Source: Candidatus Magasanikiibacteriota bacterium (lineage in GTDB: Bacteria; Patescibacteriota; Patescibacteriia; Magasanikbacterales; UBA922). Taken from it: a DNA stretch of 61,213 bases. The position numbers were made by a program, and so were the translations under genes. Below are positions 1-61,213 of this stretch, one piece after another. A model generated the notes under the pieces. It was not told where the DNA came from. It ran no database searches and was given only the letters and a program-made list of their open reading frames with translations. The stretch covers positions 1 through 61,213 of the forward strand of contig CAILTG010000097.1 in assembly GCA_903837125.1 (NCBI GenBank), given 5' to 3'. Within the stretch, counting starts at the first letter, position 1. Each line of letters begins with the position of its first letter.

Positions 1-369
1 CCAGTCTCGTGATTTTAGTAAACCTCTAACACGCTCCTCAAAAACACTATCAGTTAAATCTGGAAAAATTTCATCAATTTGATTTGGTTTAAAAGTTTCT
101 CTCAAATAAATTTCATTCTCATTTGTCAATTCAACATTAATTCCTAAGGCTTTAAGTTTATTATAAGCATTCACTGCAGATTCGTTATGCAAATATTTCA
201 TATAAAAAATTAGTTCCGAACCTAATTCATTTCCCTTCCTTTTTATTTCCACATCCCTATGCATTGGACCTGCATCTCCTAAAGTATCAATAATAGTTTC
301 CAAACTAATCGGGCAATATTTGCCATTGCCAACTTCTTTGCTTAAGGTATCGCCAAAAAATGGTCTCAT
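1..369 (-). CDS. hypothetical protein, partial (3' end runs off the left edge)
   Basis: Open minus-strand frame from ATG at 369-367 (MRPFFGDTLSKEVGNGKYCPISLE...) with no stop before position 1. There is an 8-nt gap after the serS stop. No recognisable motif. Confidence 0.45.
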   Translation of the reverse strand, partial: MRPFFGDTLSKEVGNGKYCPISLETIIDTLGDAGPMHRDVEIKRKGNELGSELIFYMKYLHNESAVNAYNKLKALGINVELTNENEIYLRETFKPNQIDEIFPDLTDSVFEERVRGLLKSRDW

Positions 370-377
370 AGTAAAAA

Positions 378-1616
378 TTAATTAATAATTTCTTTCCCTA
401 AATATTTCACCAACACTTCTGGTACTTTAATACTGCCATCGGCTTGTTGATAATTCTCAACTACTGCCAAAGGAAAACGACTTAAGACTACTGCTGTGCC
501 ATTTAAAGTGTGAACATATTCGTTTGATCCGTCAGCTTTTTTGTATTTTATATTTAATCTTCTAGCCTGATAATCTGTGCAATTAGAAGTTGAAGTAATT
601 TCACCGTAATCATTTTTCATGGTCATCCAAGCTTCTATGTCATATTTTTTGTAGGCTGGGCCACCAAGGTCTCCACTTGCAATATCAATAACACGATACG
701 GAATTTTGAGACCATTCACAATCTCTTTTTCAATATTTAAAATTTCCTGGTGATATTTTTCACCATCCTCAGGCTTACAATAAATAAATATTTCTAATTT
801 GGTAAATTGATGTACACGATAAAGGCCTTTAGACTCCTTTCCATAAGCACCTGCCTCAGTTCTAAAACAATGGGACAAGGCAACATATTTTTTTGGACCT
901 TCAACTAAATCTAAAACTTCGTTGGCATGATATCCGCCCATGGTTATTTCTGCCGTACCCACAAGAGATAAATCAGTATTTTCTACACTGTAAATGTTTG
1001 TTTCTGCGCCCCTGGGATTAAATCCTATACCCTCTAGAATCTCATTTTTGGCCAAATCAGGGGTTTCTACTAGAGTATAGCCATATTTACTTACCACCTC
1101 TATTCCGTAGTTAATTAAGGCCATATTTAGCCGTACTAGATCATTTTTTAGGAAATAAAATTTAGTTCCAGCCACTTTAGCCCCACGTTCAAAATCAATC
1201 AAATCCAGATTGGTTAACAGAGTTTCGTGGTCCTTAGCCTTAAAATCAAATTCTGGTGGTTTACCACTGGTATAAATAGTATTAAAATCATCTTCTTTAC
1301 CAATTGGAGAAGTAGGATGGGTCAAATTTGGCACTTGCTTTAGTAAATCAAAATATACTTTTTCAATTGATTCAAGTTCAATTTCTAGAGATTTAATCCC
1401 CTCTCCTACCAATCGCATTTTACCAATCTCTTCTTCTGTTGGTTTATTTTTTGATCTTTCATTTCTTGATGCTCTAAGATCTTCAATTCTTTTAAGCATC
1501 CCCCTTCTTTTTTCATCCAATTCCAATAACTTATCAACATCAACTTTAACATATCTGTTTTTACAGTTTTCTTTTACCAATTCTTTGTTTTCACGAATAA
1601 ATTTTATATCTAACAT
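378..1616 (-). CDS. serS: seryl-tRNA synthetase
   Basis: 412 aa with an N-terminal coiled-coil arm and class II motif 2 (HCFRTEAGAYGKESKGLYRVHQFTKLE), typical of SerRS. Confidence 0.95.
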   Translation of the reverse strand: MLDIKFIRENKELVKENCKNRYVKVDVDKLLELDEKRRGMLKRIEDLRASRNERSKNKPTEEEIGKMRLVGEGIKSLEIELESIEKVYFDLLKQVPNLTHPTSPIGKEDDFNTIYTSGKPPEFDFKAKDHETLLTNLDLIDFERGAKVAGTKFYFLKNDLVRLNMALINYGIEVVSKYGYTLVETPDLAKNEILEGIGFNPRGAETNIYSVENTDLSLVGTAEITMGGYHANEVLDLVEGPKKYVALSHCFRTEAGAYGKESKGLYRVHQFTKLEIFIYCKPEDGEKYHQEILNIEKEIVNGLKIPYRVIDIASGDLGGPAYKKYDIEAWMTMKNDYGEITSTSNCTDYQARRLNIKYKKADGSNEYVHTLNGTAVVLSRFPLAVVENYQQADGSIKVPEVLVKYLGKEIIN

Positions 1617-1622
1617 AGGTTT

Positions 1623-1937
1623 TTAAGTAAATTCTTTTAAAATATCAACAGTAATTTTTTTAACATCTCTAATTAATTCCGGACTAAATACTTTTATGTC
1701 CGATGTTTGTTCTTCTGCTTCTCTTTTTGTTAGAATATAAAGTCTTTCAATTTCGCTGTCAAATACACCCTTTAACAATTTAGAAGCCATAGTTAGATAC
1801 ATAAAACGTACAGAAATGGAATCTACTGCTTTTAAACCAGAAGTAATCAATTCACCAGATAAATTTTTAACAATCAAATCTTTATTTTGTTCTTGAGTAG
1901 GGCGTCTAACTGTCTCTGCTGGGTTTCGTCTTCTCAT
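1623..1937 (-). CDS. hypothetical protein (104 aa)
   Basis: ORF packed between serS and the RdgB-Nudix gene, with a 4-nt overlap upstream. No recognisable motif. Confidence 0.5.
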   Translation of the reverse strand: MRRRNPAETVRRPTQEQNKDLIVKNLSGELITSGLKAVDSISVRFMYLTMASKLLKGVFDSEIERLYILTKREAEEQTSDIKVFSPELIRDVKKITVDILKEFT

Positions 1938-2968
1938 AAATTATAATCTTTAATAATTTGTTCTAATTCTGGCATAATTATTTTTAACAGCTGATGATTC
2001 TCACCAACAAATTTGTATTTAGAGTTATCCCCTGGCTTTAGCCATTTCATATCCAAAACTTCAGCATCATTGAATTTGCCAGTGCCACCAATAATTTTGC
2101 ACACAAAAGGTATTAAATACACTTGATATTTAAATGAAGGATATTGTTGTTCGCGCACGTAAATATGTTGTAATTGTTTAACTGGTTTTATTTTATAGCC
2201 TGTTTCTTCATAAACTTCACGAATCAAGTTTTGTTCTATAGATTCTCCAAATTCCACTGAACCGCCGGGGAATTCCCAACGTTCATGAAATTCCGGACGA
2301 TGTGGATCATTACGTTTACTCAACAACATCAAACCATTTTTAATAATTATGCCGATCGGCACTACAATATGCTTAGCGCCAAATTGATTCTGTAAATAAT
2401 ATTTTAAACTGCTCAAAGCCTTGCCACGATGCGAACAAGAATTTTTTTCTTGTAAAGTCATTTCTGTGTAAAGTTTCTTTTTTTCATTAACATAAAAAAT
2501 TGTATCATAGCCAAAACCATTGGTTAGTTTTGTTTCATTTTCTACAATTTTTCCTCGGGTTTCACCAATAGTAATATGGGTTGATTTGTCTGTTGGATTA
2601 TAAAATGCCAAAGCACATGCAAAAGTGGCGCCACGTTTGGATGTGGAAATATTTTGTAACTTTTCTAAAATAACTTTATTTCTGGCATCACCATCATTAG
2701 CACTTCTGGCACATTGTACACCAGGCCAACCATTCAAGGCAGTTACAAATATAGCTGTATCATCAGCAATTGTTATTAAACCTGTTTTGTCAGCATAATA
2801 TTTAGCTTTTAAAATTGCATTATCTTCTATGGTGTTTTCATTTTCTTCCGGTTCTTTAATTCTTTTTTTTAAATCTGCTAATGATAAAAATTCAAAGGGC
2901 AAATCTCCTAAAAAAGATTTCATTTCCTTAAATTTATCAAAATTAGTTGTAGCTATTAGAATCTTCAT
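1934..2968 (-). CDS. RdgB/HAM1 non-canonical NTP pyrophosphatase fused to a Nudix hydrolase
   Basis: The N-terminal half has HAM1 motifs (FGYDTIF, SHRGKA). The C-terminal half has a Nudix box (GGSVEFGESIEQNLIREVYEETGY). Confidence 0.85.
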   Translation of the reverse strand: MKILIATTNFDKFKEMKSFLGDLPFEFLSLADLKKRIKEPEENENTIEDNAILKAKYYADKTGLITIADDTAIFVTALNGWPGVQCARSANDGDARNKVILEKLQNISTSKRGATFACALAFYNPTDKSTHITIGETRGKIVENETKLTNGFGYDTIFYVNEKKKLYTEMTLQEKNSCSHRGKALSSLKYYLQNQFGAKHIVVPIGIIIKNGLMLLSKRNDPHRPEFHERWEFPGGSVEFGESIEQNLIREVYEETGYKIKPVKQLQHIYVREQQYPSFKYQVYLIPFVCKIIGGTGKFNDAEVLDMKWLKPGDNSKYKFVGENHQLLKIIMPELEQIIKDYNL

Positions 2969-3384
2969 ACCATTTTTTCTATATATTTTCTAATTTTTTT
3001 ACTCTTATATTTTTCTTTGTTATAAGAGGGAATTCTGACAATTTTAATATTTAAGCCAAATCCTGTAATAGCTTCCTCAAGTTTATCTACATAAACTTTT
3101 TGATCATAACCTAGAGCAATTATCTCGGGCTGAACTTCATTAATTACTTGATAAGGATCGTTTAAATATCCTAAACGCACTTCATCAATTAATCTTAAAT
3201 AACTTAATATTTCTTTTCGTTCTTCTTCTTTGTGCACCGGACCGTAGCCTTTTATTTTTTCTACATTTATATCTCGTGCCACGGATACCACCAAATAATC
3301 CCCATATTCACGCGCTTTTTTAAACAAATGAATATGCCCCATGTGTAAAATATCAAATGTACCAAATAATAAGACTTTTTTCAT
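2965..3384 (-). CDS. cytidylyltransferase-like nucleotidyltransferase (TagD/RibL-like)
   Basis: 139 aa with a GTFDILHMGH (HxGH) motif at the N-terminus, as in the cytidylyl/adenylyltransferase family. Confidence 0.8.
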   Translation of the reverse strand: MKKVLLFGTFDILHMGHIHLFKKAREYGDYLVVSVARDINVEKIKGYGPVHKEEERKEILSYLRLIDEVRLGYLNDPYQVINEVQPEIIALGYDQKVYVDKLEEAITGFGLNIKIVRIPSYNKEKYKSKKIRKYIEKMV

Positions 3385-3400
3385 ATATAAACTAAATTTC

Positions 3401-4867
3401 TTACTCTGCCTTGATTACAGGTTTCATTAATGGAAAAATAACACATTCTCTAATAGGCTTATTTTCTAAAAATGAAAATAATCTTTCGGAAAATCCAAAA
3501 CCACAGGTAGGTGGCATGCCGTGTTCCAGTGCTTCTACAAAATCATAATCATGCATTTGTGCTTCACTATCCCCTGCTTTGCGCATTGCTGCTTGTTCTT
3601 TAAAACGTTCTGCTTGATCAATTGGGTCATTTAGTTCGGAATAACCGTTGCCAAGTTCAGAACCACCAATAATGGGTTGAAAGCGTTGAGTTAATTCCGG
3701 ATTGCCATCATTTCGTTTGGCCAAAGGAGAAACCGCCACTGGCACATTAATTAAAAAGCCTGGCCCTTTGAGTGCTCGACGACAATGTTTCCACAAAGCA
3801 TCAATTAGGCTACTTTTACCTTCCTGTTCATCGTATTCCATTTTAACTTCAGTCAATTTCTTTTTTAATTCTTTTTCAGTCACTTTTAAAACATCTAAAC
3901 CAGTTTTTTCTTTAATAATACTAACATAATCATAGCGCTCCCATTTTTGACCTAAATCGATTTCACCAAAATTACCAATGATAAATTTTAAAGTACCATA
4001 AGTATCAAAAGCCACATGTTTAATCATCCGTTCTACTAATTCCATACCCATATTGTAATCAGCATAGGCCCAATAAAATTCCATTTGTGTGTAATCCTGT
4101 AAATGCTCACGACTCATGCCTTCATTACGAAACTGTCTTCCAATTTCAAAAGTTTTTTCAAAACCAGCAACCATTAATCTTTTTTGCCACAGTTCACCCA
4201 TAGAAATTCTCAAATAGACATCAATACCCAAAGTATTATGGTGAGTTACAAATGGTGTGGCACTGGCTCCGCCAGCAGTGGCTTCTAAAGCTGGAGTTTC
4301 CACTTCTAAAAATCCCTCTTTTAATAAAAATTGACGTGTACTATTCCAAAATTTACTTTTTCTTACAAAAATTTCCTTAACTTCCGGATTCATAATCATT
4401 TCCAAATATCTTTTGCGTAAACGTATTTCTTCATCCTGAAGCCCGTGAAATTTATCGGCTAAAGGCAATATTGCTTTGGTAAGCAAAGTCCAAACTTTAA
4501 CCAAAATAGAAGGTTCTCCTTTATGTGTGGTAAAACGTTCACCCTCAACCGAAATAATATCCCCTGAGTCAATCTTTTTAATAAATAAATTATAATTTTC
4601 CTTACCTAAATCATCCTGCTTGAAGGCAATTTGCATTTTACCACTATCATCTTGTAAATGACAAAAAGTTAATTTACCCATTTCACGCATGGTCATTAGA
4701 CGTCCGGCAACACAAACTTTTTCACCATCTTTTTTGGCTAAAGCCTGAACTAAACTAAATTCTTTTTTAGATTTTGCGGGATAAGGGTTGATACCCAACG
4801 TTTTTAGTTCCTCAAGTTTTTTTAATCTAACTTTTCTCTCGTCGTTTACATTTAGTTCATTAACCAT
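3401..4867 (-). CDS. lysS: lysyl-tRNA synthetase, class II
   Basis: 488 aa with an N-terminal OB anticodon-binding region and motif 2 FRNEGMSREHLQDYTQMEFY. Confidence 0.95.
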   Translation of the reverse strand: MVNELNVNDERKVRLKKLEELKTLGINPYPAKSKKEFSLVQALAKKDGEKVCVAGRLMTMREMGKLTFCHLQDDSGKMQIAFKQDDLGKENYNLFIKKIDSGDIISVEGERFTTHKGEPSILVKVWTLLTKAILPLADKFHGLQDEEIRLRKRYLEMIMNPEVKEIFVRKSKFWNSTRQFLLKEGFLEVETPALEATAGGASATPFVTHHNTLGIDVYLRISMGELWQKRLMVAGFEKTFEIGRQFRNEGMSREHLQDYTQMEFYWAYADYNMGMELVERMIKHVAFDTYGTLKFIIGNFGEIDLGQKWERYDYVSIIKEKTGLDVLKVTEKELKKKLTEVKMEYDEQEGKSSLIDALWKHCRRALKGPGFLINVPVAVSPLAKRNDGNPELTQRFQPIIGGSELGNGYSELNDPIDQAERFKEQAAMRKAGDSEAQMHDYDFVEALEHGMPPTCGFGFSERLFSFLENKPIRECVIFPLMKPVIKAE

Positions 4868-4887
4868 ATTTAATATTTTTATATTAG

Positions 4888-5352
4888 TTATTTAATGTCT
4901 AATATCTTATACTCCAACTCTCCTGCTGGCACAGTAATTTTAATTTTATCACCCTTTTTTTTACCCAAAAAAGCGTTGCCTAAAGGAGATTCATTGGAAA
5001 TTTTTCCTTTCAAGGGATTAGCCTCTTGCGGACCAACAATTATGTACTCCTTTTCTAAATCTTTAATCAAAACCTTGATAGTGGAACCAATAGTAACTAC
5101 ATCACCTTTTCCAGAAATAGCAATTATTTCTGAATTATCAATAATTTTATTTAGTTCCCCCACCCGACTTTTGGCCCAAGCCATATCTTCACGCGCGGTT
5201 TGGTACTCAGCGTTTTCTGACAAATCACCCATTTGTTTAGCTTCATCTATTCTTTTAGCTAAAGCGGTAATTTTTTCCTCTTTAAGTTGCTTTAATTCAG
5301 CATTAAGTTCATTAAGCTTGTCTTGAGACATGTATTGTGTTTGAACGGTCAT
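4888..5352 (-). CDS. greA: transcription elongation factor GreA
   Basis: 154 aa with a coiled-coil carrying GDLSENAEYQTARED plus a C-terminal FKBP-like domain. Confidence 0.9.
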   Translation of the reverse strand: MTVQTQYMSQDKLNELNAELKQLKEEKITALAKRIDEAKQMGDLSENAEYQTAREDMAWAKSRVGELNKIIDNSEIIAISGKGDVVTIGSTIKVLIKDLEKEYIIVGPQEANPLKGKISNESPLGNAFLGKKKGDKIKITVPAGELEYKILDIK

Positions 5353-5541
5353 ATGTTTAGAAGCGGATTTTCGCGAATAATGACGCGGATCTACGCTGAT
5401 ACTAATTAAAAAACTAACCGCTCTAAGCGGATAAATACAGTATAACAGAGCTAAAATGGATTGTAAACAAAAAAATAATAACTGTGGATATCTCTTATTT
5501 TAGCCAAAACTTAAACCATAATCTGTGTAATATCACTCAGC

Positions 5542-7572
5542 TCATTGTATCGGATTATGTGTATTTTGTATCGTGTTTCTGTATGCCCACCACCATTTAT
5601 AAAAATCATTGGCAATTGGAACCGAAATAGTACTGCCTTCCACTCCTTCTTCAACCATAATGGTAACTACAATTTCTGGTTTGTCATATGGTGCAAATGA
5701 AGTAAACCAGGCATGATTATCTTTTTTACTACTCCACTGTGCTGTTCCTGTTTTACCAGCAGCAGCAAATGGCAAATCTAGCAATCGTCTGCAAGATCCC
5801 AAAGTTACACAATCCCTCATACCCCAACGTACAGTATCCAAATTTTTTGAATCAATAAAATTTTTATTAATAATTTCCGGTAATTTAATTGTTTCTTGTT
5901 TATTAATTGAATCAATGGTTGAGTGAACCACATGCGGACGATAAACTATACCACCATTTGCCACAGTGGCTGTCATGCTGGCAATTTGTAAGGGTGAAAC
6001 CAATAAATTACCTTGACCAATAGAAAGATTATAAGTATCACCAACATACCACTGTTCATGTAAGGTGTTTAATTTCCATTCTTTTGAAGGTAAAAAACCA
6101 CTTTCTTCAGCAGTTAAATCAATTCCTAATTTTTTCCCAAAACCAAACTGACTTAAACCAGCCATCATTTTTTCTACTCCCAAACCAACAAAATTTCCAT
6201 AACCTCCTCCAATATAATAAAAAAAAGTATTTACTGATAAAGCCAGGGCCTTGCGTACATTTGTTAAACCATGTCCTCCAGCTAACCAATCGGGAAAAAA
6301 CCATTGCCCAACTTTTAAACCACCTGTGCTTAGAAAACTAGTATTGGGTGTTATTATATTATCCTGCAAAGCAATAGCAGCAATAGCTGGCTTAATAGTA
6401 GAACCAGAAGGAAAACTACCAGCGATGGCGCGATTAAATAAAGGGCTGTCAACATTTTGTAAATATGCCTGGTATTCCGCTTGACTGATTCCACCGGAAA
6501 ACTGGTTATCATTAAAAGCAGGCCAAGAAACTAAAGCCAATATCTCACCATTATTAGGATCCATGACAATGCCGGAGGCTCGGGATTTATTACTAGACTT
6601 CAAATAACTTTTAATAATCTCTTCCAATTTGTTTTGTAAGTTTACATCAATTGATAATTTTAAATGATTTCCCGGAATTGGCGCATTTTCTGCCAAAACA
6701 TTGTGTTCTTTATTTTGAGCGTCAACTTCAATTCTCCTTTGTCCATAAATTCCCCGCAAAGTTTGTTCATAAGTTTTTTCTACACCTGTTTTACCAATAT
6801 TATCCGCAGGTACATAACCTTTTTGATATAGATTCTGTAATTCTTCCTTATTTAATTTTCCTTCATATCCCAATACATGTGCTAAACTAAAGGGCATTGT
6901 GGAACTAGAATTATTATCAATTTCTGAATTGTTACTCAAATATAAGCGCCGACTTCCACTTTGGATTTCAATTCCTGGTAAATTAGGAGCTTCAATTTGG
7001 ATTAGTAAGGCTGTATTGTAATCCAAATTTTCCTTAATAACCACTGATTCATAACTATAATCCTTGTACTCTTCCAAAATTTTTCCAATATCAGCGACTG
7101 ACTGATTTGTTAATTCTGCTAAACGGTTCACTACTGCAGCTCTTTCTTGTTTGGTTCTAGGCAGATCTTGCGGAATTATTGCTAAATAAAAATTAGGAAT
7201 GTTTTTAACAAGTGATAATCCATTACGATCAAAAATTAATCCCCTTTCTGCAGGAATAGGTATTATCCTTTGACGATTATTAAGAGCCATTGTTTCATAA
7301 ATACTGCCTTTAATTACCTGCAAATAAAAAATTCTACCAGTAATTATTAAAAAAATAAATAAAATAAAACCCAAAAAGAATTTTGCCTTTTTAAAAGTAA
7401 AATTTGAACCTAAGTATGTTGAACTAGTAGGCAGGGCAGGCTGTTTGCCAGCCTTTTTTTCAAAAATTACACTCTCTTCTACCCAATCTGTTTTAAATTT
7501 CCCTTTAAGATTACTAGAAAAATCAAATCCCTTGGCCATACCAAATAAATCATTTTTCTTTTCTTCAACCAT
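5542..7572 (-). CDS. mrdA: penicillin-binding protein 2 (elongasome transpeptidase)
   Basis: 676 aa with an N-terminal TM helix and the SxxK (STIK), SxN (SVN) and KTGT motifs. It lies directly downstream of mreBCD. Confidence 0.9.
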   Translation of the reverse strand: MVEEKKNDLFGMAKGFDFSSNLKGKFKTDWVEESVIFEKKAGKQPALPTSSTYLGSNFTFKKAKFFLGFILFIFLIITGRIFYLQVIKGSIYETMALNNRQRIIPIPAERGLIFDRNGLSLVKNIPNFYLAIIPQDLPRTKQERAAVVNRLAELTNQSVADIGKILEEYKDYSYESVVIKENLDYNTALLIQIEAPNLPGIEIQSGSRRLYLSNNSEIDNNSSSTMPFSLAHVLGYEGKLNKEELQNLYQKGYVPADNIGKTGVEKTYEQTLRGIYGQRRIEVDAQNKEHNVLAENAPIPGNHLKLSIDVNLQNKLEEIIKSYLKSSNKSRASGIVMDPNNGEILALVSWPAFNDNQFSGGISQAEYQAYLQNVDSPLFNRAIAGSFPSGSTIKPAIAAIALQDNIITPNTSFLSTGGLKVGQWFFPDWLAGGHGLTNVRKALALSVNTFFYYIGGGYGNFVGLGVEKMMAGLSQFGFGKKLGIDLTAEESGFLPSKEWKLNTLHEQWYVGDTYNLSIGQGNLLVSPLQIASMTATVANGGIVYRPHVVHSTIDSINKQETIKLPEIINKNFIDSKNLDTVRWGMRDCVTLGSCRRLLDLPFAAAGKTGTAQWSSKKDNHAWFTSFAPYDKPEIVVTIMVEEGVEGSTISVPIANDFYKWWWAYRNTIQNTHNPIQ

Positions 7573-7595
7573 AAATTAATTAAACGTACTTTTAG

Positions 7596-8111
7596 TTAAA
7601 TTAACATTTGTTTTTTATTAAATGGAGAAATAATTAAATATAATAAACCTACTGTTAAAGTTGTAAATAATAACTCCCAAAAAATCATGGGAAAAATTAA
7701 TTGCCAAGGAATAGAGATTTTGGGAAAGAAAAAACTAGCTAAAAAAAGTAAGACTAAATATAGAAAACGATAACAACTTAAAGTAAAAAAAGTTAAGCCA
7801 ATTGCTGCGTACCAGGAACGATCAGTAAACACTAGTTGATAAAACCAGTAACCAATTAAAACGCTAATGGTTGAAGAAAATAAAATTATGCCAAATGGCG
7901 TAGTGGCATAAAGTTCAATGAAAAAATTGGTAAAAAAGGCTATCCAAACAACTGTACCATCCTTTTTCCAAAGCAATATTAACAAAAGCACAGCCAACAT
8001 TATATTTAATTTTGAAAAGGGATAAGGAAGTAAATAAGAGAAACCTATATGAAGTACAGCCAACAAAATAATTCCTCCAGTTACTTTTATAAATCTTATT
8101 AAATTGGCCAT
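7596..8111 (-). CDS. mreD: rod shape-determining protein MreD-like membrane protein
   Basis: 171-aa polytopic membrane protein positioned between mreC and mrdA. The call rests on position and hydrophobicity. Confidence 0.6.
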   Translation of the reverse strand: MANLIRFIKVTGGIILLAVLHIGFSYLLPYPFSKLNIMLAVLLLILLWKKDGTVVWIAFFTNFFIELYATTPFGIILFSSTISVLIGYWFYQLVFTDRSWYAAIGLTFFTLSCYRFLYLVLLFLASFFFPKISIPWQLIFPMIFWELLFTTLTVGLLYLIISPFNKKQMLI

Positions 8112-8117
8112 ACCAGT

Positions 8118-8924
8118 TTACTGATTGAAAGTAATAATGTTTACCAAAGTTAATTTATTTAAATCTTCAAGTGGGGTTAAAATTGCTTCCTGAAAAGGTT
8201 GAAAAGTTTGTTTTTCCACTGCTTGAACGGTACCCAAAAACAATCCTCGAGGAATTTCTGGCTGTAAACCAGAAGTTGCAATCATCTCACCCACATTAAC
8301 ACTTTCATTTTGAGGAATTAATTTCATTCTTATACTAATTCCATAACCACCTTCAACCATACCGGTGCTTTTATCTTGGTTAATGACAATGGCCGCTAAT
8401 CGACTTTGATTATCATTAATTAAGCGAACCACGGACTCATTTTTTTCTGCTTTTACTATTTGTCCAATTAGAGCCCCTCTTCCAGTAATTACTGGTTGTC
8501 CCACTTTCACCCCATCACTTACTCCACGATTAAGAACTAAAGTACTCTCCAAAGGATCAATATTTTTGCCTATTACCTCAGCACCAAGATAATTAAAAGT
8601 TTTTTTATTTAGATAATTCAATTGGCTTCTTAACTCTACATTTTCTTGTTCCAATAAAGAAATTTTGCTTAAATCAATCTTATTATTCAAATTTTCTTCT
8701 TTTACTCTTTGATAAGCATTTCTTAAATCATCAAGAGAATTAAAATTTTCATTATTATTATTAATTTTTACACTCAGATTATACATTAGACGAGAACCGG
8801 GTTTAATAATAACTCTTAAAAAATTTTCCACTGGATTTAGCCAACCCAAATAATGTAAAGCTATTACCAAGATTACAATAAATGAAATACTAAAAAAAGT
8901 CTTCTGACGATTTAAAACTTGCAT
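8118..8924 (-). CDS. mreC: rod shape-determining protein MreC
   Basis: 268 aa with an N-terminal TM helix, a coiled-coil, then beta-barrel repeats (GVKVGQPVITGRGALIGQIV...). It follows mreB. Confidence 0.85.
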   Translation of the reverse strand: MQVLNRQKTFFSISFIVILVIALHYLGWLNPVENFLRVIIKPGSRLMYNLSVKINNNNENFNSLDDLRNAYQRVKEENLNNKIDLSKISLLEQENVELRSQLNYLNKKTFNYLGAEVIGKNIDPLESTLVLNRGVSDGVKVGQPVITGRGALIGQIVKAEKNESVVRLINDNQSRLAAIVINQDKSTGMVEGGYGISIRMKLIPQNESVNVGEMIATSGLQPEIPRGLFLGTVQAVEKQTFQPFQEAILTPLEDLNKLTLVNIITFNQ

Positions 8925-8956
8925 ACCTAAATAATGTGAGACAAACCTTATTGAAG

Positions 8957-10006
8957 TTAGTTTCTAATTTCCCTGGCTGATGGTAAGGTAATCTCTTTAA
9001 GAAGATTATGATCCTCCAATAAAATACCAGTACCACGTACTACCGCAGTTAAAGGATCATCAGCTATTCTTACTGGTATTTCTGCAGCCTCAGCAATCAC
9101 TTTGTCTAGTCCGCGAAGCAACGCACCACCACCAGTTAACAGCATTCCCCTTTCATGAATATCAGCCGTTAATTCTGGAGGAGTAACTTCCAAAGCGGTT
9201 TTAATTAATTCAACAATAGCATTAACTGACCTTTGTAAGGCCTCACGAATATGACTATCATTAACCATAATTTCCTTTGGCAAACCAGTTATCACGTCAC
9301 GTCCACGCATAGGAAATTCCATTTTTTCTGACAATTCCATTGCCGAACCTATTTTTATTTTTATTTGCTCCGCATAGCTTTCACCAACAAACAAATTAAA
9401 CACTTCACGGGCATATTGCATTATATTGCGGTTCATTTCATCTCCAGCTATGTTGATTGATTTCCAAGTTACCACACCACTTAAGGAAATTACTGCCACT
9501 TCCGTATTTCCACCGCCAATGTCAACAATCATATTTCCTACAGGATCCTGAATTGGCATACGCGAACCAATAGCCGCGGCCATAGGTTCTTGAACTACAA
9601 AAACTTGTCTGGCTCCAGCCGATAAAGTGGCATCTTCCACAGCTTTCCTTTCCACCTCGGTCACTTCTAAAGGTACACAAATTACTACTTTAGGCCTGTT
9701 TAAAAAGGTAAATTCCCCTTCATGTACTTTATCTATAAAATAGCGCAACATTTTTTCAGTTACTTCATAATCAGAAATAATACCATTAGTTAGCGGTCGA
9801 GTGACAGTAATGTGAGGTGGAGTTTTGCCAAGCATATTTTTGGCCTCATTGCCAACAGCTAAAATTTGCTCGGTCTTAATATTAATGGCCACTACTGATG
9901 GTTCATTAATAACTATTCCTTTGTCTTTTAAATATACCAAAGTATTAGCAGTACCTAGGTCAATGCCAATTTCTTTTGAAAATCTAGAAAATAATCTATT
10001 AAACAT
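8957..10006 (-). CDS. mreB: rod shape-determining actin homologue MreB
   Basis: 349 aa with IDLGTANTLVY and DIGGGNTEVAV phosphate-binding motifs. Confidence 0.95.
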   Translation of the reverse strand: MFNRLFSRFSKEIGIDLGTANTLVYLKDKGIVINEPSVVAINIKTEQILAVGNEAKNMLGKTPPHITVTRPLTNGIISDYEVTEKMLRYFIDKVHEGEFTFLNRPKVVICVPLEVTEVERKAVEDATLSAGARQVFVVQEPMAAAIGSRMPIQDPVGNMIVDIGGGNTEVAVISLSGVVTWKSINIAGDEMNRNIMQYAREVFNLFVGESYAEQIKIKIGSAMELSEKMEFPMRGRDVITGLPKEIMVNDSHIREALQRSVNAIVELIKTALEVTPPELTADIHERGMLLTGGGALLRGLDKVIAEAAEIPVRIADDPLTAVVRGTGILLEDHNLLKEITLPSAREIRN

Positions 10007-10024
10007 AATCCACTAATCTTTACA

Positions 10025-11269
10025 CTAATTAACACTAAAAAATTTTGTAATTTCAACCATCTCTACTTTTCCGCTCTTTCTATTCTTAACCTCCACACTC
10101 CCTTGTTCCAAGGTTTTTGAACTGACAATATATCTAATCGGGATACCAATAAGGTCACTATCAGCAAATTTTTGTCCGGCTGAAGCATCACGATCATCGT
10201 AGAGAACTTCGATATTTTGTTTAATTAAATTATTGTAAATTTCATCTGCCTTTTTTTTATCATTTTCATCTTTGCATAAAGAAATTAAATGAATTTGAAA
10301 TGGTGCTACAGCTTCAGGCCAAATAATACCTTTTTCATCATGATAAATTTCCACAATTGTTCCCATCACTCTGCCTGGACCAATACCATAACAACCCATA
10401 ATTACCGTTTGCTGTTTGCCATTTTCATCAGTAAATTTTAATCCTAAAGGTTCGGAAAATTTAGTACCTAAAGTAAAAATGTTTCCCACCTCTACTGCTT
10501 TTTCTTCAACTAATTCAGCTTTTTTAAGACCCAAACTATTTAAAACTTCGTCATTATACACTTCTTTGTTGATAGCAATTTTTTTATTTTTATCAACAAA
10601 AATGGTGTCTTCTCCAGCATTAGTTAAGGTTTGAAATTCATGGGAATACTTGGAAAATACACCACCAGAAGAAAAAGTTAAATAAGTTTGGGATCCTAAA
10701 CCACAACGTTCAAATATTTTTAAATAAGCTTCTTTTGATTTTTCATAAAATTGTTCATGTTCTTCCTGTGACCGAGAAAATGAGTACAGATCTTTCATTA
10801 GAAATTCTCGAGCACGCATAATTCCGCTTTTGGCTCTAAGCTCATTTCTAAATTTAGTCTGTATTTGATAAGCATAAACTGGTAAATCTTTATAAGATTT
10901 AATATGATTTTTCATTATGGCGGTAAGTGGTTCTTCAGCAGTAAAAGCCAAACCAAGTACAGTTTTATTTTTGAGCTCTGTTTTAAACCAATTATCAACT
11001 ACTTCGTCACTCCAACGATCAGTTTTTTCCCACAATTCCTGACTTTGTAAAGAGGTTAAAAATACCTCCTGACCGCCAATGGTATTGATTTCCTCTCTAA
11101 TAATATTACAAATCTTATTTAACACTCTAAGCCCTAGTGGCAAATATGAATAAACACCAGCTAGTTCTTTATTAATAAATCCAGCTCTAAGCAAAAGCTG
11201 TGCATTTATAGTCACTTCATCCTTAGGTGAATCTTTGAAAGTTTTGGTAAATAATTGAGACTGGCGCAT
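10025..11269 (-). CDS. proS: prolyl-tRNA synthetase (short form without an insertion editing domain)
   Basis: 414 aa with N-terminus MRQSQLF..., motif 2 FRNELRAKSGIMRAREFLMKD and a C-terminal anticodon-binding domain. Confidence 0.9.
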   Translation of the reverse strand: MRQSQLFTKTFKDSPKDEVTINAQLLLRAGFINKELAGVYSYLPLGLRVLNKICNIIREEINTIGGQEVFLTSLQSQELWEKTDRWSDEVVDNWFKTELKNKTVLGLAFTAEEPLTAIMKNHIKSYKDLPVYAYQIQTKFRNELRAKSGIMRAREFLMKDLYSFSRSQEEHEQFYEKSKEAYLKIFERCGLGSQTYLTFSSGGVFSKYSHEFQTLTNAGEDTIFVDKNKKIAINKEVYNDEVLNSLGLKKAELVEEKAVEVGNIFTLGTKFSEPLGLKFTDENGKQQTVIMGCYGIGPGRVMGTIVEIYHDEKGIIWPEAVAPFQIHLISLCKDENDKKKADEIYNNLIKQNIEVLYDDRDASAGQKFADSDLIGIPIRYIVSSKTLEQGSVEVKNRKSGKVEMVEITKFFSVN

Positions 11270-11328
11270 AGTGGCGAATGATTACAAGACTAAAAAAATG
11301 AAAGACTAAATAATTAAATATAAATCAT

Positions 11329-11733
11329 TCAATCTTTAACTTCGAAATTAACATTTTTTGGTTTATTAGTTAATTTAAATATGAAAAATAAAAATGCTAT
11401 TACTAATACGACCCCCACATTCCACCATCCCAAATATCCTTTACCCTGTAAATAAAGTAAGGCTGTTAAAAATATAGCCGATAAAAGAGCGTCTTGAAAA
11501 CTTCTCTGCACATACTTAAACATTGGCTGATCAGATGTGGAAAAAAAACGACGAATTGTAAAAGCTATTATTGAAGACAAACCTAATAAAGCTAAAAAAA
11601 TACTAGTATAAAAAAAAGTAAATCCCGTACCGGCATCAGTAAAGGGATCAATATTATAAATCACAAATCCCCCGGCCACAAAACAAAGCGCGGTGGCCAA
11701 AAACATGATAATTAAATACTGTTTTAGAGTCAT
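11329..11733 (-). CDS. hypothetical membrane protein (134 aa)
   Basis: Four predicted hydrophobic helices; no motif recognised. Confidence 0.6.
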   Translation of the reverse strand: MTLKQYLIIMFLATALCFVAGGFVIYNIDPFTDAGTGFTFFYTSIFLALLGLSSIIAFTIRRFFSTSDQPMFKYVQRSFQDALLSAIFLTALLYLQGKGYLGWWNVGVVLVIAFLFFIFKLTNKPKNVNFEVKD

Positions 11734-11796
11734 AAAAACAGCTTATTTAGCTTGTTTATTTTACCTGATTTTTTGTTTTAAAGCAAGCTTGGTATT

Positions 11797-12087
11797 TTAG
11801 GTTAAATAGCGGATTCGATCAACTTCTTTTTTACCCAATTTTTGATTAATTTTATCCACAATTTCCTGCTGATGTAAGTGAATTTCTTGAGCGATCACCA
11901 AAGTTTGGCAAGTAATAGTTAAGGTGCGATTTTTTAAAAATAGAGGCTTAGCTAATTTAGCGTTTTTTTCTCCAAAAATTTCCTCTAAGGATACTTCAGC
12001 TAACCCAACTATTGGCCCTTTATCAATTGAGCCTGGGGAGGAAGTTAAATTATTATGATGTTTAGTAGTAATTTTATTGGGTGACAT
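11797..12087 (-). CDS. DUF721/DciA-like protein
   Basis: The C-terminal pattern (LFLKNRTLTITCQTLVIAQEIHLHQQEIVDKIN) resembles the DUF721 family. I chose the internal ATG (MSPNK...) because the longer ORF overlaps the upstream gene. Confidence 0.5.
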   Translation of the reverse strand: MSPNKITTKHHNNLTSSPGSIDKGPIVGLAEVSLEEIFGEKNAKLAKPLFLKNRTLTITCQTLVIAQEIHLHQQEIVDKINQKLGKKEVDRIRYLT

Positions 12088-12100
12088 AAAACAAATAAGG

Positions 12101-12613
12101 TTACACTTTATATAGGTATATTTTACCATCTTTTGCTTGATATTGCCAATTGGGGAAAGTAAAGCTATAGGAAATTATTCGTGAGCCGGGTTTCATTTCC
12201 TGCATAATTTTTTGCTGTAATTGTTCCATTTTACCGGGAATAAAGTAAATAAACATTACATTTATTTCACCCAGATGATAATTCCAAAAGTTTATTCGTT
12301 TAAATTTAACATTTTTTGAACGTTTAAGAAAACATTTAAATTTTGACCAATAACATAATACCGGATTAATTTCTAATCCTAAACAAACAGCTCCGGTTTT
12401 GGCCGCGGCAAAAACAATTCTACCATCTCCAGAACCTAAATCAATCATTTTTTCACCTAATTTTAGATTGGATAATTCCAACATTTTTTGAACACTTTTG
12501 TTATTGGTGGGAACAAAAGGAGCACCTTTGAACATGGCATAAACAGAATAAATAGTAAAAATGAAAACAAAAAAACAAATAACTCCTAAAAACAAATAAC
12601 TTATTAAAAACAT
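12101..12613 (-). CDS. class I SAM-dependent methyltransferase with N-terminal TM helix
   Basis: Motif I IDLGSGDGRIVFAAA, 170 aa. Confidence 0.75.
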   Translation of the reverse strand: MFLISYLFLGVICFFVFIFTIYSVYAMFKGAPFVPTNNKSVQKMLELSNLKLGEKMIDLGSGDGRIVFAAAKTGAVCLGLEINPVLCYWSKFKCFLKRSKNVKFKRINFWNYHLGEINVMFIYFIPGKMEQLQQKIMQEMKPGSRIISYSFTFPNWQYQAKDGKIYLYKV

Positions 12614-12622
12614 AATAAAAAT

Positions 12623-15568
12623 CTATAATTTTCTAAACTCACAAATGCCTTTAAAATCACAATAGGAACAAACATGATCACCTGGGGTGGCTGCAAAATC
12701 ACCCAAGCTAATTTGTTCAATTATTTTTAATAATTTTTCTTGTAATTTTTGTAATTCCTCTGCTTCACCCACGAAGGATATTTTGATATTATCATTTAAA
12801 TAAAAGAAACTTAATTTTCCTATTTTACCAATATTTCTATATTCAGGAAGTGCAATAACTGCCAATTGATAAATCAACAGTTGATCTTTATCATCGCCGG
12901 TAACTTTTTCCTTAGCTTTTCCGGTTTTATAATCAATAATTTCCAGTGTTCCATCACTTAATTTATCCACCCGATCAATTCTTCCTCTTACTGTATAATT
13001 TCCTATTTTAATTTTAAATCCGCTTTCTAGCGTACTGGGTACAGTCCAGTTATTTTCTTGTGCCGTATAAAAAACTTTCAAAATTTCCCGGCCTTTTTTA
13101 TGATAATCTTCTTTTTGTTTAGCAGACTCATACCAATCATCAATCCAACATTCTTCGTATAATTTTAAAAGATCGGTTAAAACAGGAACTTTAATATTTG
13201 CAAGATTTACCACTTCAACCACAGCACCAAATAGTGAATCTTGTTTTGCTGAATTTAATTCTTGCACTTTTTGATAAAACTTCTGCAAAGTATTATGTAT
13301 GGTTGAACCAAAACTGAAACTGGCACTACTTTTAGTTGGTAGCTTCAGTACATAAGCTAATTTGTATTGATAAGGACAACGCCCATACGAATTTATTTGC
13401 GAATATGAAAAGGTGTTTGGCAAATGAGCAATACCTGCTGATTTTGTTTCGTTTTTAGCATTTTGACCATTTGACAATTTATCAATTGATAAACTATTAA
13501 TTTGCTTAATTGCTTTTGGTTCATAATCAAGCTCCGCTAAAAACCGACTCATTTTTTTCTTTCTCACCCCGCCATAATCATCGGCACTGGTTAAAAATAA
13601 TTTTTCTTTAGCTCGAGTAATTGCCACATAAAACAATCTCCGCTCTTCTTCATAGTGATAATCCCCTTCTGGTAAGTGTTCTTTAATTAATGACAGTGGA
13701 ATCTCAATTCCTTCGCCATGTTTACGTGTGGGAAATCTTTCTTCAACCAAATTGACCACAAAAACTTGACTAAATTCCAAACCTTTTGCACTATGAATTG
13801 TCATAATTTTTACCGACTGTTCTACATTTTCTAAAGCTTTAATCTTTCCTTCGTCCCCCGCCTCTAAGACATAATTAAGCTGCTCTAAAAATAGTGCCAC
13901 ATTTACGCCCGGTTGATTTGTTTCAAATTCAGAAACAAAATCTAAAAATTGCCGTAAAAAATAAATTTGTCTTATTAATTCACGGTTTCCTTGTTCTTCT
14001 TCATGAGCCAAATAAGTTAAATAACCGCTATCATTCAAAAAATTATATAAAATAACTGTTAATTTTTCTTTTCTGGCTTGTTTAACACCTTCATTAATTA
14101 AACCAAGTAATTTATCACAAATTTTAATACCTGCTGCACTTAAACCAAATTCCGTAGCGTGTTTTAAAGCTTCGTAATAAGAAACTGTTTTTTTCTTAGC
14201 CAAATAAGTTAATTTTTGTAAATCATTTTCGGAAAAATTTAAAAAAGAAAGCTGTAAAAGTCGATAAATAGAAGTAGATTCATGATAACTGTCAATAACT
14301 TTTAAAAAATTAATACAATCTAAAATAATTGGCTGTTTGTATAAACCCGCGGAAGCCAAATACTCATAAGGAATATTCTTTTTTGCTAGAGCATTAATAA
14401 ACGGTTCGGCATGGCTATTGGCACGAACCAAAATGGCAATTTCAGATAATGCTACTGATTTATTTTCACAAATTTCACAGATTTTATTTACCACCCCCGC
14501 CACTTCTTCATCTAGTGTATTAAAATGTTTATACTCTACTTTTGACATTTTGTTTTCTACTTTGGACTTCAATCTTTTGTTAATATTCAACTTTACTTCC
14601 AATCTGTCTGGATTGTTGTTTTGAATTGATTTATAGGCTAAATCCAAAATTTCCTGTCCTGAACGATAATTTTCTGTAAGCACTATTTCTTTAGCACGCG
14701 GGTAGTCATCTTTAAAGCGTAAAATATTAGATACTGAAGCTCCGCGAAATGCATAGATTGATTGGTCATCATCACCCACTACAGTTAATTGTGATTTTTT
14801 TCCAACCAACAATCTTACCAACTGATATTGTGCCCAATTCACATCTTGAAATTCATCTATCAAAATATATCTGAATCTGTTTTGTAATGCCTGAAGAATA
14901 TTGGGACGTTCTTTGAGAAGTTTAATCGTATAAAAAATTAGATCACCAAAATCAAGTGAGCCATTATCTAAAAGTAATTGGTTATAAACGTGGTAAGCAT
15001 TGGCAATTTCAGTTAGACGCGGATAATCATTGTCCCATTGTTCCATTGAACCATTGTTATTTTTGGATTCTTCGGCATATTTTAAATAATCGGCAGGTGT
15101 AATCAACTCATCTTTGCATTTAGAAAAATGTTTAATCAATTCATGAATATGACGGGTGGGATTGCCTAAAGGACGGTAATAATCCAAACTAAATTTATCC
15201 AAATTTTTTCTAATCAAGAGCCAAGCGTCGGTGACAGTTAACAACTTAGACTTATTTGGTAAGCCGATATCCAAACCATACTGTTCTAAAATTTTCTGAC
15301 AAAAAGAATGAAATGTGGATATCTGCATATCCACATAACCAGAGTCCACTATTTCATCAATTCTTTCCTGCATTTCATTGGCTGCCTTATCAGTAAAAGT
15401 GAGAGCTAAAATTTCTTCTGGTTTTGCCAGTTTACTGGCAATTAAATATGAAATTTTTTGGGTAATTACGGTAGTTTTTCCAGTTCCAGCACCAGCCACA
15501 ATTAAAAGAGGGCCATCGGTATATTCAATGGCTTCTTGTTGGAATTTGTTTAAACTATATTTAGCCAT
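12623..15568 (-). CDS. UvrD/PcrA-type SF1 helicase fused to a PD-(D/E)XK Fe-S nuclease (AddA/AddB-like single chain)
   Basis: Walker A AGAGTGKT and motif II LIDEFQDVN. The C-terminal nuclease has GRIDRVD and IDYKTGK. Four Cys are arranged as in Cas4/AddB (C...CSYCDFKGIC = CX2CX5C). Confidence 0.9.
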   Translation of the reverse strand: MAKYSLNKFQQEAIEYTDGPLLIVAGAGTGKTTVITQKISYLIASKLAKPEEILALTFTDKAANEMQERIDEIVDSGYVDMQISTFHSFCQKILEQYGLDIGLPNKSKLLTVTDAWLLIRKNLDKFSLDYYRPLGNPTRHIHELIKHFSKCKDELITPADYLKYAEESKNNNGSMEQWDNDYPRLTEIANAYHVYNQLLLDNGSLDFGDLIFYTIKLLKERPNILQALQNRFRYILIDEFQDVNWAQYQLVRLLVGKKSQLTVVGDDDQSIYAFRGASVSNILRFKDDYPRAKEIVLTENYRSGQEILDLAYKSIQNNNPDRLEVKLNINKRLKSKVENKMSKVEYKHFNTLDEEVAGVVNKICEICENKSVALSEIAILVRANSHAEPFINALAKKNIPYEYLASAGLYKQPIILDCINFLKVIDSYHESTSIYRLLQLSFLNFSENDLQKLTYLAKKKTVSYYEALKHATEFGLSAAGIKICDKLLGLINEGVKQARKEKLTVILYNFLNDSGYLTYLAHEEEQGNRELIRQIYFLRQFLDFVSEFETNQPGVNVALFLEQLNYVLEAGDEGKIKALENVEQSVKIMTIHSAKGLEFSQVFVVNLVEERFPTRKHGEGIEIPLSLIKEHLPEGDYHYEEERRLFYVAITRAKEKLFLTSADDYGGVRKKKMSRFLAELDYEPKAIKQINSLSIDKLSNGQNAKNETKSAGIAHLPNTFSYSQINSYGRCPYQYKLAYVLKLPTKSSASFSFGSTIHNTLQKFYQKVQELNSAKQDSLFGAVVEVVNLANIKVPVLTDLLKLYEECWIDDWYESAKQKEDYHKKGREILKVFYTAQENNWTVPSTLESGFKIKIGNYTVRGRIDRVDKLSDGTLEIIDYKTGKAKEKVTGDDKDQLLIYQLAVIALPEYRNIGKIGKLSFFYLNDNIKISFVGEAEELQKLQEKLLKIIEQISLGDFAATPGDHVCSYCDFKGICEFRKL

Positions 15569-15573
15569 TAAAA

Positions 15574-16104
15574 TTATTTAACACTTAAAAGCAAACTATT
15601 TTTCATCATTTCAATCTGTTTAAAATATTTTTCATCTAATTTAAGATAATCAGGATTTTCAAAATCATCTTTTACTTTAGAAAAAGATATAGTCTCACCC
15701 AAAACATTAAAACCTAAATAGTGCAATATTGGCAATAAATTTTCAAACATTCGGACGCCCCCAAATCCTCCGCTTGAGACACTGCAAACAACCAATGGTT
15801 TATTTTTATATTCAGCTAGGGCTTTGTCTAACCAAATTTTTAATTCACCCGGATAGCCATGATTATATTCCGGAGCTACCAAAATAAAACCCTGAGCATT
15901 AACTACAATTTCTTTCCATTTTTTTACTTGTTCATTTTCAACCCAAGCTGGTACAGTTACTGAAGTAACAAAATCACGTACATCCAAAATTTCCGTTTTA
16001 AACTCAAACATTTTTACTTTTTCAAGTAAATACTCAGCTACTTTCTCCGACATTCTTCCTTCTCTGCCGGTTCCCAATAAAATTGGTATATATGGCTTTA
16101 ACAT
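15574..16104 (-). CDS. NADPH-dependent FMN reductase family protein
   Basis: 176 aa with a flavodoxin-like pattern including PEYNHGYPG. Confidence 0.8.
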   Translation of the reverse strand: MLKPYIPILLGTGREGRMSEKVAEYLLEKVKMFEFKTEILDVRDFVTSVTVPAWVENEQVKKWKEIVVNAQGFILVAPEYNHGYPGELKIWLDKALAEYKNKPLVVCSVSSGGFGGVRMFENLLPILHYLGFNVLGETISFSKVKDDFENPDYLKLDEKYFKQIEMMKNSLLLSVK

Positions 16105-16154
16105 AATTTTAAAGTTAAATCTATTAACAGTTTATCACTAATTAAGAGAAAAGA

Positions 16155-16182
16155 AAACAGCCCCACATTTGGGACTGTTTCC
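16155..16182 (-). terminator. putative intrinsic terminator
   Basis: On the minus strand, the AACAGTCCCA / TGGGGCTGTT hairpin is followed by a T-rich run. Confidence 0.5.
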
Positions 16183-16342
16183 ATGCTTCGGTTGCAATTA
16201 GCAACCACATCCTGGTCCATTCATATAATTAAATTATTAAGAATAATCCCCTCTCTATTAATATCATACTATTACAGTCTGAATTAAGCAAGACTACAAC
16301 TGTGGATAACTTTATTCTATTGAATTCGCTTTTATAATAAAA

Positions 16343-16471
16343 TTACTTACCGCAACCACACTCAGAATCTGCTGTTTCACTTTCACACTTGCAGCACGTT
16401 TGGCAGCAAGTACCCTCTCCACAGCATTTTTCTTCTTCTGTTATGTCCATCCCGCATTTTTGGCATTGCAT
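16343..16471 (-). CDS. 42-aa cysteine-rich small protein (below the ORF-track cutoff)
   Basis: My hand translation gives MQCQKCGMDITEEEKCCGEGTCCQTCCKCESETADSECGCGK, with 11 Cys in 42 residues. It has its own predicted promoter upstream and lies between two terminators. Confidence 0.4.
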   Translation of the reverse strand: MQCQKCGMDITEEEKCCGEGTCCQTCCKCESETADSECGCGK

Positions 16472-16513
16472 ATTTTATATAATTATATGATTTAATCATC
16501 ACTCTTCATGATT

Positions 16514-16541
16514 ATTATACACTATCCTATTTTTGATGCAA
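16514..16541 (-). promoter_or_regulatory. sigma70-like promoter for the Cys-rich mini-ORF
   Basis: The minus strand reads TTGCAT, 16 nt, TATAAT, about 45 nt upstream of the ATG at 16471. Confidence 0.5.
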
Positions 16542-16568
16542 AGCCTGTGGGTATATTCATTCACAACT

Positions 16569-16610
16569 AAAAAAAAGACTGCCTTCCGGACAGTCTTAAA
16601 ATTTTTTTTA
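16569..16610 (-). terminator. intrinsic terminator after the 598-aa gene
   Basis: AGACTGCC / GGCAGTCT stem flanked by an A-run and a T-run, immediately after the stop at 16622. Confidence 0.8.
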
Positions 16611-16621
16611 ATTTATTCCCT

Positions 16622-18418
16622 CTAATAACCACGCGTCACGAAGGGAATCATTGCTAGGGTTTCACGTTCAGGACCACAAAGCGTCCAGATTGGTGCCAAA
16701 CGGCCATCCAATAAAGCTGCAGTGGCTGGCTCACCTCTTTTGTAAAGTCCTATAGCTTTTTTACGTAACACATTTATTCGATGAGCAATTACTGAAGGTA
16801 TTTCTGGTACTACTTCATTTAAAAAATCAAAAAACTTTTCACTTTCCATTTTCAGCCAATCAATTTTTTGAAGTTCTTCACCCCAATTAGTTTCCTGTAA
16901 TTTTTTTACCACCTCCGGACTAGGCATTTTTTTTAACCTTTCAAAGGCTAAAACTGCTACAGGATTATTTACATAAGCTTCAGCATCAACTTTAGGTACT
17001 CCTTCAAACAAATCTTGTTCCACTATACCTTTAGCTGGATACAGAGTTGCTAATAATTTAGCTTCACTTTTAGAAAACTTTTCCGAACGGCGAACACCTT
17101 GTACAATACCATGAGCCAAATCCACGTCTGTTGACAAAGTTGGCGAATCAGGGAATACATTAAAACCCCTAGCTCGATCAAATGGTCCATTTTCTCTTGA
17201 AGTAACAGCAATTACACTTTCATCATGATCACTATAGGGATATTTTTTTCTAGAACCATCTTTGTTAAAATTATGCAAATATCCACTATAAGTATTTGCC
17301 AAGACAATCATAACTCTTTGTTTTAATTCTCCCTGTTTTTCTTTTCCATAGACTCCAGGAAAAATTCGCAATATCTTGTCTCTGATAATTCTGGTAGCCT
17401 TACCGTCATCGGCCATTTCTTTTAGGCGAGTCCAAAACAAAATTGTACTTTCTTTATAATTAGAACGATAATCAATATCAAAATGATGTTTCTCAAATAA
17501 GTGCATCAAATCACCACTGTCTTCTTCCAAAAATGACTCAGTGGACAAAATTTTTCCTTCTTCGGCAAGATTATGTAAAATTTCATGTGAATAACCATGT
17601 TTTTTTACATTCTCATCTTCCAAACACTCATTTTTTTCTAATCCCATATACATAAAACCAGTATGAGGATCAAAAGAAGTTTGAACTGAAGCTACTCTTT
17701 TTTTACCATGATATTTTTGCATTACATAGTCTTCAATTGCTGCTTGAATAACTTTCTTTCTTTTCACTTCTGCCATTAAACCTGCATCTTCAGGTGAACC
17801 AGTTAAAGCTTCTTTTTTAACAATTTCTTTCCCGCCTGCAGCACAAGCCACATGGCTGTCATAAACTTCATTTATTACATCAACATTTTCAAAAACTCCA
17901 TCTAATAAACTCGAAAACTCACCCTCATCCAAATAATCTGGCTGATTAGCATCCCTGTTTGGTACTACTTCTGGCAAATCTCCTGCTGGAGTTTTAATAG
18001 AATTTCCATGCAAACCCATGGTTAATTTTGTAATTATTCTGCCATCAATACATAAAACCCACTTAGGCAAATCAAGAGGAAAAAGACTTCTTTTTAATTC
18101 AATTATTTCTCTAATTTCTGGAGATTGGATATCTTTTAAACGTTCCTCTCGAGAATAAAAAAACTGCCAAAGTTTAAAATATAGTCCTGCTAATTTTTTT
18201 TTGGCTTCAGCCTCACCTGCTTGTTCATAAGTATCCTGATGCAACTTTACAATTGCCTCTAAATAATTATCAAGCTGTTTTTTTATACCTGGCTCAATTT
18301 CAGACATTTCATCTCTCAACGGTTCTAAAAGTTCAAGAAAACGAAGCCCCTGCTCGTGGGCATCAATTTGACGTGATGCATGAACTATACTCGGATCACT
18401 GGGTCCTGCGTCTCTCAT
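16622..18418 (-). CDS. large hypothetical protein (598 aa) with a beta-carbonic-anhydrase-like CxDxR ... HxxC motif pair
   Basis: Long uninterrupted ORF 10 nt after atpC. It contains LCIDGRI (C123, D125, R127) and SHVACAAGG (H189, C192). No family was confidently recognised. Confidence 0.8.
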   Translation of the reverse strand: MRDAGPSDPSIVHASRQIDAHEQGLRFLELLEPLRDEMSEIEPGIKKQLDNYLEAIVKLHQDTYEQAGEAEAKKKLAGLYFKLWQFFYSREERLKDIQSPEIREIIELKRSLFPLDLPKWVLCIDGRIITKLTMGLHGNSIKTPAGDLPEVVPNRDANQPDYLDEGEFSSLLDGVFENVDVINEVYDSHVACAAGGKEIVKKEALTGSPEDAGLMAEVKRKKVIQAAIEDYVMQKYHGKKRVASVQTSFDPHTGFMYMGLEKNECLEDENVKKHGYSHEILHNLAEEGKILSTESFLEEDSGDLMHLFEKHHFDIDYRSNYKESTILFWTRLKEMADDGKATRIIRDKILRIFPGVYGKEKQGELKQRVMIVLANTYSGYLHNFNKDGSRKKYPYSDHDESVIAVTSRENGPFDRARGFNVFPDSPTLSTDVDLAHGIVQGVRRSEKFSKSEAKLLATLYPAKGIVEQDLFEGVPKVDAEAYVNNPVAVLAFERLKKMPSPEVVKKLQETNWGEELQKIDWLKMESEKFFDFLNEVVPEIPSVIAHRINVLRKKAIGLYKRGEPATAALLDGRLAPIWTLCGPERETLAMIPFVTRGY

Positions 18419-18428
18419 ATAATTTAAA

Positions 18429-18863
18429 TTATTTACTAATATTAATTTTCTTATATTTCTTCCCCACTTTTATTCTATTCATTTCCCTATCAATTACAGC
18501 TTGCAAACGAGCATAATCAACATTTTCCTGGCCTTTAACTTTAGTCATTTCTTCTTCCGCACGTTTTCTAGCTTGTTCAGCACGATCAATATCAATTAAA
18601 TCTACTCGTTCAGCATTATCAGCTAAAATAATTACTTCATTATTAGCTCGTACTTCCAAAAAACCACTGGAGATTGCCATAACATGTTCACCTTCATTAT
18701 CTTTTATTTTTAATTCTCCTGCTTGCAAAATTGAAACTAATGGTATGTGATGTGGTAAAACAGTAATTTCACCGGTCGTTGTGGGAATAGAAACCTGAAA
18801 AATATCATTTTCATAAACAACTTTTTCTGGAGTGGCGATTTTAAAATGAATAGTATGGTTCAT
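18429..18863 (-). CDS. atpC: F1 ATP synthase subunit epsilon
   Basis: 144 aa with an N-terminal beta-sandwich and C-terminal helices; follows atpD. Confidence 0.9.
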   Translation of the reverse strand: MNHTIHFKIATPEKVVYENDIFQVSIPTTTGEITVLPHHIPLVSILQAGELKIKDNEGEHVMAISSGFLEVRANNEVIILADNAERVDLIDIDRAEQARKRAEEEMTKVKGQENVDYARLQAVIDREMNRIKVGKKYKKINISK

Positions 18864-18883
18864 AATCTCGAGCCAAGCGAGAG

Positions 18884-18964
18884 ATCCCTTTTCTGTGGGT
18901 TAAACTTCGCTTTAATTTAAAACATTAATTGCTGCATTGAAAAGGGATTCCTCACCTGTGGGTT
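18884..18964. repeat. structured atpD-atpC intergenic region
   Basis: 10-bp inverted repeat ATCCCTTTTC (18884-18893) / GAAAAGGGAT (18939-18948), plus direct repeat CTGTGGGTT at 18893 and 18956. Confidence 0.6.
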
Positions 18965-18969
18965 CGGAA

Positions 18970-20619
<1,650 letters not shown>

Positions 20620-20623
<4 letters not shown>

Positions 20624-21582
20624 TCCAACGCCGCCGCACCACCTGCAATTTCGGCAATTTCTTGCGTAATACCAGCTTGGCGAGCTTTGTTAAATATTAA
20701 ACTTAATTCTTTGATCATGTCACTAGCTGCGTCACTTGCGTTTCTCATTGCAAACATTCTGGCAGAATGTTCAGAAGCAGACGATTCTAACATTGCTTGA
20801 AATACTTGGGTTTCTACTAATCGGGGTAGAATTATTTCCAAAACAGAATCTTGAGTTGGTTCAAAAAGATAGTCGTCCAATTCTAAGTTATCAGTTTTTA
20901 GTTCAGAGTTTTTAGTTATAATTTCTTCTCCAAGATCAGAGATCATTTTTTCTAAATCAAACTGTGAAATTGGCAAAACTTGTCGTAATTTGGCAACTTG
21001 ATTTATGGTAGATTTAAAATCTGTATAAGCCACAACCACTTTATCATAATTCTTTTTTTGATATTCTTCAATCACCATTGTACTAATCGGCAAAACATCA
21101 TTAAGTTTTGGGGTATCGGAAAATTCGGAAAAACTAGCAATAAGGTGATAACCCATTCTTTTGGCAAAATCAGCGCCTTTTTTACCAATTCCAATAACAT
21201 CCACCTCTACCTGTTCAGATGGCTCTAAAACGCCATTTTCTACTCTCTGACGGCTGATATTTTTAGGATCAACCAGTTGAGCAGCAGTTTTTTTGATAAT
21301 ATTGGCATTAAAACTTCCACAAAGTCCGCGATTAGAAGTAATCAAAATAATTAACAACTTTTTAACTTGTCTAACTTCCAACAGAGGAAATTGTTTTTTT
21401 TGTACTCCGGATAATTTTACGAGCAAATCCCAAGCCAGCGTAGCATAAGTACGAGTATTTACCGCTGCTTCAATTGCCTTACGCATTTTTACAGCAGAAA
21501 TCATTTCCATAGCTCGAGTAATTTTTTTAGTCGAGCCGACAGATTTGATTCTACGTTTAATTGCTTTAGTATTTACGGGCAT
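20620..21582 (-). CDS. atpG: F1 ATP synthase subunit gamma
   Basis: 320 aa with conserved N- and C-terminal helices (...ITQEIAEIAGGAAALE). Confidence 0.93.
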
Positions 21583-21620
21583 AGCTTAACAAAATACAAT
21601 ATATATGGAATAATATACAA

Positions 21621-23108
21621 CTATTTGACGAATTCGCCACAAGCTTCTTTTAATTCTTTTTCAACTTCATCATCCCAAGTTCCTTTAGCAATCTTATCCA
21701 ATAAAGATACTTTGGTTTTGTGTAAAAATTCCAAAAATTTCTTTTCAACTTCACGTACTTCTTTTACGGTAAATTTATTAAAGTATTCGTTACTTACAGC
21801 ATAAATAACTGCCACCTGATCCTCTACTGCCATTGGTGAATACTGTGGTTGTTTTAATAATTCTGTCATGCGCTGACCTAATTCAATTTGTTTTTTGGTT
21901 TCTGGATCAAGATCTGATGACAAAGCGGCAAAAGCTTCCATTTCACGAAACTGAGCCATAGCTAACTTTAATTTTCCAGCAACTTTTTTCATTGGTTTTA
22001 ATTGAGCAGAACCACCTACACGAGAAACCGAAATACCAACATTCAAAGCTGGACGAATACCGCGGTAAAACAAATCTGTTTCCAAGAAAATTTGACCATC
22101 AGTAATGGAAATAACGTTAGTGGGAATATAAGCAGTTACGTCGCCAGCTTGAGTTTCAATAATTGGCAAAGCAGTAATTGAACCACCACCATATTTTTCA
22201 TTTAATTTGCAGGCACGTTCCAAAAGTCTGGAGTGTAAATAAAAAACATCGCCAGGATAAGCTTCACGTCCTGGTGGTCTTCTAAGTAACAAAGAAATTT
22301 CACGATAAGCCCAGGCTTGTTTGGTTAAATCATCATAAATAATCAACACATCTTCACCTTGATCAGCAAAATATTCTGCCATAGCCACACCAGCATATGG
22401 AGCAAAAAGTGACATTGAAGCAGGGTCAGAAGCCCCAGCAACTACTACGGTGGTATATTCCATAGCACCAGTTTCTTGTAATTTGGCAACAATGCGAGCA
22501 ACTTTAGATTCTTTTTGTCCAATCGCTACATAAATACATTTCATGTCTTGGCCTTTTTGATTGATAATAGTATCAATGGCAATAGCAGTTTTACCAGTTT
22601 GGCGATCACCAATAATAAGTTCTCGTTGTCCACGTCCAATTGGAATCATGGCATCAATGGCTTTAATACCAGTTTGTACTGGTTCATGCACGCCTTCACG
22701 AGTCATTACGCCTGGAGCAATTTTTTCCACTGGATAAAATTTATCAGATTTTATTTCGCCTTTGCCATCAATTGGCTGTCCCAAAGCATTTACCACACGT
22801 CCAATCACATTTTTGCCAACTGGTACCGACAAAATTCGACCAGTACGCTTTACAGCATCACCTTCTTTAATCTGTTTAAAATCTCCCAAAATAACGGCAC
22901 CAACAGTTTCTTCTTCCAAATTTAAGGCCACACCAAAGACTCCGCCAGTAAATTCCAACATTTCTTGATATTGGCATTTGGAAAGACCAGTCATGCGGGC
23001 AATGCCGTCGCCGACTTCAATCACCGTGCCAACTTCTTCAACTTCAACAGACTTTTCAAATTCGGCAATGTGTTTTTTTAGTTCTTCAACAATTTGGTTT
23101 GTAGACAT
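21621..23108 (-). CDS. atpA: F1 ATP synthase subunit alpha
   Basis: 495 aa with Walker A GDRQTGKT. Confidence 0.97.
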
Positions 23109-23144
23109 ACTTTTATAAAAATTTAATATTAATTCATTAAATTA

Positions 23145-23789
23145 TTAAGTTGCATTTATACCCTGAGCAATCCAAGTCAAGGTTGATGTATTAAAAATCC
23201 ATTTTCCTTCGAACGTATACAATTTTTCATTCCCAGATGAAAGCCAATTATAAGATATTTTAACCTCGCGAATTAACTTTTCCCCCAGTACACAACCATT
23301 AACATAATTATTAAACTCAATTTTTTCAATTATTCCACGATTATACTGTCCTTCAGAATTAGAAAATGGATACACAAATTCTGTATTTGTACTTGGGAAC
23401 TCTTTTAATAGAGTTTTATTATTTTGTTTATCTAATTTATAATAATTGTACTCTTGTGACACAATTTTTGCGGGTGCATTATAGACTTTTAAAAGCATTA
23501 CATATGGTGAATTGACAAGAATTAATTTCTCATCATACAACATGGTATTATCTGCAATTACCAAATAAGGTCGGTATTTTAATTGTAAATCAGTATTTGA
23601 TATAGAATACAACCCAAAAGAAACAATAACAGCGACCAACGAAATAACCAACGAAATAATTGTTGCATTATTATTCTTAATAAAATTTAATATTAAATTA
23701 ATCGACATAGGTAAAAACCAAACACAATAAATTAAACCTAAGAAAAAAATAAAAATATTATAGACACAAAAACCTTTGGCATCATACAT
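23145..23789 (-). CDS. hypothetical membrane-anchored protein inserted between atpH and atpA
   Basis: 214 aa with two N-terminal hydrophobic segments, then a beta-rich N/Y-rich domain. It overlaps the atpH stop by 8 nt; an alternative start is M28 at 23708. Confidence 0.6.
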   Translation of the reverse strand: MYDAKGFCVYNIFIFFLGLIYCVWFLPMSINLILNFIKNNNATIISLVISLVAVIVSFGLYSISNTDLQLKYRPYLVIADNTMLYDEKLILVNSPYVMLLKVYNAPAKIVSQEYNYYKLDKQNNKTLLKEFPSTNTEFVYPFSNSEGQYNRGIIEKIEFNNYVNGCVLGEKLIREVKISYNWLSSGNEKLYTFEGKWIFNTSTLTWIAQGINAT

Positions 23790-24174
23790 TCATTAGTTGT
23801 TTTAACTTTTGTAATTGTTTTTTAATACTTCCATCAAAAATTTGATCTTCTGTTTTTATTTTCACTCCACCAAGCAAAGCAACGTCAATATCTTCAGTCA
23901 TTTCAGTTTTCCCGCCAAAGGCTTTATCAATTAATTCCAGTGTATGTTTTTCCAATTTTCTGGCAGAAGTAACAGTCATTTCCACAATCCCCTCTTCTTT
24001 TTTAGAATATCTAATAAATTCAGTAATAATTTTATCAGCTTTTTTTAATTTATGATTTTGCACCAACACCAACACAAACTGCTTTAAAGCATTATGCAAT
24101 TTTTCGCCTTTTAAATCTTTAATCGCTTCATACAAAGCTTTGGCGAATTGTTTGTTGGTGATTTTTTTCTTCAT
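23782..24174 (-). CDS. atpH: F1 ATP synthase subunit delta (short, OSCP-like)
   Basis: 130 aa, positioned between atpF and atpA, with an OSCP-like helical N-terminus. Confidence 0.75.
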   Translation of the reverse strand: MKKKITNKQFAKALYEAIKDLKGEKLHNALKQFVLVLVQNHKLKKADKIITEFIRYSKKEEGIVEMTVTSARKLEKHTLELIDKAFGGKTEMTEDIDVALLGGVKIKTEDQIFDGSIKKQLQKLKQLMNV

Positions 24175-24187
24175 AATACTTAAACCG

Positions 24188-24745
24188 CTATTTATTCATT
24201 CCTTTTAATGATTCTTCAATCAACTCTTTATCTTTTTTGTCGTTCATTTTTTCATTTAAGATTTTTTCAACTACCGCCACCACTAAATTGGAAGTTTCTT
24301 CTTTGATTCCTCTCATTACTTCTTCTTTTTCATCTTGAATTTTTACTCTAGCTTGCATCACTAAAGTTTCAATCTCTTTTTTTGCTTTTACTTTCATCTC
24401 GGCCGATAATTGTTCCGCCTGAGTGTGTGATTTTTCAATAATCTTATTAGCTTCCACTTTTGCTTCGTCTATTCTCTCCTGAAATTTCTGCCCCGCCATA
24501 ATTAAATTTGCATCAATTTCCTTGGCTTTATCCAAACTATCATCAATAATTTTCTTGCGTTCTGCTAATTTTTTAGTCAAAGGTTTTAAAATTAAAAACC
24601 ACAAAATTACCGCAACAATAGCAAAGTTAATTAATTGAAAGACAAATAGTTGGGCGTTTAGGCCGAGCGAGGCAGCGACACTTTGGCCAGCAGGTGCTTC
24701 GGTTGTTGCTTCTTCTGAGGCGTGAACGGTTTGAATAAATGACAT
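24188..24745 (-). CDS. atpF: Fo ATP synthase subunit b
   Basis: 185 aa with a single TM helix followed by a long charged coiled-coil. Confidence 0.85.
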   Translation of the reverse strand: MSFIQTVHASEEATTEAPAGQSVAASLGLNAQLFVFQLINFAIVAVILWFLILKPLTKKLAERKKIIDDSLDKAKEIDANLIMAGQKFQERIDEAKVEANKIIEKSHTQAEQLSAEMKVKAKKEIETLVMQARVKIQDEKEEVMRGIKEETSNLVVAVVEKILNEKMNDKKDKELIEESLKGMNK

Positions 24746-24751
24746 AAAATT

Positions 24752-24815
24752 TTAGATTTAGATTAAGATCAAGATTGAGGAATATTTCTTCAATCTTAGT
24801 CTTAGTCTTAATCTT
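24752..24815. repeat. low-complexity 'stutter' hairpin in the atpF-atpE spacer
   Basis: The arms are built from reiterated AGATTAAGA / TCTTAGTCTTA-type units around a central GGAATATTTCTTC. Confidence 0.6.
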
Positions 24816-24836
24816 TTATTGGGATAACATCAACTA

Positions 24837-24859
24837 ACCGGACCAAAATTGATCCGGTC
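24837..24859 (-). terminator. hairpin just downstream of atpE (attenuator or mRNA stabiliser)
   Basis: ACCGGA / TCCGGT stem 8 nt after the atpE stop. Its position inside the operon suggests partial termination or transcript stabilisation. Confidence 0.45.
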
Positions 24860-24866
24860 TAAAATG

Positions 24867-25088
24867 TTAGCTCAAAGTAAATACTACTACTAACGCATAA
24901 ATAGCGATAGCTTCGGCAAAAGCGGCACCCAAAAGCATTGGGACGAACAATTTGTCGGCTGATTCTGGATTACGGCCGATTGATTCCATGGCTTTAGAAA
25001 CGATTTTGCCAATAGCAAGGGCTGGAAAAAATCCACCTATTGCCATAGTTAAACCTTTTGCCAAGGCCAAGATTGATGCATGGTCCAT
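24867..25088 (-). CDS. atpE: Fo ATP synthase subunit c
   Basis: 73-aa helical hairpin with the conserved carboxylate context GAAFAEAIAIYALVV. Confidence 0.92.
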   Translation of the reverse strand: MDHASILALAKGLTMAIGGFFPALAIGKIVSKAMESIGRNPESADKLFVPMLLGAAFAEAIAIYALVVVFTLS

Positions 25089-25231
25089 ACAATTTTACTT
25101 TAATATCATTTCCGTGGGACTTGTTTTTATAATTAAATTTGCCTCGTTTAATGATATCTATTGTAACAATACAATATACATGGAGCAACATACAATTTGT
25201 ATTTTATTCCAGGTATTTTGTATTTTGATTA

Positions 25232-26029
25232 TTAATGTTCTGTCGCCTCATGTTCTTCACCATGTGGAGCGTTACTCGCAACTGTTAAATATACAATTGT
25301 TAACATGGAAAATACCGCGGCTTGAATTAAACCTACCAATAATTCCAAAAGCATAAATGGTGCTGGGACTATTGCTGCCACCAAACCAGAAATTACTGAA
25401 ATTAAAACTTCTCCAGCAAAAATATTACCAAATAACCGGAGGGACAGTGATAAAACTTTAGCTGCTTCAGAAACTATTTCAATTAAACCTACCGCAAATT
25501 CAATTATTGCTGTAAAAACCGCAATTGGTCCTTTTTTAAAACTTAAAAAGAAATTCTTAATTTGGACAAACTTGCCTAAATGCGTAAAAAAACCAACTGA
25601 AATAAATCCAAAAACATGTGAAGCAATTACTGAAACTAAGGCCATGGCCACAGTTAAATTTAAATCAGTGTTTGCAGGACGCAGTAACATGGAGTGTCCT
25701 AATTTAATACTACCAGTACCAGGCAGTAAACCTAACCAATTGGAAAGCAAAATAAAGAAAAACACTGAACCGACTATTGGTAAAAATTTTAAAGTTTTTT
25801 TTCTATCTCCGGTAACTTGGTCAAAATAAGCCATTAAAGCTTCCAAATAATATTCACAAGCATTTTGTAATTTTCCTGGACGCAAACTAACACTTTTTTT
25901 TATAAAAATTCCTAAAATTAAAAAAATAATTATCGCCAGCCAGGCGTTAATTATGGTGTTAGTTATAGCAAATCCACCTATGTGAAATAGAACGTCTGGT
26001 GCAAGTGTGGGAATGTGAATATTAACCAT
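25232..26029 (-). CDS. atpB: Fo ATP synthase subunit a
   Basis: 265 aa, polytopic, with the conserved LSLRLFGNIFAGE arginine motif. Confidence 0.93.
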   Translation of the reverse strand: MVNIHIPTLAPDVLFHIGGFAITNTIINAWLAIIIFLILGIFIKKSVSLRPGKLQNACEYYLEALMAYFDQVTGDRKKTLKFLPIVGSVFFFILLSNWLGLLPGTGSIKLGHSMLLRPANTDLNLTVAMALVSVIASHVFGFISVGFFTHLGKFVQIKNFFLSFKKGPIAVFTAIIEFAVGLIEIVSEAAKVLSLSLRLFGNIFAGEVLISVISGLVAAIVPAPFMLLELLVGLIQAAVFSMLTIVYLTVASNAPHGEEHEATEH

Positions 26030-26036
26030 AATTACA

Positions 26037-26137
26037 AATTCACCTAATTGTCTAATTCACCTAATAAAATTCTCAATGTCAAATTTTTTGTTTGGTTATT
26101 TGTCATTTTATTAGAAATTAGGTGAATTAGGTGAATT
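26037..26137. repeat. inverted array of the 12-mer AATTCACCTAAT in the atpZ-atpB spacer
   Basis: Two direct copies (26037-26048, 26054-26065) face two inverted copies (26117-26128, 26126-26137). Confidence 0.75.
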
Positions 26138-26161
26138 AGAAATTTATAAACTGTTGTTTTA

Positions 26162-26419
26162 TTATTTCGTATTTAATTCCTTATATTCTTTTCCGTATTC
26201 TTTCGCTTTTTTGTAAATAAGTTTGCCCGAAACCAACGCTGCCAAGACAAAAGCCAAAATTGTAAACCACGGACTCATGTTATATTTTTTATCTAACCAC
26301 TGGCCAATCAGTACGAAAACGATTACCGGCACCGCAATACTTGCCCCAAAATCACCAGTAATCCGAAATCCCAATAACATGTTTTTTCTACTCTTGGGAT
26401 CAGTTGGTAATAGTGACAT
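26162..26419 (-). CDS. AtpZ/AtpI-like small membrane protein (first gene of the atp operon)
   Basis: 85 aa with two TM helices and a pattern LGFRITGDFGASIAVPV...GQWLDKKY like the AtpZ/AtpI family. It sits upstream of atpB. Confidence 0.7.
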   Translation of the reverse strand: MSLLPTDPKSRKNMLLGFRITGDFGASIAVPVIVFVLIGQWLDKKYNMSPWFTILAFVLAALVSGKLIYKKAKEYGKEYKELNTK

Positions 26420-26440
26420 ATTGAATTTGTTAGCGCCACT

Positions 26441-26469
26441 ATTCTACACGTTTTTTGAACCAAGGTCAA
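26441..26469 (-). promoter_or_regulatory. predicted atp operon promoter
   Basis: The minus strand reads TTGACC, 17 nt, TAGAAT, with TG two nt upstream of the -10. The -10 ends 21 nt before the atpZ ATG. Confidence 0.55.
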
Positions 26470-26609
26470 GAGTAATTTTTATTTGAGGTGTGAATAAACC
26501 CGGCTACACTAAAAAAGTTACGTCGGACAAGGTTGTAGCCTGGGTTGAGCAAAATAATGATGTATTAATAAATTAGTGTTATTTGTGTTTTTATTTGTGG
26601 AAAAAAAGC

Positions 26610-26638
26610 TTGACAAAAGCCTTATTTTGTGCTAAGGT
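26610..26638 (+). promoter_or_regulatory. cassette A promoter
   Basis: Perfect TTGACA (26610-26615), a 17-nt spacer ending in TGC (extended -10), then TAAGGT (26633-26638). Confidence 0.55.
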
Positions 26639-26644
26639 CAGAAT

Positions 26645-26663
26645 ACGCGATTTCCGCGTGGTT
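26645..26663 (+). promoter_or_regulatory. cassette A conserved 5' palindrome (operator or 5'-terminal stem-loop)
   Basis: ACGCGATTTCCGCGTGGTT starts 6 nt after the -10. The ACGCG/CGCGT arms match the equivalent element in cassette B. Confidence 0.5.
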
Positions 26664-26691
26664 GTGTGCCTTTCTTTCAGGGAGAATGTCC

Positions 26692-27186
26692 ATGAAAAAG
26701 CCCCGAACCACCACCCCCCCCCGGACCCCGGAGCCGATCTTCAAGGGCACGTTCAAGTGTGCCGACGGCACCGTGGCTCTCGTCCTGGCGTTCGTGTCCA
26801 AGTACGCGACGCACAATGAGATGCCGGACAAAACGCAGGTCCTGCGGGCGATCAAGGAGGCGAGGTGCTCGATCGGTCCCTTGTCGGCCCAGAAGTTCCG
26901 TGACAACAGGGCGGCTGTCCCGTCCGACTTCTTCAAGGATGGGTTCCACTTCCCCGCCGCGTTGCGCGACGACGGAAGGTCGTGGACCCACCTGACCAAG
27001 CTGGACGGCCCGTGGGTGGAGCACGGCGGCGGACTCGGCGACGCGGTCCACAGCGGCGTGCTCTTCGTTCGATTCCTCGACGAGCTCGATGGGGAGGGCT
27101 GCGACCTCCTCGTCATCGACGAGAGAGATCCGGCGCTCGTCCTCGCCCCCATCGCCGACCCGTTGCCCGCGTCCGTCCCGACGTAG
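26692..27186 (+). CDS. GC-rich hypothetical protein A (164 aa)
   Basis: The ATG lies 7 nt after SD AGGGAG (26679-26684). Almost every codon ends in G or C. The protein is MKKPRTTTPPRTPEPIFKGTFKCADGTVALV... and matches no family I recognise. TAG stop at 27184-27186. Confidence 0.8.
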   Translation: MKKPRTTTPPRTPEPIFKGTFKCADGTVALVLAFVSKYATHNEMPDKTQVLRAIKEARCSIGPLSAQKFRDNRAAVPSDFFKDGFHFPAALRDDGRSWTHLTKLDGPWVEHGGGLGDAVHSGVLFVRFLDELDGEGCDLLVIDERDPALVLAPIADPLPASVPT

Positions 27187-27211
27187 GCCCCGACCCCGCG
27201 ACCTCAAGTCG

Positions 27212-27334
27212 CTCCACAGTACGCCTCCCGGCGTACGGCAGGTGTGGAGCGCGAGACGCGTTCCTGTTCTTTGTACCTGGGAGCTCCTGCCGCTCCCGAC
27301 CATAATCATTTTAAAAGCTTGAAATGATTTAGAA
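27212..27334 (+). ncRNA. cassette A conserved structured 3' element
   Basis: The outer stem CTCCACA/TGTGGAG encloses GTACGCC/GGCGTAC. It is followed by hairpin CGCG-AGA-CGCG, GTTCC, and hairpin GGGAGC/GCTCCC with a loop containing TCCTGC. The element ends in the block CCATAATCATTTTAAAAGCTTGAAATGATTTAGAA. Confidence 0.5.
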
Positions 27335-27373
27335 CAAAAAACCTTTGTAGAAATACGAGGGTTTTTTGTTTTT
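27335..27373 (+). terminator. cassette A intrinsic terminator
   Basis: A-tract, then a ~14-bp stem including G-U pairs with a GAAA loop, then TTTTTTGTTTTT. Confidence 0.65.
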
Positions 27374-27380
27374 ATGTCTC

Positions 27381-27409
27381 TTGACATTTCCCATTTTTTC
27401 CGCTACCCT
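27381..27409 (+). promoter_or_regulatory. cassette B promoter
   Basis: Perfect TTGACA (27381-27386), 17-nt spacer, TACCCT (27404-27409). The geometry is the same as in cassette A. Confidence 0.5.
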
Positions 27410-27415
27410 AAATTC

Positions 27416-27435
27416 ACGCGAAATTCCGCGTGGTT
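27416..27435 (+). promoter_or_regulatory. cassette B conserved 5' palindrome
   Basis: ACGCGAAATTCCGCGTGGTT starts 6 nt after the -10. With the preceding C it forms the near-perfect 18-bp palindrome CACGCGAAATTCCGCGTG. Confidence 0.5.
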
Positions 27436-27460
27436 TTTTGGTATTCATCAGGAGGGTTCC

Positions 27461-27952
27461 ATGAGAATCACGTTCAACGTGGAAGACGACAAGGGGCGGA
27501 AGGACGGCGAAAGGTTCGAAATCTTCGCCATCCAGATCAGGAACGAGTTCGGCGACCCGGACCTGAACAGGATTGTGCTCTGCCGCGACGAGGCGGAGTG
27601 CAGACGGGTCCTCGAGGCGCCTGTCGCCAAGGACACCCGCAACTGGGGCCTCCTGCCGGAGCAGTACAGCCTGCGCCCGGCGACCAAGCAGGAGATCCAG
27701 GCACTGACCCCCGATTCGAACCTCGGGACCGTGGTCTCGTGCTACCTGCTCAACGTGATGCTCGACTGGCCGTCCGAGCAGCAGGCAGGACACCACTTCA
27801 TCAGGCACGTACGTCACCTCGCGGACGGGAGCGTCGTCCACGTGCCGGACCCCAAGCCGTACCTGGCGCCGTGGGTCGTCGCCGAGGCCCCGACGTCGAC
27901 GAACCTGACGGAGGACCCGTACGACCGCGGTGCCTGGCAACCCGACCTCTAA
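27461..27952 (+). CDS. GC-rich hypothetical protein B (163 aa)
   Basis: The ATG lies 4 nt after SD GGAGGG (27451-27456), and the frame is GC3-saturated. The protein is MRITFNVEDDKGRKDGERFEIFAIQIRNEFGDPDL... with a His-rich patch HHFIRHVRH. No family recognised. Confidence 0.8.
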   Translation: MRITFNVEDDKGRKDGERFEIFAIQIRNEFGDPDLNRIVLCRDEAECRRVLEAPVAKDTRNWGLLPEQYSLRPATKQEIQALTPDSNLGTVVSCYLLNVMLDWPSEQQAGHHFIRHVRHLADGSVVHVPDPKPYLAPWVVAEAPTSTNLTEDPYDRGAWQPDL

Positions 27953-27960
27953 CAGGTTGC

Positions 27961-28085
27961 CTCCACAGTTCCCGCCTCACGGCGAGACGCAGGTGTGGAG
28001 CGCGACCAAGTCGTGTTCCATTCGTTCCTTGACGGGTTCCTGCACCCCGTCCATAATCATTTTAAAAGTTTGAAATGATTTAGAA
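27961..28085 (+). ncRNA. cassette B conserved structured 3' element
   Basis: Same architecture as in A. The outer stem CTCCACA/TGTGGAG encloses CGCC/GGCG, followed by CGAC-CAA-GTCG, GTTCC, and GACGGG/CCCGTC with a loop containing TCCTGC. The final block CCATAATCATTTTAAAAGTTTGAAATGATTTAGAA is 34/35 identical to A. Confidence 0.5.
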
Positions 28086-28119
28086 AACAAAACCCACCAA
28101 ATAAGGTGGGTTTTGTTTT
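28084..28119. terminator. cassette B bidirectional intrinsic terminator
   Basis: Perfect 15-bp stem AAAACAAAACCCACC / GGTGGGTTTTGTTTT, with an A-tract on one side and a T-tract on the other. Confidence 0.8.
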
Positions 28120-28137
28120 AAAAAATAATAAATTTTA

Positions 28138-28174
28138 ATTAAGATTAAGATTGTGTCTCGTTCTTAATCTTAAT
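28138..28174 (-). terminator. hairpin overlapping the tatD stop codon
   Basis: 13-bp stem ATTAAGATTAAGA / TCTTAATCTTAAT built from reiterated AAGATT units. Confidence 0.55.
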
Positions 28175-29036
28175 ATTTTATCTTCGTAAACAATCGCAAC
28201 GTATTCTCCAAAGTTATTTTTTGTATTTCTTCAATTGATTGATGTTTAATTTTAGCAATTTCTTTAACAACTTCCTCCACCATCCATGGTTCACAACGTT
28301 GTCCACGATAAGCTTGAGGTGCTAAATAGGGTGCATCGGTTTCTACTAAAATTCTGTCTAATGGACATTTTTGTACTACTTCTAACAAATCTAAAGTTGG
28401 CTGAGGATTGGTTTTACGTGCGGGAAAAGTAACTACTCCTGTAAAACCTAAGTAATATCCCATTGCTAAAAATTTTTCTGCCTGTGTCCAGTTTCCAGAG
28501 TAACAATGCACTACACCTGGCGGAATTTCCAATTTCCAATTTCCAATTTCCAATTTCAACATGTCTAAAGTTTCATCATAAGCATCTCTAACATGAATTA
28601 CCAAAGGCAAACTATGCTTAATCGCAAAATTATATTGCTTAATAAAAATTTCTTTTTGTTTTGATAATATTTTTTCTTTATCTAGACCTTCTGGTAAATG
28701 ATATAATTCTAATCCGCACTCCCCTACTGCAATAACTTTTTCTGACTTAGCGAGTTCTGCATAAAAATTATCGTCAAAATCTTCTTCGCGCGACAAAAAA
28801 GACGATTCTTCTTCATCAACTTGCGTGGCGTGTAGATGAATGGGGTGCAAGCCAATCGTTGCGTAAACATTTGGATACTTTTCTGCCAATTCAACTGCTT
28901 TCTGGCTAGTTTCCATCTGTGTACCAACAGTGTTCATCACCAAACCAACCTTGTTACAGCGTTCTAACACACTGTCACGGTCTGCGTCATATCCTTTAAA
29001 TTGTAAGTGACAATGACTATCTATTAACATAAACAA
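28170..29036 (-). CDS. tatD: TatD family metal-dependent hydrolase/DNase
   Basis: 288 aa with the IDSHCHL N-terminal motif and conserved His/Asp/Glu ligand pattern (VHCYSG, ETDAPYL). Confidence 0.9.
   Translation of the reverse strand: MFMLIDSHCHLQFKGYDADRDSVLERCNKVGLVMNTVGTQMETSQKAVELAEKYPNVYATIGLHPIHLHATQVDEEESSFLSREEDFDDNFYAELAKSEKVIAVGECGLELYHLPEGLDKEKILSKQKEIFIKQYNFAIKHSLPLVIHVRDAYDETLDMLKLEIGNWKLEIPPGVVHCYSGNWTQAEKFLAMGYYLGFTGVVTFPARKTNPQPTLDLLEVVQKCPLDRILVETDAPYLAPQAYRGQRCEPWMVEEVVKEIAKIKHQSIEEIQKITLENTLRLFTKIKY
28524..28558. repeat. heptanucleotide tandem repeat (AATTTCC) x4 plus one imperfect copy, inside tatD
   Basis: Read directly from the sequence. On the coding strand it encodes LKLEIGNWKLEI. 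Confidence 0.9.
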
Positions 29037-29147
29037 ATAATTTACAATTCACAATTTTCAATTTACAATAAATTTTCAATTAAACAATTTTCAATGGTAA
29101 TTGGAAATTGGTAATTGATTGAAAATTGTAAATTGATCATTGAAAAT
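29037..29147. repeat. array of (C/A)AATTTTCAAT motifs upstream of tatD
   Basis: Three direct copies (29052, 29070, 29085) and two inverted copies ATTGAAAATT (29118, 29139). AATTGGAAATTGG at about 29100 is the reverse complement of the tatD heptamer repeat. Confidence 0.7.
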
Positions 29148-31202
29148 TCAATTCAATTTCCCTCCCCACTCAACTACAGTAAAACCAGTTCGCTGAGGGG
29201 TAATAAAATTAGGTTCCTTAACTGTTACAAAATTATCCAATGGCTGATAATCCATAAACACGCGAATTACTTTGTCTGGTTTGGGACTAACAGTTAACGG
29301 TGCCATTTGGTCAAATTCTGCTTGTGGCAAGAATGTCACAAACACATAAGGTCTAACTTCTAATTTTGGCTGCCAAAATTCTAGAAAATCAGTAGTTTCT
29401 TTTTCATTCAAACCTTGAATCGCCAAAATCTGTTTCATTTTTGTCCCCACTTCTTCACGTTTCAAAACATAACCATAATCCGGAGTGGCAAAATCATTGG
29501 CGTTGCCTTCCCAAAATAAATAAGGATAAGTTTGTTTGTCAGCAAAATTATAAATATCACTATTTGGTGTGGCAAAAACATTCCAACCATCGTTATAACT
29601 TGGTTCAGTCTTAGTTAAACCACCAGTTGGCGCCACTTGTACATTAACTTTCATTGATTTAGTTGGATACAAATAAATCACCGGCTTGCCACATTCGGCT
29701 TGAGGCAAAATTGAGGCTTTTTGATAAACACGCCAATTACCCCACTGATCTTTCCAAAAGAAAACCGGATTACTATTAACAAATTTAACAAAATTATTAT
29801 GATTTCTCTCAACTAATAATTTTTGGTACTGATCATAAGGTAAGGTATTTTGTTCTTCTGGAGTAACCAAACTAGAGTCTGGTAAACTACTTTTGCTAAA
29901 CATGTCCTCATAAAATACATTAGTAACTTTATCAGATAATTCATAAATTGATTCAGCCTTACCAGTCTTACCAATTTCCGTTAATTTCTCTTCACTAAAC
30001 CAACCATTATTTCCTAAAGTTGAATTTAACTTTTCAGAACCAATTATTTCTGTGCAGTTTGGATCACGTCCACCGCAACCACCATTGGATCCCCAGGCAA
30101 CAAAACTATCTGAACTCTTGATATTTATTCCTTTATTCCATTTAATATCTACCTTAAAAGTTTCCGGATACATATTTTTAGACAGTGCCGGATTCCCATC
30201 ATATTTAAGAAAGTATGGTTGCAAATTATAAACAAAGACTGAGCCATTTTGTTGCAATAAATAAAAACAGTTATTTTTATATTTTAAATTTTTAAGATCA
30301 GGACCTTGGTCAAAATGAGATAAATTAATAAAATCAGTAGTAGAAACTAAACCTGCTATTGGATCGGTAATGCCAAAATCACCTAAATTACCAATAATTG
30401 CCCAACTATTACTAAGTCGAGGATTAAGATAATATAAATTACCATAACTATTATCTGTCAAAGAAATTTTAAGGGGTGGTTCCCAAGGTGTAGTACTAAC
30501 TCCCAAAAATCCTCCAAAAACTGGAAAACTTTTATATTGTATTTTATCTTGATCAGATAAAGTAAAATTAGTTGTATAACTGGTTGGATTATTAATTAAA
30601 TTATCTAAGCCATAACTAGTAACAAAACCTGTTGTGTTAGAAACATCACTGTCTGTTACTAATTTAACCAACAAATTTGCCGATTGATCATAAAATACCA
30701 GGCTAGGGGTATAACCGCTCCAGGGACCATCGGGAAACAAATCTGGCACTACCACATAAAAAATTGGCTGATTATTTAAATTTTTTATTTTACCAACCTC
30801 ATAAAAAATAATCTGAGGTTCTTGTGTTGAACAACCTACCCCAGTATTTTGACTATCTGGCTTACAAGTCTTTTTTAAATCAAGCATCCAATTTAAAATC
30901 TTTTGATAAGTAGGAAATAATTTGTTAAGTAACTGATTAGTTTGATCATCAGAAACTCTTTTAGCAATTAATTGCCATTCAATAGCTAATTTTTTGTTTG
31001 GTAAATTATTTAAAATATATGAATAATCCTTAATTTCCGGTGTGCTAGTAGTTGTTTGTTCTACAGTATCCGTAGTAGTAACGGTTGTAGAGTTATTGAC
31101 TACTTTTATTTGTTTATTCCCGTCAAATATACTACAACCCGAAAGCAAAAAAACAGTTACTATTAATAAACTTACTGACAAGGTCAATTTCATTCTAGAC
31201 AT
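29148..31202 (-). CDS. large lipoprotein of unknown function (684 aa)
   Basis: Signal peptide with lipobox LLSGC, followed by a T-rich linker. No recognisable catalytic motif. Confidence 0.75.
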   Translation of the reverse strand: MSRMKLTLSVSLLIVTVFLLSGCSIFDGNKQIKVVNNSTTVTTTDTVEQTTTSTPEIKDYSYILNNLPNKKLAIEWQLIAKRVSDDQTNQLLNKLFPTYQKILNWMLDLKKTCKPDSQNTGVGCSTQEPQIIFYEVGKIKNLNNQPIFYVVVPDLFPDGPWSGYTPSLVFYDQSANLLVKLVTDSDVSNTTGFVTSYGLDNLINNPTSYTTNFTLSDQDKIQYKSFPVFGGFLGVSTTPWEPPLKISLTDNSYGNLYYLNPRLSNSWAIIGNLGDFGITDPIAGLVSTTDFINLSHFDQGPDLKNLKYKNNCFYLLQQNGSVFVYNLQPYFLKYDGNPALSKNMYPETFKVDIKWNKGINIKSSDSFVAWGSNGGCGGRDPNCTEIIGSEKLNSTLGNNGWFSEEKLTEIGKTGKAESIYELSDKVTNVFYEDMFSKSSLPDSSLVTPEEQNTLPYDQYQKLLVERNHNNFVKFVNSNPVFFWKDQWGNWRVYQKASILPQAECGKPVIYLYPTKSMKVNVQVAPTGGLTKTEPSYNDGWNVFATPNSDIYNFADKQTYPYLFWEGNANDFATPDYGYVLKREEVGTKMKQILAIQGLNEKETTDFLEFWQPKLEVRPYVFVTFLPQAEFDQMAPLTVSPKPDKVIRVFMDYQPLDNFVTVKEPNFITPQRTGFTVVEWGGKLN

Positions 31203-31205
31203 ATT

Positions 31206-33017
31206 CTAAAAATTAAATTCTAAATTATTATTACTGTTTGAAAAATTATAATTGTTCAGTCGACTACTGTCAACGAATTTTTTCATAAACTCAAAATTAT
31301 TGTTTTGGTTCATCAAACTCACTTGACTGTTAACCCCTTGTAGAGGCATTACATAAACTGATAAAGAATTTTTTAAATCCTTTTTATAAACCACACCCAC
31401 TGCCAAACCCATCTGTGTTTCCGGAGAAAAATATTGATCAAAAATAAAATTTCCCAATGAATAAAAAATTGGTTTATTTTTATAAATTTCCATTTCTTCA
31501 ATTACGTGGGGATGATGACCAACAATTAAATCCGCTCCAGCGTCAATCATTAAATGCGCTAAATCTTTTTGACGAGCATTGGATTTTAAAAATAGATACT
31601 CCTGTCCCCAATGAATATTTACTACTACCAAATCTGACTGTTTTTTTACTTCTTCAATCTTAGCCTTAATCTTAAGCTTATCCAGTGGATAATAAGTATC
31701 GTTAAAACCCACAAAACCAATTTTCAAACCACCAACTTCTTTAATTAAATATGCATCTTTGCCAATGCCATAACCATCACCATAAAAATCAATATTAGCA
31801 TTTTTCAAATTAACTTTTGATTCATTCAAACCTGCCACACTCATATCCAAACTATGATTATTGGCTACATCAAAAATATTAAAATTATATTTTTTTAAAG
31901 TCGGAATTAAAACAGGATCAAAACGAAAAGCAATTTCTTTTGTAGTCGCACGTCGGGAATTAGCAAAAGGTCCTTCTAAATTGGCGTGAAAAATATCTAC
32001 ACCGCGAAAAAAACGATTTTCCGCTCCAGCCAGGTTTTTCAATAAATAGTCTGGACTATTTTTTTCAATTGCTTTTTTAACATTCCTGTCCAGCATCAAA
32101 TCTCCAAAAAATAAAAAACTAGCGACTTTTTCTTGGCTCGGTTCACCGGCTACAAAAAATGGTAAATAATAACTAGTGGTTAAATCTGCATTACTGGCCA
32201 AGTCGGCGCTATTGTCGTGCCAAGCAGTGGCGATTTTTTGCGTGCCATTTTTTTCCATCATTTTCAACATTACATAAAGCGAGGGTACACTGTCAATTTC
32301 TAATTCATTAAGTCTTGAATAATTAAAATTGCCAATCACGCCTTCACTTAATTCATCATGAAAATCCGCCACGCCTTGGTGTTGGTAATGTGAAAAATCT
32401 ATTGAAGATATTACGACCGCATCGGCCGGTAAAATTTCTTGTAATTTATTAACCAAATTATCCAAAGTGGAACTACTTAATTCATTTTTTAAAATAATTG
32501 GCAAAAATTCTGTTTTGGGTAGAGCTTCTTTAAGCAAAGCTACTGGTCCATAAATACTATGTTCTTCAGCCATAGTTTTCTCATCCAGACTTAATACTTT
32601 AGCTTCAACTAATTTATTTACTAAATCTGTATCAGTTTTTAAAATACCAAAAGGCGTTTGCCAATCTAAAGCTGAAGAAATAATATTGGTTTGTCCGCGA
32701 TCAAAATGATTGGGTCCAATCAAAACAATCACACTAGGATTTTGTTTTTGCAGTGCTGCAAAAAAACCGGCAATATATTTACCGGCTAATAAATGATGAG
32801 GAATAATTCCACCTTTGATAAAACCAATATCTTTATTTAAGGTTGGACGTTGATTATAATAATTTGTGAGTAATTCGTTATCCCAAGGCGCGCTATACTG
32901 AAAATTCTCAACTAATTTAATTTGTCCGGTAATTATTTGTTCTGATTTATTTGATGAAACAGCTGTGCTGCAACCAGTAATAAAAAGTAACAGGATAAAC
33001 AAAAAATATTTTCTCAT
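31206..33017 (-). CDS. lipoprotein fusing a Memo/AmmeMemoRadiSam-B-like domain to a CapA-type metallophosphatase domain
   Basis: Lipobox FITGC. The N-terminal half has GGIIPHHLLAG and GPNHF, which are Memo-like. The C-terminal half has ANNHSLD, NIHWGQEY and GHHPHV, which are CapA/PGA-synthesis-like. Confidence 0.75.
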   Translation of the reverse strand: MRKYFLFILLLFITGCSTAVSSNKSEQIITGQIKLVENFQYSAPWDNELLTNYYNQRPTLNKDIGFIKGGIIPHHLLAGKYIAGFFAALQKQNPSVIVLIGPNHFDRGQTNIISSALDWQTPFGILKTDTDLVNKLVEAKVLSLDEKTMAEEHSIYGPVALLKEALPKTEFLPIILKNELSSSTLDNLVNKLQEILPADAVVISSIDFSHYQHQGVADFHDELSEGVIGNFNYSRLNELEIDSVPSLYVMLKMMEKNGTQKIATAWHDNSADLASNADLTTSYYLPFFVAGEPSQEKVASFLFFGDLMLDRNVKKAIEKNSPDYLLKNLAGAENRFFRGVDIFHANLEGPFANSRRATTKEIAFRFDPVLIPTLKKYNFNIFDVANNHSLDMSVAGLNESKVNLKNANIDFYGDGYGIGKDAYLIKEVGGLKIGFVGFNDTYYPLDKLKIKAKIEEVKKQSDLVVVNIHWGQEYLFLKSNARQKDLAHLMIDAGADLIVGHHPHVIEEMEIYKNKPIFYSLGNFIFDQYFSPETQMGLAVGVVYKKDLKNSLSVYVMPLQGVNSQVSLMNQNNNFEFMKKFVDSSRLNNYNFSNSNNNLEFNF

Positions 33018-33060
33018 ACAATTTTCATTCTGACAGACTTTAGGGACTTTACAACTTTAT

Positions 33061-33092
33061 CCTCGATTTCAACCGAAGTTGAAATCGGGACA
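33061..33092. repeat. hairpin element CCTCGATTTCAAC-N4-GTTGAAATCGGGAC, copy 1
   Basis: Intergenic, between cvpA and the upstream lipoprotein gene. A second copy lies at 35822-35852. Confidence 0.8.
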
Positions 33093-33094
33093 GA

Positions 33095-33649
33095 CTATTT
33101 AATAAATATATGCTGAACATAATCAACCGTTGATTTCAACATTTTAAGCGCTTCGGGCAAAAGCGGTAATAAAATTGAAGCGGCGTTAGAACAATATGGA
33201 ACAATGATTGAACCGGCCATCCAGCTCATAAATTTATCAGACAAAGGAATTTTATCAATTACATAAAAAATTAAACCTAAAGTCACCACACCTTCAAACA
33301 AACCTAAAACAAAACCTAAAAAACGATTCAAAGAATTAATAAATGGTAAATCAGTAATAAAACCGGCCATTTTGTCTACTATCCAAAAACCAAATCCCAC
33401 TAAGCGGTTGATAACTATAAAAGCAATTATGAACATGAGTACTTTGGAAAAATTACTGCCCCAACCAGTAATTCCTACCAGCCAATTACCCATGGGTTCA
33501 TAAAATCTACTGGCTAAATAAGCGCCAAAAATTGTACCCAAGAGCGATCCTAAAGTGTGGACTAAACCAAACCAAAAACCAAACATGGCGAAACCGCCGA
33601 TGATTATTAATAATATTACATCAAACAAGCCCATATAATTAATTATCAA
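33095..33649 (-). CDS. cvpA: CvpA family membrane protein
   Basis: 184 aa with four TM helices and N-terminus DVILLIIIGGFAMFGFWFGLV, typical of CvpA. Confidence 0.75.
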   Translation of the reverse strand: MIINYMGLFDVILLIIIGGFAMFGFWFGLVHTLGSLLGTIFGAYLASRFYEPMGNWLVGITGWGSNFSKVLMFIIAFIVINRLVGFGFWIVDKMAGFITDLPFINSLNRFLGFVLGLFEGVVTLGLIFYVIDKIPLSDKFMSWMAGSIIVPYCSNAASILLPLLPEALKMLKSTVDYVQHIFIK

Positions 33650-33656
33650 TTTAAAA

Positions 33657-35207
33657 TTATTTTTCTAATCTTGGAAATAGTATCTGCCCTTTGGTTATTA
33701 TACCACCACTGGGCAATTTTCCCCAAACTTGTTCAGACATCAAATCAGTAAAAGTGGCTGAATTAATACCAAATTGAACTAATATTTTTTCCGCTGTTCC
33801 AGGAATAATTGGCAAAACAGCTACGGCGATATGACGTAAACTCTCGGCTAATTGATAAAGAAGACCATTAATATCTTCACCCGCTTTAAATTTCTCCCAT
33901 GGTTTGGTTTCAGAAATAATCTGATCACATTTTCCCACAAAACCATTTACTAATGATATTAAATCCTCAAATTTGTAATTGGTTAAAGCCTGTTCATAAT
34001 TTCTCCAAAATTCCTTAACAGTCAATCTACAATTAGCCATTAAATTTCTTTCTTCAGGAATTTTTCCACCAGCATATTTTTCCAGCATAGCTAAAATTCT
34101 GGAAGTTAAATTGCCCAAACCATTAACCAAATGAGCTGTATAATATTCTTCAAATCTTAAAACAGAAAAATCACCATCATCATAAGCCGGCAAAGCGCCA
34201 AGTAAATAATATCTTAAAGCATCTGTGCCGTATTTTTGAACAATAGTGAAAGGATCAACCACATTACCCAAACTTTTGCTCATTTTTTGCCCTTCGGAAG
34301 TTATGAATCCGTGAATAAAAACTTGTTTAGAAGTGGGTAAACCAGCAGACAGAAGCATGGCCTGCCACATGGCTGATTGCTGACGCAAATTATCTTTACC
34401 AGCAACTTGGTACCCAGGCCAAAACCGACAATAGTCACAACTATTGTCGTCCCGAGCGGAAGCGCGGGATCCCTTACAATCACAAGGCCACCCGAGCGTA
34501 GAAATATAATTTATTAATGCATCAAACCATACATACATTACCTGTTTTTCATCACCAGGAACTTGAATACCCCAAGGCATCTTTTCAGCTAACCTGGAAA
34601 TACTAAAATCTTCCAATCCCCTCTCAACAAAATTGCTAATTTCTTGTAAACGATTACGGGGCATCACAAATTCCGGATTCTTGGCATACAATTTCAACAG
34701 CTGTTTCTGATATTTAGAAAATTTAAAAAAATAATTTTCTTCTTCAATAATTTCTAACTCCAAATTTGGATGAACTGGACAACGCTCATCTACTAATTCT
34801 GAATCAGTTTTTTCTAATTCACAACCTACACAGTATTTAACACTATAATTCTTTTTATAAATATCACCATTTTTTTCACAAAGTTTCCAAAATTCTTGTG
34901 CCGCTTTTACATGATGTGCATCAGTAGTGCGAATAAAATTAGTATAACTTAAATCCAAAGCCTGTTTTAAAGCATCAAACTTAGTCGCATACTCATCACA
35001 ATATTTTTGGGGATCTTTTCCTTCGGCTAAAGCCTTGCGATAAATTTTAAGTCCATGTTCGTCTGTGCCGGTATTAAAAATAACTTCTTCCCCAAGAAGT
35101 TTATGGTATCTGGCCAAAACATCAGCTTGAATAATTTCTAAAGCAAAACCGATATGCGGTTCGGCGTTTACATAAGGCAAGGTGGTGGTGAGATAATAAT
35201 TTTTCAT
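33657..35207 (-). CDS. metG: methionyl-tRNA synthetase
   Basis: HIGH-region [16 protein letters not shown] (QKMSKSLGN) and zinc knuckle CVGCE...CPVH. I chose the start at MKNYYLTT; the ORF track extends to 35234. Confidence 0.93.
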
Positions 35208-35220
35208 AGAATAATTTATT

Positions 35221-35778
35221 TTAAAAAAAACCAATACTACCCAATATTTTTATTGTATCTGTACAGTCAACATATTCTTTATGTTCATCACAAAGAGCCT
35301 GTGAACTAGTCAGTGTAATCACTATTAGTTTACTTGGTAATAAAATATATTCATTAACACCTTCAAAATTGATCATATATAACTGTCCCAACACATTACC
35401 AATTGTAGTAGAGGTCCTATAGCCATAACCATCTGAAATATCTTCATTTTTTACACTAGTTACTCTGTCAAAATACTGCTTTGAATACTTACTAATTTCA
35501 ATTCTTGGGACAATTTCTTCTTTTAAATGCAAAGCTATTGAAGAAGTCGTCACTTCAACTCTAAAATAATCAGGATATTGCATTTCAACGCCTATCTCAT
35601 CATTTTTATAATTCAACCATTTGGTATTAAGGCCATCTATTTTCTTATCAATAGCTATTTTTTGTTTATTCACTATCGAGGTTGGTAATGCATTTTTTAA
35701 TGGTTGAACATTACTATCACATCCAATTCCAATCATTAAAATGATAAAAAAAATAAAAATAAATTTATAATTTTTCAT
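35221..35778 (-). CDS. small lipoprotein of unknown function
   Basis: The signal peptide [20 protein letters not shown] contains a lipobox. The ORF track extends to 35817. Confidence 0.65.
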
Positions 35779-35821
35779 AATATTGTTTATCCAGATTTTG
35801 TTTTCAAGCAAAATCAAAGAT

Positions 35822-35852
35822 CCTCGATTTCAACGTCGGTTGAAATCGGGAC
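35822..35852. repeat. hairpin element CCTCGATTTCAAC-N4-GTTGAAATCGGGAC, copy 2
   Basis: Both 13/14-nt arms are identical to copy 1. This copy overlaps the last 7 codons and the stop of rsmI. Confidence 0.8.
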
Positions 35853-36522
35853 TTATTACTACAACAAACTCCCCTTTTTCTAATACTTTCATTTCTAAAA
35901 TTTCTTCTATTGTGCCACGATAAATAGTCTCAAATTTTTTAGTTAACTCACGGCAGACGCACAGCAGTGCGTCTCTACCCAACACTGCATTCAATTCATC
36001 CAAACACTTCTTAATTCGATGAGATGATTCATAAAACGCTACTGTATATTTTGCTTGAGCGACTTCTCTAAAAAATGTTTGTCTGCCCTTTTTATGTGGA
36101 GGAAAACCCATGAAAACATACTTATCAGTTGGGAAACCTGATATAGAAAGAGCAGTAATAACAGCTGATGGTCCAGGTACAGGTATAATTGTTAAATTAT
36201 TAAATTGTTTAATGGTTAACTGGTTTATTAGTTTATTACCAGGATCTGAAATACCCGGTGTACCTGCATCGGTAACCAAAGCAATATTTTTCCCTTCAAC
36301 CAATAAACTATTAATCCAATCAACTTTATTATCCTCACTGTGCTGGTGATAACTGATTAAAGTTTTTTTTATTTCAAAACGAGCTAATAAACCACTAGTT
36401 ACCCGGGTGTCTTCACACAAAATTACATCCACACTCTTTAAAACTTCTAAAGCGCGTAACGTAATATCACCGAGATTTCCAATCGGAGTAGCAACGATAT
36501 ATAATTTACCTATTTCAGACAT
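35830..36522 (-). CDS. rsmI: 16S rRNA (cytidine1402-2'-O)-methyltransferase
   Basis: 230 aa, tetrapyrrole-methylase fold, with N-terminus LYIVATPIGNLGDITLRALEVLKSVDVILCEDTR. Confidence 0.9.
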   Translation of the reverse strand: MSEIGKLYIVATPIGNLGDITLRALEVLKSVDVILCEDTRVTSGLLARFEIKKTLISYHQHSEDNKVDWINSLLVEGKNIALVTDAGTPGISDPGNKLINQLTIKQFNNLTIIPVPGPSAVITALSISGFPTDKYVFMGFPPHKKGRQTFFREVAQAKYTVAFYESSHRIKKCLDELNAVLGRDALLCVCRELTKKFETIYRGTIEEILEMKVLEKGEFVVVISPDFNRR

Positions 36523-36557
36523 GGATATATTTTACTAAAAAATCACTAAAAAAGCAA

Positions 36558-36583
36558 GAAAACCAGCCGGGTGGCTGGTTTTC
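36558..36583 (-). terminator. intrinsic terminator after the ferredoxin gene
   Basis: GAAAACCAGCC / GGCTGGTTTTC stem followed by a T-run on the minus strand. Confidence 0.75.
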
Positions 36584-36604
36584 TAATCTTTAATTTTCAG
36601 TCTT

Positions 36605-36790
36605 TTATTCTTCAATACTAATACACTGTACCGGACAATTATCATGTGCATCATTAAGTGCTTCTTTGCTATCCCCTGGTGGATTAATTTCCACAGCCTT
36701 ACCATCTTCATCCATTTTAAAACTAGCTGGCGCTAAAATAGTACAAGTGGCGCAGCCAATACATTTTTCTTTATCAACTTTTGTTTTCAT
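36605..36790 (-). CDS. small 4Fe-4S ferredoxin
   Basis: 61 aa with CIGCATC ... CP cluster ligands. Confidence 0.85.
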   Translation of the reverse strand: MKTKVDKEKCIGCATCTILAPASFKMDEDGKAVEINPPGDSKEALNDAHDNCPVQCISIEE

Positions 36791-36850
36791 AGCATTAATT
36801 TAAACTAATTTATACTGATTAAAAAATTACTCATTTGAATCCGTATTAAT

Positions 36851-37513
36851 CTATGTTCCGTAGTATTTTTCACTATAAAACCTTATCAGTTGTTCTATTT
36901 CTGGTATTGCCTCTGGAGTAGCTACTCCAACTTTAAGACGCTTCTGAACGTCGACCAAAGTTTTAGCGCCTTCCAGCACAGCTTCTTCAATATCATGATC
37001 AGTAATTTTTAATTTTTCATCAACTATTTTAGCTCCTTCAGTAATAATACGCGAATGTTGGCCCGTACTACGAAAATAATCATTAATTGCAGCACGCAAG
37101 GCTTTGTCGCCAAGCACTGAGCAGTGAATTTTGCGGACTGGCAAACCACCCAAGCGTTTCATAATATCCTGAGGTTTTATTTTTAAAGCTTTTTCTAAAG
37201 TCATTCCCCCTTTTTCCGTAACCATTACTGAAAGCATAGAGGTAGAAGCAATAGCCGAGCCACAACCAAAAGTCTGCCATTTACATTCTTTTATTTTTTC
37301 AGTTTTTTTATCAACTTTAATCCAAATTACCATTTCATCTCCACAAGCTGGACTACCAACTCTACCCATACCATCGGCTTGATAATTTTCTTCTTGCCCA
37401 TTAATTAACAAATTTTTTGGATTAAAAAAATGTTCTTTGACAATGTCAGAATACAGCCAAGCGGTCCCGGAACCGTCTCTTCCATGAATTGTTTGTTTTT
37501 GTATTTTTGACAT
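36851..37513 (-). CDS. nifU: NifU/IscU-like Fe-S scaffold with C-terminal extension
   Basis: Scaffold cysteines occur in GSPACGDEM, FGCGSAIAS and IHCSVL. 220 aa. Confidence 0.88.
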   Translation of the reverse strand: MSKIQKQTIHGRDGSGTAWLYSDIVKEHFFNPKNLLINGQEENYQADGMGRVGSPACGDEMVIWIKVDKKTEKIKECKWQTFGCGSAIASTSMLSVMVTEKGGMTLEKALKIKPQDIMKRLGGLPVRKIHCSVLGDKALRAAINDYFRSTGQHSRIITEGAKIVDEKLKITDHDIEEAVLEGAKTLVDVQKRLKVGVATPEAIPEIEQLIRFYSEKYYGT

Positions 37514-37528
37514 GATATAAAAATTTAT

Positions 37529-38776
37529 TTATCGCTGATGTATCTTTGCATGGGTATTTTTCTTTGGATCAAATTGTAAATTAATTGGGCTAATCTCACG
37601 CAATCTCTTAACTATACCTGGCAAATACTTCATCACATAATCAATGTCAGCTTTGGTATTACAATGCCCCAAAGTAAACCGCAAACTACCATGTGCATAC
37701 TCATAAGGTAAACCACAAGCTAAAAGTACATGAGATGGCTCTAGTGAAGTGGAAGTACAAGCAGAACCAGTAGAACAACAGATTCCTTTAGCATCCAAAT
37801 ACAAGAGTAAAGCCTCGCCTTCAATGTCCAGAATAGAAAAATTTAAATTGTTTGGTAAACGTACTGATTCATTACCTAAATCCGGACCATTCAATCTTAC
37901 TTTTTCAATTTTTTTATAAACCTGCTCCCAAAAATAATTTCTTAAATCTACTAAACGCATATTTTCATCCAACCTATTTTCTTGCGCTAATTCCAAAGCT
38001 TTAGCCAAACCAACAATTCCTGGAATATTTTCTGTGCCGGAACGCAGATTCATTTCTTGTCCGCCACCAAAAATTAAAGGTTGAATTTCTGCTCCTCTTC
38101 TTTTATACAATACCCCTACACCTTTGGGACCATATATTTTACTGCCATTTAAAGTCATTAAATCCACATGCAATTTTTCCACACTAAGTTCTAATACCCC
38201 AGCGGCCTGACAAGCATCCGTATGAAAATATGGATAAATTGTATTATTTATTTTTCGATATTTCAAAATTTCCTTACCAACATCAGCAATCGGTTCTACT
38301 GTACCAATTTCATTATTGGCATACATAATACTGACTAAAATTGTATTAGTACGAATTGCGGCAAATACTCTTTTAGGAGAAATAAAACCCTGACTATCAG
38401 GCTCCAAATAAGTGACCTCAAAACCTTCATTTTTTAATTGTTCCACTGAATGCAAAACCGCATGATGTTCAATTTTAGTGGTAATAATGTGACGACCATG
38501 TAACTTATGTTTACGAGCTATTCCTAAAACGGCTAAATTATCTGACTCTGTTCCCCCGCCAGTAAAAATAATATTATCTGGCAACGCCTGCAAAATTTGT
38601 GCTACACTCCGCCTGGCATCATTTAAAACGCCATTCACTTCTAAAGCTGAAGCATACAAAGCCGAAGGGTTGGCAAATTTAGTACACCAAAAAGGCTCCA
38701 TGACCTTTTTTACTTGTAGGTCAACATAAGTGGTGGCTGCATGGTCAAAATAATAAATTCTTTTTTTATTCGGCAT
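37529..38776 (-). CDS. nifS: cysteine desulfurase (NifS/IscS type)
   Basis: PLP-lysine context LNGSKIYGPKG and active-site STGSACTS. 415 aa. Confidence 0.93.
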   Translation of the reverse strand: MPNKKRIYYFDHAATTYVDLQVKKVMEPFWCTKFANPSALYASALEVNGVLNDARRSVAQILQALPDNIIFTGGGTESDNLAVLGIARKHKLHGRHIITTKIEHHAVLHSVEQLKNEGFEVTYLEPDSQGFISPKRVFAAIRTNTILVSIMYANNEIGTVEPIADVGKEILKYRKINNTIYPYFHTDACQAAGVLELSVEKLHVDLMTLNGSKIYGPKGVGVLYKRRGAEIQPLIFGGGQEMNLRSGTENIPGIVGLAKALELAQENRLDENMRLVDLRNYFWEQVYKKIEKVRLNGPDLGNESVRLPNNLNFSILDIEGEALLLYLDAKGICCSTGSACTSTSLEPSHVLLACGLPYEYAHGSLRFTLGHCNTKADIDYVMKYLPGIVKRLREISPINLQFDPKKNTHAKIHQR

Positions 38777-39197
38777 ACTTAGTTAGTTCTAAAATACTAT
38801 ACTTTGATAAATAATTAACAATTTCCTTATTAAAACCACAAAATATTTTTCTAGTTTCACAATTTTTTTCTTTATCACAATGACAACCATTTTTTAAACA
38901 ATCACAAACTGCATACTCACCTTCTACTGCCTCTACAATATCCTTCAATTTTAATTTTTTTGGATCAGCTTTTAAATAATAGCCGCCATGTGCACCCTTG
39001 TTAGCTTCAATTATACCTGCTTGTTTTAAACTCCGTGCTATTCTTTGTAAAAATAAGAAAGAAATTTTACTATCTTCTGAAAAATGTCGCAAACTCAATA
39101 ATTCCCCTTTTTTTAATCGCAATAAGGCCAAAGTTAACTGCAACCCATAATCAAGCTGCTTGGTAAATTGAAACATAAAACTACAAATCTTACCCAC
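38766..39197 (-). CDS. Rrf2 family transcriptional regulator (IscR-like)
   Basis: Winged-helix N-terminus plus a Cys cluster CDCLKNGCHC. It heads the Fe-S operon. An alternative start is M8 at 39176. Confidence 0.8.
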   Translation of the reverse strand: MGKICSFMFQFTKQLDYGLQLTLALLRLKKGELLSLRHFSEDSKISFLFLQRIARSLKQAGIIEANKGAHGGYYLKADPKKLKLKDIVEAVEGEYAVCDCLKNGCHCDKEKNCETRKIFCGFNKEIVNYLSKYSILELTKYAE

Positions 39198-39333
39198 TAA
39201 TCAATATTAATAACGACCAGTGATTAATAATTAAGTAATTTAATCATATACCAAGCGAGTATGAAATGTCAAATACCCTTCTCTTTTAACAATACCACCC
39301 GTCAGGGTGGTTTAATGTTATAACTTTTAACTT

Positions 39334-39915
39334 TCAAAAAGGCAACGTCAAATTTATATTTTTGCCATTAAGATGCTGATTATTGGAAATAACTATTGGT
39401 TCAAAATTGACCGGCAGAGGCACTAGTTCTCCTGCCAAATTTGAATAATATAACATTCTATTTTTTCTCCCATATTCATAAATACCTTTCGTTACTAACA
39501 CATCCTGCTCACAATACTTTTTTATTTCAGCAATTTTTCCCTCAACCCACCATTTTTGCGCTTGCAAACCATCAGCACTTTTTTTAATTTGCAAAGTGGC
39601 CTTAGCAATATCATTAAGTTTAAAACGAGAACCGGTTGATTCTTTAATGACTTTTAAAATATCCAAATGAGGAAACTTTAATAAATCCCCAGTATAATAT
39701 TTATTCAAAATTGGCATATCAAAATGCTCGCTGTTGTAACCAATGGTCCGCTCGGCTTTTTCTAAAATCGGCCATAAATTATTCAACTCTGATTCTTCAA
39801 AACTAGTGTATTTATTTGTCTCATATTCGTAAATAGAGACCACAGTTACTTTAAGATTTTTAAAATCTTGAATATCGCCAATAGTTTCAATATCTAGCAC
39901 AATTTCACGAGACAT
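39334..39915 (-). CDS. DEDDy-type 3'-5' exonuclease (PolB-exo-like)
   Basis: Exo motifs VLDIETIG, YNSEHFDMPIL and YCEQDVLVT. 193 aa. Confidence 0.75.
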   Translation of the reverse strand: MSREIVLDIETIGDIQDFKNLKVTVVSIYEYETNKYTSFEESELNNLWPILEKAERTIGYNSEHFDMPILNKYYTGDLLKFPHLDILKVIKESTGSRFKLNDIAKATLQIKKSADGLQAQKWWVEGKIAEIKKYCEQDVLVTKGIYEYGRKNRMLYYSNLAGELVPLPVNFEPIVISNNQHLNGKNINLTLPF

Positions 39916-39945
39916 AATAATTTGTTATTAAATATCAGATATTAG

Positions 39946-40020
39946 GTTTTAGGTGTTAGGTTATAAATATTAACTCTTAATTATAAAGTTAATAATGTCC
40001 ACAACCTAACACCTAAAAAC
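39946..40020. repeat. long-loop 'stutter' hairpin
   Basis: GTTTTAGGTGTTAGGTT (39946-39962) faces AACCTAACACCTAAAAAC (40003-40020). The arms are reiterated TAGGT units. Confidence 0.7.
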
Positions 40021-40052
40021 TCTAAGCCGAGTTATTTTAACACAAATTTTAA

Positions 40053-40082
40053 AATAAAAAAAGACCGGCAGCTGCCGGCCAG
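40053..40082 (-). terminator. intrinsic terminator after the PEBP gene
   Basis: Perfect palindrome CCGGCAGCTGCCGG followed by a T-run on the minus strand. Confidence 0.8.
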
Positions 40083-40087
40083 ACAAT

Positions 40088-40603
40088 TTATTTACTTCGT
40101 TGATATTTCCCCATCAATTCCGCCTGGGTAATAATATGCCCCACCATTACTTTATTTAATTTAGAAACATTTGCACTACTTTCCAAATTCAAATAATCAT
40201 CAAGCGCAAACAGTTTAAAATAATAACGATGCACACCGCTTGGTGGACATGGTCCATGATAGCCAGTGGTGTTGGCACTAGTAAGCCCTTGAATTGCACC
40301 TTCTACTGACCCAGAAATTCTAGTGATTTGCGGACTTATGTTCCACATTGTCCAATGTGTCCAAGTGCCTGCGGGTGCATCTGGATCATCAACAATCAAC
40401 ACCAAAGATTTAGCGCTTTCGGGCACGGCACCAATATTTAACTCTGGTAAATTATTTCCTCCATCGCAAGTAAGTTCTACAGGAATTAATCCTTCATTTT
40501 GAAAATTTGGACTACTTATATTCATATTAATTTGTTTATTAGTTGCTAAACAAATATTCCCATTCCCAACAAAAAAATAATTAACAATTTTTTCATAAAA
40601 CAA
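40088..40603 (-). CDS. YbhB/YbcL (PEBP/Raf-kinase-inhibitor-like) family protein
   Basis: [12 protein letters not shown] and [10 protein letters not shown] motifs. The likely true start is M27 at 40525. Confidence 0.85.
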
Positions 40604-40635
40604 ACTGCTCTTAACAAGTATTATAATATTTTTCT

Positions 40636-40989
40636 TTAATCTTTGCTATCTTTTGTTGAACTTAACAGATAGGTACTAATAAATACCACAATAATTGTAA
40701 CCACTAAAGCATAAAAAAACTTAACAAATAAGGTGTTTTTAGCTAAGGGAAACAGATAATCAATTAGACCTTTCACAGCATCATTCCAGGCCAAACCAGC
40801 AACTAGACCAAGTGCGGCCACTATATAGCCAGCCGTTTGCCGCCTGATTGTTTGTTTAAAATTTTCTTGCTGTTTTTTTACTATTACTAATTTTTCGTTC
40901 TTAGATTCATTTAACATATAATAAAAAACAATTAAATACCCCACCCCACATATATCACGGGACGGGGTATTTTTTATTATTAAATTCAA
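40636..40989 (-). CDS. hypothetical membrane protein (117 aa)
   Basis: Two C-terminal TM helices; no motif recognised. Confidence 0.55.
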
Positions 40990-41229
40990 TTATTTATTTT
41001 CAATATTCACTGGCTGATTGTTATTATTACATTTTTTGCTGAATACATAGATATACAATATTTCCAAAATCCCCAAAGTATTGACCATACAAAAAACCAC
41101 AAACCAACCTAAATTATTATTACGTGCCGACTTCCACAAAGCGAGGGCCTTCCACACAGCAGACCACACCACTGCCAAAACTAAAACCCAAACAAAATCC
41201 GTGAAATAAGCTACAAAATTGTTATCCAT
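40990..41229 (-). CDS. hypothetical small membrane protein (79 aa)
   Basis: Two TM helices. The stop abuts the start of the next ORF. Confidence 0.55.
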   Translation of the reverse strand: MDNNFVAYFTDFVWVLVLAVVWSAVWKALALWKSARNNNLGWFVVFCMVNTLGILEILYIYVFSKKCNNNNQPVNIENK

Positions 41230-41254
41230 AAAATTTTTGTTAAAAATAAAACTT

Positions 41255-41998
41255 TTATGATCTTATATCACTTTGTTCTTTATGATATGGTTTTTTAAAA
41301 AATGTTGTCCAAAAGAAATTTACACCATACCTAGCACCCATAATAAAAATTCCTTCTGCCTTTAATCTTCGTCCTGAGGCAAAAATTGGCAACTTAAACG
41401 TAAATTTTACTTTGCCAACTTTATGCAAACGACGAGCCACGTCGGTATCTTAACCATAAAAATCAAATTCATTACTAAAACCACCAATTTTTTCAAAAGC
41501 TGAACGGCGAAAAATATAATTTCCACCTTGAAGCATTGAACCTACTCTAAAAATATGACGATTAAAAATATATCCAATATATCCCAAATAATAAAAAGTT
41601 CTAACCATTAAATTAATTTTTAAAGGTTGATCATAAATAACAAATGGACCACTTAAGGCCACTAATTCTTGATCAGCAGCAAATTCCTCAAAAACTTTTT
41701 TAATCCAGCCTGTGGGTAAAATAGTATCGGCATCTACGTTGGCAACCAAATCGCCGGTAGAGGCCAAATAACCGGCCTTACGCGCATTAACCAAGCCCTT
41801 GTTAGGCTCTCTAACAATTCTTACCCATGGGTAAGAAGCAGCAATTTCTTCTGTACTATCAGTAGAAGCATTATTAACCACTATTACTTCTATTTCGGAT
41901 AAATAATTTTGCCTTTCTTTCAAAATTGAACCTAGGCAATTACGTATATAATTTTGTTCATTATAGGCCGGAACAACAATACTTAATTTCATAAACAA
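41255..41998 (-). pseudogene. family 2 glycosyltransferase interrupted by one in-frame TAA
   Basis: The N-terminal ORF (VVPAYNE, DADT) ends in ...EFDFYG-TAA. The same frame continues DTDVARRLHKVGKVKF..., so TAA at 41450-41452 sits where the GT2 'ED' glutamate (GAA) is expected. Confidence 0.75.
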
Positions 41999-42001
41999 TA
42001 A

Positions 42002-42682
42002 TCATTTAACATTCAGAGACCTTAATTTAAAAAATTGATAAATAATTTCCCAAACTGAAATAGTTTTTAGAATATCTTTAATCATTTTTACGTCACCCCT
42101 TATTCCCTGCCACCAATCACCTTTTTGATATTTCCAAGGACTAATGACATTTTTCCAAAAAACTATTTTTATTTTCAACTTATTTTTTATTATTAATTTA
42201 TTTAAAAATGATTCAAAACCAAAACGGGGTAATTTGGCAATCTGGGGTAAACACCTTTCAATTAACTCTTTGGGTATCAGACGCTCACCAGAAAAAATAT
42301 CCACACCTATTATCCGATCCAACCAGGGGCTATTTTTTCGAAGGCTGATACTTATATCGGCTTGTTTACTAATAACCGGTTCTATTAAATCAGAAATATC
42401 TTGGGCTGTTAAACCGATCAAATCAGCATCCAAAAAAAACAGTAACTCTCCACCAGCAGCCATTATACCACTAATTAAGGCCTGTGTTTTACCCAAATTT
42501 CGGGTGTGATTTATCAATTTTACATCAGGGAACCTCTGCACCACCTCATTAGTATTATCATTTGAAGCATCATCCACCACAATTATTTCAGTAATCTGAG
42601 AGTGATGGCTTACTACTTGCAAAACATTTGCAATCCGCGGTCCCTCATTGTATACTGGAACAATACAAGAAATTTTTTGCAT
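42002..42682 (-). CDS. family 2 glycosyltransferase (Dpm1/GtrB-like)
   Basis: IVPVYNE and LDADL motifs. 226 aa. Confidence 0.85.
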   Translation of the reverse strand: MQKISCIVPVYNEGPRIANVLQVVSHHSQITEIIVVDDASNDNTNEVVQRFPDVKLINHTRNLGKTQALISGIMAAGGELLFFLDADLIGLTAQDISDLIEPVISKQADISISLRKNSPWLDRIIGVDIFSGERLIPKELIERCLPQIAKLPRFGFESFLNKLIIKNKLKIKIVFWKNVISPWKYQKGDWWQGIRGDVKMIKDILKTISVWEIIYQFFKLRSLNVK

Positions 42683-42774
42683 GCAAAAAATGTTAACATA
42701 GTCCTTAGCTAATTATTATACAACAATATTCAATGTTCGGCAAATGCAATTATTAACACTAATACTTATCATAA

Positions 42775-43359
42775 ATGTTTTTTTCTCTTTCACAAATATT
42801 AAACTGGCTCATTATTTACAAATACCTAGTACTCTTTCCTATTGCTGTAATTGAAGGACCCATAATTACTATTATTAGCGGTTTTTTGGTTTCTTTAGGA
42901 TCTTTAAATTTTCTAACCGCTTACCTGGTGTTGATTTCTGGCGATATGGTAGGTGATCTTTTTTATTATTCATTGGGCTATTTTGGCAGAATTCAATTTA
43001 TCAATCGATGGGGAAAATATCTTGGTTTTAAACTAGAACAAATTAGTGCTTTAGAAAAACACTACTCTAAGCATGGCGGCAAAACACTGCTCTTGGGAAA
43101 ATTTACCCAAATAGGCGGGGGTCCGGTCTTGGTTACAGCAGGAATAATCAAGATGCCCTTGAAGAAATTTTTATTTTATAATTTTGTCTTTACTGTTCCT
43201 AAGTCATTAGTTTTATTGATTGTTGGTTTTTATTTTGGACAAGCTTATGAACAAATAAATAAGTATTATAACAAAATAGGATTAATAATAACCATTCTAT
43301 TGTTCATCGTTTTAGGTGTATATATTTTTTGGCGTCTTCTTAAAAAACGATCTTCTTAA
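42775..43359 (+). CDS. DedA family membrane protein
   Basis: 194 aa, polytopic, with a DedA/SNARE-associated pattern. It is one of only four plus-strand genes in the window. Confidence 0.8.
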   Translation: MFFSLSQILNWLIIYKYLVLFPIAVIEGPIITIISGFLVSLGSLNFLTAYLVLISGDMVGDLFYYSLGYFGRIQFINRWGKYLGFKLEQISALEKHYSKHGGKTLLLGKFTQIGGGPVLVTAGIIKMPLKKFLFYNFVFTVPKSLVLLIVGFYFGQAYEQINKYYNKIGLIITILLFIVLGVYIFWRLLKKRSS

Positions 43360-43817
43360 AATCCTCCGCCAAATCCTTGACCAGTTGATGAGGTAGCTCC
43401 GGCTGGTACTAACTGTATTGAATTGGCAGTAATACTACCATCTGAGTTTGCTGTACCACGAACCGAAATATTTTGTCCAACCATTACATCTTTAGTAGTA
43501 ATGTCCACAGTTTTACGAACTGAGGTAGAAGAAGTATAAAGAATAACTTTTGATCCAGCGTTATTACCGGCCTGTACAGTAATGGTTGTTTGATCCTTAG
43601 TTACCACTTGACCCGCAACCATACCACCACCAGCAGCAGCAGCACCAGCGCCTCTGGTTGTGCCTGCTCCACCTTGTCTGGCACCGGTTCTAGCCGCAAA
43701 TTGAGAATTAGCTGTGCCGACCGTATTTTTTGAAGCACCATATTTATCTCCAGCATAAAAAGTTCCAGCGCCAACCATAATTAAAACGACGATGAAAATT
43801 GTCCATGTTTTTTTCAT
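43356..43817 (-). CDS. membrane-anchored Gly/Ala-rich protein with C-terminal beta domain
   Basis: 153 aa: TM helix, G/A-rich linker, then a ...VGQNISVRGTANSDGSITANSIQLV pattern. The pattern is similar to the 47582-48082 protein. Confidence 0.6.
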   Translation of the reverse strand: MKKTWTIFIVVLIMVGAGTFYAGDKYGASKNTVGTANSQFAARTGARQGGAGTTRGAGAAAAGGGMVAGQVVTKDQTTITVQAGNNAGSKVILYTSSTSVRKTVDITTKDVMVGQNISVRGTANSDGSITANSIQLVPAGATSSTGQGFGGGF

Positions 43818-43843
43818 ACATTTAACATTAATTTATTAATAAA

Positions 43844-45067
43844 TTACTCATATCTTAAGGCATCAATGGGATTAAGCCGAGCTGCACGACGGGCCGGATA
43901 ATAACCAAAAACAATTCCAATTAAGGCCGATACTCCAAAAGCCAAACCAACAGCTGAAAAAGAAACTTGACCGGCTATTCCAGCAAATTTGGTTACAGCC
44001 AATGAAAGTAACCAACCCAAAACAACACCTAAAACACCACCAGTAAATGTTAAGGTCACTGCTTCTAATAAAAATTGCATGCTAATATCGCTTTTATCTG
44101 CTCCAATAGCTTTTCGCAAACCGATTTCCCGCGTACGTTCGGTAACTGTAGTCAACATCATGTTCATAATTCCAATACCTCCAACTAAAAGAGAAATACC
44201 AGCAATTGACGCCAAAAGATAAGTTAGGGTATTAGTTATGGTAGAAGCTGAGGCCAAAATATCTGCTTGAGTTAATACAGAAAAATCTGCCAAAGTTGCA
44301 TCTGAAATTTTATGGCGCTCTAAAAGCAAATTGGTAATTTCTTGCTTAAGTGAATCCATAGAGTTTGCATCAACTGCCTCAATACCAATACTAGTAATGA
44401 AAGTACCACCAGCCAGAAAATGCTGAGCAGTAGATATTGGCACGTAGATTGTATCATCAGGATTGTTGAAACCACTACCACCTTTGGCCACGGTAACGCC
44501 AATTACCTTAAACTCTATTTTGTTGATTTTAATTGTTTGGCCAACAGCTGTACCGCCTACTCCAAACAAATCATCTCTAGTTGATGGCCCAAGGACGGCC
44601 ACCTTATTTAAGGATTCAACATTTTGACTATTAATAAATGCGCCTTCACCAATCTGGACATTGTGAACGTTTAAATAATCAGCCACTGTGCCAATTATTG
44701 AGGTATTGGTATTTAAACCTTTCGCCGTCACTTGATAACGTTTGGTTGTTTCAGGCGAAGTTGCTTTAGCCAAAGTTACAGAGCTTTTTATTGCATCCGC
44801 ATCAGCCTGAGTAAGAGTTTGGGCCGATCCTCTGCCAGCGCTTACTTGCGTTCCCGCTCCTCTAGGTGCTCCTGGAGAAACCGTTACTAAATTTGATCCC
44901 GCTGATTGGATGCTGGTTTGGATATTACTTGATGCCCCTTGTCCAACTGCCACCATGGCAATCACTGATCCAATACCAATAACAATTCCGAGAACAGTTA
45001 AAAAAGAACGAACTTTATTCGCTGAAAGCGACCAATAAATTTCTTCAAAAACATCAATAATCTTCAT
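43844..45067 (-). CDS. ABC transporter permease, MacB/FtsX type
   Basis: 407 aa: TM1, a large periplasmic domain, then the C-terminal FtsX three-TM bundle. Confidence 0.88.
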   Translation of the reverse strand: MKIIDVFEEIYWSLSANKVRSFLTVLGIVIGIGSVIAMVAVGQGASSNIQTSIQSAGSNLVTVSPGAPRGAGTQVSAGRGSAQTLTQADADAIKSSVTLAKATSPETTKRYQVTAKGLNTNTSIIGTVADYLNVHNVQIGEGAFINSQNVESLNKVAVLGPSTRDDLFGVGGTAVGQTIKINKIEFKVIGVTVAKGGSGFNNPDDTIYVPISTAQHFLAGGTFITSIGIEAVDANSMDSLKQEITNLLLERHKISDATLADFSVLTQADILASASTITNTLTYLLASIAGISLLVGGIGIMNMMLTTVTERTREIGLRKAIGADKSDISMQFLLEAVTLTFTGGVLGVVLGWLLSLAVTKFAGIAGQVSFSAVGLAFGVSALIGIVFGYYPARRAARLNPIDALRYE

Positions 45068-45077
45068 AAAATTAAAT

Positions 45078-45761
45078 TTAATGCTTCACTGCTTCGTCTT
45101 TTAAAACCAAACCGTCTCTGATATAAATAATTCGATTGGCATGCATTGCCACATCATGTTCATGAGTAATAAGTAAAATAGTATGCCCTTTTTCATTTAA
45201 CTGTTTAAAAGTCCCCAAAACGACTTCTCCAGTTTGAGTGTCCAAATTACCAGTAGGTTCATCAGCTAAAATGAGCGAAGGATTATTTACCAGTGCTCGC
45301 GCAATCGCCACCCGTTGCATTTGACCTCCTGAAAGCTGATTGGATAAATGATTAAAATGTTCTTCATCCATACCTGCTTTAATCAGTGATTCTTTGGCTA
45401 TTTTTTCACGTTCTACTTTTGGAACTCCAGCATACAAAAGTGGCAAGGCTACATTCCTAATCACACTAGTACGAGGCAACAAATTAAATGACTGAAAAAC
45501 AAAACCAATTTTTTCTTTACGTATTTTAGCCAGTTCTTCCTCTGACAATTTAGATACATCTTTACCATCCAATAAATATGTTCCTGAACTTGATGTGTCT
45601 AAGGCGCCTAAAATATGCATCAAGGTAGATTTTCCAGAACCTGATGGCCCCATAATAGCTACATACTCACCATCTTTTATGGTAAAGGTTACACCTTTCA
45701 AGGCTTGAAAATCTACATCTCCAGTATGATAATTTTTAATAATATTTTTAACTTCAATCAT
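45078..45761 (-). CDS. ABC transporter ATP-binding protein, MacB/LolD type
   Basis: GPSGSGKST, LSGGQMQR and ILADEPTGNLD motifs. Confidence 0.93.
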   Translation of the reverse strand: MIEVKNIIKNYHTGDVDFQALKGVTFTIKDGEYVAIMGPSGSGKSTLMHILGALDTSSSGTYLLDGKDVSKLSEEELAKIRKEKIGFVFQSFNLLPRTSVIRNVALPLLYAGVPKVEREKIAKESLIKAGMDEEHFNHLSNQLSGGQMQRVAIARALVNNPSLILADEPTGNLDTQTGEVVLGTFKQLNEKGHTILLITHEHDVAMHANRIIYIRDGLVLKDEAVKH

Positions 45762-45766
45762 AAAAT

Positions 45767-47572
45767 TTAATTTCCTGGTCTGAAACCGCCGCCGCCACCA
45801 GTAATACCTGGTATTCTAATTCCAGTAGAACTCTGCTGTGCGGTAGTTGTTTTGGTTGTTCCAGAAGTGATAGTTTGAGTAACCACAATATCACCTTCGT
45901 TTAATCCAGAAGTAATTTCAGTCATAGTATCATTGGACAAGCCGGTGGTGACAATTTGCTGGCGAGGAGTTGTTTTAGAAACTACTTGCAAACTTCCAGT
46001 AGTTATTGGACTGAGCTGCACTGATTCCAAAACTTGTACATAACTTTGACTACCTTGAGTTTTTACTGCTGAACTAGGAATAGCTAAAATATCTTGTTTA
46101 ACATTGGTGATAATAGCAGCAGAAACACTCATACCAGACTTGATACGTTCATCTTGTGTTTGAAAATTTATCTGAATATTATAATTTACCACTCCCTGAG
46201 AAACCGTACCTATGGCGTCAATTTTAGATACCACACCGGCCACTGTCAAATCTGGTATAGCATCAAATGTTAAGGTTACATTCTGACCTGCCTTAACTTT
46301 TGACACATCCACTTCATTTAAACTAACATTGGCTATTTTTTGTTGAGTAATTAAAGTAATTACCGAAGCCGAACCAGCAGAATCACCTTTTTGAACGGCT
46401 AAGGTAGCTATTTGCCCATCAAAAGGCGCCCGAATATAATAATTGGCCATTGTTTGTTCTGCATCCAAGAGTGAATTCTGTTTTTGTTGAAGCGCTAATT
46501 GTTGTGATTGAATATCCAAGGCATTGGTACCAGCTTTAAGATCTGCCAAGGATAAAGTTTTTTCAACAATTGTGGTATCCGCATTTACAATATTATCGTT
46601 ATCGGTTTTAATAGAAGTTTGGTCAGTAAGTAAGTTGGTAAGATGACCATTAGTTTGAGATGTATAATTACTAAGGCTTGCCAAGTGAGTATCTGCTAAA
46701 GAAACAGTCCTTAAACGATGTGCTGTTAATGTTCCTTTATAAAACTGAATAAAATTAATAATACTTTTTATGGCATCGGCAACACTCTTAGTAGTATTAT
46801 AAGTTTCATTGATTAAAGAAACTACTGTACTGGTGCTAGAAAACCTGTTACTAACTTTATAAGCAGTAAAATTATCATCATAAAGTTTAGCAGCTTTTAC
46901 ATAAGAATTATAAGCATCATCACGATATTGTTGTGATGCAGAATCATAGGGCAAAGCTGCATTATTATATACGTCAATATTCCACTGACCATTAGTACTT
47001 AAATCGGTTCCGAAGAGCATACTATCAATTCCCTGCATAACGGATGGTAAATCAAGAAAAGTATTAGCCACTTCATTGTAGCCACTATCATACATTTTAA
47101 CTAAATTGTCTTCAGCATATAACTTTGACTGAATTGATTGATCCAAAGAATTCTGTGCCTGTACAAGAGATAATTGATCAACAGGTTGCTGAAGTTTTTG
47201 CATTGCCAATTGTGCAGAAACCAAATTGGCTTTAGCGTCTCTCACTGCTTTTTGGGCAGTTTGATCATCTAAAATTAATAGCAACTGATTGGCTTTTACT
47301 ATATCCCCTTCTTTTACGTAAACTTTCATCACTTGCCCGGAAACTAAAGGTTTAAGGTCAACTGAATCCAAAGTAGAGACCTGGCCACTGCCAGATACGG
47401 AAGCTACAATGGTAGATTTCTGAGCTTTGACGGTTAAATAACTAGTCACACTTGGAATTTGAGTGGCAGAATGATATATAAAATATCCTCCAATAAGAAT
47501 AATTAATCCTACACCAAAAATTAATTTTTTCTTGTTACTTGTGATTTTTTGTAAAAATTGTTCTTTATTCAT
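45767..47572 (-). CDS. HlyD/MacA-like periplasmic adaptor (extended, 601 aa)
   Basis: N-terminal TM helix, lipoyl-like motif VKEGDIVKANQLLL, a long coiled-coil, a beta-barrel, and a G-rich tail. Confidence 0.8.
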   Translation of the reverse strand: MNKEQFLQKITSNKKKLIFGVGLIILIGGYFIYHSATQIPSVTSYLTVKAQKSTIVASVSGSGQVSTLDSVDLKPLVSGQVMKVYVKEGDIVKANQLLLILDDQTAQKAVRDAKANLVSAQLAMQKLQQPVDQLSLVQAQNSLDQSIQSKLYAEDNLVKMYDSGYNEVANTFLDLPSVMQGIDSMLFGTDLSTNGQWNIDVYNNAALPYDSASQQYRDDAYNSYVKAAKLYDDNFTAYKVSNRFSSTSTVVSLINETYNTTKSVADAIKSIINFIQFYKGTLTAHRLRTVSLADTHLASLSNYTSQTNGHLTNLLTDQTSIKTDNDNIVNADTTIVEKTLSLADLKAGTNALDIQSQQLALQQKQNSLLDAEQTMANYYIRAPFDGQIATLAVQKGDSAGSASVITLITQQKIANVSLNEVDVSKVKAGQNVTLTFDAIPDLTVAGVVSKIDAIGTVSQGVVNYNIQINFQTQDERIKSGMSVSAAIITNVKQDILAIPSSAVKTQGSQSYVQVLESVQLSPITTGSLQVVSKTTPRQQIVTTGLSNDTMTEITSGLNEGDIVVTQTITSGTTKTTTAQQSSTGIRIPGITGGGGGFRPGN

Positions 47573-47581
47573 AATATTATT

Positions 47582-48082
47582 CTATTTAGTAGTAGGTGGA
47601 AAAACTCTAATAAATCTAGCCTCTATTTGACCAGTACTACTTGGTACTCCCAAAATAACCACCTTATCATCAGTCTTAAGATCAGCCGGCTGAATAGTTT
47701 TAGGACCCATTCTAATTAGAGTTCTGGTATCAATGACAATATTTTTTTCTACATTATCGTCACCTTTAATATATAAAGTGGAACTGACAGAATCAAATTT
47801 AATTATTGAACCAACAGCACTATTACCACCGCTAAATTCGTTACCACCAAGATTTCCCAAAACACTGCGAGGGGGATTATCGGGAATTTTATTTCTCCCT
47901 AAATCTCTAGGCATGCCAAACAAACGATCATAATTTTCTCCCCAATGATAACTAAATTCCGCCTTATGAAAACCCACCATTATACCCAAAGAAAAAATAA
48001 TCAAAGCCAAAATTAAAAGCCCTACTCCAATTAAAACTCTGGAAATTAATTTTTTATACCAGTCCTCTTTAAAATTAAACAT
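47582..48082 (-). CDS. membrane-anchored hypothetical protein (166 aa)
   Basis: TM helix plus a C-terminal beta domain (DDKVVILGVPSSTGQIEARFIRVF). Confidence 0.6.
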   Translation of the reverse strand: MFNFKEDWYKKLISRVLIGVGLLILALIIFSLGIMVGFHKAEFSYHWGENYDRLFGMPRDLGRNKIPDNPPRSVLGNLGGNEFSGGNSAVGSIIKFDSVSSTLYIKGDDNVEKNIVIDTRTLIRMGPKTIQPADLKTDDKVVILGVPSSTGQIEARFIRVFPPTTK

Positions 48083-48091
48083 AAAAAATGA

Positions 48092-48565
48092 TTAAGCATG
48101 TTTAATAAAAACATGCTGATGAATTGATTTTAAATAAATTTTTACTGTTAACCATAATGTTGTACAGGTAATCCATAAAAAAAATACCACTGCCAACACC
48201 GAAACTACTGGCAATGATTCTGCCAAAGATAATAAGTATTCTTTCCAATAACTTAAAATTACTGAAAAATCACTAAATAAAAGCGACAACAATTTAACAG
48301 TTTCAGAATGAATAATTAAGGAACTCTCACTGCGCCACACAAAAATCAACCCTACGAAAGATAAAACAGCCACAATTCCAGACAAAGCCATTTTTAAACT
48401 ATTATTAAACCTTCTTTCACGTTCAATAGAAAATAATATTTTTTCTGATAAATTTGCCGGAGTCTCTAAAAAACTATTTTTTCGCATAAATAAGCCAAAT
48501 TTTTCATCAAAATTGTCCTTAATAACTACCTCTTTTAAATTGTTATTTGGTGATCTGTTCTCCAT
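48092..48565 (-). CDS. putative anti-sigma factor (membrane protein)
   Basis: 157 aa with three TM segments. The call rests on its position immediately downstream of the ECF sigma factor. Confidence 0.5.
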   Translation of the reverse strand: MENRSPNNNLKEVVIKDNFDEKFGLFMRKNSFLETPANLSEKILFSIERERRFNNSLKMALSGIVAVLSFVGLIFVWRSESSLIIHSETVKLLSLLFSDFSVILSYWKEYLLSLAESLPVVSVLAVVFFLWITCTTLWLTVKIYLKSIHQHVFIKHA

Positions 48566-48622
48566 ATAAGCGTATATACGTTAATTAACCCGTCAATGGT
48601 GCATAAAACAGGCAATTTAAGC

Positions 48623-49198
48623 TTAATTGTTAGCGAACTTAAGTAGCTCTTTTACTCTAGCTAAACCTCGACGATGTCTACTCTTAATAGTATCTACAGG
48701 TTCATCCAAAATTTCTGCAATCTCAACCAAAGTTAACTCTTCGGTATAATAAAATCTTAAAACTGTTTGATATTTTTCTGGCAAAGCTTGGAGGGCTTTT
48801 TGCACCATGTCTGCATTGTCTAAACTAATCATTTGTTCCCAAGGTGTTGGTTTATCATCAGGCAAAAGTTCAAACTGGTTTTCCCCTACTTCTTCATCAT
48901 TATCTCCAAATTTTACTTCCCGAGAAATCCTTTTTTTTCGCAACCAATCAATTATCGTATTTCTGGCAATTCTAAACAACCACGGCTTAAATTTCTTAGA
49001 ACTATCAAACTTATTAATGGCCTTCCAAACTTTAATAAATACTTCCTGAGTTATATCCTCTGCATCTTGACCACGACCAAAATACTGGGCTATAAAATTA
49101 TAAATCCGATTAAGATATTTATTTAATAATTCCTGAAAAGCCAATTCCTCACCAGCTAAATATTTTTCCACTAATTGTTCATCAGAAAAATTATCCAT
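48623..49198 (-). CDS. ECF-type RNA polymerase sigma-70 factor
   Basis: Region 2 (DAEDITQEVFIKVW...WLFRIARNTIIDWLRKK) and region 4 (LTLVEIAEILDEPVDTIKSRHRRG). Confidence 0.9.
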   Translation of the reverse strand: MDNFSDEQLVEKYLAGEELAFQELLNKYLNRIYNFIAQYFGRGQDAEDITQEVFIKVWKAINKFDSSKKFKPWLFRIARNTIIDWLRKKRISREVKFGDNDEEVGENQFELLPDDKPTPWEQMISLDNADMVQKALQALPEKYQTVLRFYYTEELTLVEIAEILDEPVDTIKSRHRRGLARVKELLKFANN

Positions 49199-49300
49199 AA
49201 TACGAACAGTTTAACACTTTTAACCAAACTAAACAAGAAACAGATAATTTAGATTCTGTGATTAAACATGTACGTTGCTTTCATCGTGAGGTTTATAAAA

Positions 49301-49804
49301 CTACAAAACATCACGCTTAAATATTTTTATACTCAAAATCGCCAATATTGATGCGAGCCAACCAAAAAATAAATCCCCCATAGTATCATCATTAGAAGCT
49401 TGATAAAGTCTATTTATTGGGTGTAATAAATCTAGATGTAATAAATCCATTCTAATATGGTCAAGAGCAAATTCAAAAAATTCCCAAAAAACACCTATAA
49501 AAATAATCAAGCAAGAAAACATAAATAAATTTCTAGCAAATTTATATTGAAATGAATTTAAATTTGGATATTTGTTTATCAGCCATAATATAAATGCTGT
49601 TTCCATAATTCCGGCAGTAAAATGAACCAAAGCATCATAACCAAAAAAACCGGCGTTACAGCCCAAATAATTAAGACAGGATGAATTATTCATTGCCGGC
49701 CATAGTAAGTGCCCAGCAATAAATTCAAAAAAAACAAAAACTGCCAATGAAATTAGTAGAAAGATACTAATCCAGACATTTTTTTTATTTAAATCATAAT
49801 TCAT
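49301..49804 (-). CDS. hypothetical polytopic membrane protein (167 aa)
   Basis: Four or five hydrophobic helices; no motif recognised. Confidence 0.6.
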   Translation of the reverse strand: MNYDLNKKNVWISIFLLISLAVFVFFEFIAGHLLWPAMNNSSCLNYLGCNAGFFGYDALVHFTAGIMETAFILWLINKYPNLNSFQYKFARNLFMFSCLIIFIGVFWEFFEFALDHIRMDLLHLDLLHPINRLYQASNDDTMGDLFFGWLASILAILSIKIFKRDVL

Positions 49805-49834
49805 AACACATTAAAGCTTAAATAATAAAACAAC

Positions 49835-51166
49835 TTAACTATTCAACTCATCAATATCTTGCTGATATTTGTTAGCCGTAGCCACTACATTATCACCATA
49901 AAAACTATAAGCTGGATTGGTAGAACCAGAAAAATAAATCATGGCTGCCTTCCATTCGCCTGCCACAGTGCCAGCTCCTCCTGCTTTTAATTTTACTGCA
50001 GAAGCAATAAAAGCATCACGTATATCCCAAGGGTTAGCCACACTTTTGCCAGTAATAGTGCTTACCTTATCTTTATAACCCATCCAAGTGGAGGGAATAA
50101 ACTGCGCCGGCCCCATGGCTCCACCCCAACCAATTTGTTTACCATTTTTATCTTTCATGGGGCAGGATACCGGCGTTTTATCAATATCCAAACCTAATTC
50201 ATTGGTAATTTTTTTAAATGGTTCTTGATCGCGTTCTGGCTTCATAATTACTTTCCAACTTTTTTCTGGTGGATCACCGCTACGATTACAAGTACCCACA
50301 TTTTTACCTAAATTGGATTCTTGGGTTAAAATAGCCAACAAAAAGGCTGCTCGCACTCCAGTAAGTTTAGAAGCCCAAGTAGCAATATCTACTGCTTGGC
50401 CAAAATTAATTTGACTACCGGTATTAAATAATTCATAAATCCGACTTCTAATTTCAGCAGCTTGCTTTTTCTTATCAGCCAATTGTGCACTATAATTAGC
50501 TTCCAGACCTTTAGTTTTAACCAGTAAACTATTTTGTTCACTCAAACTGCTTACTAGTGTTTGATTCTGAATAGTTTTTATTTTTAATAAATTTTGAGCT
50601 TCGGTTTTTTGATTTTCTAACGAAACTTTTTTATCGGTAATTTCATTTTTAAGCTGCCGCGTAGCCAAAACCAAACTATTTAATTTATTGGTAATACTGA
50701 AATAATTTTGTACTTCAGCAAATGATTTAGATAGTCCGCCAACCAAGGCCAATAAAATTACCGGCCGTAAATCTTTCTGCTGAATCAACTTAATAGTAAC
50801 CAAAATTTCCTTTTCTAAACCAGCCTCTTTTTCTATATTTTTAGCTAAATCTGTTTGTGCGACCGTTATATTACTTTGTAAATTATTAATCTTTAAGGTA
50901 GTGGCTTTCAACTGTGCACTTAACTCTTGTTGCTTAATTTTTAATTGTTTTATTTTATTAGCCAAAGTATTTTTTTGAGAAACAGTAACCGTTAATTGTT
51001 TCTCAAAATCAGCAATTTGCTTTTCAATATCAGCCAGTTGCTGTTCCAACTGACTTTGAATAACTGATGGGGAGGTAGCCGACAAGTCAGCCACCTGCCC
51101 ATAAGCTGGTACCACAAATTGCAGACAACTGAATCCTATTATAATAACTATTAAACACTTTTTCAT
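49835..51166 (-). CDS. secreted coiled-coil protein with C-terminal lytic transglycosylase-like domain
   Basis: Signal peptide and a long coiled-coil. The C-terminal AILTQESNLG ... GAMGPAQFIPSTW resembles the MltB/SLT_2 catalytic region. Confidence 0.75.
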   Translation of the reverse strand: MKKCLIVIIIGFSCLQFVVPAYGQVADLSATSPSVIQSQLEQQLADIEKQIADFEKQLTVTVSQKNTLANKIKQLKIKQQELSAQLKATTLKINNLQSNITVAQTDLAKNIEKEAGLEKEILVTIKLIQQKDLRPVILLALVGGLSKSFAEVQNYFSITNKLNSLVLATRQLKNEITDKKVSLENQKTEAQNLLKIKTIQNQTLVSSLSEQNSLLVKTKGLEANYSAQLADKKKQAAEIRSRIYELFNTGSQINFGQAVDIATWASKLTGVRAAFLLAILTQESNLGKNVGTCNRSGDPPEKSWKVIMKPERDQEPFKKITNELGLDIDKTPVSCPMKDKNGKQIGWGGAMGPAQFIPSTWMGYKDKVSTITGKSVANPWDIRDAFIASAVKLKAGGAGTVAGEWKAAMIYFSGSTNPAYSFYGDNVVATANKYQQDIDELNS

Positions 51167-51726
51167 AGTCCAATTTTTTTCAACTCTTTAATTCTTAACT
51201 TATAATCAGGTACACTCTGGGACAATAAATTCCAAAAATTACGTGAATGATTAAACTCCTGCAAATGACATAGTTCATGTGCCACGATATACTCGGATAA
51301 ATGTTCAGGTAAAAAAATAATTTTATAATTAAAATTCAAATTTTTCATTCTGGAACAACTGCCCCAGCGAGTTTTTTGATTTCTAATAAAAATTTTATTA
51401 TACGAAAAATTATACAACTGATTTATCTTATTTATTTTCTCAAGAACTAACTTTCTAGCTTGTTCACAATGTCTTTTACAAAATCTATATTTTGGACGAA
51501 CGTGCCTTATTTTACCAAACTTTTTAAAATAATTTATTTTATCCAAAATCCATTCAGCTTTGGCTATTAAAAACCTTTCAATTCTAAATTCACCCCAAAA
51601 ATAAGTTGGCACAGTAACAATTACACTGGCATCACAGTATACAGCCACCCGTACATTTCGTGCTCGAGCACTTCTTCTTACTGTATATTCTACTTCGCTA
51701 CCGTGTAAAATTGCTTTTTTAATCAT
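51163..51726 (-). CDS. YgjP-like (DUF45) metal-dependent hydrolase
   Basis: HELCHLQEFNHS (HExxH...H) near the C-terminus. Confidence 0.8.
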   Translation of the reverse strand: MIKKAILHGSEVEYTVRRSARARNVRVAVYCDASVIVTVPTYFWGEFRIERFLIAKAEWILDKINYFKKFGKIRHVRPKYRFCKRHCEQARKLVLEKINKINQLYNFSYNKIFIRNQKTRWGSCSRMKNLNFNYKIIFLPEHLSEYIVAHELCHLQEFNHSRNFWNLLSQSVPDYKLRIKELKKIGL

Positions 51727-51747
51727 AATTCACTCATAAATCTGATT

Positions 51748-51783
51748 ATACCAAAAATCGCCTGACTTGGCGATTTTTGGTAT
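51748..51783 (-). terminator. intrinsic terminator after the MFS gene
   Basis: 15-bp stem ATACCAAAAATCGCC / GGCGATTTTTGGTAT. Confidence 0.75.
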
Positions 51784-51809
51784 CCAAACATAATTTAAAA
51801 ATACAATTA

Positions 51810-53306
51810 TTAATCAATAAACACTTCCACATTACCTTTTTTCTTGGTCATCTCCACTTTAATAAGCAAAGCCAAAAAAGCGCCAATTAAGACAATAAAA
51901 GAAGAAATTTGAAAAACTGTGGAATAAGCCAAGATTTGTGCCTTTAGGATAAGCAAAGAAATAAACTTACCAATAACATTTGGATCGGCTGAACGTAAAA
52001 CACTATAATGAGCAGTGTTTAAAACATTATTTTCCGTGGCACTTTTTAAAATGGTACCAAATAACGCAATACCAAAAGCCCCGGCAATGTTTCTAACCAA
52101 GGCTAAAATTGATGAAGCAATACCTATTTCATGTTCAGGAACAATCGCCGCGATTAAACTGGTGCGCTGAGCCATACCAAAACCCAAACCAAAGGCCATA
52201 ATACTTAAAGGAATAATTATGTCCAACACTCCTGAACGAGGATCAAGAAAAACTGAAAATAAAAATAATCCCAAGGCCGCCACCACCGTACTAAGAGCAA
52301 TGATATAGCGTGGCTGAACTTTGCCGGCAAAATGCCCGCCCAAAGGAGAAGCAATTACCATCATAAAGGCCATTGGTATAAAAAGCATACCGGTCTCCGT
52401 GGCGCTTAAGCCTAGATAAGTGGAAGCAAATATTGGTATTAAAAATACGCCTCCCATCATACCCATAAATACCACAAAATTATTAACCAAAGTATTTACA
52501 AAAACCGGAATTTTGAAAAATTTAAAATCAACAATTGGTTCCGGACTCTTTTTTTCTATTCTATAAAAAATTATGGTAAAAAATATCATACTAGCATAAG
52601 CCAAAATACTATTTGTTGACAGCCAACCCCAATCCATACCTTTATCAAGAACCAAAACCAATGCAGACAAAGCCCCACCCAAAGTAATTGCACCCCACCA
52701 ATCAAAAATAACAGTTTTTTTCTCAGAAACCGATTCTTCAATATATTTCCAAGCCATTATTAAACCAATTATACCGACCGGCAAATTAATTAAAAATATT
52801 GAGCGCCAACCAAAATTATCAATTAACGGGCCACCAATTAGTGGACCAAACACGGCCGCAGCTGCAAATGAGCTTGACCACAAACCCAGTGCTTGAACGC
52901 GCTGTTTTCCAGCTGGAAAAGTCACTGCTAAAATTGCCATGGCCGTAGGATAATCGGCCGAACCAGCAATGGCCTGAATAATTCTAAAAACAATTAATGA
53001 ACCAAGATTCCAAGACAAACCAGCCAAAACCGAACCTCCAATAAAAATTAGAAATCCAAAAATATAAACTTTTTTTCGACCAATAGTATCACCAAGTTTT
53101 CCCCAAATAGGCACAAAAACCGCATTGGCCAAAATATAAGCGGTGGCAATCCATGCAGCCGAGGTAACAGTAATACTAAAATCCTGGATAATTTTAGGCA
53201 AAGCCAAATTAACAATTGTTTGATCTAGCCGACCTAAAAATGTGCCAACAATCACTGTGACTAAAACCAACCAGCGATGAGAATTTAAAGAATCTTTAAC
53301 GGACAT
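51810..53306 (-). CDS. MFS transporter, DHA2 (EmrB/QacA) family, 14 TM
   Basis: 498 aa with the motif GKLGDTIGRKKV after TM2 and 14 hydrophobic segments. Confidence 0.88.
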   Translation of the reverse strand: MSVKDSLNSHRWLVLVTVIVGTFLGRLDQTIVNLALPKIIQDFSITVTSAAWIATAYILANAVFVPIWGKLGDTIGRKKVYIFGFLIFIGGSVLAGLSWNLGSLIVFRIIQAIAGSADYPTAMAILAVTFPAGKQRVQALGLWSSSFAAAAVFGPLIGGPLIDNFGWRSIFLINLPVGIIGLIMAWKYIEESVSEKKTVIFDWWGAITLGGALSALVLVLDKGMDWGWLSTNSILAYASMIFFTIIFYRIEKKSPEPIVDFKFFKIPVFVNTLVNNFVVFMGMMGGVFLIPIFASTYLGLSATETGMLFIPMAFMMVIASPLGGHFAGKVQPRYIIALSTVVAALGLFLFSVFLDPRSGVLDIIIPLSIMAFGLGFGMAQRTSLIAAIVPEHEIGIASSILALVRNIAGAFGIALFGTILKSATENNVLNTAHYSVLRSADPNVIGKFISLLILKAQILAYSTVFQISSFIVLIGAFLALLIKVEMTKKKGNVEVFID

Positions 53307-53308
53307 AT

Positions 53309-53965
53309 TTATTGGTAAATCCAGGCTCTAGCCGACATGCCATTCAATAATTCGGGATAGTCATTATAACTATATTTAATTTTAATGGAAAAATCTTTTT
53401 CTACCCTTTTGTCAGAAATGGAAAACACTACCGATGACTGATCCGCTGATTCTGACATTTCTTCTACTTCGCCGACAAATTTTTTAGAGCCAAAAGCATC
53501 CACATTAAAAATCACTTTTTGACCGATATGAATTAAACTTAAACCTTTATCTTCTGGCACATGCGCGATTAAACGCAAATCGCTCGGATCTATCATAGTT
53601 ATAATTGGTGCACCTGGAGAAAACAATCTACCAACTTCATTGGTTATACTAATAATCACCCCCTCAGTTTTAGCTCTCACCAATTCACCGCCGTCTAATT
53701 TGGCCACTGCTTGGTTAGGAGATACTTGTTCTCCATTTTTTACCATTATTTCTTGAAGTACTGCTGGCTGTCCTGGGCTAAGGAGTATAAGCGGAGCATA
53801 AATTTCAGCTTTATCTGTATATACTCGTTGACCAATTAGATACCAATAATAACCCACAGCTAATACAGCAATAACTGCCAAAAATATTCCAATTTTTTTA
53901 AACAATCCGCGATTTTGTTTTAGACGTGAAAAAATATTTCTTGAATTTTCAATTTGATTTTCCAT
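53309..53965 (-). CDS. HlyD/EmrA-like membrane fusion protein (short)
   Basis: 218 aa with a TM helix plus lipoyl and beta-barrel segments. It is adjacent to the MFS pump. Confidence 0.75.
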   Translation of the reverse strand: MENQIENSRNIFSRLKQNRGLFKKIGIFLAVIAVLAVGYYWYLIGQRVYTDKAEIYAPLILLSPGQPAVLQEIMVKNGEQVSPNQAVAKLDGGELVRAKTEGVIISITNEVGRLFSPGAPIITMIDPSDLRLIAHVPEDKGLSLIHIGQKVIFNVDAFGSKKFVGEVEEMSESADQSSVVFSISDKRVEKDFSIKIKYSYNDYPELLNGMSARAWIYQ

Positions 53966-53969
53966 AAAA

Positions 53970-54206
53970 TTATTTAACAGCTTTATTAATATACTTTTTA
54001 ACTTTGTTCAATTTTTTTTCAAGATTATTGGCAAATTTTTTTACATGTTCTAATTTTGTTAACACCACAGTATTGTTACTTAAACCAAAGACCAGCAATT
54101 TGTCACTCTCTTTCCACCCCATTTTCTTTCTAGTCTCCATTGGTACCACTACTTGACCTTTTTTTCCAATGGTAGTTGAGCCAAAAAAGTTGTCAAAATT
54201 TTTCAT
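53970..54206 (-). CDS. AbrB/MazE/SpoVT family DNA-binding protein
   Basis: 78 aa with a swapped-hairpin motif TTIGKKGQVVVPMETRKKMGW. Confidence 0.8.
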   Translation of the reverse strand: MKNFDNFFGSTTIGKKGQVVVPMETRKKMGWKESDKLLVFGLSNNTVVLTKLEHVKKFANNLEKKLNKVKKYINKAVK

Positions 54207-54290
54207 ATTTTTTTTAATTAAGGATTTCCTACAAGTAGGATAATAGATTAGGATTATATATTAAATTTAACTGGTTGTCAAGGAACCAAA

Positions 54291-54362
54291 CAAAATACAA
54301 TATACACATAAAAAAATACAGGTTGTTCACTGTGTATATTATTATGTGTATATTGTATTTTG
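54291..54362. promoter_or_regulatory. perfect 21-bp inverted repeat in the divergent abrB-like / greA-like control region
   Basis: CAAAATACAATATACACATAA (54291-54311) and its exact reverse complement (54342-54362) are separated by 30 nt. The right arm covers the predicted -35. Confidence 0.7.
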
Positions 54363-54382
54363 TTTGCATACCATGCTAGAAT
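54353..54382 (+). promoter_or_regulatory. predicted promoter of the second GreA-family gene (leaderless transcript)
   Basis: TTGTAT, 18 nt ending in TGC, TAGAAT (54377-54382). The ATG at 54389 is only 6 nt downstream of the -10. Confidence 0.5.
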
Positions 54383-54388
54383 ACTGAT

Positions 54389-54886
54389 ATGCAAGTTCCC
54401 TACCGCAAACCAGGCAAATACATGATACAAAAAAGTGACCCACTTATCACCGGGGCTAAACTTACTGAACTTGAAAAAGAATTAACTAAATTAAAAAAAA
54501 TCCGACCAGGAGCTGCAGCCGAAGTAAGTCGTTTAGCTGAAATGGGAGATTTTTCTGAAAATGTAGAATACCAGTTAGCTAAAGGACGTTTACGAGGAAT
54601 TAATAATGCAATTTTTAAAATAGCCAATCAACTTAATCAGGCAGTAGTGATTAAACCGCAAACACAAACCAATGAAGTACAAATCGGCCACATAGTTACC
54701 ATTGAAACTGAAAACGGACCAAAAACTTATCAGATACTTGGTTCTGCAGAAACGAATCCTGGAACTGGAACAATTTCCCATAACTCTCCTCTTGGCTCGG
54801 CCTTAATGGATAAAAAAGTAGGAGACGTAATAAAAATAAAACTGACAAATAAAGAAATAGAATACAAAATAATTGAAATAAAATAA
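54389..54886 (+). CDS. GreA/GreB family transcription elongation factor (second paralogue)
   Basis: 165 aa with GDFSENVEYQLAKGRL and the C-terminal domain motif SPLGSALMDKKVGD. Confidence 0.88.
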   Translation: MQVPYRKPGKYMIQKSDPLITGAKLTELEKELTKLKKIRPGAAAEVSRLAEMGDFSENVEYQLAKGRLRGINNAIFKIANQLNQAVVIKPQTQTNEVQIGHIVTIETENGPKTYQILGSAETNPGTGTISHNSPLGSALMDKKVGDVIKIKLTNKEIEYKIIEIK

Positions 54887-54909
54887 TCCCGACTTTAGTC
54901 GGGATTATT
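54882..54909. terminator. bidirectional terminator between convergent greA-like and FKBP genes
   Basis: 12-bp stem AATAATCCCGAC / GTCGGGATTATT overlapping the TAA stop of the greA-like gene. Confidence 0.75.
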
Positions 54910-54928
54910 TTATTTCAATTAAATTCTA

Positions 54929-55252
54929 CTACTTAATACCTAATAATTCTACCTCAAATATCAGTGTGGCTTTTGCTGGAATTGGACCGTGACCAAACTC
55001 TCCGTAGGCTAAGTGATAAGGAATAGTTAATTTTCGCTTCTCGCCAATTTTCATTCCTACTACCCCCAAATCCCAACCCCTTATTACCATCCCAGCGCCC
55101 AAATTAAATTCAAATGGATCACCACGATCAACACTGGAATCAAATTTTTTGCCACTTTCAAAAGTACCAGTATAGTGCACTATTACTAACTGTCCATTTT
55201 GAGCCACATCCCCATCCCCTTCTTTTAATGTTTCAATTTTAAATTCTTCCAT
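54929..55252 (-). CDS. FKBP-type peptidyl-prolyl cis-trans isomerase
   Basis: 107 aa with VIVHYTGTFESGKKFDSS ... GMVIRGWD. Confidence 0.92.
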   Translation of the reverse strand: MEEFKIETLKEGDGDVAQNGQLVIVHYTGTFESGKKFDSSVDRGDPFEFNLGAGMVIRGWDLGVVGMKIGEKRKLTIPYHLAYGEFGHGPIPAKATLIFEVELLGIK

Positions 55253-55403
55253 ATTGTTTATTAAATAAATAATTAAAAATAAAGTATATTAAACTTTTTC
55301 AGAAAGTTAAAAAACCAGCCTAAGATACAATAAATATTACCACATTTATGAAAAAAGTAAAATATTACAACAGCTAACCTCTACTGAACCGACTTAATAA
55401 AAT

Positions 55404-55433
55404 AAAAATGACCGTATTTAAACGGTCATTTTT
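55404..55433 (-). terminator. intrinsic terminator after csp
   Basis: AAAAATGACCGT / ACGGTCATTTTT stem. Confidence 0.75.
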
Positions 55434-55446
55434 ATTTTTTGAATCA

Positions 55447-55647
55447 TTAAGCCAATACAACATTGGCGGCGCGAGGTCCTTTTTCAGACTGCTCAACGTC
55501 AAAATTCACTACGTCACCAGATTTTAACTGGCTGAATTCAACACCACTCAAAGAAGAAGCGTGAAAGAAAATGTCTTTACTTCCATCTTCTGGAGTAATA
55601 AAACCAAAATTCTTTTCAGCTACTATTGTTTTGATAGTACCTTTCAT
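55447..55647 (-). CDS. csp: cold-shock domain protein
   Basis: RNP1-like NFGFI and RNP2-like IFFHA motifs. I chose the start at MKGTIKT; the ORF track extends to 55716. Confidence 0.9.
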   Translation of the reverse strand: MKGTIKTIVAEKNFGFITPEDGSKDIFFHASSLSGVEFSQLKSGDVVNFDVEQSEKGPRAANVVLA

Positions 55648-55776
55648 AGATAATCTACGATTATTAATTAAATAAAGTCTACAGAAACCGACTACCTTTC
55701 TACGACGATATGGCAATATTATAACACAAAAATTTTAAACTGTCAACTCCCTAGCTAAATCTAGTGTTCAAACTCT

Positions 55777-56433
55777 TTATTTCATTTTTTTGACAGTTGT
55801 TTTTTTGGCAACAGCTTTACTCTTAGCAAAAACTTTTTTACCTTTTTTTGGTGTTTCTTCTGGAACAACCACTTTTTTTTCTTCTACTTTTTTTCCTACT
55901 TTTTCTTCTACAACTGGTTGAGAGGTATTAACATTTAAAGCCTTCATGATTTTTTCCAGTTTAGCGTTAATAATATCAAATTGTTCTCTATAATGCTCAG
56001 TATTTCTACCACCAGCAGCGCCACCTTTTTCAAAACAGTTACTGCAAAAAACAGGCTTTCCTTCTGTTGGCCGAAAAGGAACTTCACATTTATCTCCACA
56101 CTTGCCACAAGTTGCTTCAAACATCTGTCTGTCACCACCAAAGCTTGGTTTGCTAAAACTAGGTCTGGAAAAATTACTCCCACCCATTGGTCTGGTTGAG
56201 CTTCCACCACCTTGTTTTTCAAAGCAATTACTACAAAAAATCGGCCGACCACCTGTTGGTCTAAAAGGAATTTCACAATCTTTACCGCATTCACTGCAAA
56301 CCGCCTTATGCATCACTCTAGGACCTGAACTGGCACCGCCAAAACTTCGTCCACCACCACCAAATTCTCTTCTGCCAAATTCTCTAGGACCACGGTCATC
56401 CCCTGGTCTACTATCTCGATTAAATCTACCCAT
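55777..56433 (-). CDS. RG-rich protein with two CxxC-x17-CxxC zinc-ribbon repeats and a Lys-rich tail
   Basis: CSECGKDCEIPFRPTGGRPIFCSNCF and CGKCGDKCEVPFRPTEGKPVFCSNCF repeats. The N-terminus is Arg/Gly-rich and the C-terminus is K-rich. Confidence 0.75.
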   Translation of the reverse strand: MGRFNRDSRPGDDRGPREFGRREFGGGGRSFGGASSGPRVMHKAVCSECGKDCEIPFRPTGGRPIFCSNCFEKQGGGSSTRPMGGSNFSRPSFSKPSFGGDRQMFEATCGKCGDKCEVPFRPTEGKPVFCSNCFEKGGAAGGRNTEHYREQFDIINAKLEKIMKALNVNTSQPVVEEKVGKKVEEKKVVVPEETPKKGKKVFAKSKAVAKKTTVKKMK

Positions 56434-56513
56434 AATTTATGTTTAAATTACTTAAAATGTAATTTGTATAAGTTTAGCACAGTTTCAAATAAAAATCAAT
56501 AGCAAAAATAAAT

Positions 56514-57965
56514 TTAAAACTTACCCAAATCAAGCTCGCTATTAAATTCAATTTCTTTTACAAAATCAGGCATGTGGGAAATAAGGATAATTGCCCCGTC
56601 AAAATTATTTATAGCCTTGGCGATAATTGGAATATGACGAAAATTTATATGATTGGTTGGCTCATCTAGCACCAATAAACCCGGTTTCATGAGCACCAGT
56701 CGTGCAAAAGACAACAAACCCTTTTGGCCTTCAGATAAATGAGAAATTTTATGACCCATTAACTCACCGGTAATTAAAAAACCTGCGGCTACAGAACGCA
56801 TCTCCTGAACATCCACCCCCTCAGCCAAAACGCTTTTTAAAGAATCAAAAACAGTTTGTTCATAGTCCAAAGTGGCAAAATCTTGACTATAATAACCAAC
56901 AACAGTATCTTTCAAAATAACTGCGCCATCGTTAATATTACTTACTAATGAACGAAGCAACGTACTTTTGCCAATGCCGTTTGGTCCAGAAATTATTAGT
57001 CTATCTCTTTGTCGAAGTACAATATCCACTTCTTTGGTCACTGGTTCATGATTTTTAATTATCTTTACAGACTTAATAGTAACAATATTACCCACAATTT
57101 CTTGAGCAGGAATCTCAAATTCTCTAATAGTTCTATCTTCACGTCGCACATCCACTTTATTTTCTTCCATATCTTCAATTTCTTCTTTTAATTTACTAGC
57201 CAATTTTCGCATTTTACCACCTTTGTTAGCAAAAAAATTTACTTTATCTTTATTATCTTGTATTTCTTTTTCAAGTTGCGCATTTTTCTTTATTTCTCTT
57301 TCAATTCTAGCCTGAATTTCTTCAACTACTGAATAATAATCACCAACGTAGGTTTCTATTTTCCTAGTAAAGACATCTAAATATACCACGCCTTCAGTAA
57401 AACAATTTAAAAAATCTGCATCATGAGAAATAACCATAACAGTCTTATCGTACATCACTAAAAATTGTATAAGATGATCAATTCCCTCTTTATCCAAATT
57501 GTTAGTTGGCTCATCTAGAAGTAAAATATCAGGATTTTGAATTAAAGCATAAGCCAACAAAATTCTTGCCTGTTGACCACCCGACAAATCCCCTACTTTT
57601 CTGTTCAAAGGTACTGTTAAATTAACAGCATTCATTACTTTACTTATCTGACTTTTAATATTTCCAGGAACCTCTAAAAAAGCTTTACCAAAATATTCTT
57701 CTAAAGTTAGATTTAAATCTTGTTTTTCAACCATTTGTAAAGCGGTGGCAATAGAAGCATTACTGGTAATAAACACATTACCCTTAGTTGGTTTTAATTC
57801 TCCCTTTATTAATTTAAATATAGTACTTTTTCCTGCCCCATTTTGTCCCATTAAAGTTACTTTTGCACCTTTGCGTACACTAAAACAAACCTCATCAAGC
57901 ACAGGTCTTCTTTCTACATATTCAAAGGTTACCTTGTCAAATCTTAAAATTACTTCTTCGGCCAT
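56514..57965 (-). CDS. ABC-F family ATPase (translation-associated)
   Basis: Two ABC cassettes (GQNGAGKST, GPNGIGKST) with a charged linker and no TM domain. I chose the start at MAEEVILRF; the ORF track extends to 58034. Confidence 0.88.
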   Translation of the reverse strand: MAEEVILRFDKVTFEYVERRPVLDEVCFSVRKGAKVTLMGQNGAGKSTIFKLIKGELKPTKGNVFITSNASIATALQMVEKQDLNLTLEEYFGKAFLEVPGNIKSQISKVMNAVNLTVPLNRKVGDLSGGQQARILLAYALIQNPDILLLDEPTNNLDKEGIDHLIQFLVMYDKTVMVISHDADFLNCFTEGVVYLDVFTRKIETYVGDYYSVVEEIQARIEREIKKNAQLEKEIQDNKDKVNFFANKGGKMRKLASKLKEEIEDMEENKVDVRREDRTIREFEIPAQEIVGNIVTIKSVKIIKNHEPVTKEVDIVLRQRDRLIISGPNGIGKSTLLRSLVSNINDGAVILKDTVVGYYSQDFATLDYEQTVFDSLKSVLAEGVDVQEMRSVAAGFLITGELMGHKISHLSEGQKGLLSFARLVLMKPGLLVLDEPTNHINFRHIPIIAKAINNFDGAIILISHMPDFVKEIEFNSELDLGKF

Positions 57966-58050
57966 GGTATTTTTACCATTAAAATTTATGTTATTGCGAG
58001 GCACAATAATCTCATAATTTAGATAAATTGTCAATAAAAAGGGATCCTCT

Positions 58051-58758
58051 TTAAATATAATGCTTAAGTGTATACACCAATTCCTGATTCTGGTCTGATG
58101 CTAATTTTTGCGTTTCACTGCCGTAGAGCCACTGTAAATATGGTTTATCAATACTGGCGATTTCCACAAAAGTTTTTCCTTTATATTTACCAAAATTGAT
58201 TATATCTAATAAAACCGGCAGATCATTCAATTCCAACAATTTATTAATAATTTCTTCTTCTCCCAACAATTTAAATTTTTCTTTAATAATATTCTTCAAA
58301 TATTCAAACAAAGACTCAAGCACCAAAATATCACCTAAAGCATCATGAGCAGCTGCCGTAATATTTAAACCCAAAAAGTACCTTAGATATTGCAAACTAT
58401 ACTGTTCACTTTCCAACAAATGTCTACTGATTCTTAAGGTATCAAGATATTTTCCAGCGTCCACACCTTCATTTTTTAATACTTGAATATCAAAAGGAGC
58501 GTTGTGTGCCACCAAAATATTTTCTTGTAAAAGCTCTGCTAAACTTATTTTATGTTTGCTTTCGGCAAAAAACGGTTTATCTTGCACCAGTTCATTGGTT
58601 ATGTGATGCACAGCCATAGCACCAAAAGAAATTGGCACCACTGGCTTAAAAAATTCATTAACAACTTCGCCTGTACTTAAATTTTTATAAGCTAACTGCA
58701 CCAACCGTTTGCTAATATCTCTATCAGTAGTTTCAGTGTCCAAAATAATAATTGACAT
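58051..58758 (-). CDS. DEDDh 3'-5' exonuclease with a C-terminal DUF3820-like tail
   Basis: ILDTETTD, HNAPFDIQVL and HDALGD motifs. The C-terminal GKYKGKTFVEIASIDKPYLQWL is DUF3820-like. Confidence 0.8.
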   Translation of the reverse strand: MSIIILDTETTDRDISKRLVQLAYKNLSTGEVVNEFFKPVVPISFGAMAVHHITNELVQDKPFFAESKHKISLAELLQENILVAHNAPFDIQVLKNEGVDAGKYLDTLRISRHLLESEQYSLQYLRYFLGLNITAAAHDALGDILVLESLFEYLKNIIKEKFKLLGEEEIINKLLELNDLPVLLDIINFGKYKGKTFVEIASIDKPYLQWLYGSETQKLASDQNQELVYTLKHYI

Positions 58759-58772
58759 AAAAAAATTGAGAA

Positions 58773-58997
58773 TTATTTACGGAAAATTTTAAACTTTTTC
58801 AAACTATCTTTAATTTTATCCTGCACCAACAAACGAATACCCAACAACTCTAAACCAATCACCACAATCCAACCGGCGGGAAATAAAGGGATAAGATGTA
58901 AAATTAAACCTAAAATAACCAAAAAAATACCAAAAATTTTCTTTAAAGTATTTTTAATTTTAGTATCTTTAATTTTTTCTTTTAAATTTAAAGCCAT
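58773..58997 (-). CDS. small membrane protein
   Basis: Two TM helices. I chose the internal start (MALNLKE) to avoid overlap with engB. Confidence 0.5.
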   Translation of the reverse strand: MALNLKEKIKDTKIKNTLKKIFGIFLVILGLILHLIPLFPAGWIVVIGLELLGIRLLVQDKIKDSLKKFKIFRK

Positions 58998-58998
58998 T

Positions 58999-59601
58999 CT
59001 AAAATACCAACATTTCACTTAATAAGTCACTAACACCCAATTTTTTTTCTGCTGAATACGGCACAACTTTATAGTTACCCACCATATGTTGTATTTTCCC
59101 AAGTTGTCTGGCTAATTCTGTCTTTTTTACTTTATCAATTTTATTGGCAACCACCACCACATTTTTTCCATAATCATCAAACTTATGCAACACTTGTAAA
59201 TCATCTTTTGTTAACCCCACTTCAGCATCAATGATAAAAACCACTAATGCTTGATCATAATTTGAACCAAAAAAATACCAATTACTCATTTTTTCTATCC
59301 AATCACGTTTTTCTTTAGGAATTTTGGCATAGCCATAACCTGGTAAATCCACCAAATAAAATGACTTATTTATAAGAAACACATTAAGCTCTTGAGTACG
59401 CCCCGGAAATGAACTAGTTCTAGCCAAATCTTTTTGGTTTACCAAAGAATTAATTACACTAGATTTACCAACATTAGAACGCCCAATAAAAGCAATTTGG
59501 GGAAGACCATTTTCAAGAATAGCATCCGTACCAACCACACTTTTTATAAATATTGCTGATTTAATTATCATAAAAATTATCTTACCAGTAAATCTTACCA
59601 T
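58999..59601 (-). CDS. engB: ribosome biogenesis GTPase YihA/EngB
   Basis: G1 GRSNVGKSS, G3 DLPGYGYA and G4 NKIDK motifs. An alternative start is M11 at 59571. Confidence 0.92.
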   Translation of the reverse strand: MVRFTGKIIFMIIKSAIFIKSVVGTDAILENGLPQIAFIGRSNVGKSSVINSLVNQKDLARTSSFPGRTQELNVFLINKSFYLVDLPGYGYAKIPKEKRDWIEKMSNWYFFGSNYDQALVVFIIDAEVGLTKDDLQVLHKFDDYGKNVVVVANKIDKVKKTELARQLGKIQHMVGNYKVVPYSAEKKLGVSDLLSEMLVF

Positions 59602-59667
59602 TTATTCACTTATTTTACAACCCAATTACTTGTCCGGCGTAGCCCGCAGGCGAAGCCGGATTAAACT

Positions 59668-59700
59668 AAAAGGAACGGCTGTTTAGCCGTTCCTTTTTTT
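59668..59700 (-). terminator. intrinsic terminator after the surface-protein gene
   Basis: GGAACGGC / GCCGTTCC stem flanked by A- and T-runs. Confidence 0.75.
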
Positions 59701-59707
59701 TCTTATT

Positions 59708-61213
59708 CTATTTTAGATCAATCGTAAACCCAAGACTATTTTCTGCTAATAACTCTTTCGTAGTCCAATCATAGGCGCGGATACGAATAGTGTAAGCGCC
59801 AGCAGCAAATTTATTCGTCGTTAAAGTCTGACTGAAAGTAGTGTAATCTTTCTCCCCTACCTTCATTGCCCATTTTCCAGTATTGGCTTGTAAGACCTTG
59901 CCATTTTCATCAATAACTTCACGCAACATTTTTACTGTTTGTTTTTTGTCAGTGCTATTGGTGTAAAAATATTTTACTTTAAACGTGGTAGGTAAAGCAA
60001 CATTGGATTTGACTTTGGCTAAAGTGGCTGCATCAAAAGCAATATCAGTAGCACCAGACTGATCAGTGTTAAGGACAAAATATTTCTTGTTTACAGTAAT
60101 CAAGAAGCTATTTTCATCTAATACTTTGTTTTTAGTGTCCAAAACCCTAACTTTTACGGTGTATACACCTTCTTTAAGAGTTGTAGGCAAAGCTTCATTT
60201 ACTTTATTGGTATAAACAGCACCCTTCTTTAGAGATTTACTTGCAGTAGAGGTTTTAATTATTTTACCATTGGCATCCACTAATTGGCGAATTACTTTCA
60301 CAGTAATAGTCTTAATTCCAGTATTTTGGTAAGTATAATTAAACTTTAAGACTGAGCCTGGATTGTAGACAGTAGAAATTAGATTACTCAAGACTACAGC
60401 TGAACCTGGATTGGACCGAACGACATCATTAACAACCACAGCTGGAGTGATAACCACGGCAGGAATAGTAATAATTGTTGTAGGAGCACTAACACCGCCA
60501 GGAACTGCTAAAGTAACATTAACTGTATAGGCGCTGGTTGTGCCTCCATCAGCCGAACGAAATTTAACATAGATTTTCTTAACACCATTACCAGAAGATA
60601 AGGTAAATTGTTTTGCAGATGAGTAAGTCTGCCAAGAAGCATTAACAAAATTAGAATCTTCAGAAATAGCCACATAAGCTGCATTAGCTGAACTTAAATC
60701 CAAAGTAATTGTAGGAGAAGACACTGTAGCAAGATTACCGCTTATAGCCACAGGAGTGGTACCCACGGTTGGAGGAATAGAAATGGCTGAGCTACCACCG
60801 CCACCACCACTTGATGGACAAACGCTGGTACTTTGAGTAACTGTACCATAACCAACAGTAACCACGCCACTAGCATTAACTCCATATACTTTAAAGGTGT
60901 AAGAAGTGGCGCAGGTTAAACCAGTATACTGATAAGAAGAAGTTTGTCCTGTAACTGCGCTGTCACTACCTTTTTGCACATTATATGAAGTAGCTGTACC
61001 ACCACTCCAAGAAACTGTAATAGCGGTAGTAGAATCAGCTGTGGCAGTGACTGTAGATGGAGTGGCAGCCAAAGTATAAACAGCTGTAGCACCAGGACCA
61101 TAAGTAGTGGTTGCATCGGCAAAGTTTTGGGCAGCCACAGATACGACATAACTAGTATTGGTAAGTAAACCAGTAGTGGTAGTAGGAGAACCACTACCTA
61201 ATTGAACATAGCC
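59708..61213 (-). CDS. surface/secreted protein with an FN3-like segment and two tandem Ig-like repeats, partial (5' end beyond the window)
   Basis: The frame stays open to the right edge (GYVQLGSGSPTTTTGLLTNTSYVVS precedes the tracked GTG). It contains an FN3-like TATADSTTAITVSWSG...YTFKVYGVN segment and two related about 100-aa C-terminal repeats. Confidence 0.75.
   Translation of the reverse strand, partial: GYVQLGSGSPTTTTGLLTNTSYVVSVAAQNFADATTTYGPGATAVYTLAATPSTVTATADSTTAITVSWSGGTATSYNVQKGSDSAVTGQTSSYQYTGLTCATSYTFKVYGVNASGVVTVGYGTVTQSTSVCPSSGGGGGSSAISIPPTVGTTPVAISGNLATVSSPTITLDLSSANAAYVAISEDSNFVNASWQTYSSAKQFTLSSGNGVKKIYVKFRSADGGTTSAYTVNVTLAVPGGVSAPTTIITIPAVVITPAVVVNDVVRSNPGSAVVLSNLISTVYNPGSVLKFNYTYQNTGIKTITVKVIRQLVDANGKIIKTSTASKSLKKGAVYTNKVNEALPTTLKEGVYTVKVRVLDTKNKVLDENSFLITVNKKYFVLNTDQSGATDIAFDAATLAKVKSNVALPTTFKVKYFYTNSTDKKQTVKMLREVIDENGKVLQANTGKWAMKVGEKDYTTFSQTLTTNKFAAGAYTIRIRAYDWTTKELLAENSLGFTIDLK

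Follow-up and report, generated by a model that had tools for sequence, protein, structure and literature searches.

Two insulated cassettes with GC-rich orphan genes between tatD and the atp operon of an AT-rich Candidatus Magasanikbacteria chromosome

How do two strongly GC-rich plus-strand genes, each led by a Shine-Dalgarno (SD) site, come to lie in an AT-rich chromosome whose own genes run on the other strand and use no such signal? The question is posed by an island (26610-28119) of two plus-strand units between the tatD terminator and the atp promoter of an uncultured freshwater Candidatus Magasanikbacteria (Patescibacteria/CPR). The window analysed, 61,213 nt in length, is the whole stretch in which the island lies. 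In 200-nt steps, GC content was 0.62-0.73 between 26700 and 28000 and 0.24-0.40 in the flanks, and every 1-kb bin outside the island was at or below 0.41. Of the 63 long ORFs in the window, 61 are on the minus strand; an SD-like 4-mer accompanied four, one of which is an antisense shadow ORF within the island.

The island is predicted to comprise two autonomous transcription units, each with its own promoter, its own terminator and a single ORF (Table 1). The order of elements is the same in both: TTGACA-17-TAnnnT, a 5' stem-loop, a strong SD, the ORF, ∼110 nt of GC-rich hairpins, an AU-rich hairpin and a terminator. A first-pass annotation had described a flip to strongly GC-rich composition with high GC3, minus-strand and SD-poor surroundings, two plus-strand ORFs of 164 and 163 codons in a common collinear scaffold, and the atp promoter. 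All of these were recovered, the scaffold almost to the base and the atp promoter by promoter scan.

Table 1. Features of the island and its boundaries, numbered from the first nucleotide of the window.
Feature	Position	Strand	Basis
atp operon promoter, TTGACC-17-TAGAAT; left boundary of insertion site	26441-26469	-	promoter scan; equivalent conserved in relatives
Cassette 1 promoter, TTGACA-17-TAAGGT, TGn just upstream (extended -10)	26610-26638	+	regex scan
Cassette 1 5' stem-loop, ACGCG-ATTTC-CGCGT plus GGTT, at or beside predicted transcript 5' end	26645-26663	+	TTCCGCGTGGTT identical in both; fold
Cassette 1 SD, AGGGAG, and start codon	26679-26694	+	sequence; SD scan
ORF1, 164 codons, orphan protein, GC3 0.90	26692-27186	+	codon periodicity; homology searches
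Cassette 1 3' UTR module	27200-27329	+	alignment; fold z = -7.97
Cassette 1 H1, CTCCACA/TGTGGAG with inner hairpin	27212-27249	+	
Cassette 1 H2	27246-27264	+	
Cassette 1 H3, loop TCCTGCC	27279-27297	+	
Cassette 1 H4, AU-rich, conserved	27304-27329	+	
Cassette 1 intrinsic terminator: A-tract, 19-bp stem, T-tract	27331-27372	+	terminator scan; fold
Cassette 2 promoter, TTGACA-17-TACCCT	27381-27409	+	regex scan
Cassette 2 5' stem-loop, CACGCG-AAATTC-CGCGTG, then T-run	27415-27439	+	shared block; fold; terminator scan
Cassette 2 SD, AGGAGGG, and start codon	27450-27463	+	sequence; SD scan
ORF2, 163 codons, orphan protein, GC3 0.90	27461-27952	+	codon periodicity; homology searches
Cassette 2 3' UTR module	27944-28080	+	alignment; fold z = -7.95
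Cassette 2 H1	27961-28000	+	
Cassette 2 H2	27995-28021	+	
Cassette 2 H3, loop TTCCTGCAC	28031-28051	+	
Cassette 2 H4	28055-28080	+	
Cassette 2 intrinsic terminator: A-tract, stem, T-tract	28084-28119	+	fold; sequence
tatD terminator hairpin; right boundary of insertion site	28140-28173	-	sequence
tatD ORF	28170-29030/29036	-	Pfam TatD_DNase, E = 4.7e-74

The cassette promoters had been described as sigma70-type. The -35 hexamer, spacer and TAnnnT are present in both, but each -10 hexamer matches TATAAT at only three of six positions, and for this reason the promoter scan did not call them. The scan also found no minus-strand promoter inside the units. The cassette 1 promoter is built as are those of relatives' cassettes and has ATTTTGTGCTAA in common with the promoter of a syntenic locus, L019. 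The cassette 2 promoter carries a population variant, A>C at 27405, in the second base of the -10. In both cassettes, ACGCGA..TTCCGCGTGGTT starts 6 nt past the -10; this 12-mer palindrome block occurs exactly twice in the window, with zero mismatches. The SD follows the palindrome after 15 nt in cassette 1 and 14 nt in cassette 2, and precedes an ATG. With its T-run, the 5' stem-loop of cassette 2 looks like a terminator or attenuator.

GC content at codon positions 1, 2 and 3 was 0.63, 0.47 and 0.90 in ORF1 and 0.65, 0.41 and 0.90 in ORF2, compared with 0.40-0.49, 0.30-0.35 and 0.22-0.26 in three host genes. The pattern GC3 >> GC1 > GC2 with a balanced amino-acid mix was found only in the two plus-strand ORF frames; other long antisense or alternative ORFs were Arg/Gly/Ser-rich shadows. 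GARP residues made up 0.28-0.33 of the ORF proteins versus 0.20 in the host, and FYMINK residues 0.18 versus 0.31. AGG and AGA together accounted for 10 of 23 Arg codons, AGG alone for 7 of 23 as against 3 of 132 in the host, and CTC exceeded CTG among Leu codons. In GC3 (0.90 versus 0.22), amino-acid mix and AGG use alike, the ORFs differ from the host, and they look as if they had been shaped in a genome of 65-68% GC. AGG-rich Arg and CTC > CTG do not fit actinobacterial codon use, and the actinobacterial style first attributed to the ORFs was not accurate. Gene prediction tuned to the AT-rich genome probably overlooks these genes or places them on the wrong strand.

The two ORFs are unrelated to each other. 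Their best BLASTP E value was 0.58, their in-register nucleotide identity 0.335 (null 0.315 ± 0.021) and their global protein alignment z = -0.5. A hidden homology was dropped on the BLASTP and global-alignment values. Full HMMER searches of 1.84 billion representative proteins yielded no real homologue of either ORF, and a collection of 5.8 billion clusters no real match, in both cases apart from near-identical copies of ORF2 from the same lake population; these copies are its only relatives. The protein collection searched stands for 15 billion proteins, and ORF1 was absent from it in any form. No real match was found in Pfam, NCBIfam or PDB sequences. PHROGs gave no match with E below 0.08, PADLOC anti-phage defence profiles gave no family at E ≤ 1, and tblastn against phages returned nothing. 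A separate HMMER match, P0004 (E = 4.9e-4), was spurious, as it spanned the artificial ORF1-ORF2 junction of a concatenated query. The searches therefore bear out the claims that the ORFs lack mutual similarity, that the sequence between the conserved blocks is unrelated and that neither protein belongs to a recognisable family. Both proteins appear soluble, and we infer that they act as accessory or interaction factors.

Structure prediction, proposed at first pass along with the homology searches, gave no confident fold: AlphaFold2 without an alignment reached a pLDDT of 34 and 42 for the two proteins. This outcome bears on a different explanation, in which the GC-rich bodies would be structured non-coding RNAs of large size, with the ORFs arising as by-products of high GC. 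Structured RNAs in AT-rich genomes appear as GC-rich intergenic regions, and several frames here hold long ORFs. By contrast, the strict three-base periodicity is found solely in the SD/ATG frame, the encoded amino-acid composition is balanced, and Rfam gave no family at the gathering threshold in the island (best, csRNA at 38.3 bits versus 57, on the terminator hairpins) and nothing at threshold in the whole window. We consider this explanation extremely unlikely.

The 3' regions of both cassettes fold as five hairpins, with z ∼ -8 relative to shuffles. They contain the blocks GCAGGTGTGGAGCGCGA and CCATAATCATTTTAAAAGYTTGAAATGATTTAGAA, each present in exactly two copies where ∼0 are expected by chance. 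The conserved multi-hairpin 3' region and terminator reported earlier are thus well founded. H4, a 26-nt AU-rich hairpin, is identical at 25 of 26 positions between the cassettes. The G-U pairs in H2 and H4 form in the plus-strand RNA only and point to a function at the level of RNA rather than DNA. The cassette 1 terminator combines A-tract, stem and T-tract and is therefore potentially bidirectional. Each ORF is flanked on both sides by CGCG..CGCG inverted repeats. In duplex calculations, pairing between the 5' and 3' UTRs was no better than in shuffled controls.

Homology between the cassettes is mosaic: the flanks are homologous, the ORFs unrelated. Identity was 9/17 in the promoter spacer, 2/6 in the H3 stems, 25/26 in H4 and 100% in the other blocks, with identical flank blocks of 12, 17 and 18 nt. 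The two frames are old, diverged paralogues; they look ancient, given the saturation of their unconstrained positions. The region upstream of cassette 1, examined as the remnant of a third 3' module, showed no homology. No third copy of any conserved block occurs in the 61-kb window. The H4 block had no match in GTDB species-representative genomes (596 Gb), and neither H4 nor H1 had one in IMG/VR, where the 5' palindrome had three matches (∼10 expected by chance, an estimate), the one inspected being high-GC coding sequence. The H1 pattern gave five chance matches in JGI metagenomes, in coding DNA or an oriC-like region. Peptides antisense to the modules, used as a proxy for a DNA search, were absent from the protein collection. 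Neither nhmmer nor blastn found further units in 1.14 Mb of relatives' loci, and plasmid blastn produced only chance matches on the AT-rich terminator.

These results weigh on the idea of a dedicated CPR gene-cassette system, in which the 5' palindrome and 3' blocks (H1/H2, H4) would serve as recognition sites and the ORFs would be inserted or swapped through a recombinase whose gene lies elsewhere, or through recombination within a pool of cassettes that have identical ends. The mosaic of identical flank blocks around unrelated ORFs, their near-equal lengths, the tandem same-orientation units, the inverted repeats on the two sides of each ORF and the short metagenome contigs that end at the repeated blocks all accord with such a system. 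What makes it improbable is that the genome, virus, metagenome, relatives' and peptide searches gave no third copy, that attC-type R''/R' cores are lacking, that the G-U pairs point to RNA, and that recombinase, transposase and reverse transcriptase (RT) genes are all missing from the ∼50 of ∼60 host ORFs screened on the contig. By Pfam, these ORFs were housekeeping genes or had no match; no IntI or other tyrosine recombinase and no phage gene was among them. Of the cassette-type or mobile array first suggested, the mosaic pattern is real; attC sites, terminal repeats, a recombinase and further cassettes were not found.

The tatD-atp synteny is kept in ∼55 of 80 relatives, most often with 50-150 bp between the two, although in many the distance rises to 300-3800 bp. 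The present cassettes are absent from all 80 related loci, which have either nothing or other genes at this site; seven relatives or more have different cassettes of like build there. The site comparison called for at first pass thus gave conserved synteny with other cassettes at the same place. The gap is an insertion hot spot, filled by different small genes across species. Three cassettes of relatives (L007, L010 and L059) encode small hydrophobic peptides. In the promoters of the seven same-site cassettes and of one elsewhere (L012), a -35 resembling TTGACA is separated by 17 nt from a -10 resembling TAnnnT. The remaining elements, which the same-site cassettes have in common with islets elsewhere, are AGGAGG, two hairpins (one at the 5' end, one GC-rich) and an AT-rich terminator. 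An SD is present in both cassettes and in nearly every islet read (that of L040 is uncertain), as against at most 6.4% (38 of 593) of core-like ORFs in relatives, and this contrast between core and cassettes holds across the lineage. No Pfam family was found in nine of ten GC-rich cassette or islet ORFs of relatives tested. Cassettes of this kind, orphan, led by an SD and richer in GC, recur as a class of genes in these genomes, which otherwise lack SDs.

The tandem from ORF1 through ORF2 was also present on four contigs (L001-L004) from separate assemblies (ENA, Logan), 99.6-100% identical and including the AT-rich inter-cassette junction. They derive from lake metagenomes with no reported spike-in. 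As four independent contigs carry the same tandem, its origin is natural and not in the laboratory. One contig from the same study carries a gene of the host. The first-pass annotation had allowed for an artificial or chimeric insertion. Such an insertion would be an assembly chimera, contaminant or laboratory construct misjoined to a Magasanikbacteria contig. The layout is indeed like that of an engineered insulated expression cassette, the outer chromosome junctions are seen in this contig alone, and the independent contigs carry no gene of the host. Against these stand the four independent assemblies, the need for two precise false joins exactly in the terminator-promoter gap of a syntenic locus, the like-built cassettes at the same place in relatives from unrelated studies, the likeness of the cassette 1 promoter to that of L019, and the lack of a plasmid or phage match. 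A chimera is therefore very unlikely and this option largely refuted; we take the island to be natural and to belong to the host chromosome.

The reading that we favour, tentatively, is that a native expression frame for accessory genes is present here in two old copies and that both now house foreign high-GC orphan genes. A recent acquisition from a high-GC donor, as first proposed, remains the best account of both ORFs but not of the frame, whose promoter, SD and terminator are of host type. Its basis is the GC-rich-genome composition of the ORFs and their absence from relatives; a donor was not found among the 15 billion proteins, nor was a homologue outside the same lake population. Several points tell against the favoured reading. 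The donor is missing from 1.84 billion representatives and 5.8 billion clusters. The GC shift starts a few codons past the ATG and homology between the cassettes resumes ∼20 nt past the stop codon; so exact a replacement of the ORF, twice, fits no ordinary transfer mechanism. The frames are ancient, yet the ORFs have not drifted towards host composition, and they would therefore have to be very recent arrivals or under selection for GC. Finally, the nine Pfam-less ORFs among ten in relatives would be unusual for random bacterial transfer.

Data from sister species fit selection as well. Syntenic islets there have a GC3 of 0.65-0.71, compared with 0.33-0.50 in tatD and atpB, even though only ∼53% of the codons are identical at conserved residues and the proteins share 35-57% identity versus 83-97% for core proteins. 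Accordingly, the GC-rich, SD-led build could be a selected native trait of a fast-evolving Magasanikbacteria gene class rather than the result of recent transfer. GC codons, SD and hairpins would then be kept for an mRNA stability or translation regime different from that of the AU-rich SD-less core, for example one of great message stability or of resistance to an AU-directed RNase. The retention of GC3 in these inherited islets, the lineage-wide SD contrast, the near-universal orphan status of such ORFs and the GC3 of 0.90 within two old frames all favour this account. We nonetheless regard it as unlikely, although credible: the shift extends to the first two codon positions and to the amino-acid composition, as from a GC-rich mutational background; the AGG share of Arg codons matches neither the host nor an obvious selective aim; and a GC3 of ∼0.7 in the sisters could derive from an acquisition at ∼0.95 before their split (a rough, uncomputed decay estimate).

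If foreign ORFs were captured by native frames, their source was most likely an unsampled high-GC phage, mobile element or partner organism, and not a typical actinobacterium. The most plausible route would be uptake of DNA and then exchange of the ORF by recombination that uses the conserved blocks of the frame. A host-type sigma-70 promoter would drive each unit, and the stem-loop at the 5' end of the mRNA probably protects the message; that of cassette 2 may also attenuate transcription. The strong SD would supply each unit with a signal that the host's own genes do not use. The three GC-rich hairpins and the AU-rich hairpin are probably 3' exonuclease barriers or a regulatory switch, and a bidirectional terminator would shield each unit from the adjoining one as well as from tatD, which runs convergently.

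CPR bacteria are very small, have not been cultured and probably live as symbionts; little is known about their acquisition and expression of accessory genes. In this setting, the locus presents a stereotyped, fully insulated expression frame carrying unrelated orphan genes of extreme, foreign-like composition, and two translation classes extend across the lineage: an SD-less core and GC-richer, SD-led, hairpin-flanked accessory cassettes. If capture is correct, the island is a clean natural example of an SD-less, AT-rich genome making foreign genes expressible; if selection is correct, it reflects an undescribed split in mRNA handling. The fast-evolving orphan proteins are candidates for functions in host interaction or conflict. 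More speculatively, and with little likelihood in our view, CPR may possess a reusable frame for interchangeable effector ORFs whose GC codons and SD are kept by selection, since these mRNAs would be translated or degraded under a regime other than that of the AU-rich, SD-less core, in the extreme being tuned to a partner cell's machinery. By analogy with T-DNA, this extreme would entail expression in a GC-rich, SD-using partner cell. Agrobacterium T-DNA genes likewise have translation signals and codon composition unfit for the genome that carries them; here, border repeats, transfer machinery and evidence of export are lacking, and the likeness is one of analogy only.

A literature search for this phenomenon returned nothing relevant, and several known systems offer partial comparisons. 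Like integron cassettes and CALINs, the units are tandem, same-orientation, small and mostly orphan ORFs, each followed by a conserved structured element, with ORF content that varies between conserved ends. Integron cassettes are usually promoterless and expressed from Pc, and CALINs lack IntI and attI; here, promoter and SD are supplied by each unit itself, and the structured element is a hairpin chain with G-U pairs. No RYYYAAC...GTTRRRY core pair was found by regex on either strand of 26561-28160, R'' matches occurring only inside ORF2, and the island is not an integron. Three other candidates were rejected. A diversity-generating retroelement (DGR) was dismissed as no ORF sequence is repeated anywhere in the window and no RT was among the host ORFs screened. 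For an IS or MITE, the longest inverted flank word was 7 nt and no transposase was found; the longest direct flank word was the 9-nt TAATAAATT (∼0.2 expected by chance, an estimate). Type I toxin-antitoxin systems were set aside on the size of the proteins, 163-164 aa and soluble-looking rather than <60 aa and hydrophobic, and on the lack of an internal minus-strand promoter.

Phage morons are closer in some respects, being self-contained promoter-ORF-terminator units of deviant composition between conserved genes, often with orphan cargo. The present pair differs in lying outside a prophage, in its common elaborate frame and in the extreme gap between GC3 values of 0.90 and 0.22. The predicted 5'-end stem-loops and the stable GC-rich hairpins past the stop codons recall mRNA-stabilising UTRs with 5'-terminal stem-loops and 3' REP-like hairpins, and the H3 loop UCCUGC is complementary to a CAGGAG-type SD, recalling the anti-SD motif of icaR-type 3' UTRs; the roles proposed here are inferred, pairing between the UTRs did not exceed that of shuffles, and Rfam gave no match. 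Flexible islands and hypervariable replacement sites are multi-gene, unlike the single small gene in a stereotyped frame described here. As in those islands, the content of the tatD-atp position varies by species and is empty in many, and exchange through conserved flanks needs no mobility genes.

In 200-nt windows, the GC content rose from 0.24–0.40 to 0.62–0.73 across 26.6–28.1 kb, a peak that is unique within the 61-kb window. This stretch contains ORF1 and ORF2, the coding parts of cassette 1 and cassette 2, respectively, bearing out the GC-rich island with two plus-strand ORFs reported in the first-pass annotation. The GC contents at codon positions 1/2/3 were 0.63/0.47/0.90 in ORF1 and 0.65/0.41/0.90 in ORF2, and the GC3 of host genes was 0.22–0.26. 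The coding pattern GC3 >> GC1 > GC2, combined with a balanced amino-acid mix, was confined to these two frames; the long antisense and alternative ORFs of the island are Arg/Gly/Ser-rich and were rejected as shadows. An account of the cassettes as non-coding RNA, against which this pattern speaks, is extremely unlikely. At 26622-27387 and 27329-27940 on the minus strand, public gene calls were probably missed or mis-stranded.

The GARP fraction was 0.28–0.33 in the cassette ORFs versus 0.20 in the host, and the FYMINK fraction 0.18 versus 0.31. Overall, ORF1 and ORF2 carry every mark of a GC-rich genome, down to their amino-acid composition. The actinobacterial style of codon usage first ascribed to them did not hold: 10 of 23 Arg codons were AGG or AGA, and CTC (17) exceeded CTG (11) among Leu codons. 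Host use of AGG was near zero (3/132). As initially reported, ORF1 and ORF2 are mutually dissimilar, with no residual similarity in either DNA or protein.

No form of ORF1 was found in a 15-billion-protein collection. ORF2 fell into a protein cluster with three members, drawn from ENA and Logan assemblies; its database records derive from short contigs only and none from the 61-kb contig. Four contigs of 714–1234 bp from separate assemblies (three ENA, two of these labelled BUCK21-1, and one Logan) matched the window at 99.6–100% identity and together span from inside ORF1 to the 3′ module of cassette 2, including the AT-rich junction. We infer that BUCK21-1 most likely denotes the dataset on stratified lakes by Buck et al. 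2021 (PMC8121793), a paper that mentions no spike-in and whose text lacks the sample accessions. The BUCK21-1 samples are SAMEA6872967, SAMEA6872970, SAMEA6872975 and ERR4194688, probably under PRJEB38681. The window is a complete 61,213-bp contig in both NCBI and ENA, and the host gene atpF was found on a short contig of the same study as the lake contigs. Together, the independent contigs, the complete contig and the same-study atpF exclude a laboratory construct or benchmark plant, contrary to the artificial insertion entertained at first. An assembly chimera, in which the island would have been joined wrongly to the chromosome, is very unlikely given the four separate assemblies; the outer junctions are supported by the window contig alone. 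Population variants were few: 26783, 27822, 27850 and 27405 (A>C in lake contig L001), the last altering the invariant A in the −10 hexamer of cassette 2. All three ORF-internal variants were non-synonymous. In low-coverage assemblies, such variants may be errors.

The collinear scaffold described for both ORFs was recovered exactly in its promoter, palindrome, SD and 3′ blocks. Each cassette carries TTGACA, 17 nt and TAnnnT, followed after 6 nt by ACGCGA..TTCCGCGTGGTT and, 14–15 nt past this block, by AGGGAG or AGGAGGG and then ATG. The promoter claim thus stood as to arrangement, although the −10 hexamers match only 3/6 consensus positions. Transcripts are predicted to start ∼7 nt past the −10, near 26645 and 27416, and to end at 27372 and 28119; the starts lie at or beside a stem-loop (ACGCG-ATTTC-CGCGT in cassette 1; CACGCG-AAATTC-CGCGTG in cassette 2). 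Because the stem-loop of cassette 2 is followed by a T-run, it also scores as an intrinsic terminator.

The 3′ region extends over ∼170 nt and includes the blocks GCAGGTGTGGAGCGCGA and CCATAATCATTTTAAAAGYTTGAAATGATTTAGAA, each of which occurs exactly twice, with ∼0 expected by chance. The two regions folded much better than shuffled controls, with z-scores of −7.97 and −7.95, and both formed the same series of elements: hairpins H1 to H4 and a terminator. The H3 stems are identical at just 2/6 positions per side, with UCCUGC retained in the loop, and H1 and H2 compete for one strand. The G-U pairs of H2 and H4 are possible in plus-strand RNA only, which argues for a 3′ module that acts at the RNA level. 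Away from the conserved blocks, identity between the two frames was near random (promoter spacer, 9/17; discriminator, 1/6). This rules out a recent duplication and indicates that the frames are old paralogues with constrained motifs.

Features of the cassettes, the tatD-atp site and the corresponding loci of relatives
Feature	Location	Strand	Description
ORF1	26692-27186	+	164 codons
ORF2	27461-27952	+	163 codons
H1	both 3′ modules		CUCCACA/UGUGGAG enclosing a small inner hairpin
H2	both 3′ modules		invariant GGAGCGCG strand; 3′ partner differs between cassettes, complementarity kept
H3			stem GGGAGC/GCUCCC (cassette 1), GACGGG/CCCGUC (cassette 2)
H4			AU-rich 11-bp stem; 25/26 identical between cassettes
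Terminator	both cassettes		stems unrelated in sequence, set between A- and T-tracts
Post-stop open frame, cassette 1	27187-27324		46 codons past TAG
Post-stop open frame, cassette 2	27953-28075		41 codons past TAA
Promoter-like site	28029-28057		TTGACG-17-CATAAT, reading into H4 and terminator
DnaA-box-like motif	26486-26499		GGTGTGAATAAAC
Imperfect hairpin	26499-26548		GC-rich; ACCCGGCTACA...TGTAGCCTGGGT
Gap upstream of rsmI	36522-36851		ordinary composition
rsmI-upstream hot spot in relatives	L012:3073-4300; L047:2468-3037; L040:3866-4462
Enlarged tatD-atp gap	L047:9230-10844; L050:9261-10884; L055:1934-3598		extra atpB-, atpE- and atpF-like genes

In both cassettes the ORF frame stays open past the stop codon, with a common end, ...HNHFKSLK*, inside H4. 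A chance origin is plausible, since GC-rich DNA is stop-poor and the odds of the frame are 1 in 3; stem covariation argues for RNA over a read-through tail. The promoter-like site within the 3′ module of cassette 2 could yield a putative short RNA of ∼70 nt. Cassette 1 retains its CATAAT without the −35.

For TatD, the closest matches reached 69% identity and came from Candidatus Magasanikbacteria metagenome-assembled genomes. A Pfam screen of about 50 of the ∼60 host ORFs on the contig returned housekeeping functions or no match; aminoacyl-tRNA synthetases, GreA, PBP2, MreBC, the atp operon, TatD, RsmI, NifU/IscS and an ABC exporter were identified, and no integrase, transposase, reverse transcriptase or phage gene. 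The window contained no tRNAs or Rfam matches. The atp operon comes after tatD in about 55 of the 80 related loci; between them usually lie 50–150 bp, but in many the distance reaches 300–3800 bp. None of the 80 carried the window's cassettes. In some relatives (L047, L050 and L055) the enlarged gap holds a second partial ATP synthase cluster, not a small cassette. Contig JAAZJX010000069.1 (58.6 kb; loci L008 and L009) contains two copies of the tatD-atp region, oppositely oriented and with identical match statistics, and may be a palindromic assembly artefact. Many metagenome-assembled genome records (L005, L011, L013, L014, L019 and others) are titled 'uncultured Gammaproteobacteria bacterium' yet have Magasanikbacteria-like TatD (up to 69%) and tatD-atp synteny; these names look wrong.

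A conserved TGTG(T/A)ATAA motif lies ∼20–25 nt upstream of the atp −35, with equivalents in L007, L010, L013, L015, L019, L022, L030 and L059. On the atp strand it becomes TTATNCACA, which is the classical consensus of a DnaA box. Because cumulative GC skew shows no turn anywhere in the window, the site is not oriC; the motif could be a regulatory site common to the divergent promoters. The hairpin between the atp and cassette 1 promoters has no T-tract or 3′-module homology and folds no better than shuffled controls.

At the same site, at least seven relatives (L007, L010, L011, L013, L019, L030 and L059) each hold one cassette, different from those of the window but alike in build and in the same orientation. 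Their promoters comprise TTGACA (TTGATT in L007 and L010), 17 nt and a TAnnnT-like −10, and are followed by a short 5′ hairpin, AGGAGG and a small unrelated ORF, with a GC-rich hairpin directly past the stop codon and an AT-rich terminator. The GC3 of these ORFs was 0.65–0.71 in L011, L030 and L059 but only 0.45–0.49 in L013 and L019. The cassette 1 promoter and the syntenic L019 promoter have ATTTTGTGCTAA in common.

Similar islets, small GC-rich accessory genes, are also present at other places in relatives' genomes. One such place is a second hot spot just upstream of rsmI, where the genes are SD-led, have their own promoters and show GC3 of 0.66–0.76; the product of the L012 gene (GC3 0.76) is a Cys-rich protein of 337 aa, of secreted or lipoprotein-like type. 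Nine of ten tested cassette and islet ORFs of relatives had no Pfam family. The L030 and L059 islet proteins are 57% identical, versus 83% for TatD and 97% for AtpB, and those of L047 and L040 35%, versus 87% for TatD. Both pairs have GC3 of 0.65–0.71, yet codon identity at conserved residues is ∼53%. As these two pairs of syntenic orthologs demonstrate, islets descend vertically and change quickly while remaining rich in GC3.

The surroundings, first described as lacking SD motifs, lack them in 59 of 63 long window ORFs; an SD-like 4-mer, even weak, precedes the other four, one an antisense shadow inside the island. Among core-like ORFs of relatives, at most 6.4% (38 of 593) had a strong SD when any of the first four possible starts was accepted. 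Both window cassettes and nearly every islet read have an SD, that of L040 being uncertain. Across the lineage (window and loci L005–L066), core genes are essentially SD-less and the GC-richer small accessory cassettes almost always AGGAGG-type.

The simplest account of ORF1 and ORF2 is that they were captured from a high-GC source as yet unsampled. The frame around them is old and of host type. We therefore tentatively favour a reading in which foreign orphan genes occupy a native expression frame for accessory genes, present in two paralogous copies at a replacement-type hot spot. Recombination through the conserved blocks of the frame would exchange the ORFs. Judged from its sequence, the frame would meet the needs of a GC-rich foreign ORF in an SD-less, AT-rich cell by supplying a strong −35 element, an SD, a protective 5′ hairpin, 3′ exonuclease barriers and a bidirectional terminator. 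Four observations fit this reading poorly: composition switches, twice, within a few codons of where an ORF begins and ends; the ORFs have not drifted to host composition though their frames look ancient; orthologous islets retain high GC3; and the whole gene class consists of orphans. These keep two alternatives alive. Selection upholding a GC-rich, SD-led gene class is rather unlikely. A dedicated cassette system is improbable, with six negative searches and no recombinase among the contig ORFs screened.

In the literature, we found no described system from a CPR genome in which unrelated ORFs of GC3 0.90 sit between the 5′ and 3′ parts of a duplicated RNA frame. The cassettes resemble integron cassettes in appearance; that assignment fails every defining test (attC cores, IntI and the promoterless state). 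Phage morons work likewise but, unlike these cassettes, reside in a phage. The tatD-atp site itself behaves like a flexible genomic island.

Follow-up and report, generated by a model that had tools for sequence, protein, structure and literature searches.

Introduction

Structured 3′ untranslated regions (UTRs) of bacterial transcripts comprise REP/BIME stabilizers, small RNAs (sRNAs) derived from 3′ UTRs, and the icaR 3′ UTR with its anti-Shine-Dalgarno (SD) motif UCCCCUG. sRNAs usually conserve a seed-like block, whereas the stem of the terminator behind it varies. How CPR/Patescibacteria take up and express new genes is poorly known, as these organisms have very small, streamlined genomes and cannot be cultivated in isolation.

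In T4-type phages, PeSLs are conserved promoter and stem-loop motifs located beside ORFans that mediate shuffling and mini-circle formation (PMC2839356, PMC4122927). Morons of temperate phages are autonomous units of a promoter, an ORF and an intrinsic terminator, with a composition unlike that of their neighbors (PMC3594210). Here, we analyzed a locus of Candidatus Magasanikbacteria, an uncultured, ultra-small member of the CPR/Patescibacteria with a chromosomal GC content of 33%, within a DNA stretch of 61,213 nucleotides (referred to as the window). An earlier note on this stretch, based on the sequence alone, had described a multi-hairpin RNA element of ~160 nt downstream of each of two GC-rich ORFs.

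Results

The spacer between tatD and the atp operon, with the units oriented head-on, contains two tandem cassettes on the + strand, A and B, which are self-contained transcription units that each end in a ~160-nt multi-hairpin tail. Each cassette consists of a TTGACA promoter, a 5′-proximal hairpin, a hairpin around the SD and AUG, an ORFan of ~164 codons and the tail with its terminator. The scaffold for expression, from the promoter through the 5′ and SD/AUG hairpins to the tail and terminator, is duplicated and surrounds two unrelated ORFans. The promoter of cassette A (TTGACA-17 nt-TAAGGT, with TG upstream of the –10 region; 26610..26638, + strand) was read from the sequence and had been missed by a consensus scan because its –10 region scores only 3/6. 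It is followed on the same strand by the predicted 5′-proximal hairpin ACGCG-AUUUC-CGCGU (26645..26659), which is conserved in cassette B, and a predicted hairpin around the SD (GGGAG) and AUG (26675..26697). In cassette B, the promoter TTGACA-17 nt-TACCCT (27381..27409, + strand) precedes the hairpin CACGCG-AAAUUC-CGCGUG (27415..27432, + strand), and the counterpart of the SD/AUG hairpin occupies the matching position with a different sequence. A contig from a second sample shows an A to C exchange at 27405, the second base of this –10 region. Divergent from cassette A, a promoter scan identified the atp operon promoter TTGACC-17-TAGAAT on the – strand (26469..26441), with a hairpin nearby (26496-26546, – strand; context region 26441..26546).

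ORF A (164 aa; 26692..27186, + strand; GC 0.66, with a C9 tract at 26714-26722) and ORF B (163 aa; 27461..27952, + strand; GC 0.65) are unrelated ORFans with a codon usage opposite to that of the host, as both show a GC3 of 0.90 compared with ~0.23. No Pfam or PADLOC match was obtained for ORF A, and no homologue of it was found in a search of 5.8 billion clusters or by phmmer against 1.84 billion representatives. ORF B only matched its own locus in ENA/Logan assemblies, and among 15 billion proteins neither ORF has a relative. Single-sequence AlphaFold models of the two proteins were unusable (pLDDT 34 and 42). ORFs on the – strand that overlap the tail (26677-27387 and 27329-27940) were rejected as mechanical products of the high GC content with an atypical GC by codon position, and a translated extension was ruled out as the cause of tail conservation by inter-block indels that are not multiples of three.

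The ~60 ORFs of the window that were scanned with Pfam are all housekeeping genes without mobility machinery: no integrase, transposase or HUH gene is among them, and phage genes are absent from the window. ARAGORN detected neither a tRNA nor a tmRNA. The locus was found again, with 99.6-100% identity, in independent assemblies (ENA, Logan) of two samples beyond the source of the window. Candidate variants are located at 26753 and 27988 (BUCK21-1 samples SAMEA6872967 and SAMEA6872970). One contig of the second sample (L085, 714 nt) corresponds to the exact interval from one AT block of the tails to the next (27335-28048), for which an excised circle and a repeat-induced assembly break are equally good explanations. 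No close host relative that would fix the insertion borders was found, the highest TatD identity being 70%.

Across the lineage, the length of the tatD-atpI spacer varies between 100 nt and 3 kb, and in relatives this slot often contains a small gene on the opposite strand behind a similar promoter. The cassette A promoter and the slot promoter of one relative (L018) are identical at 24 of 30 positions, and GCTA at the –10 region is found in the cassette A promoter and in five relatives. The small slot genes of relatives end in two to six hairpins, and L018 shows the order seen in the cassettes: a GC hairpin, an AT hairpin and a terminator. Sequence comparison indicates that the TTGACA promoter of the cassettes is orthologous to the promoter in the spacer of the relatives and native to the host lineage.

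Like a moron, each cassette is an independent unit of a promoter, one ORF and a terminator that interrupts an operon-like gene array and differs strongly from its neighbors in base composition. In contrast to morons, the cassettes are not located in a prophage (the window holds no phage genes, and no phage matches were obtained), their promoter is native to the host lineage, and a structured tail common to two units is not a moron feature. The resemblance to PeSLs lies in a composite of a stem-loop terminator and a σ70-like promoter that is repeated at the borders of unrelated ORFans, in plausible crossover points for module exchange, and in a contig (L085) spanning exactly one repeat interval. 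However, the repeats reside in a core-chromosome spacer of a bacterium instead of the hyperplastic region of T4-type phages, and there are two copies, with none in IMG/VR, compared with dozens for PeSLs. Moreover, the terminator stems of the tails vary, whereas the additional upstream helices (H1 to H4, see below) and the 5′ UTR hairpin are conserved.

The two tails extend from 27212 to 27373 (A) and from 27961 to 28119 (B), in agreement with the sequence strings and coordinates of the earlier note, and are exactly 751 nt apart. They have blocks of 9, 17 and 34/35 nt in common. CTCCACAGT starts at 27212 and 27961, and GCAGGTGTGGAGCGCGA at 27238 and 27989 (two matches, 0.01 expected); the exact 17-nt and 26-nt blocks each occur twice, with 0.00-0.01 expected. 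As + strand RNA, the tail is predicted to fold into five parts, namely the helices H1, H2, H3 and H4 and a bidirectional intrinsic terminator. Without the terminator, the + strand core reaches z values of –3.7 (A) and –4.6 (B) against shuffled sequences, compared with –3.0 and –1.9 for the – strand; with the terminators, z is –8. Since several G-U pairs are present and the – strand folds are weaker, a + strand RNA is favored. The ORFs are equally GC-rich, yet no unusual structure was seen in their bodies (z –0.95 and –1.5); most of the folding signal comes from the tail and not from the ORFs.

H1 consists of a 7-bp outer stem, CTCCACA/TGTGGAG, which, as previously noted, is present and invariant in both tails. 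In tail A (27212..27249, + strand) it encloses a nested hairpin (27219-27236) and a 3′-side internal loop, GGCAGG (27237-27242); in tail B (27961..28000, + strand) it encloses a nested hairpin at 27968-27988 and GCAGG at 27989-27993. This inner hairpin had been described as different in sequence and still paired. The pairing is retained, and the core CGCC/GGCG is identical in both copies; B deviates from A in one pair that is changed on both sides (A-U to U-G) and in having a CC/A internal loop. For the adjacent helix, the small hairpins CGCG-AGA-CGCG and CGAC-CAA-GTCG proposed before turned out to be different registers of a conserved GCGCGA block, and a longer H2 is better supported: GGAGCGCG-AGA-CGCGUUCC in tail A (27246..27264, + strand; 8 bp, present in the MFE fold) and GGAGCGCGAC-CAA-GUCGUGUUCC in tail B (27997..28019, + strand; 10 bp). 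The extended H2 also accounts for the conserved GTTCC, which was correctly reported to precede a linker, because it belongs to this helix. Extended H2 and the outer stem of H1 are mutually exclusive, as both use one GGAG, and the two alternatives are isoenergetic in both copies (–43.8 vs. –43.7 and –38.9 vs. –39.1 kcal/mol). H2 of tail A was flagged as terminator-like by a scan and is followed by a T-rich linker (27265-27278).

H3 is a 6-bp hairpin, GGGAGC-UCCUGCC-GCUCCC in tail A (27279..27297, + strand) and GACGGG-UUCCUGCAC-CCCGUC in tail B (28031..28051, + strand). Its TCCTGC-containing loops are indeed kept in both copies; its arms, reported as completely different, are changed on both sides in four of six pairs. 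A perfect 6-bp hairpin arises by chance in 1.0-1.5% of shuffles per variable segment and in 0.25-0.35% at the H3 position. The H3 loop CCUGCC of tail A is complementary to GGCAGG in H1 (27237-27242), resulting in a candidate GCAGG:CCUGC pseudoknot, which rests on invariant bases only. The following AT block (27300..27334 in A, containing CATAAT, and 28051..28085 in B; both + strand) is identical at 34 of 35 positions and forms the 11-bp hairpin H4 with one G-U pair (27304-27329 and 28055-28080); in accordance with the earlier description, the only substitution (C/T) is located in the loop, here a tetraloop. In tail B, a promoter-like sequence, TTGACG-17-CATAAT (28029-28057), matches at 10 of 12 positions. 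Both tails end in an intrinsic terminator on the + strand predicted to be bidirectional, with A- and T-tracts on both sides, at 27332..27373 in A (–21.2 kcal/mol, z –6.7) and at 28084..28119 in B (–22.8 kcal/mol, z –6.7). The distance between terminator B and the stop codon of tatD (28170) is 50 nt. That the terminator stems are unrelated in sequence holds true for their tops.

In a structure-aware alignment, the two copies share all 37 base pairs of five helices, with five pairs doubly changed and not one disrupted. Compensatory changes are clear only in H3 (4/6 pairs), in one pair of the inner hairpin and in the terminator tops. The claim of three stems with compensatory changes is thereby reduced to one clear stem, one pair and the terminators. 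When partners were slid by 1-3 columns as a control, pairing dropped to 35-44%, compared with 100% for the real structure. The observed covariation was reached by 10 of 500 column shuffles of this two-sequence alignment, and formal significance is out of reach because only two copies exist. The proposed selection on RNA structure is upheld in the sense that the data support a structured + strand element under shape-preserving constraint.

Rfam 15 covariance models gave no match across the whole window at gathering thresholds, in line with the view that the tail does not belong to a known RNA class. At permissive settings (E up to 10), only terminator-type sRNA and leader models appeared, with 15-38 bits compared with thresholds of 42-200. 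When a covariance model trained on the two copies was searched against the window and 79 related Magasanikbacteria loci (1.35 Mb), it retrieved only these training copies. Exact or degenerate patterns of the AT block were not found in GTDB genomes, IMG/VR and JGI metagenomes, nor were those of the H1 block in IMG/VR and JGI metagenomes. Searches of phage and plasmid collections by blastn and tblastn yielded no further tail copy; a 57-nt terminator-like match downstream of arsR on Bacillus plasmids was judged to be due to chance. Thus, only two tail copies were found in the public data searched. The earlier note had named two outcomes that would jointly speak against the element, a lack of any further homologue and a lack of statistical support for covariation, and the former is what these searches returned.

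With its hairpins between stop codon and terminator, the tail resembles structured bacterial 3′ UTRs. REP/BIME elements occur in tens to hundreds of copies per genome; of the tail, two copies were found in the 61 kb of the window and none in the 1.35 Mb of related loci. The conserved C/U-rich loop UCCUGC is complementary to an SD-like sequence, as in icaR-type 3′ UTRs; in contrast to these, predicted 5′-3′ UTR pairing of the cassettes is at chance level, and anti-SD pairing of the tail with the 5′ UTRs of its own cassettes was rejected on the basis of duplex energies that do not surpass those of shuffles. Integron attC sites are likewise repeats that follow unrelated ORFs, with structure conserved above sequence and a two-box hairpin with an unpaired spacer. 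Membership in this class was rejected: the outer stem is CTCCACA/TGTGGAG and not RYYYAAC/GTTRRRY, and every GTT of the tail precedes pyrimidines or TGA. Integrons further differ in their promoterless cassettes, as the cassettes described here carry their own TTGACA promoters, and no IntI is encoded among the ~60 ORFs of the window. Riboswitches and attenuators combine a conserved aptamer with a terminator and an antiterminator that exclude each other, upstream of the gene that they regulate. In the tail, the H1 and H2 folds are likewise alternatives of equal energy, but the element is located downstream of its gene and matches no aptamer model.

Discussion

Tentatively, and with somewhat less than even confidence, we interpret the tail as a cis-acting + strand 3′-UTR module that would define, protect and insulate the 3′ end of the mRNA and double as a conserved cassette boundary. 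It would fix this end and bar 3′ exonucleases in cis. By halting transcription in both directions, it could keep the transcripts of the cassettes, of the convergent tatD and of the downstream atp genes from colliding. Together with the promoter module, it may represent a conserved boundary at which unrelated ORFs were exchanged or duplicated. The conserved unpaired GCAGG and the loop CCUGC would most likely lock the fold by pairing loop to loop in a tertiary contact. Among the roles suggested earlier (a processed 3′ UTR-derived sRNA, a stability or processing element, or a recognition site at a cassette boundary), the context favors stability and boundary functions: the tail belongs to an expression scaffold that is present twice, around unrelated ORFans. 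A plain exonuclease barrier would require neither the invariant unpaired bases (GCAGG, UCCUGC, CCAU and UAGAA) nor the 34/35-identical AT block and the two isoenergetic folds, and these features hint at specific recognition or switching.

Some of the same observations would be expected if the tail were a recombination scaffold only, similar to PeSLs, in which homologous recombination or gene conversion keeps blocks identical, crossovers swap ORFs and the hairpins, as ordinary features of terminators or REP-like elements, have no further role. The mosaic pattern, in which blocks of 100% identity (9, 17 and 34/35 nt) stand beside unalignable segments and unrelated ORFs, the exact distance of 751 nt and the 714-nt contig (27335-28048), as expected from repeat collapse or an excised circle, are consistent with such a scaffold. 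Nevertheless, there are only two copies without a phage context, the terminator stems are not conserved, unlike those of PeSLs, and recombination alone leaves unexplained why non-identical segments carry hairpins at the same position with a conserved loop. We therefore regard this explanation as rather unlikely on its own; it is compatible with the 3′-UTR module described above. That the resemblance between the copies is due to chance or an assembly artefact is hardly credible: although a single locus is known and the short contigs that cover it end close to the repeats, independent assemblies of two further samples contain the sequence with 99.6-100% identity, and exact blocks of 17 and 26 nt occur twice where 0.00-0.01 are expected. 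A site acting at the DNA level, either a folded single strand of the attC/HUH type or the inverted repeat AATCATTT-N10-AAATGATT as operator of a dimeric protein, could account for the cassette-like order of unrelated ORF and structured repeat, for the attC-like size and layout of H1 (7-bp outer box, unpaired spacer, 7-bp inner box, small loop) and for the near-perfect inverted repeat of the AT block. It is very improbable, given that the box pair RYYYAAC/GTTRRRY is absent as read from the sequence, that the ~60 ORFs of the window include no integrase, transposase or HUH gene, that every cassette has its own promoter, and that the G-U pairs (A-C mismatches on the other strand) and weaker – strand folds favor + strand RNA.

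Two further alternatives also assume a functional RNA. The tail might give rise to a trans-acting sRNA, released from the 3′ end of the mRNA by cleavage or transcribed from the CATAAT of the AT block, with the single-stranded UCCUGC loop and AAGYUUGAAAUGAUUUAGAA as seed and the variable terminator as 3′ end. The loop sequence UCCUG is complementary to SD-like CAGGA(G), CATAAT is invariant, and in copy B TTGACG lies 17 nt upstream of it (10/12; 28029-28057). Copy A, however, has no –35 region at the matching place, a start in the AT block would delete the 5′ arm of the perfectly conserved H4, and predicted duplexes between the tail and its own 5′ UTR are no better than shuffles, which makes an sRNA unlikely. 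Still less probable is a conditional switch, riboswitch-like or controlled by a protein, in which H1, perhaps locked by the GCAGG:CCUGC contact, and the extended H2 with its U-rich linker choose between an early stop and run-on through H3, H4 and the terminator. It would fit the isoenergetic H1 and H2 folds of both copies, the conservation of the two segments that compete for GGAG, namely CUCC in CTCCACAGT and UUCC in GTTCC, the terminator-like flag on H2 plus linker, and the conserved H3 loop on a swapped stem, which suggests a tertiary contact. On the other hand, equal energies in two sequences can be a coincidence, H2 is followed by a poor U-tract, not even a weak match to an Rfam aptamer was obtained, and the element is located downstream of its gene, where a strong terminator follows anyway.

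Beyond the 3′-UTR module that we prefer, a more far-reaching and improbable model would view the tatD-atp spacer as a dedicated slot capturing foreign genes, in which a native promoter/5′ hairpin module is combined with a pseudoknotted, bistable 3′ RNA module recognized by a host factor. Such a factor may process or stabilize the foreign high-GC mRNAs or take part in cassette exchange. If this model were true, the tail would be the first boundary for gene capture of an integron-like or PeSL-like kind that works in a cellular genome without an integrase. Two host-discordant ORFans (GC3 0.90 vs. ~0.23) are embedded in near-identical host-type scaffolds within a lineage-variable spacer. If the expression or exchange of such genes depends on the tail, this element would provide a handle on gene capture in CPR bacteria and possibly also a compact stabilizer-and-insulator part; as a mere protector of the 3′ end, it would be an ordinary lineage-restricted UTR structure.

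A further point against the module that we prefer is compositional: the GC-rich half of the tail resembles the foreign ORFs, and it may have been imported together with them rather than shaped in the host.

Two tandem transcription units between atpI and tatD

Nearly all genes of the window lie on the minus strand, with a GC3 of 0.15–0.40, and the GC content per kb stays between 0.29 and 0.43 with the sole exception of kb 27001–28000 (0.62). Here, the minus-strand genes atpI (26162–26419) and tatD (28170–29036) flank two plus-strand cassettes, A and B, each consisting of a promoter, two hairpins, an ORF and a multi-hairpin 3′ element, which we term the tail (27212–27373 in A, 27961–28119 in B). 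The coordinates of both units were verified by script. Both promoters (26610–26638 and 27381–27409) combine a perfect –35 region (TTGACA) and a 17-nt spacer with TAAGGT in A and TACCCT in B. In contig L085 from a second sample, the A at 27405, the second base of the putative –10 region of cassette B, is replaced by C, which either weakens the promoter or indicates that this –10 region has been misassigned. A conserved 5′-proximal hairpin (26645–26659 and 27415–27432) precedes ORF A (26692–27186, 164 codons) and ORF B (27461–27952, 163 codons), and a second hairpin folds over the Shine-Dalgarno sequence and the AUG (26675–26697 and 27443–27468). The latter differs in sequence (UUUCA...UGAAA vs. 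AUUC.AUCAGG...UGAGAAU) and its z-scores are modest (–1.5 and –2.2); sequestration of the start region in both cassettes may represent a means of translational control. The terminators of both tails carry A- and T-tracts on either side. One tail is located at the convergent junction with tatD, the other between the two cassettes.

Conservation and covariation of the tails

All sequence strings quoted in the earlier note were located in the window. The tails share the exact block CTCCACAGT; the exact block GCAGGTGTGGAGCGCGA yields two matches (0.01 expected), and a 35-nt AT block, identical at 34 of 35 positions, likewise yields two (0.00 expected), with conservation around it reaching 49 nt at 92%. 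Translation was ruled out as the cause of this conservation, because the indels between conserved blocks are not multiples of three in length.

We built a structure-aware alignment of both tails with 140 columns. It contains 37 pairs in five helices that are standard in both copies. Five of these differ between the copies in both bases and one in a single base; no pair is disrupted. When the partners were slid by 1–3 columns, pairing dropped to only 35–44%, and the observed covariation was equalled in 10 of 500 column shuffles. Four of the five double changes fall into H3, a 6-bp hairpin with swapped arms (GGGAGC/GCUCCC vs. GACGGG/CCCGUC). Shuffling each variable segment produced a perfect 6-bp hairpin in 1.0–1.5% of cases, and in ∼0.3% at the H3 position. 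Since H3 is this rare in shuffles and nevertheless occurs in both tails, each time beside the same block and with an identical loop core, it is not a product of chance.

Compensatory change had been claimed for three stems, of which H3 alone clearly bears this out. The inner hairpin of H1, described as different but still pairing, has an identical core (CGCC/GGCG) in both copies; B differs from A by an additional CC/A internal loop and by one A-U pair that has become U-G. The small 4-bp hairpins do pair, each using the conserved GCGCGA in a register of its own. Covariation is therefore clear in one stem and the terminators, and the element, although real, shows less of it than had been stated; the earlier observation is confirmed in part, and the interpretation given with it likewise finds partial support. 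In place of the small hairpins, the minimum-energy folds of both copies use an extended helix, H2, formed by GGAGCGCG...CGCGUUCC (8 bp in A, 10–12 bp in B), to which the conserved GTTCC belongs, explaining its conservation. H2 shares GGAG with the H1 outer stem, so the two helices are mutually exclusive, and the energies of these alternatives are equal in both copies.

Folding is a property of the tail and is stronger on the plus strand. Including the terminator, z-scores are –8.0 (A) and –7.9 (B); the core without terminator gives –3.7 and –4.6 on the plus and –3.0 and –1.9 on the minus strand. The equally GC-rich ORF bodies give only –0.95 and –1.5 (plus strand), demonstrating that the signal is not an effect of high GC. 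G-U pairs occur in H2, the AT-block hairpin H4 and inner H1, where the opposite strand would have A-C mismatches. In addition, the H3 loop has a complement among the unpaired bases of the 3′ side of H1: CCUGCC matches GGCAGG in A, and CCUGC matches GCAGG in B, where both partners of the sixth pair are missing. Such a candidate contact would explain why the H3 loop is conserved although its stem is swapped.

Known RNA classes and further copies

In agreement with the earlier note, which recognised no known RNA class in the tail, Rfam gave no match at gathering thresholds and only terminator-driven noise at E up to 10; ARAGORN gave none. A covariance model built from the two copies matched only these two in the window and 79 related loci (1.35 Mb in total). 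Exact scans returned no AT block in GTDB genomes, IMG/VR and JGI metagenomes and no H1 block in IMG/VR and JGI, and phage and plasmid collections held no meaningful match. The locus itself is real: positions 26754–27987 and 27060–27969 recur at 99.9–100% identity in ENA and Logan assemblies of sample SAMEA6872967, and 27335–28048 recurs in sample SAMEA6872970 with three SNPs, none in the tail.

Foreign ORFs in a variable slot of the lineage

Based on its TatD relatives, the host belongs to Candidatus Magasanikbacteria (CPR/Patescibacteria), the closest relative found being 69–70% identical. The order tatD–atpI is kept in ∼60 loci, with a spacer of ∼100 nt to 3 kb that forms a variable slot across Magasanikbacteria (loci L004–L083). 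Several relatives (L006, L009, L010, L012, L018, L029, L058) carry an opposite-strand small gene there. These slot genes combine a TTGACA promoter with an AGGAGG site, are followed by two to six hairpins, and exceed their own genome by 10–20 points in GC; hairpins thus accumulate at this junction in relatives as well. The small gene often encodes a membrane protein, one of which (75 aa) is common to L029 and L058, and the promoter pattern TTGACA...GCTAnnnT is conserved. Promoter A agrees with the slot promoter of L018 at 24 of 30 positions, and all the promoters compared have GCTA at the onset of the –10 region. The 3′ end of L018 also has the same order as in the window: GC hairpin, AT hairpin, terminator. 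Judging from these likenesses, the 5′ scaffold is native to the lineage.

The ORFs, by contrast with host genes, have a GC3 of 0.90 (vs. ∼0.23) and almost exclusively C- or G-ending codons (TTC 15/15, GAC 25/29, AAG 13/15), the opposite of host usage (TTT 176/191, AAA 253/303). High GC sets in exactly at each ATG and ends at H3. Despite near-equal length, the two proteins are unrelated in sequence; neither gave a Pfam, PADLOC, phage or plasmid match or a homologue in two large protein searches. ORF A and ORF B are not native to the host. A C9 homopolymer in codons 8–11 of ORF A (26714–26722) might act as an on/off site through slipped-strand mispairing; the short metagenomic contigs covering this locus begin just downstream, at 26754. 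Genes of foreign appearance are no rarity in this lineage, since GC3-rich ORF islands (0.64–0.78) also exist in related genomes of 0.37–0.43 GC: L011 (5224–6237), L064 (886–1317), L022 (1677–2117), L010 (19688–20164), L006 (20495–20725), L015 (875–1249) and L028 (530–868). The island ORFs of L064 and L022 look homologous, and no Rfam RNA was found among the six island loci scanned.

Possible roles of the tail

Two unrelated foreign ORFans are enclosed in an expression scaffold that is present in duplicate, and the tail is one of its parts. The most economical reading, which we hold tentatively, is a cis-acting 3′-UTR module and conserved cassette boundary. Such a module would set the 3′ end of the mRNA and protect it, insulate the head-on units and mark a conserved border at which duplication or exchange takes place, as do the promoter-early stem-loop (PeSL) motifs of T4-type phages (PMC2839356, PMC4122927). 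As units, the cassettes resemble morons, the autonomous promoter-ORF-terminator units of temperate phages (PMC3594210). Three features exceed a simple barrier, namely the invariant unpaired bases, the nearly invariant AT hairpin and the isoenergetic H1/H2 alternative, and we therefore retain an sRNA, a switch or a protein site as rivals to the 3′-UTR and boundary module. Membership in attC, the integron recombination site, was rejected on core boxes, integrase and the promoterless nature of cassettes. About 60 ORFs of the window are of housekeeping type (aminoacyl-tRNA synthetases, MreB/MreC, PBP2, ATP synthase, SUF/Nif-type Fe-S proteins, ABC and MFS transporters), and genes for an integrase, a transposase or a reverse transcriptase are absent from them, as are phage genes. 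The tail is best filed as a previously undescribed, lineage-restricted structured element, a variant of known cassette-boundary or 3′-UTR elements. At least as notable is its setting, a native CPR expression slot that harbours ORFans of extreme GC content.

Other features of the window

Repeats occur nearby: a perfect AATTTCC heptamer array (4.9 copies) within the tatD reading frame (28524–28557), 7-, 14- and 18-nt repeats in the spacer upstream of tatD (29039–29148), and 2.7 copies of AATTAGGTG between atpI and atpB (26116–26139). Two large ORFs without Pfam domain (29148–31202 and 16622–18418; 684 and 598 aa) adjoin conserved operons. Two GreA/GreB-type genes are present within 61 kb (4888–5352, minus strand; 54389–54886, plus strand), the second being among the very few plus-strand genes of the window.
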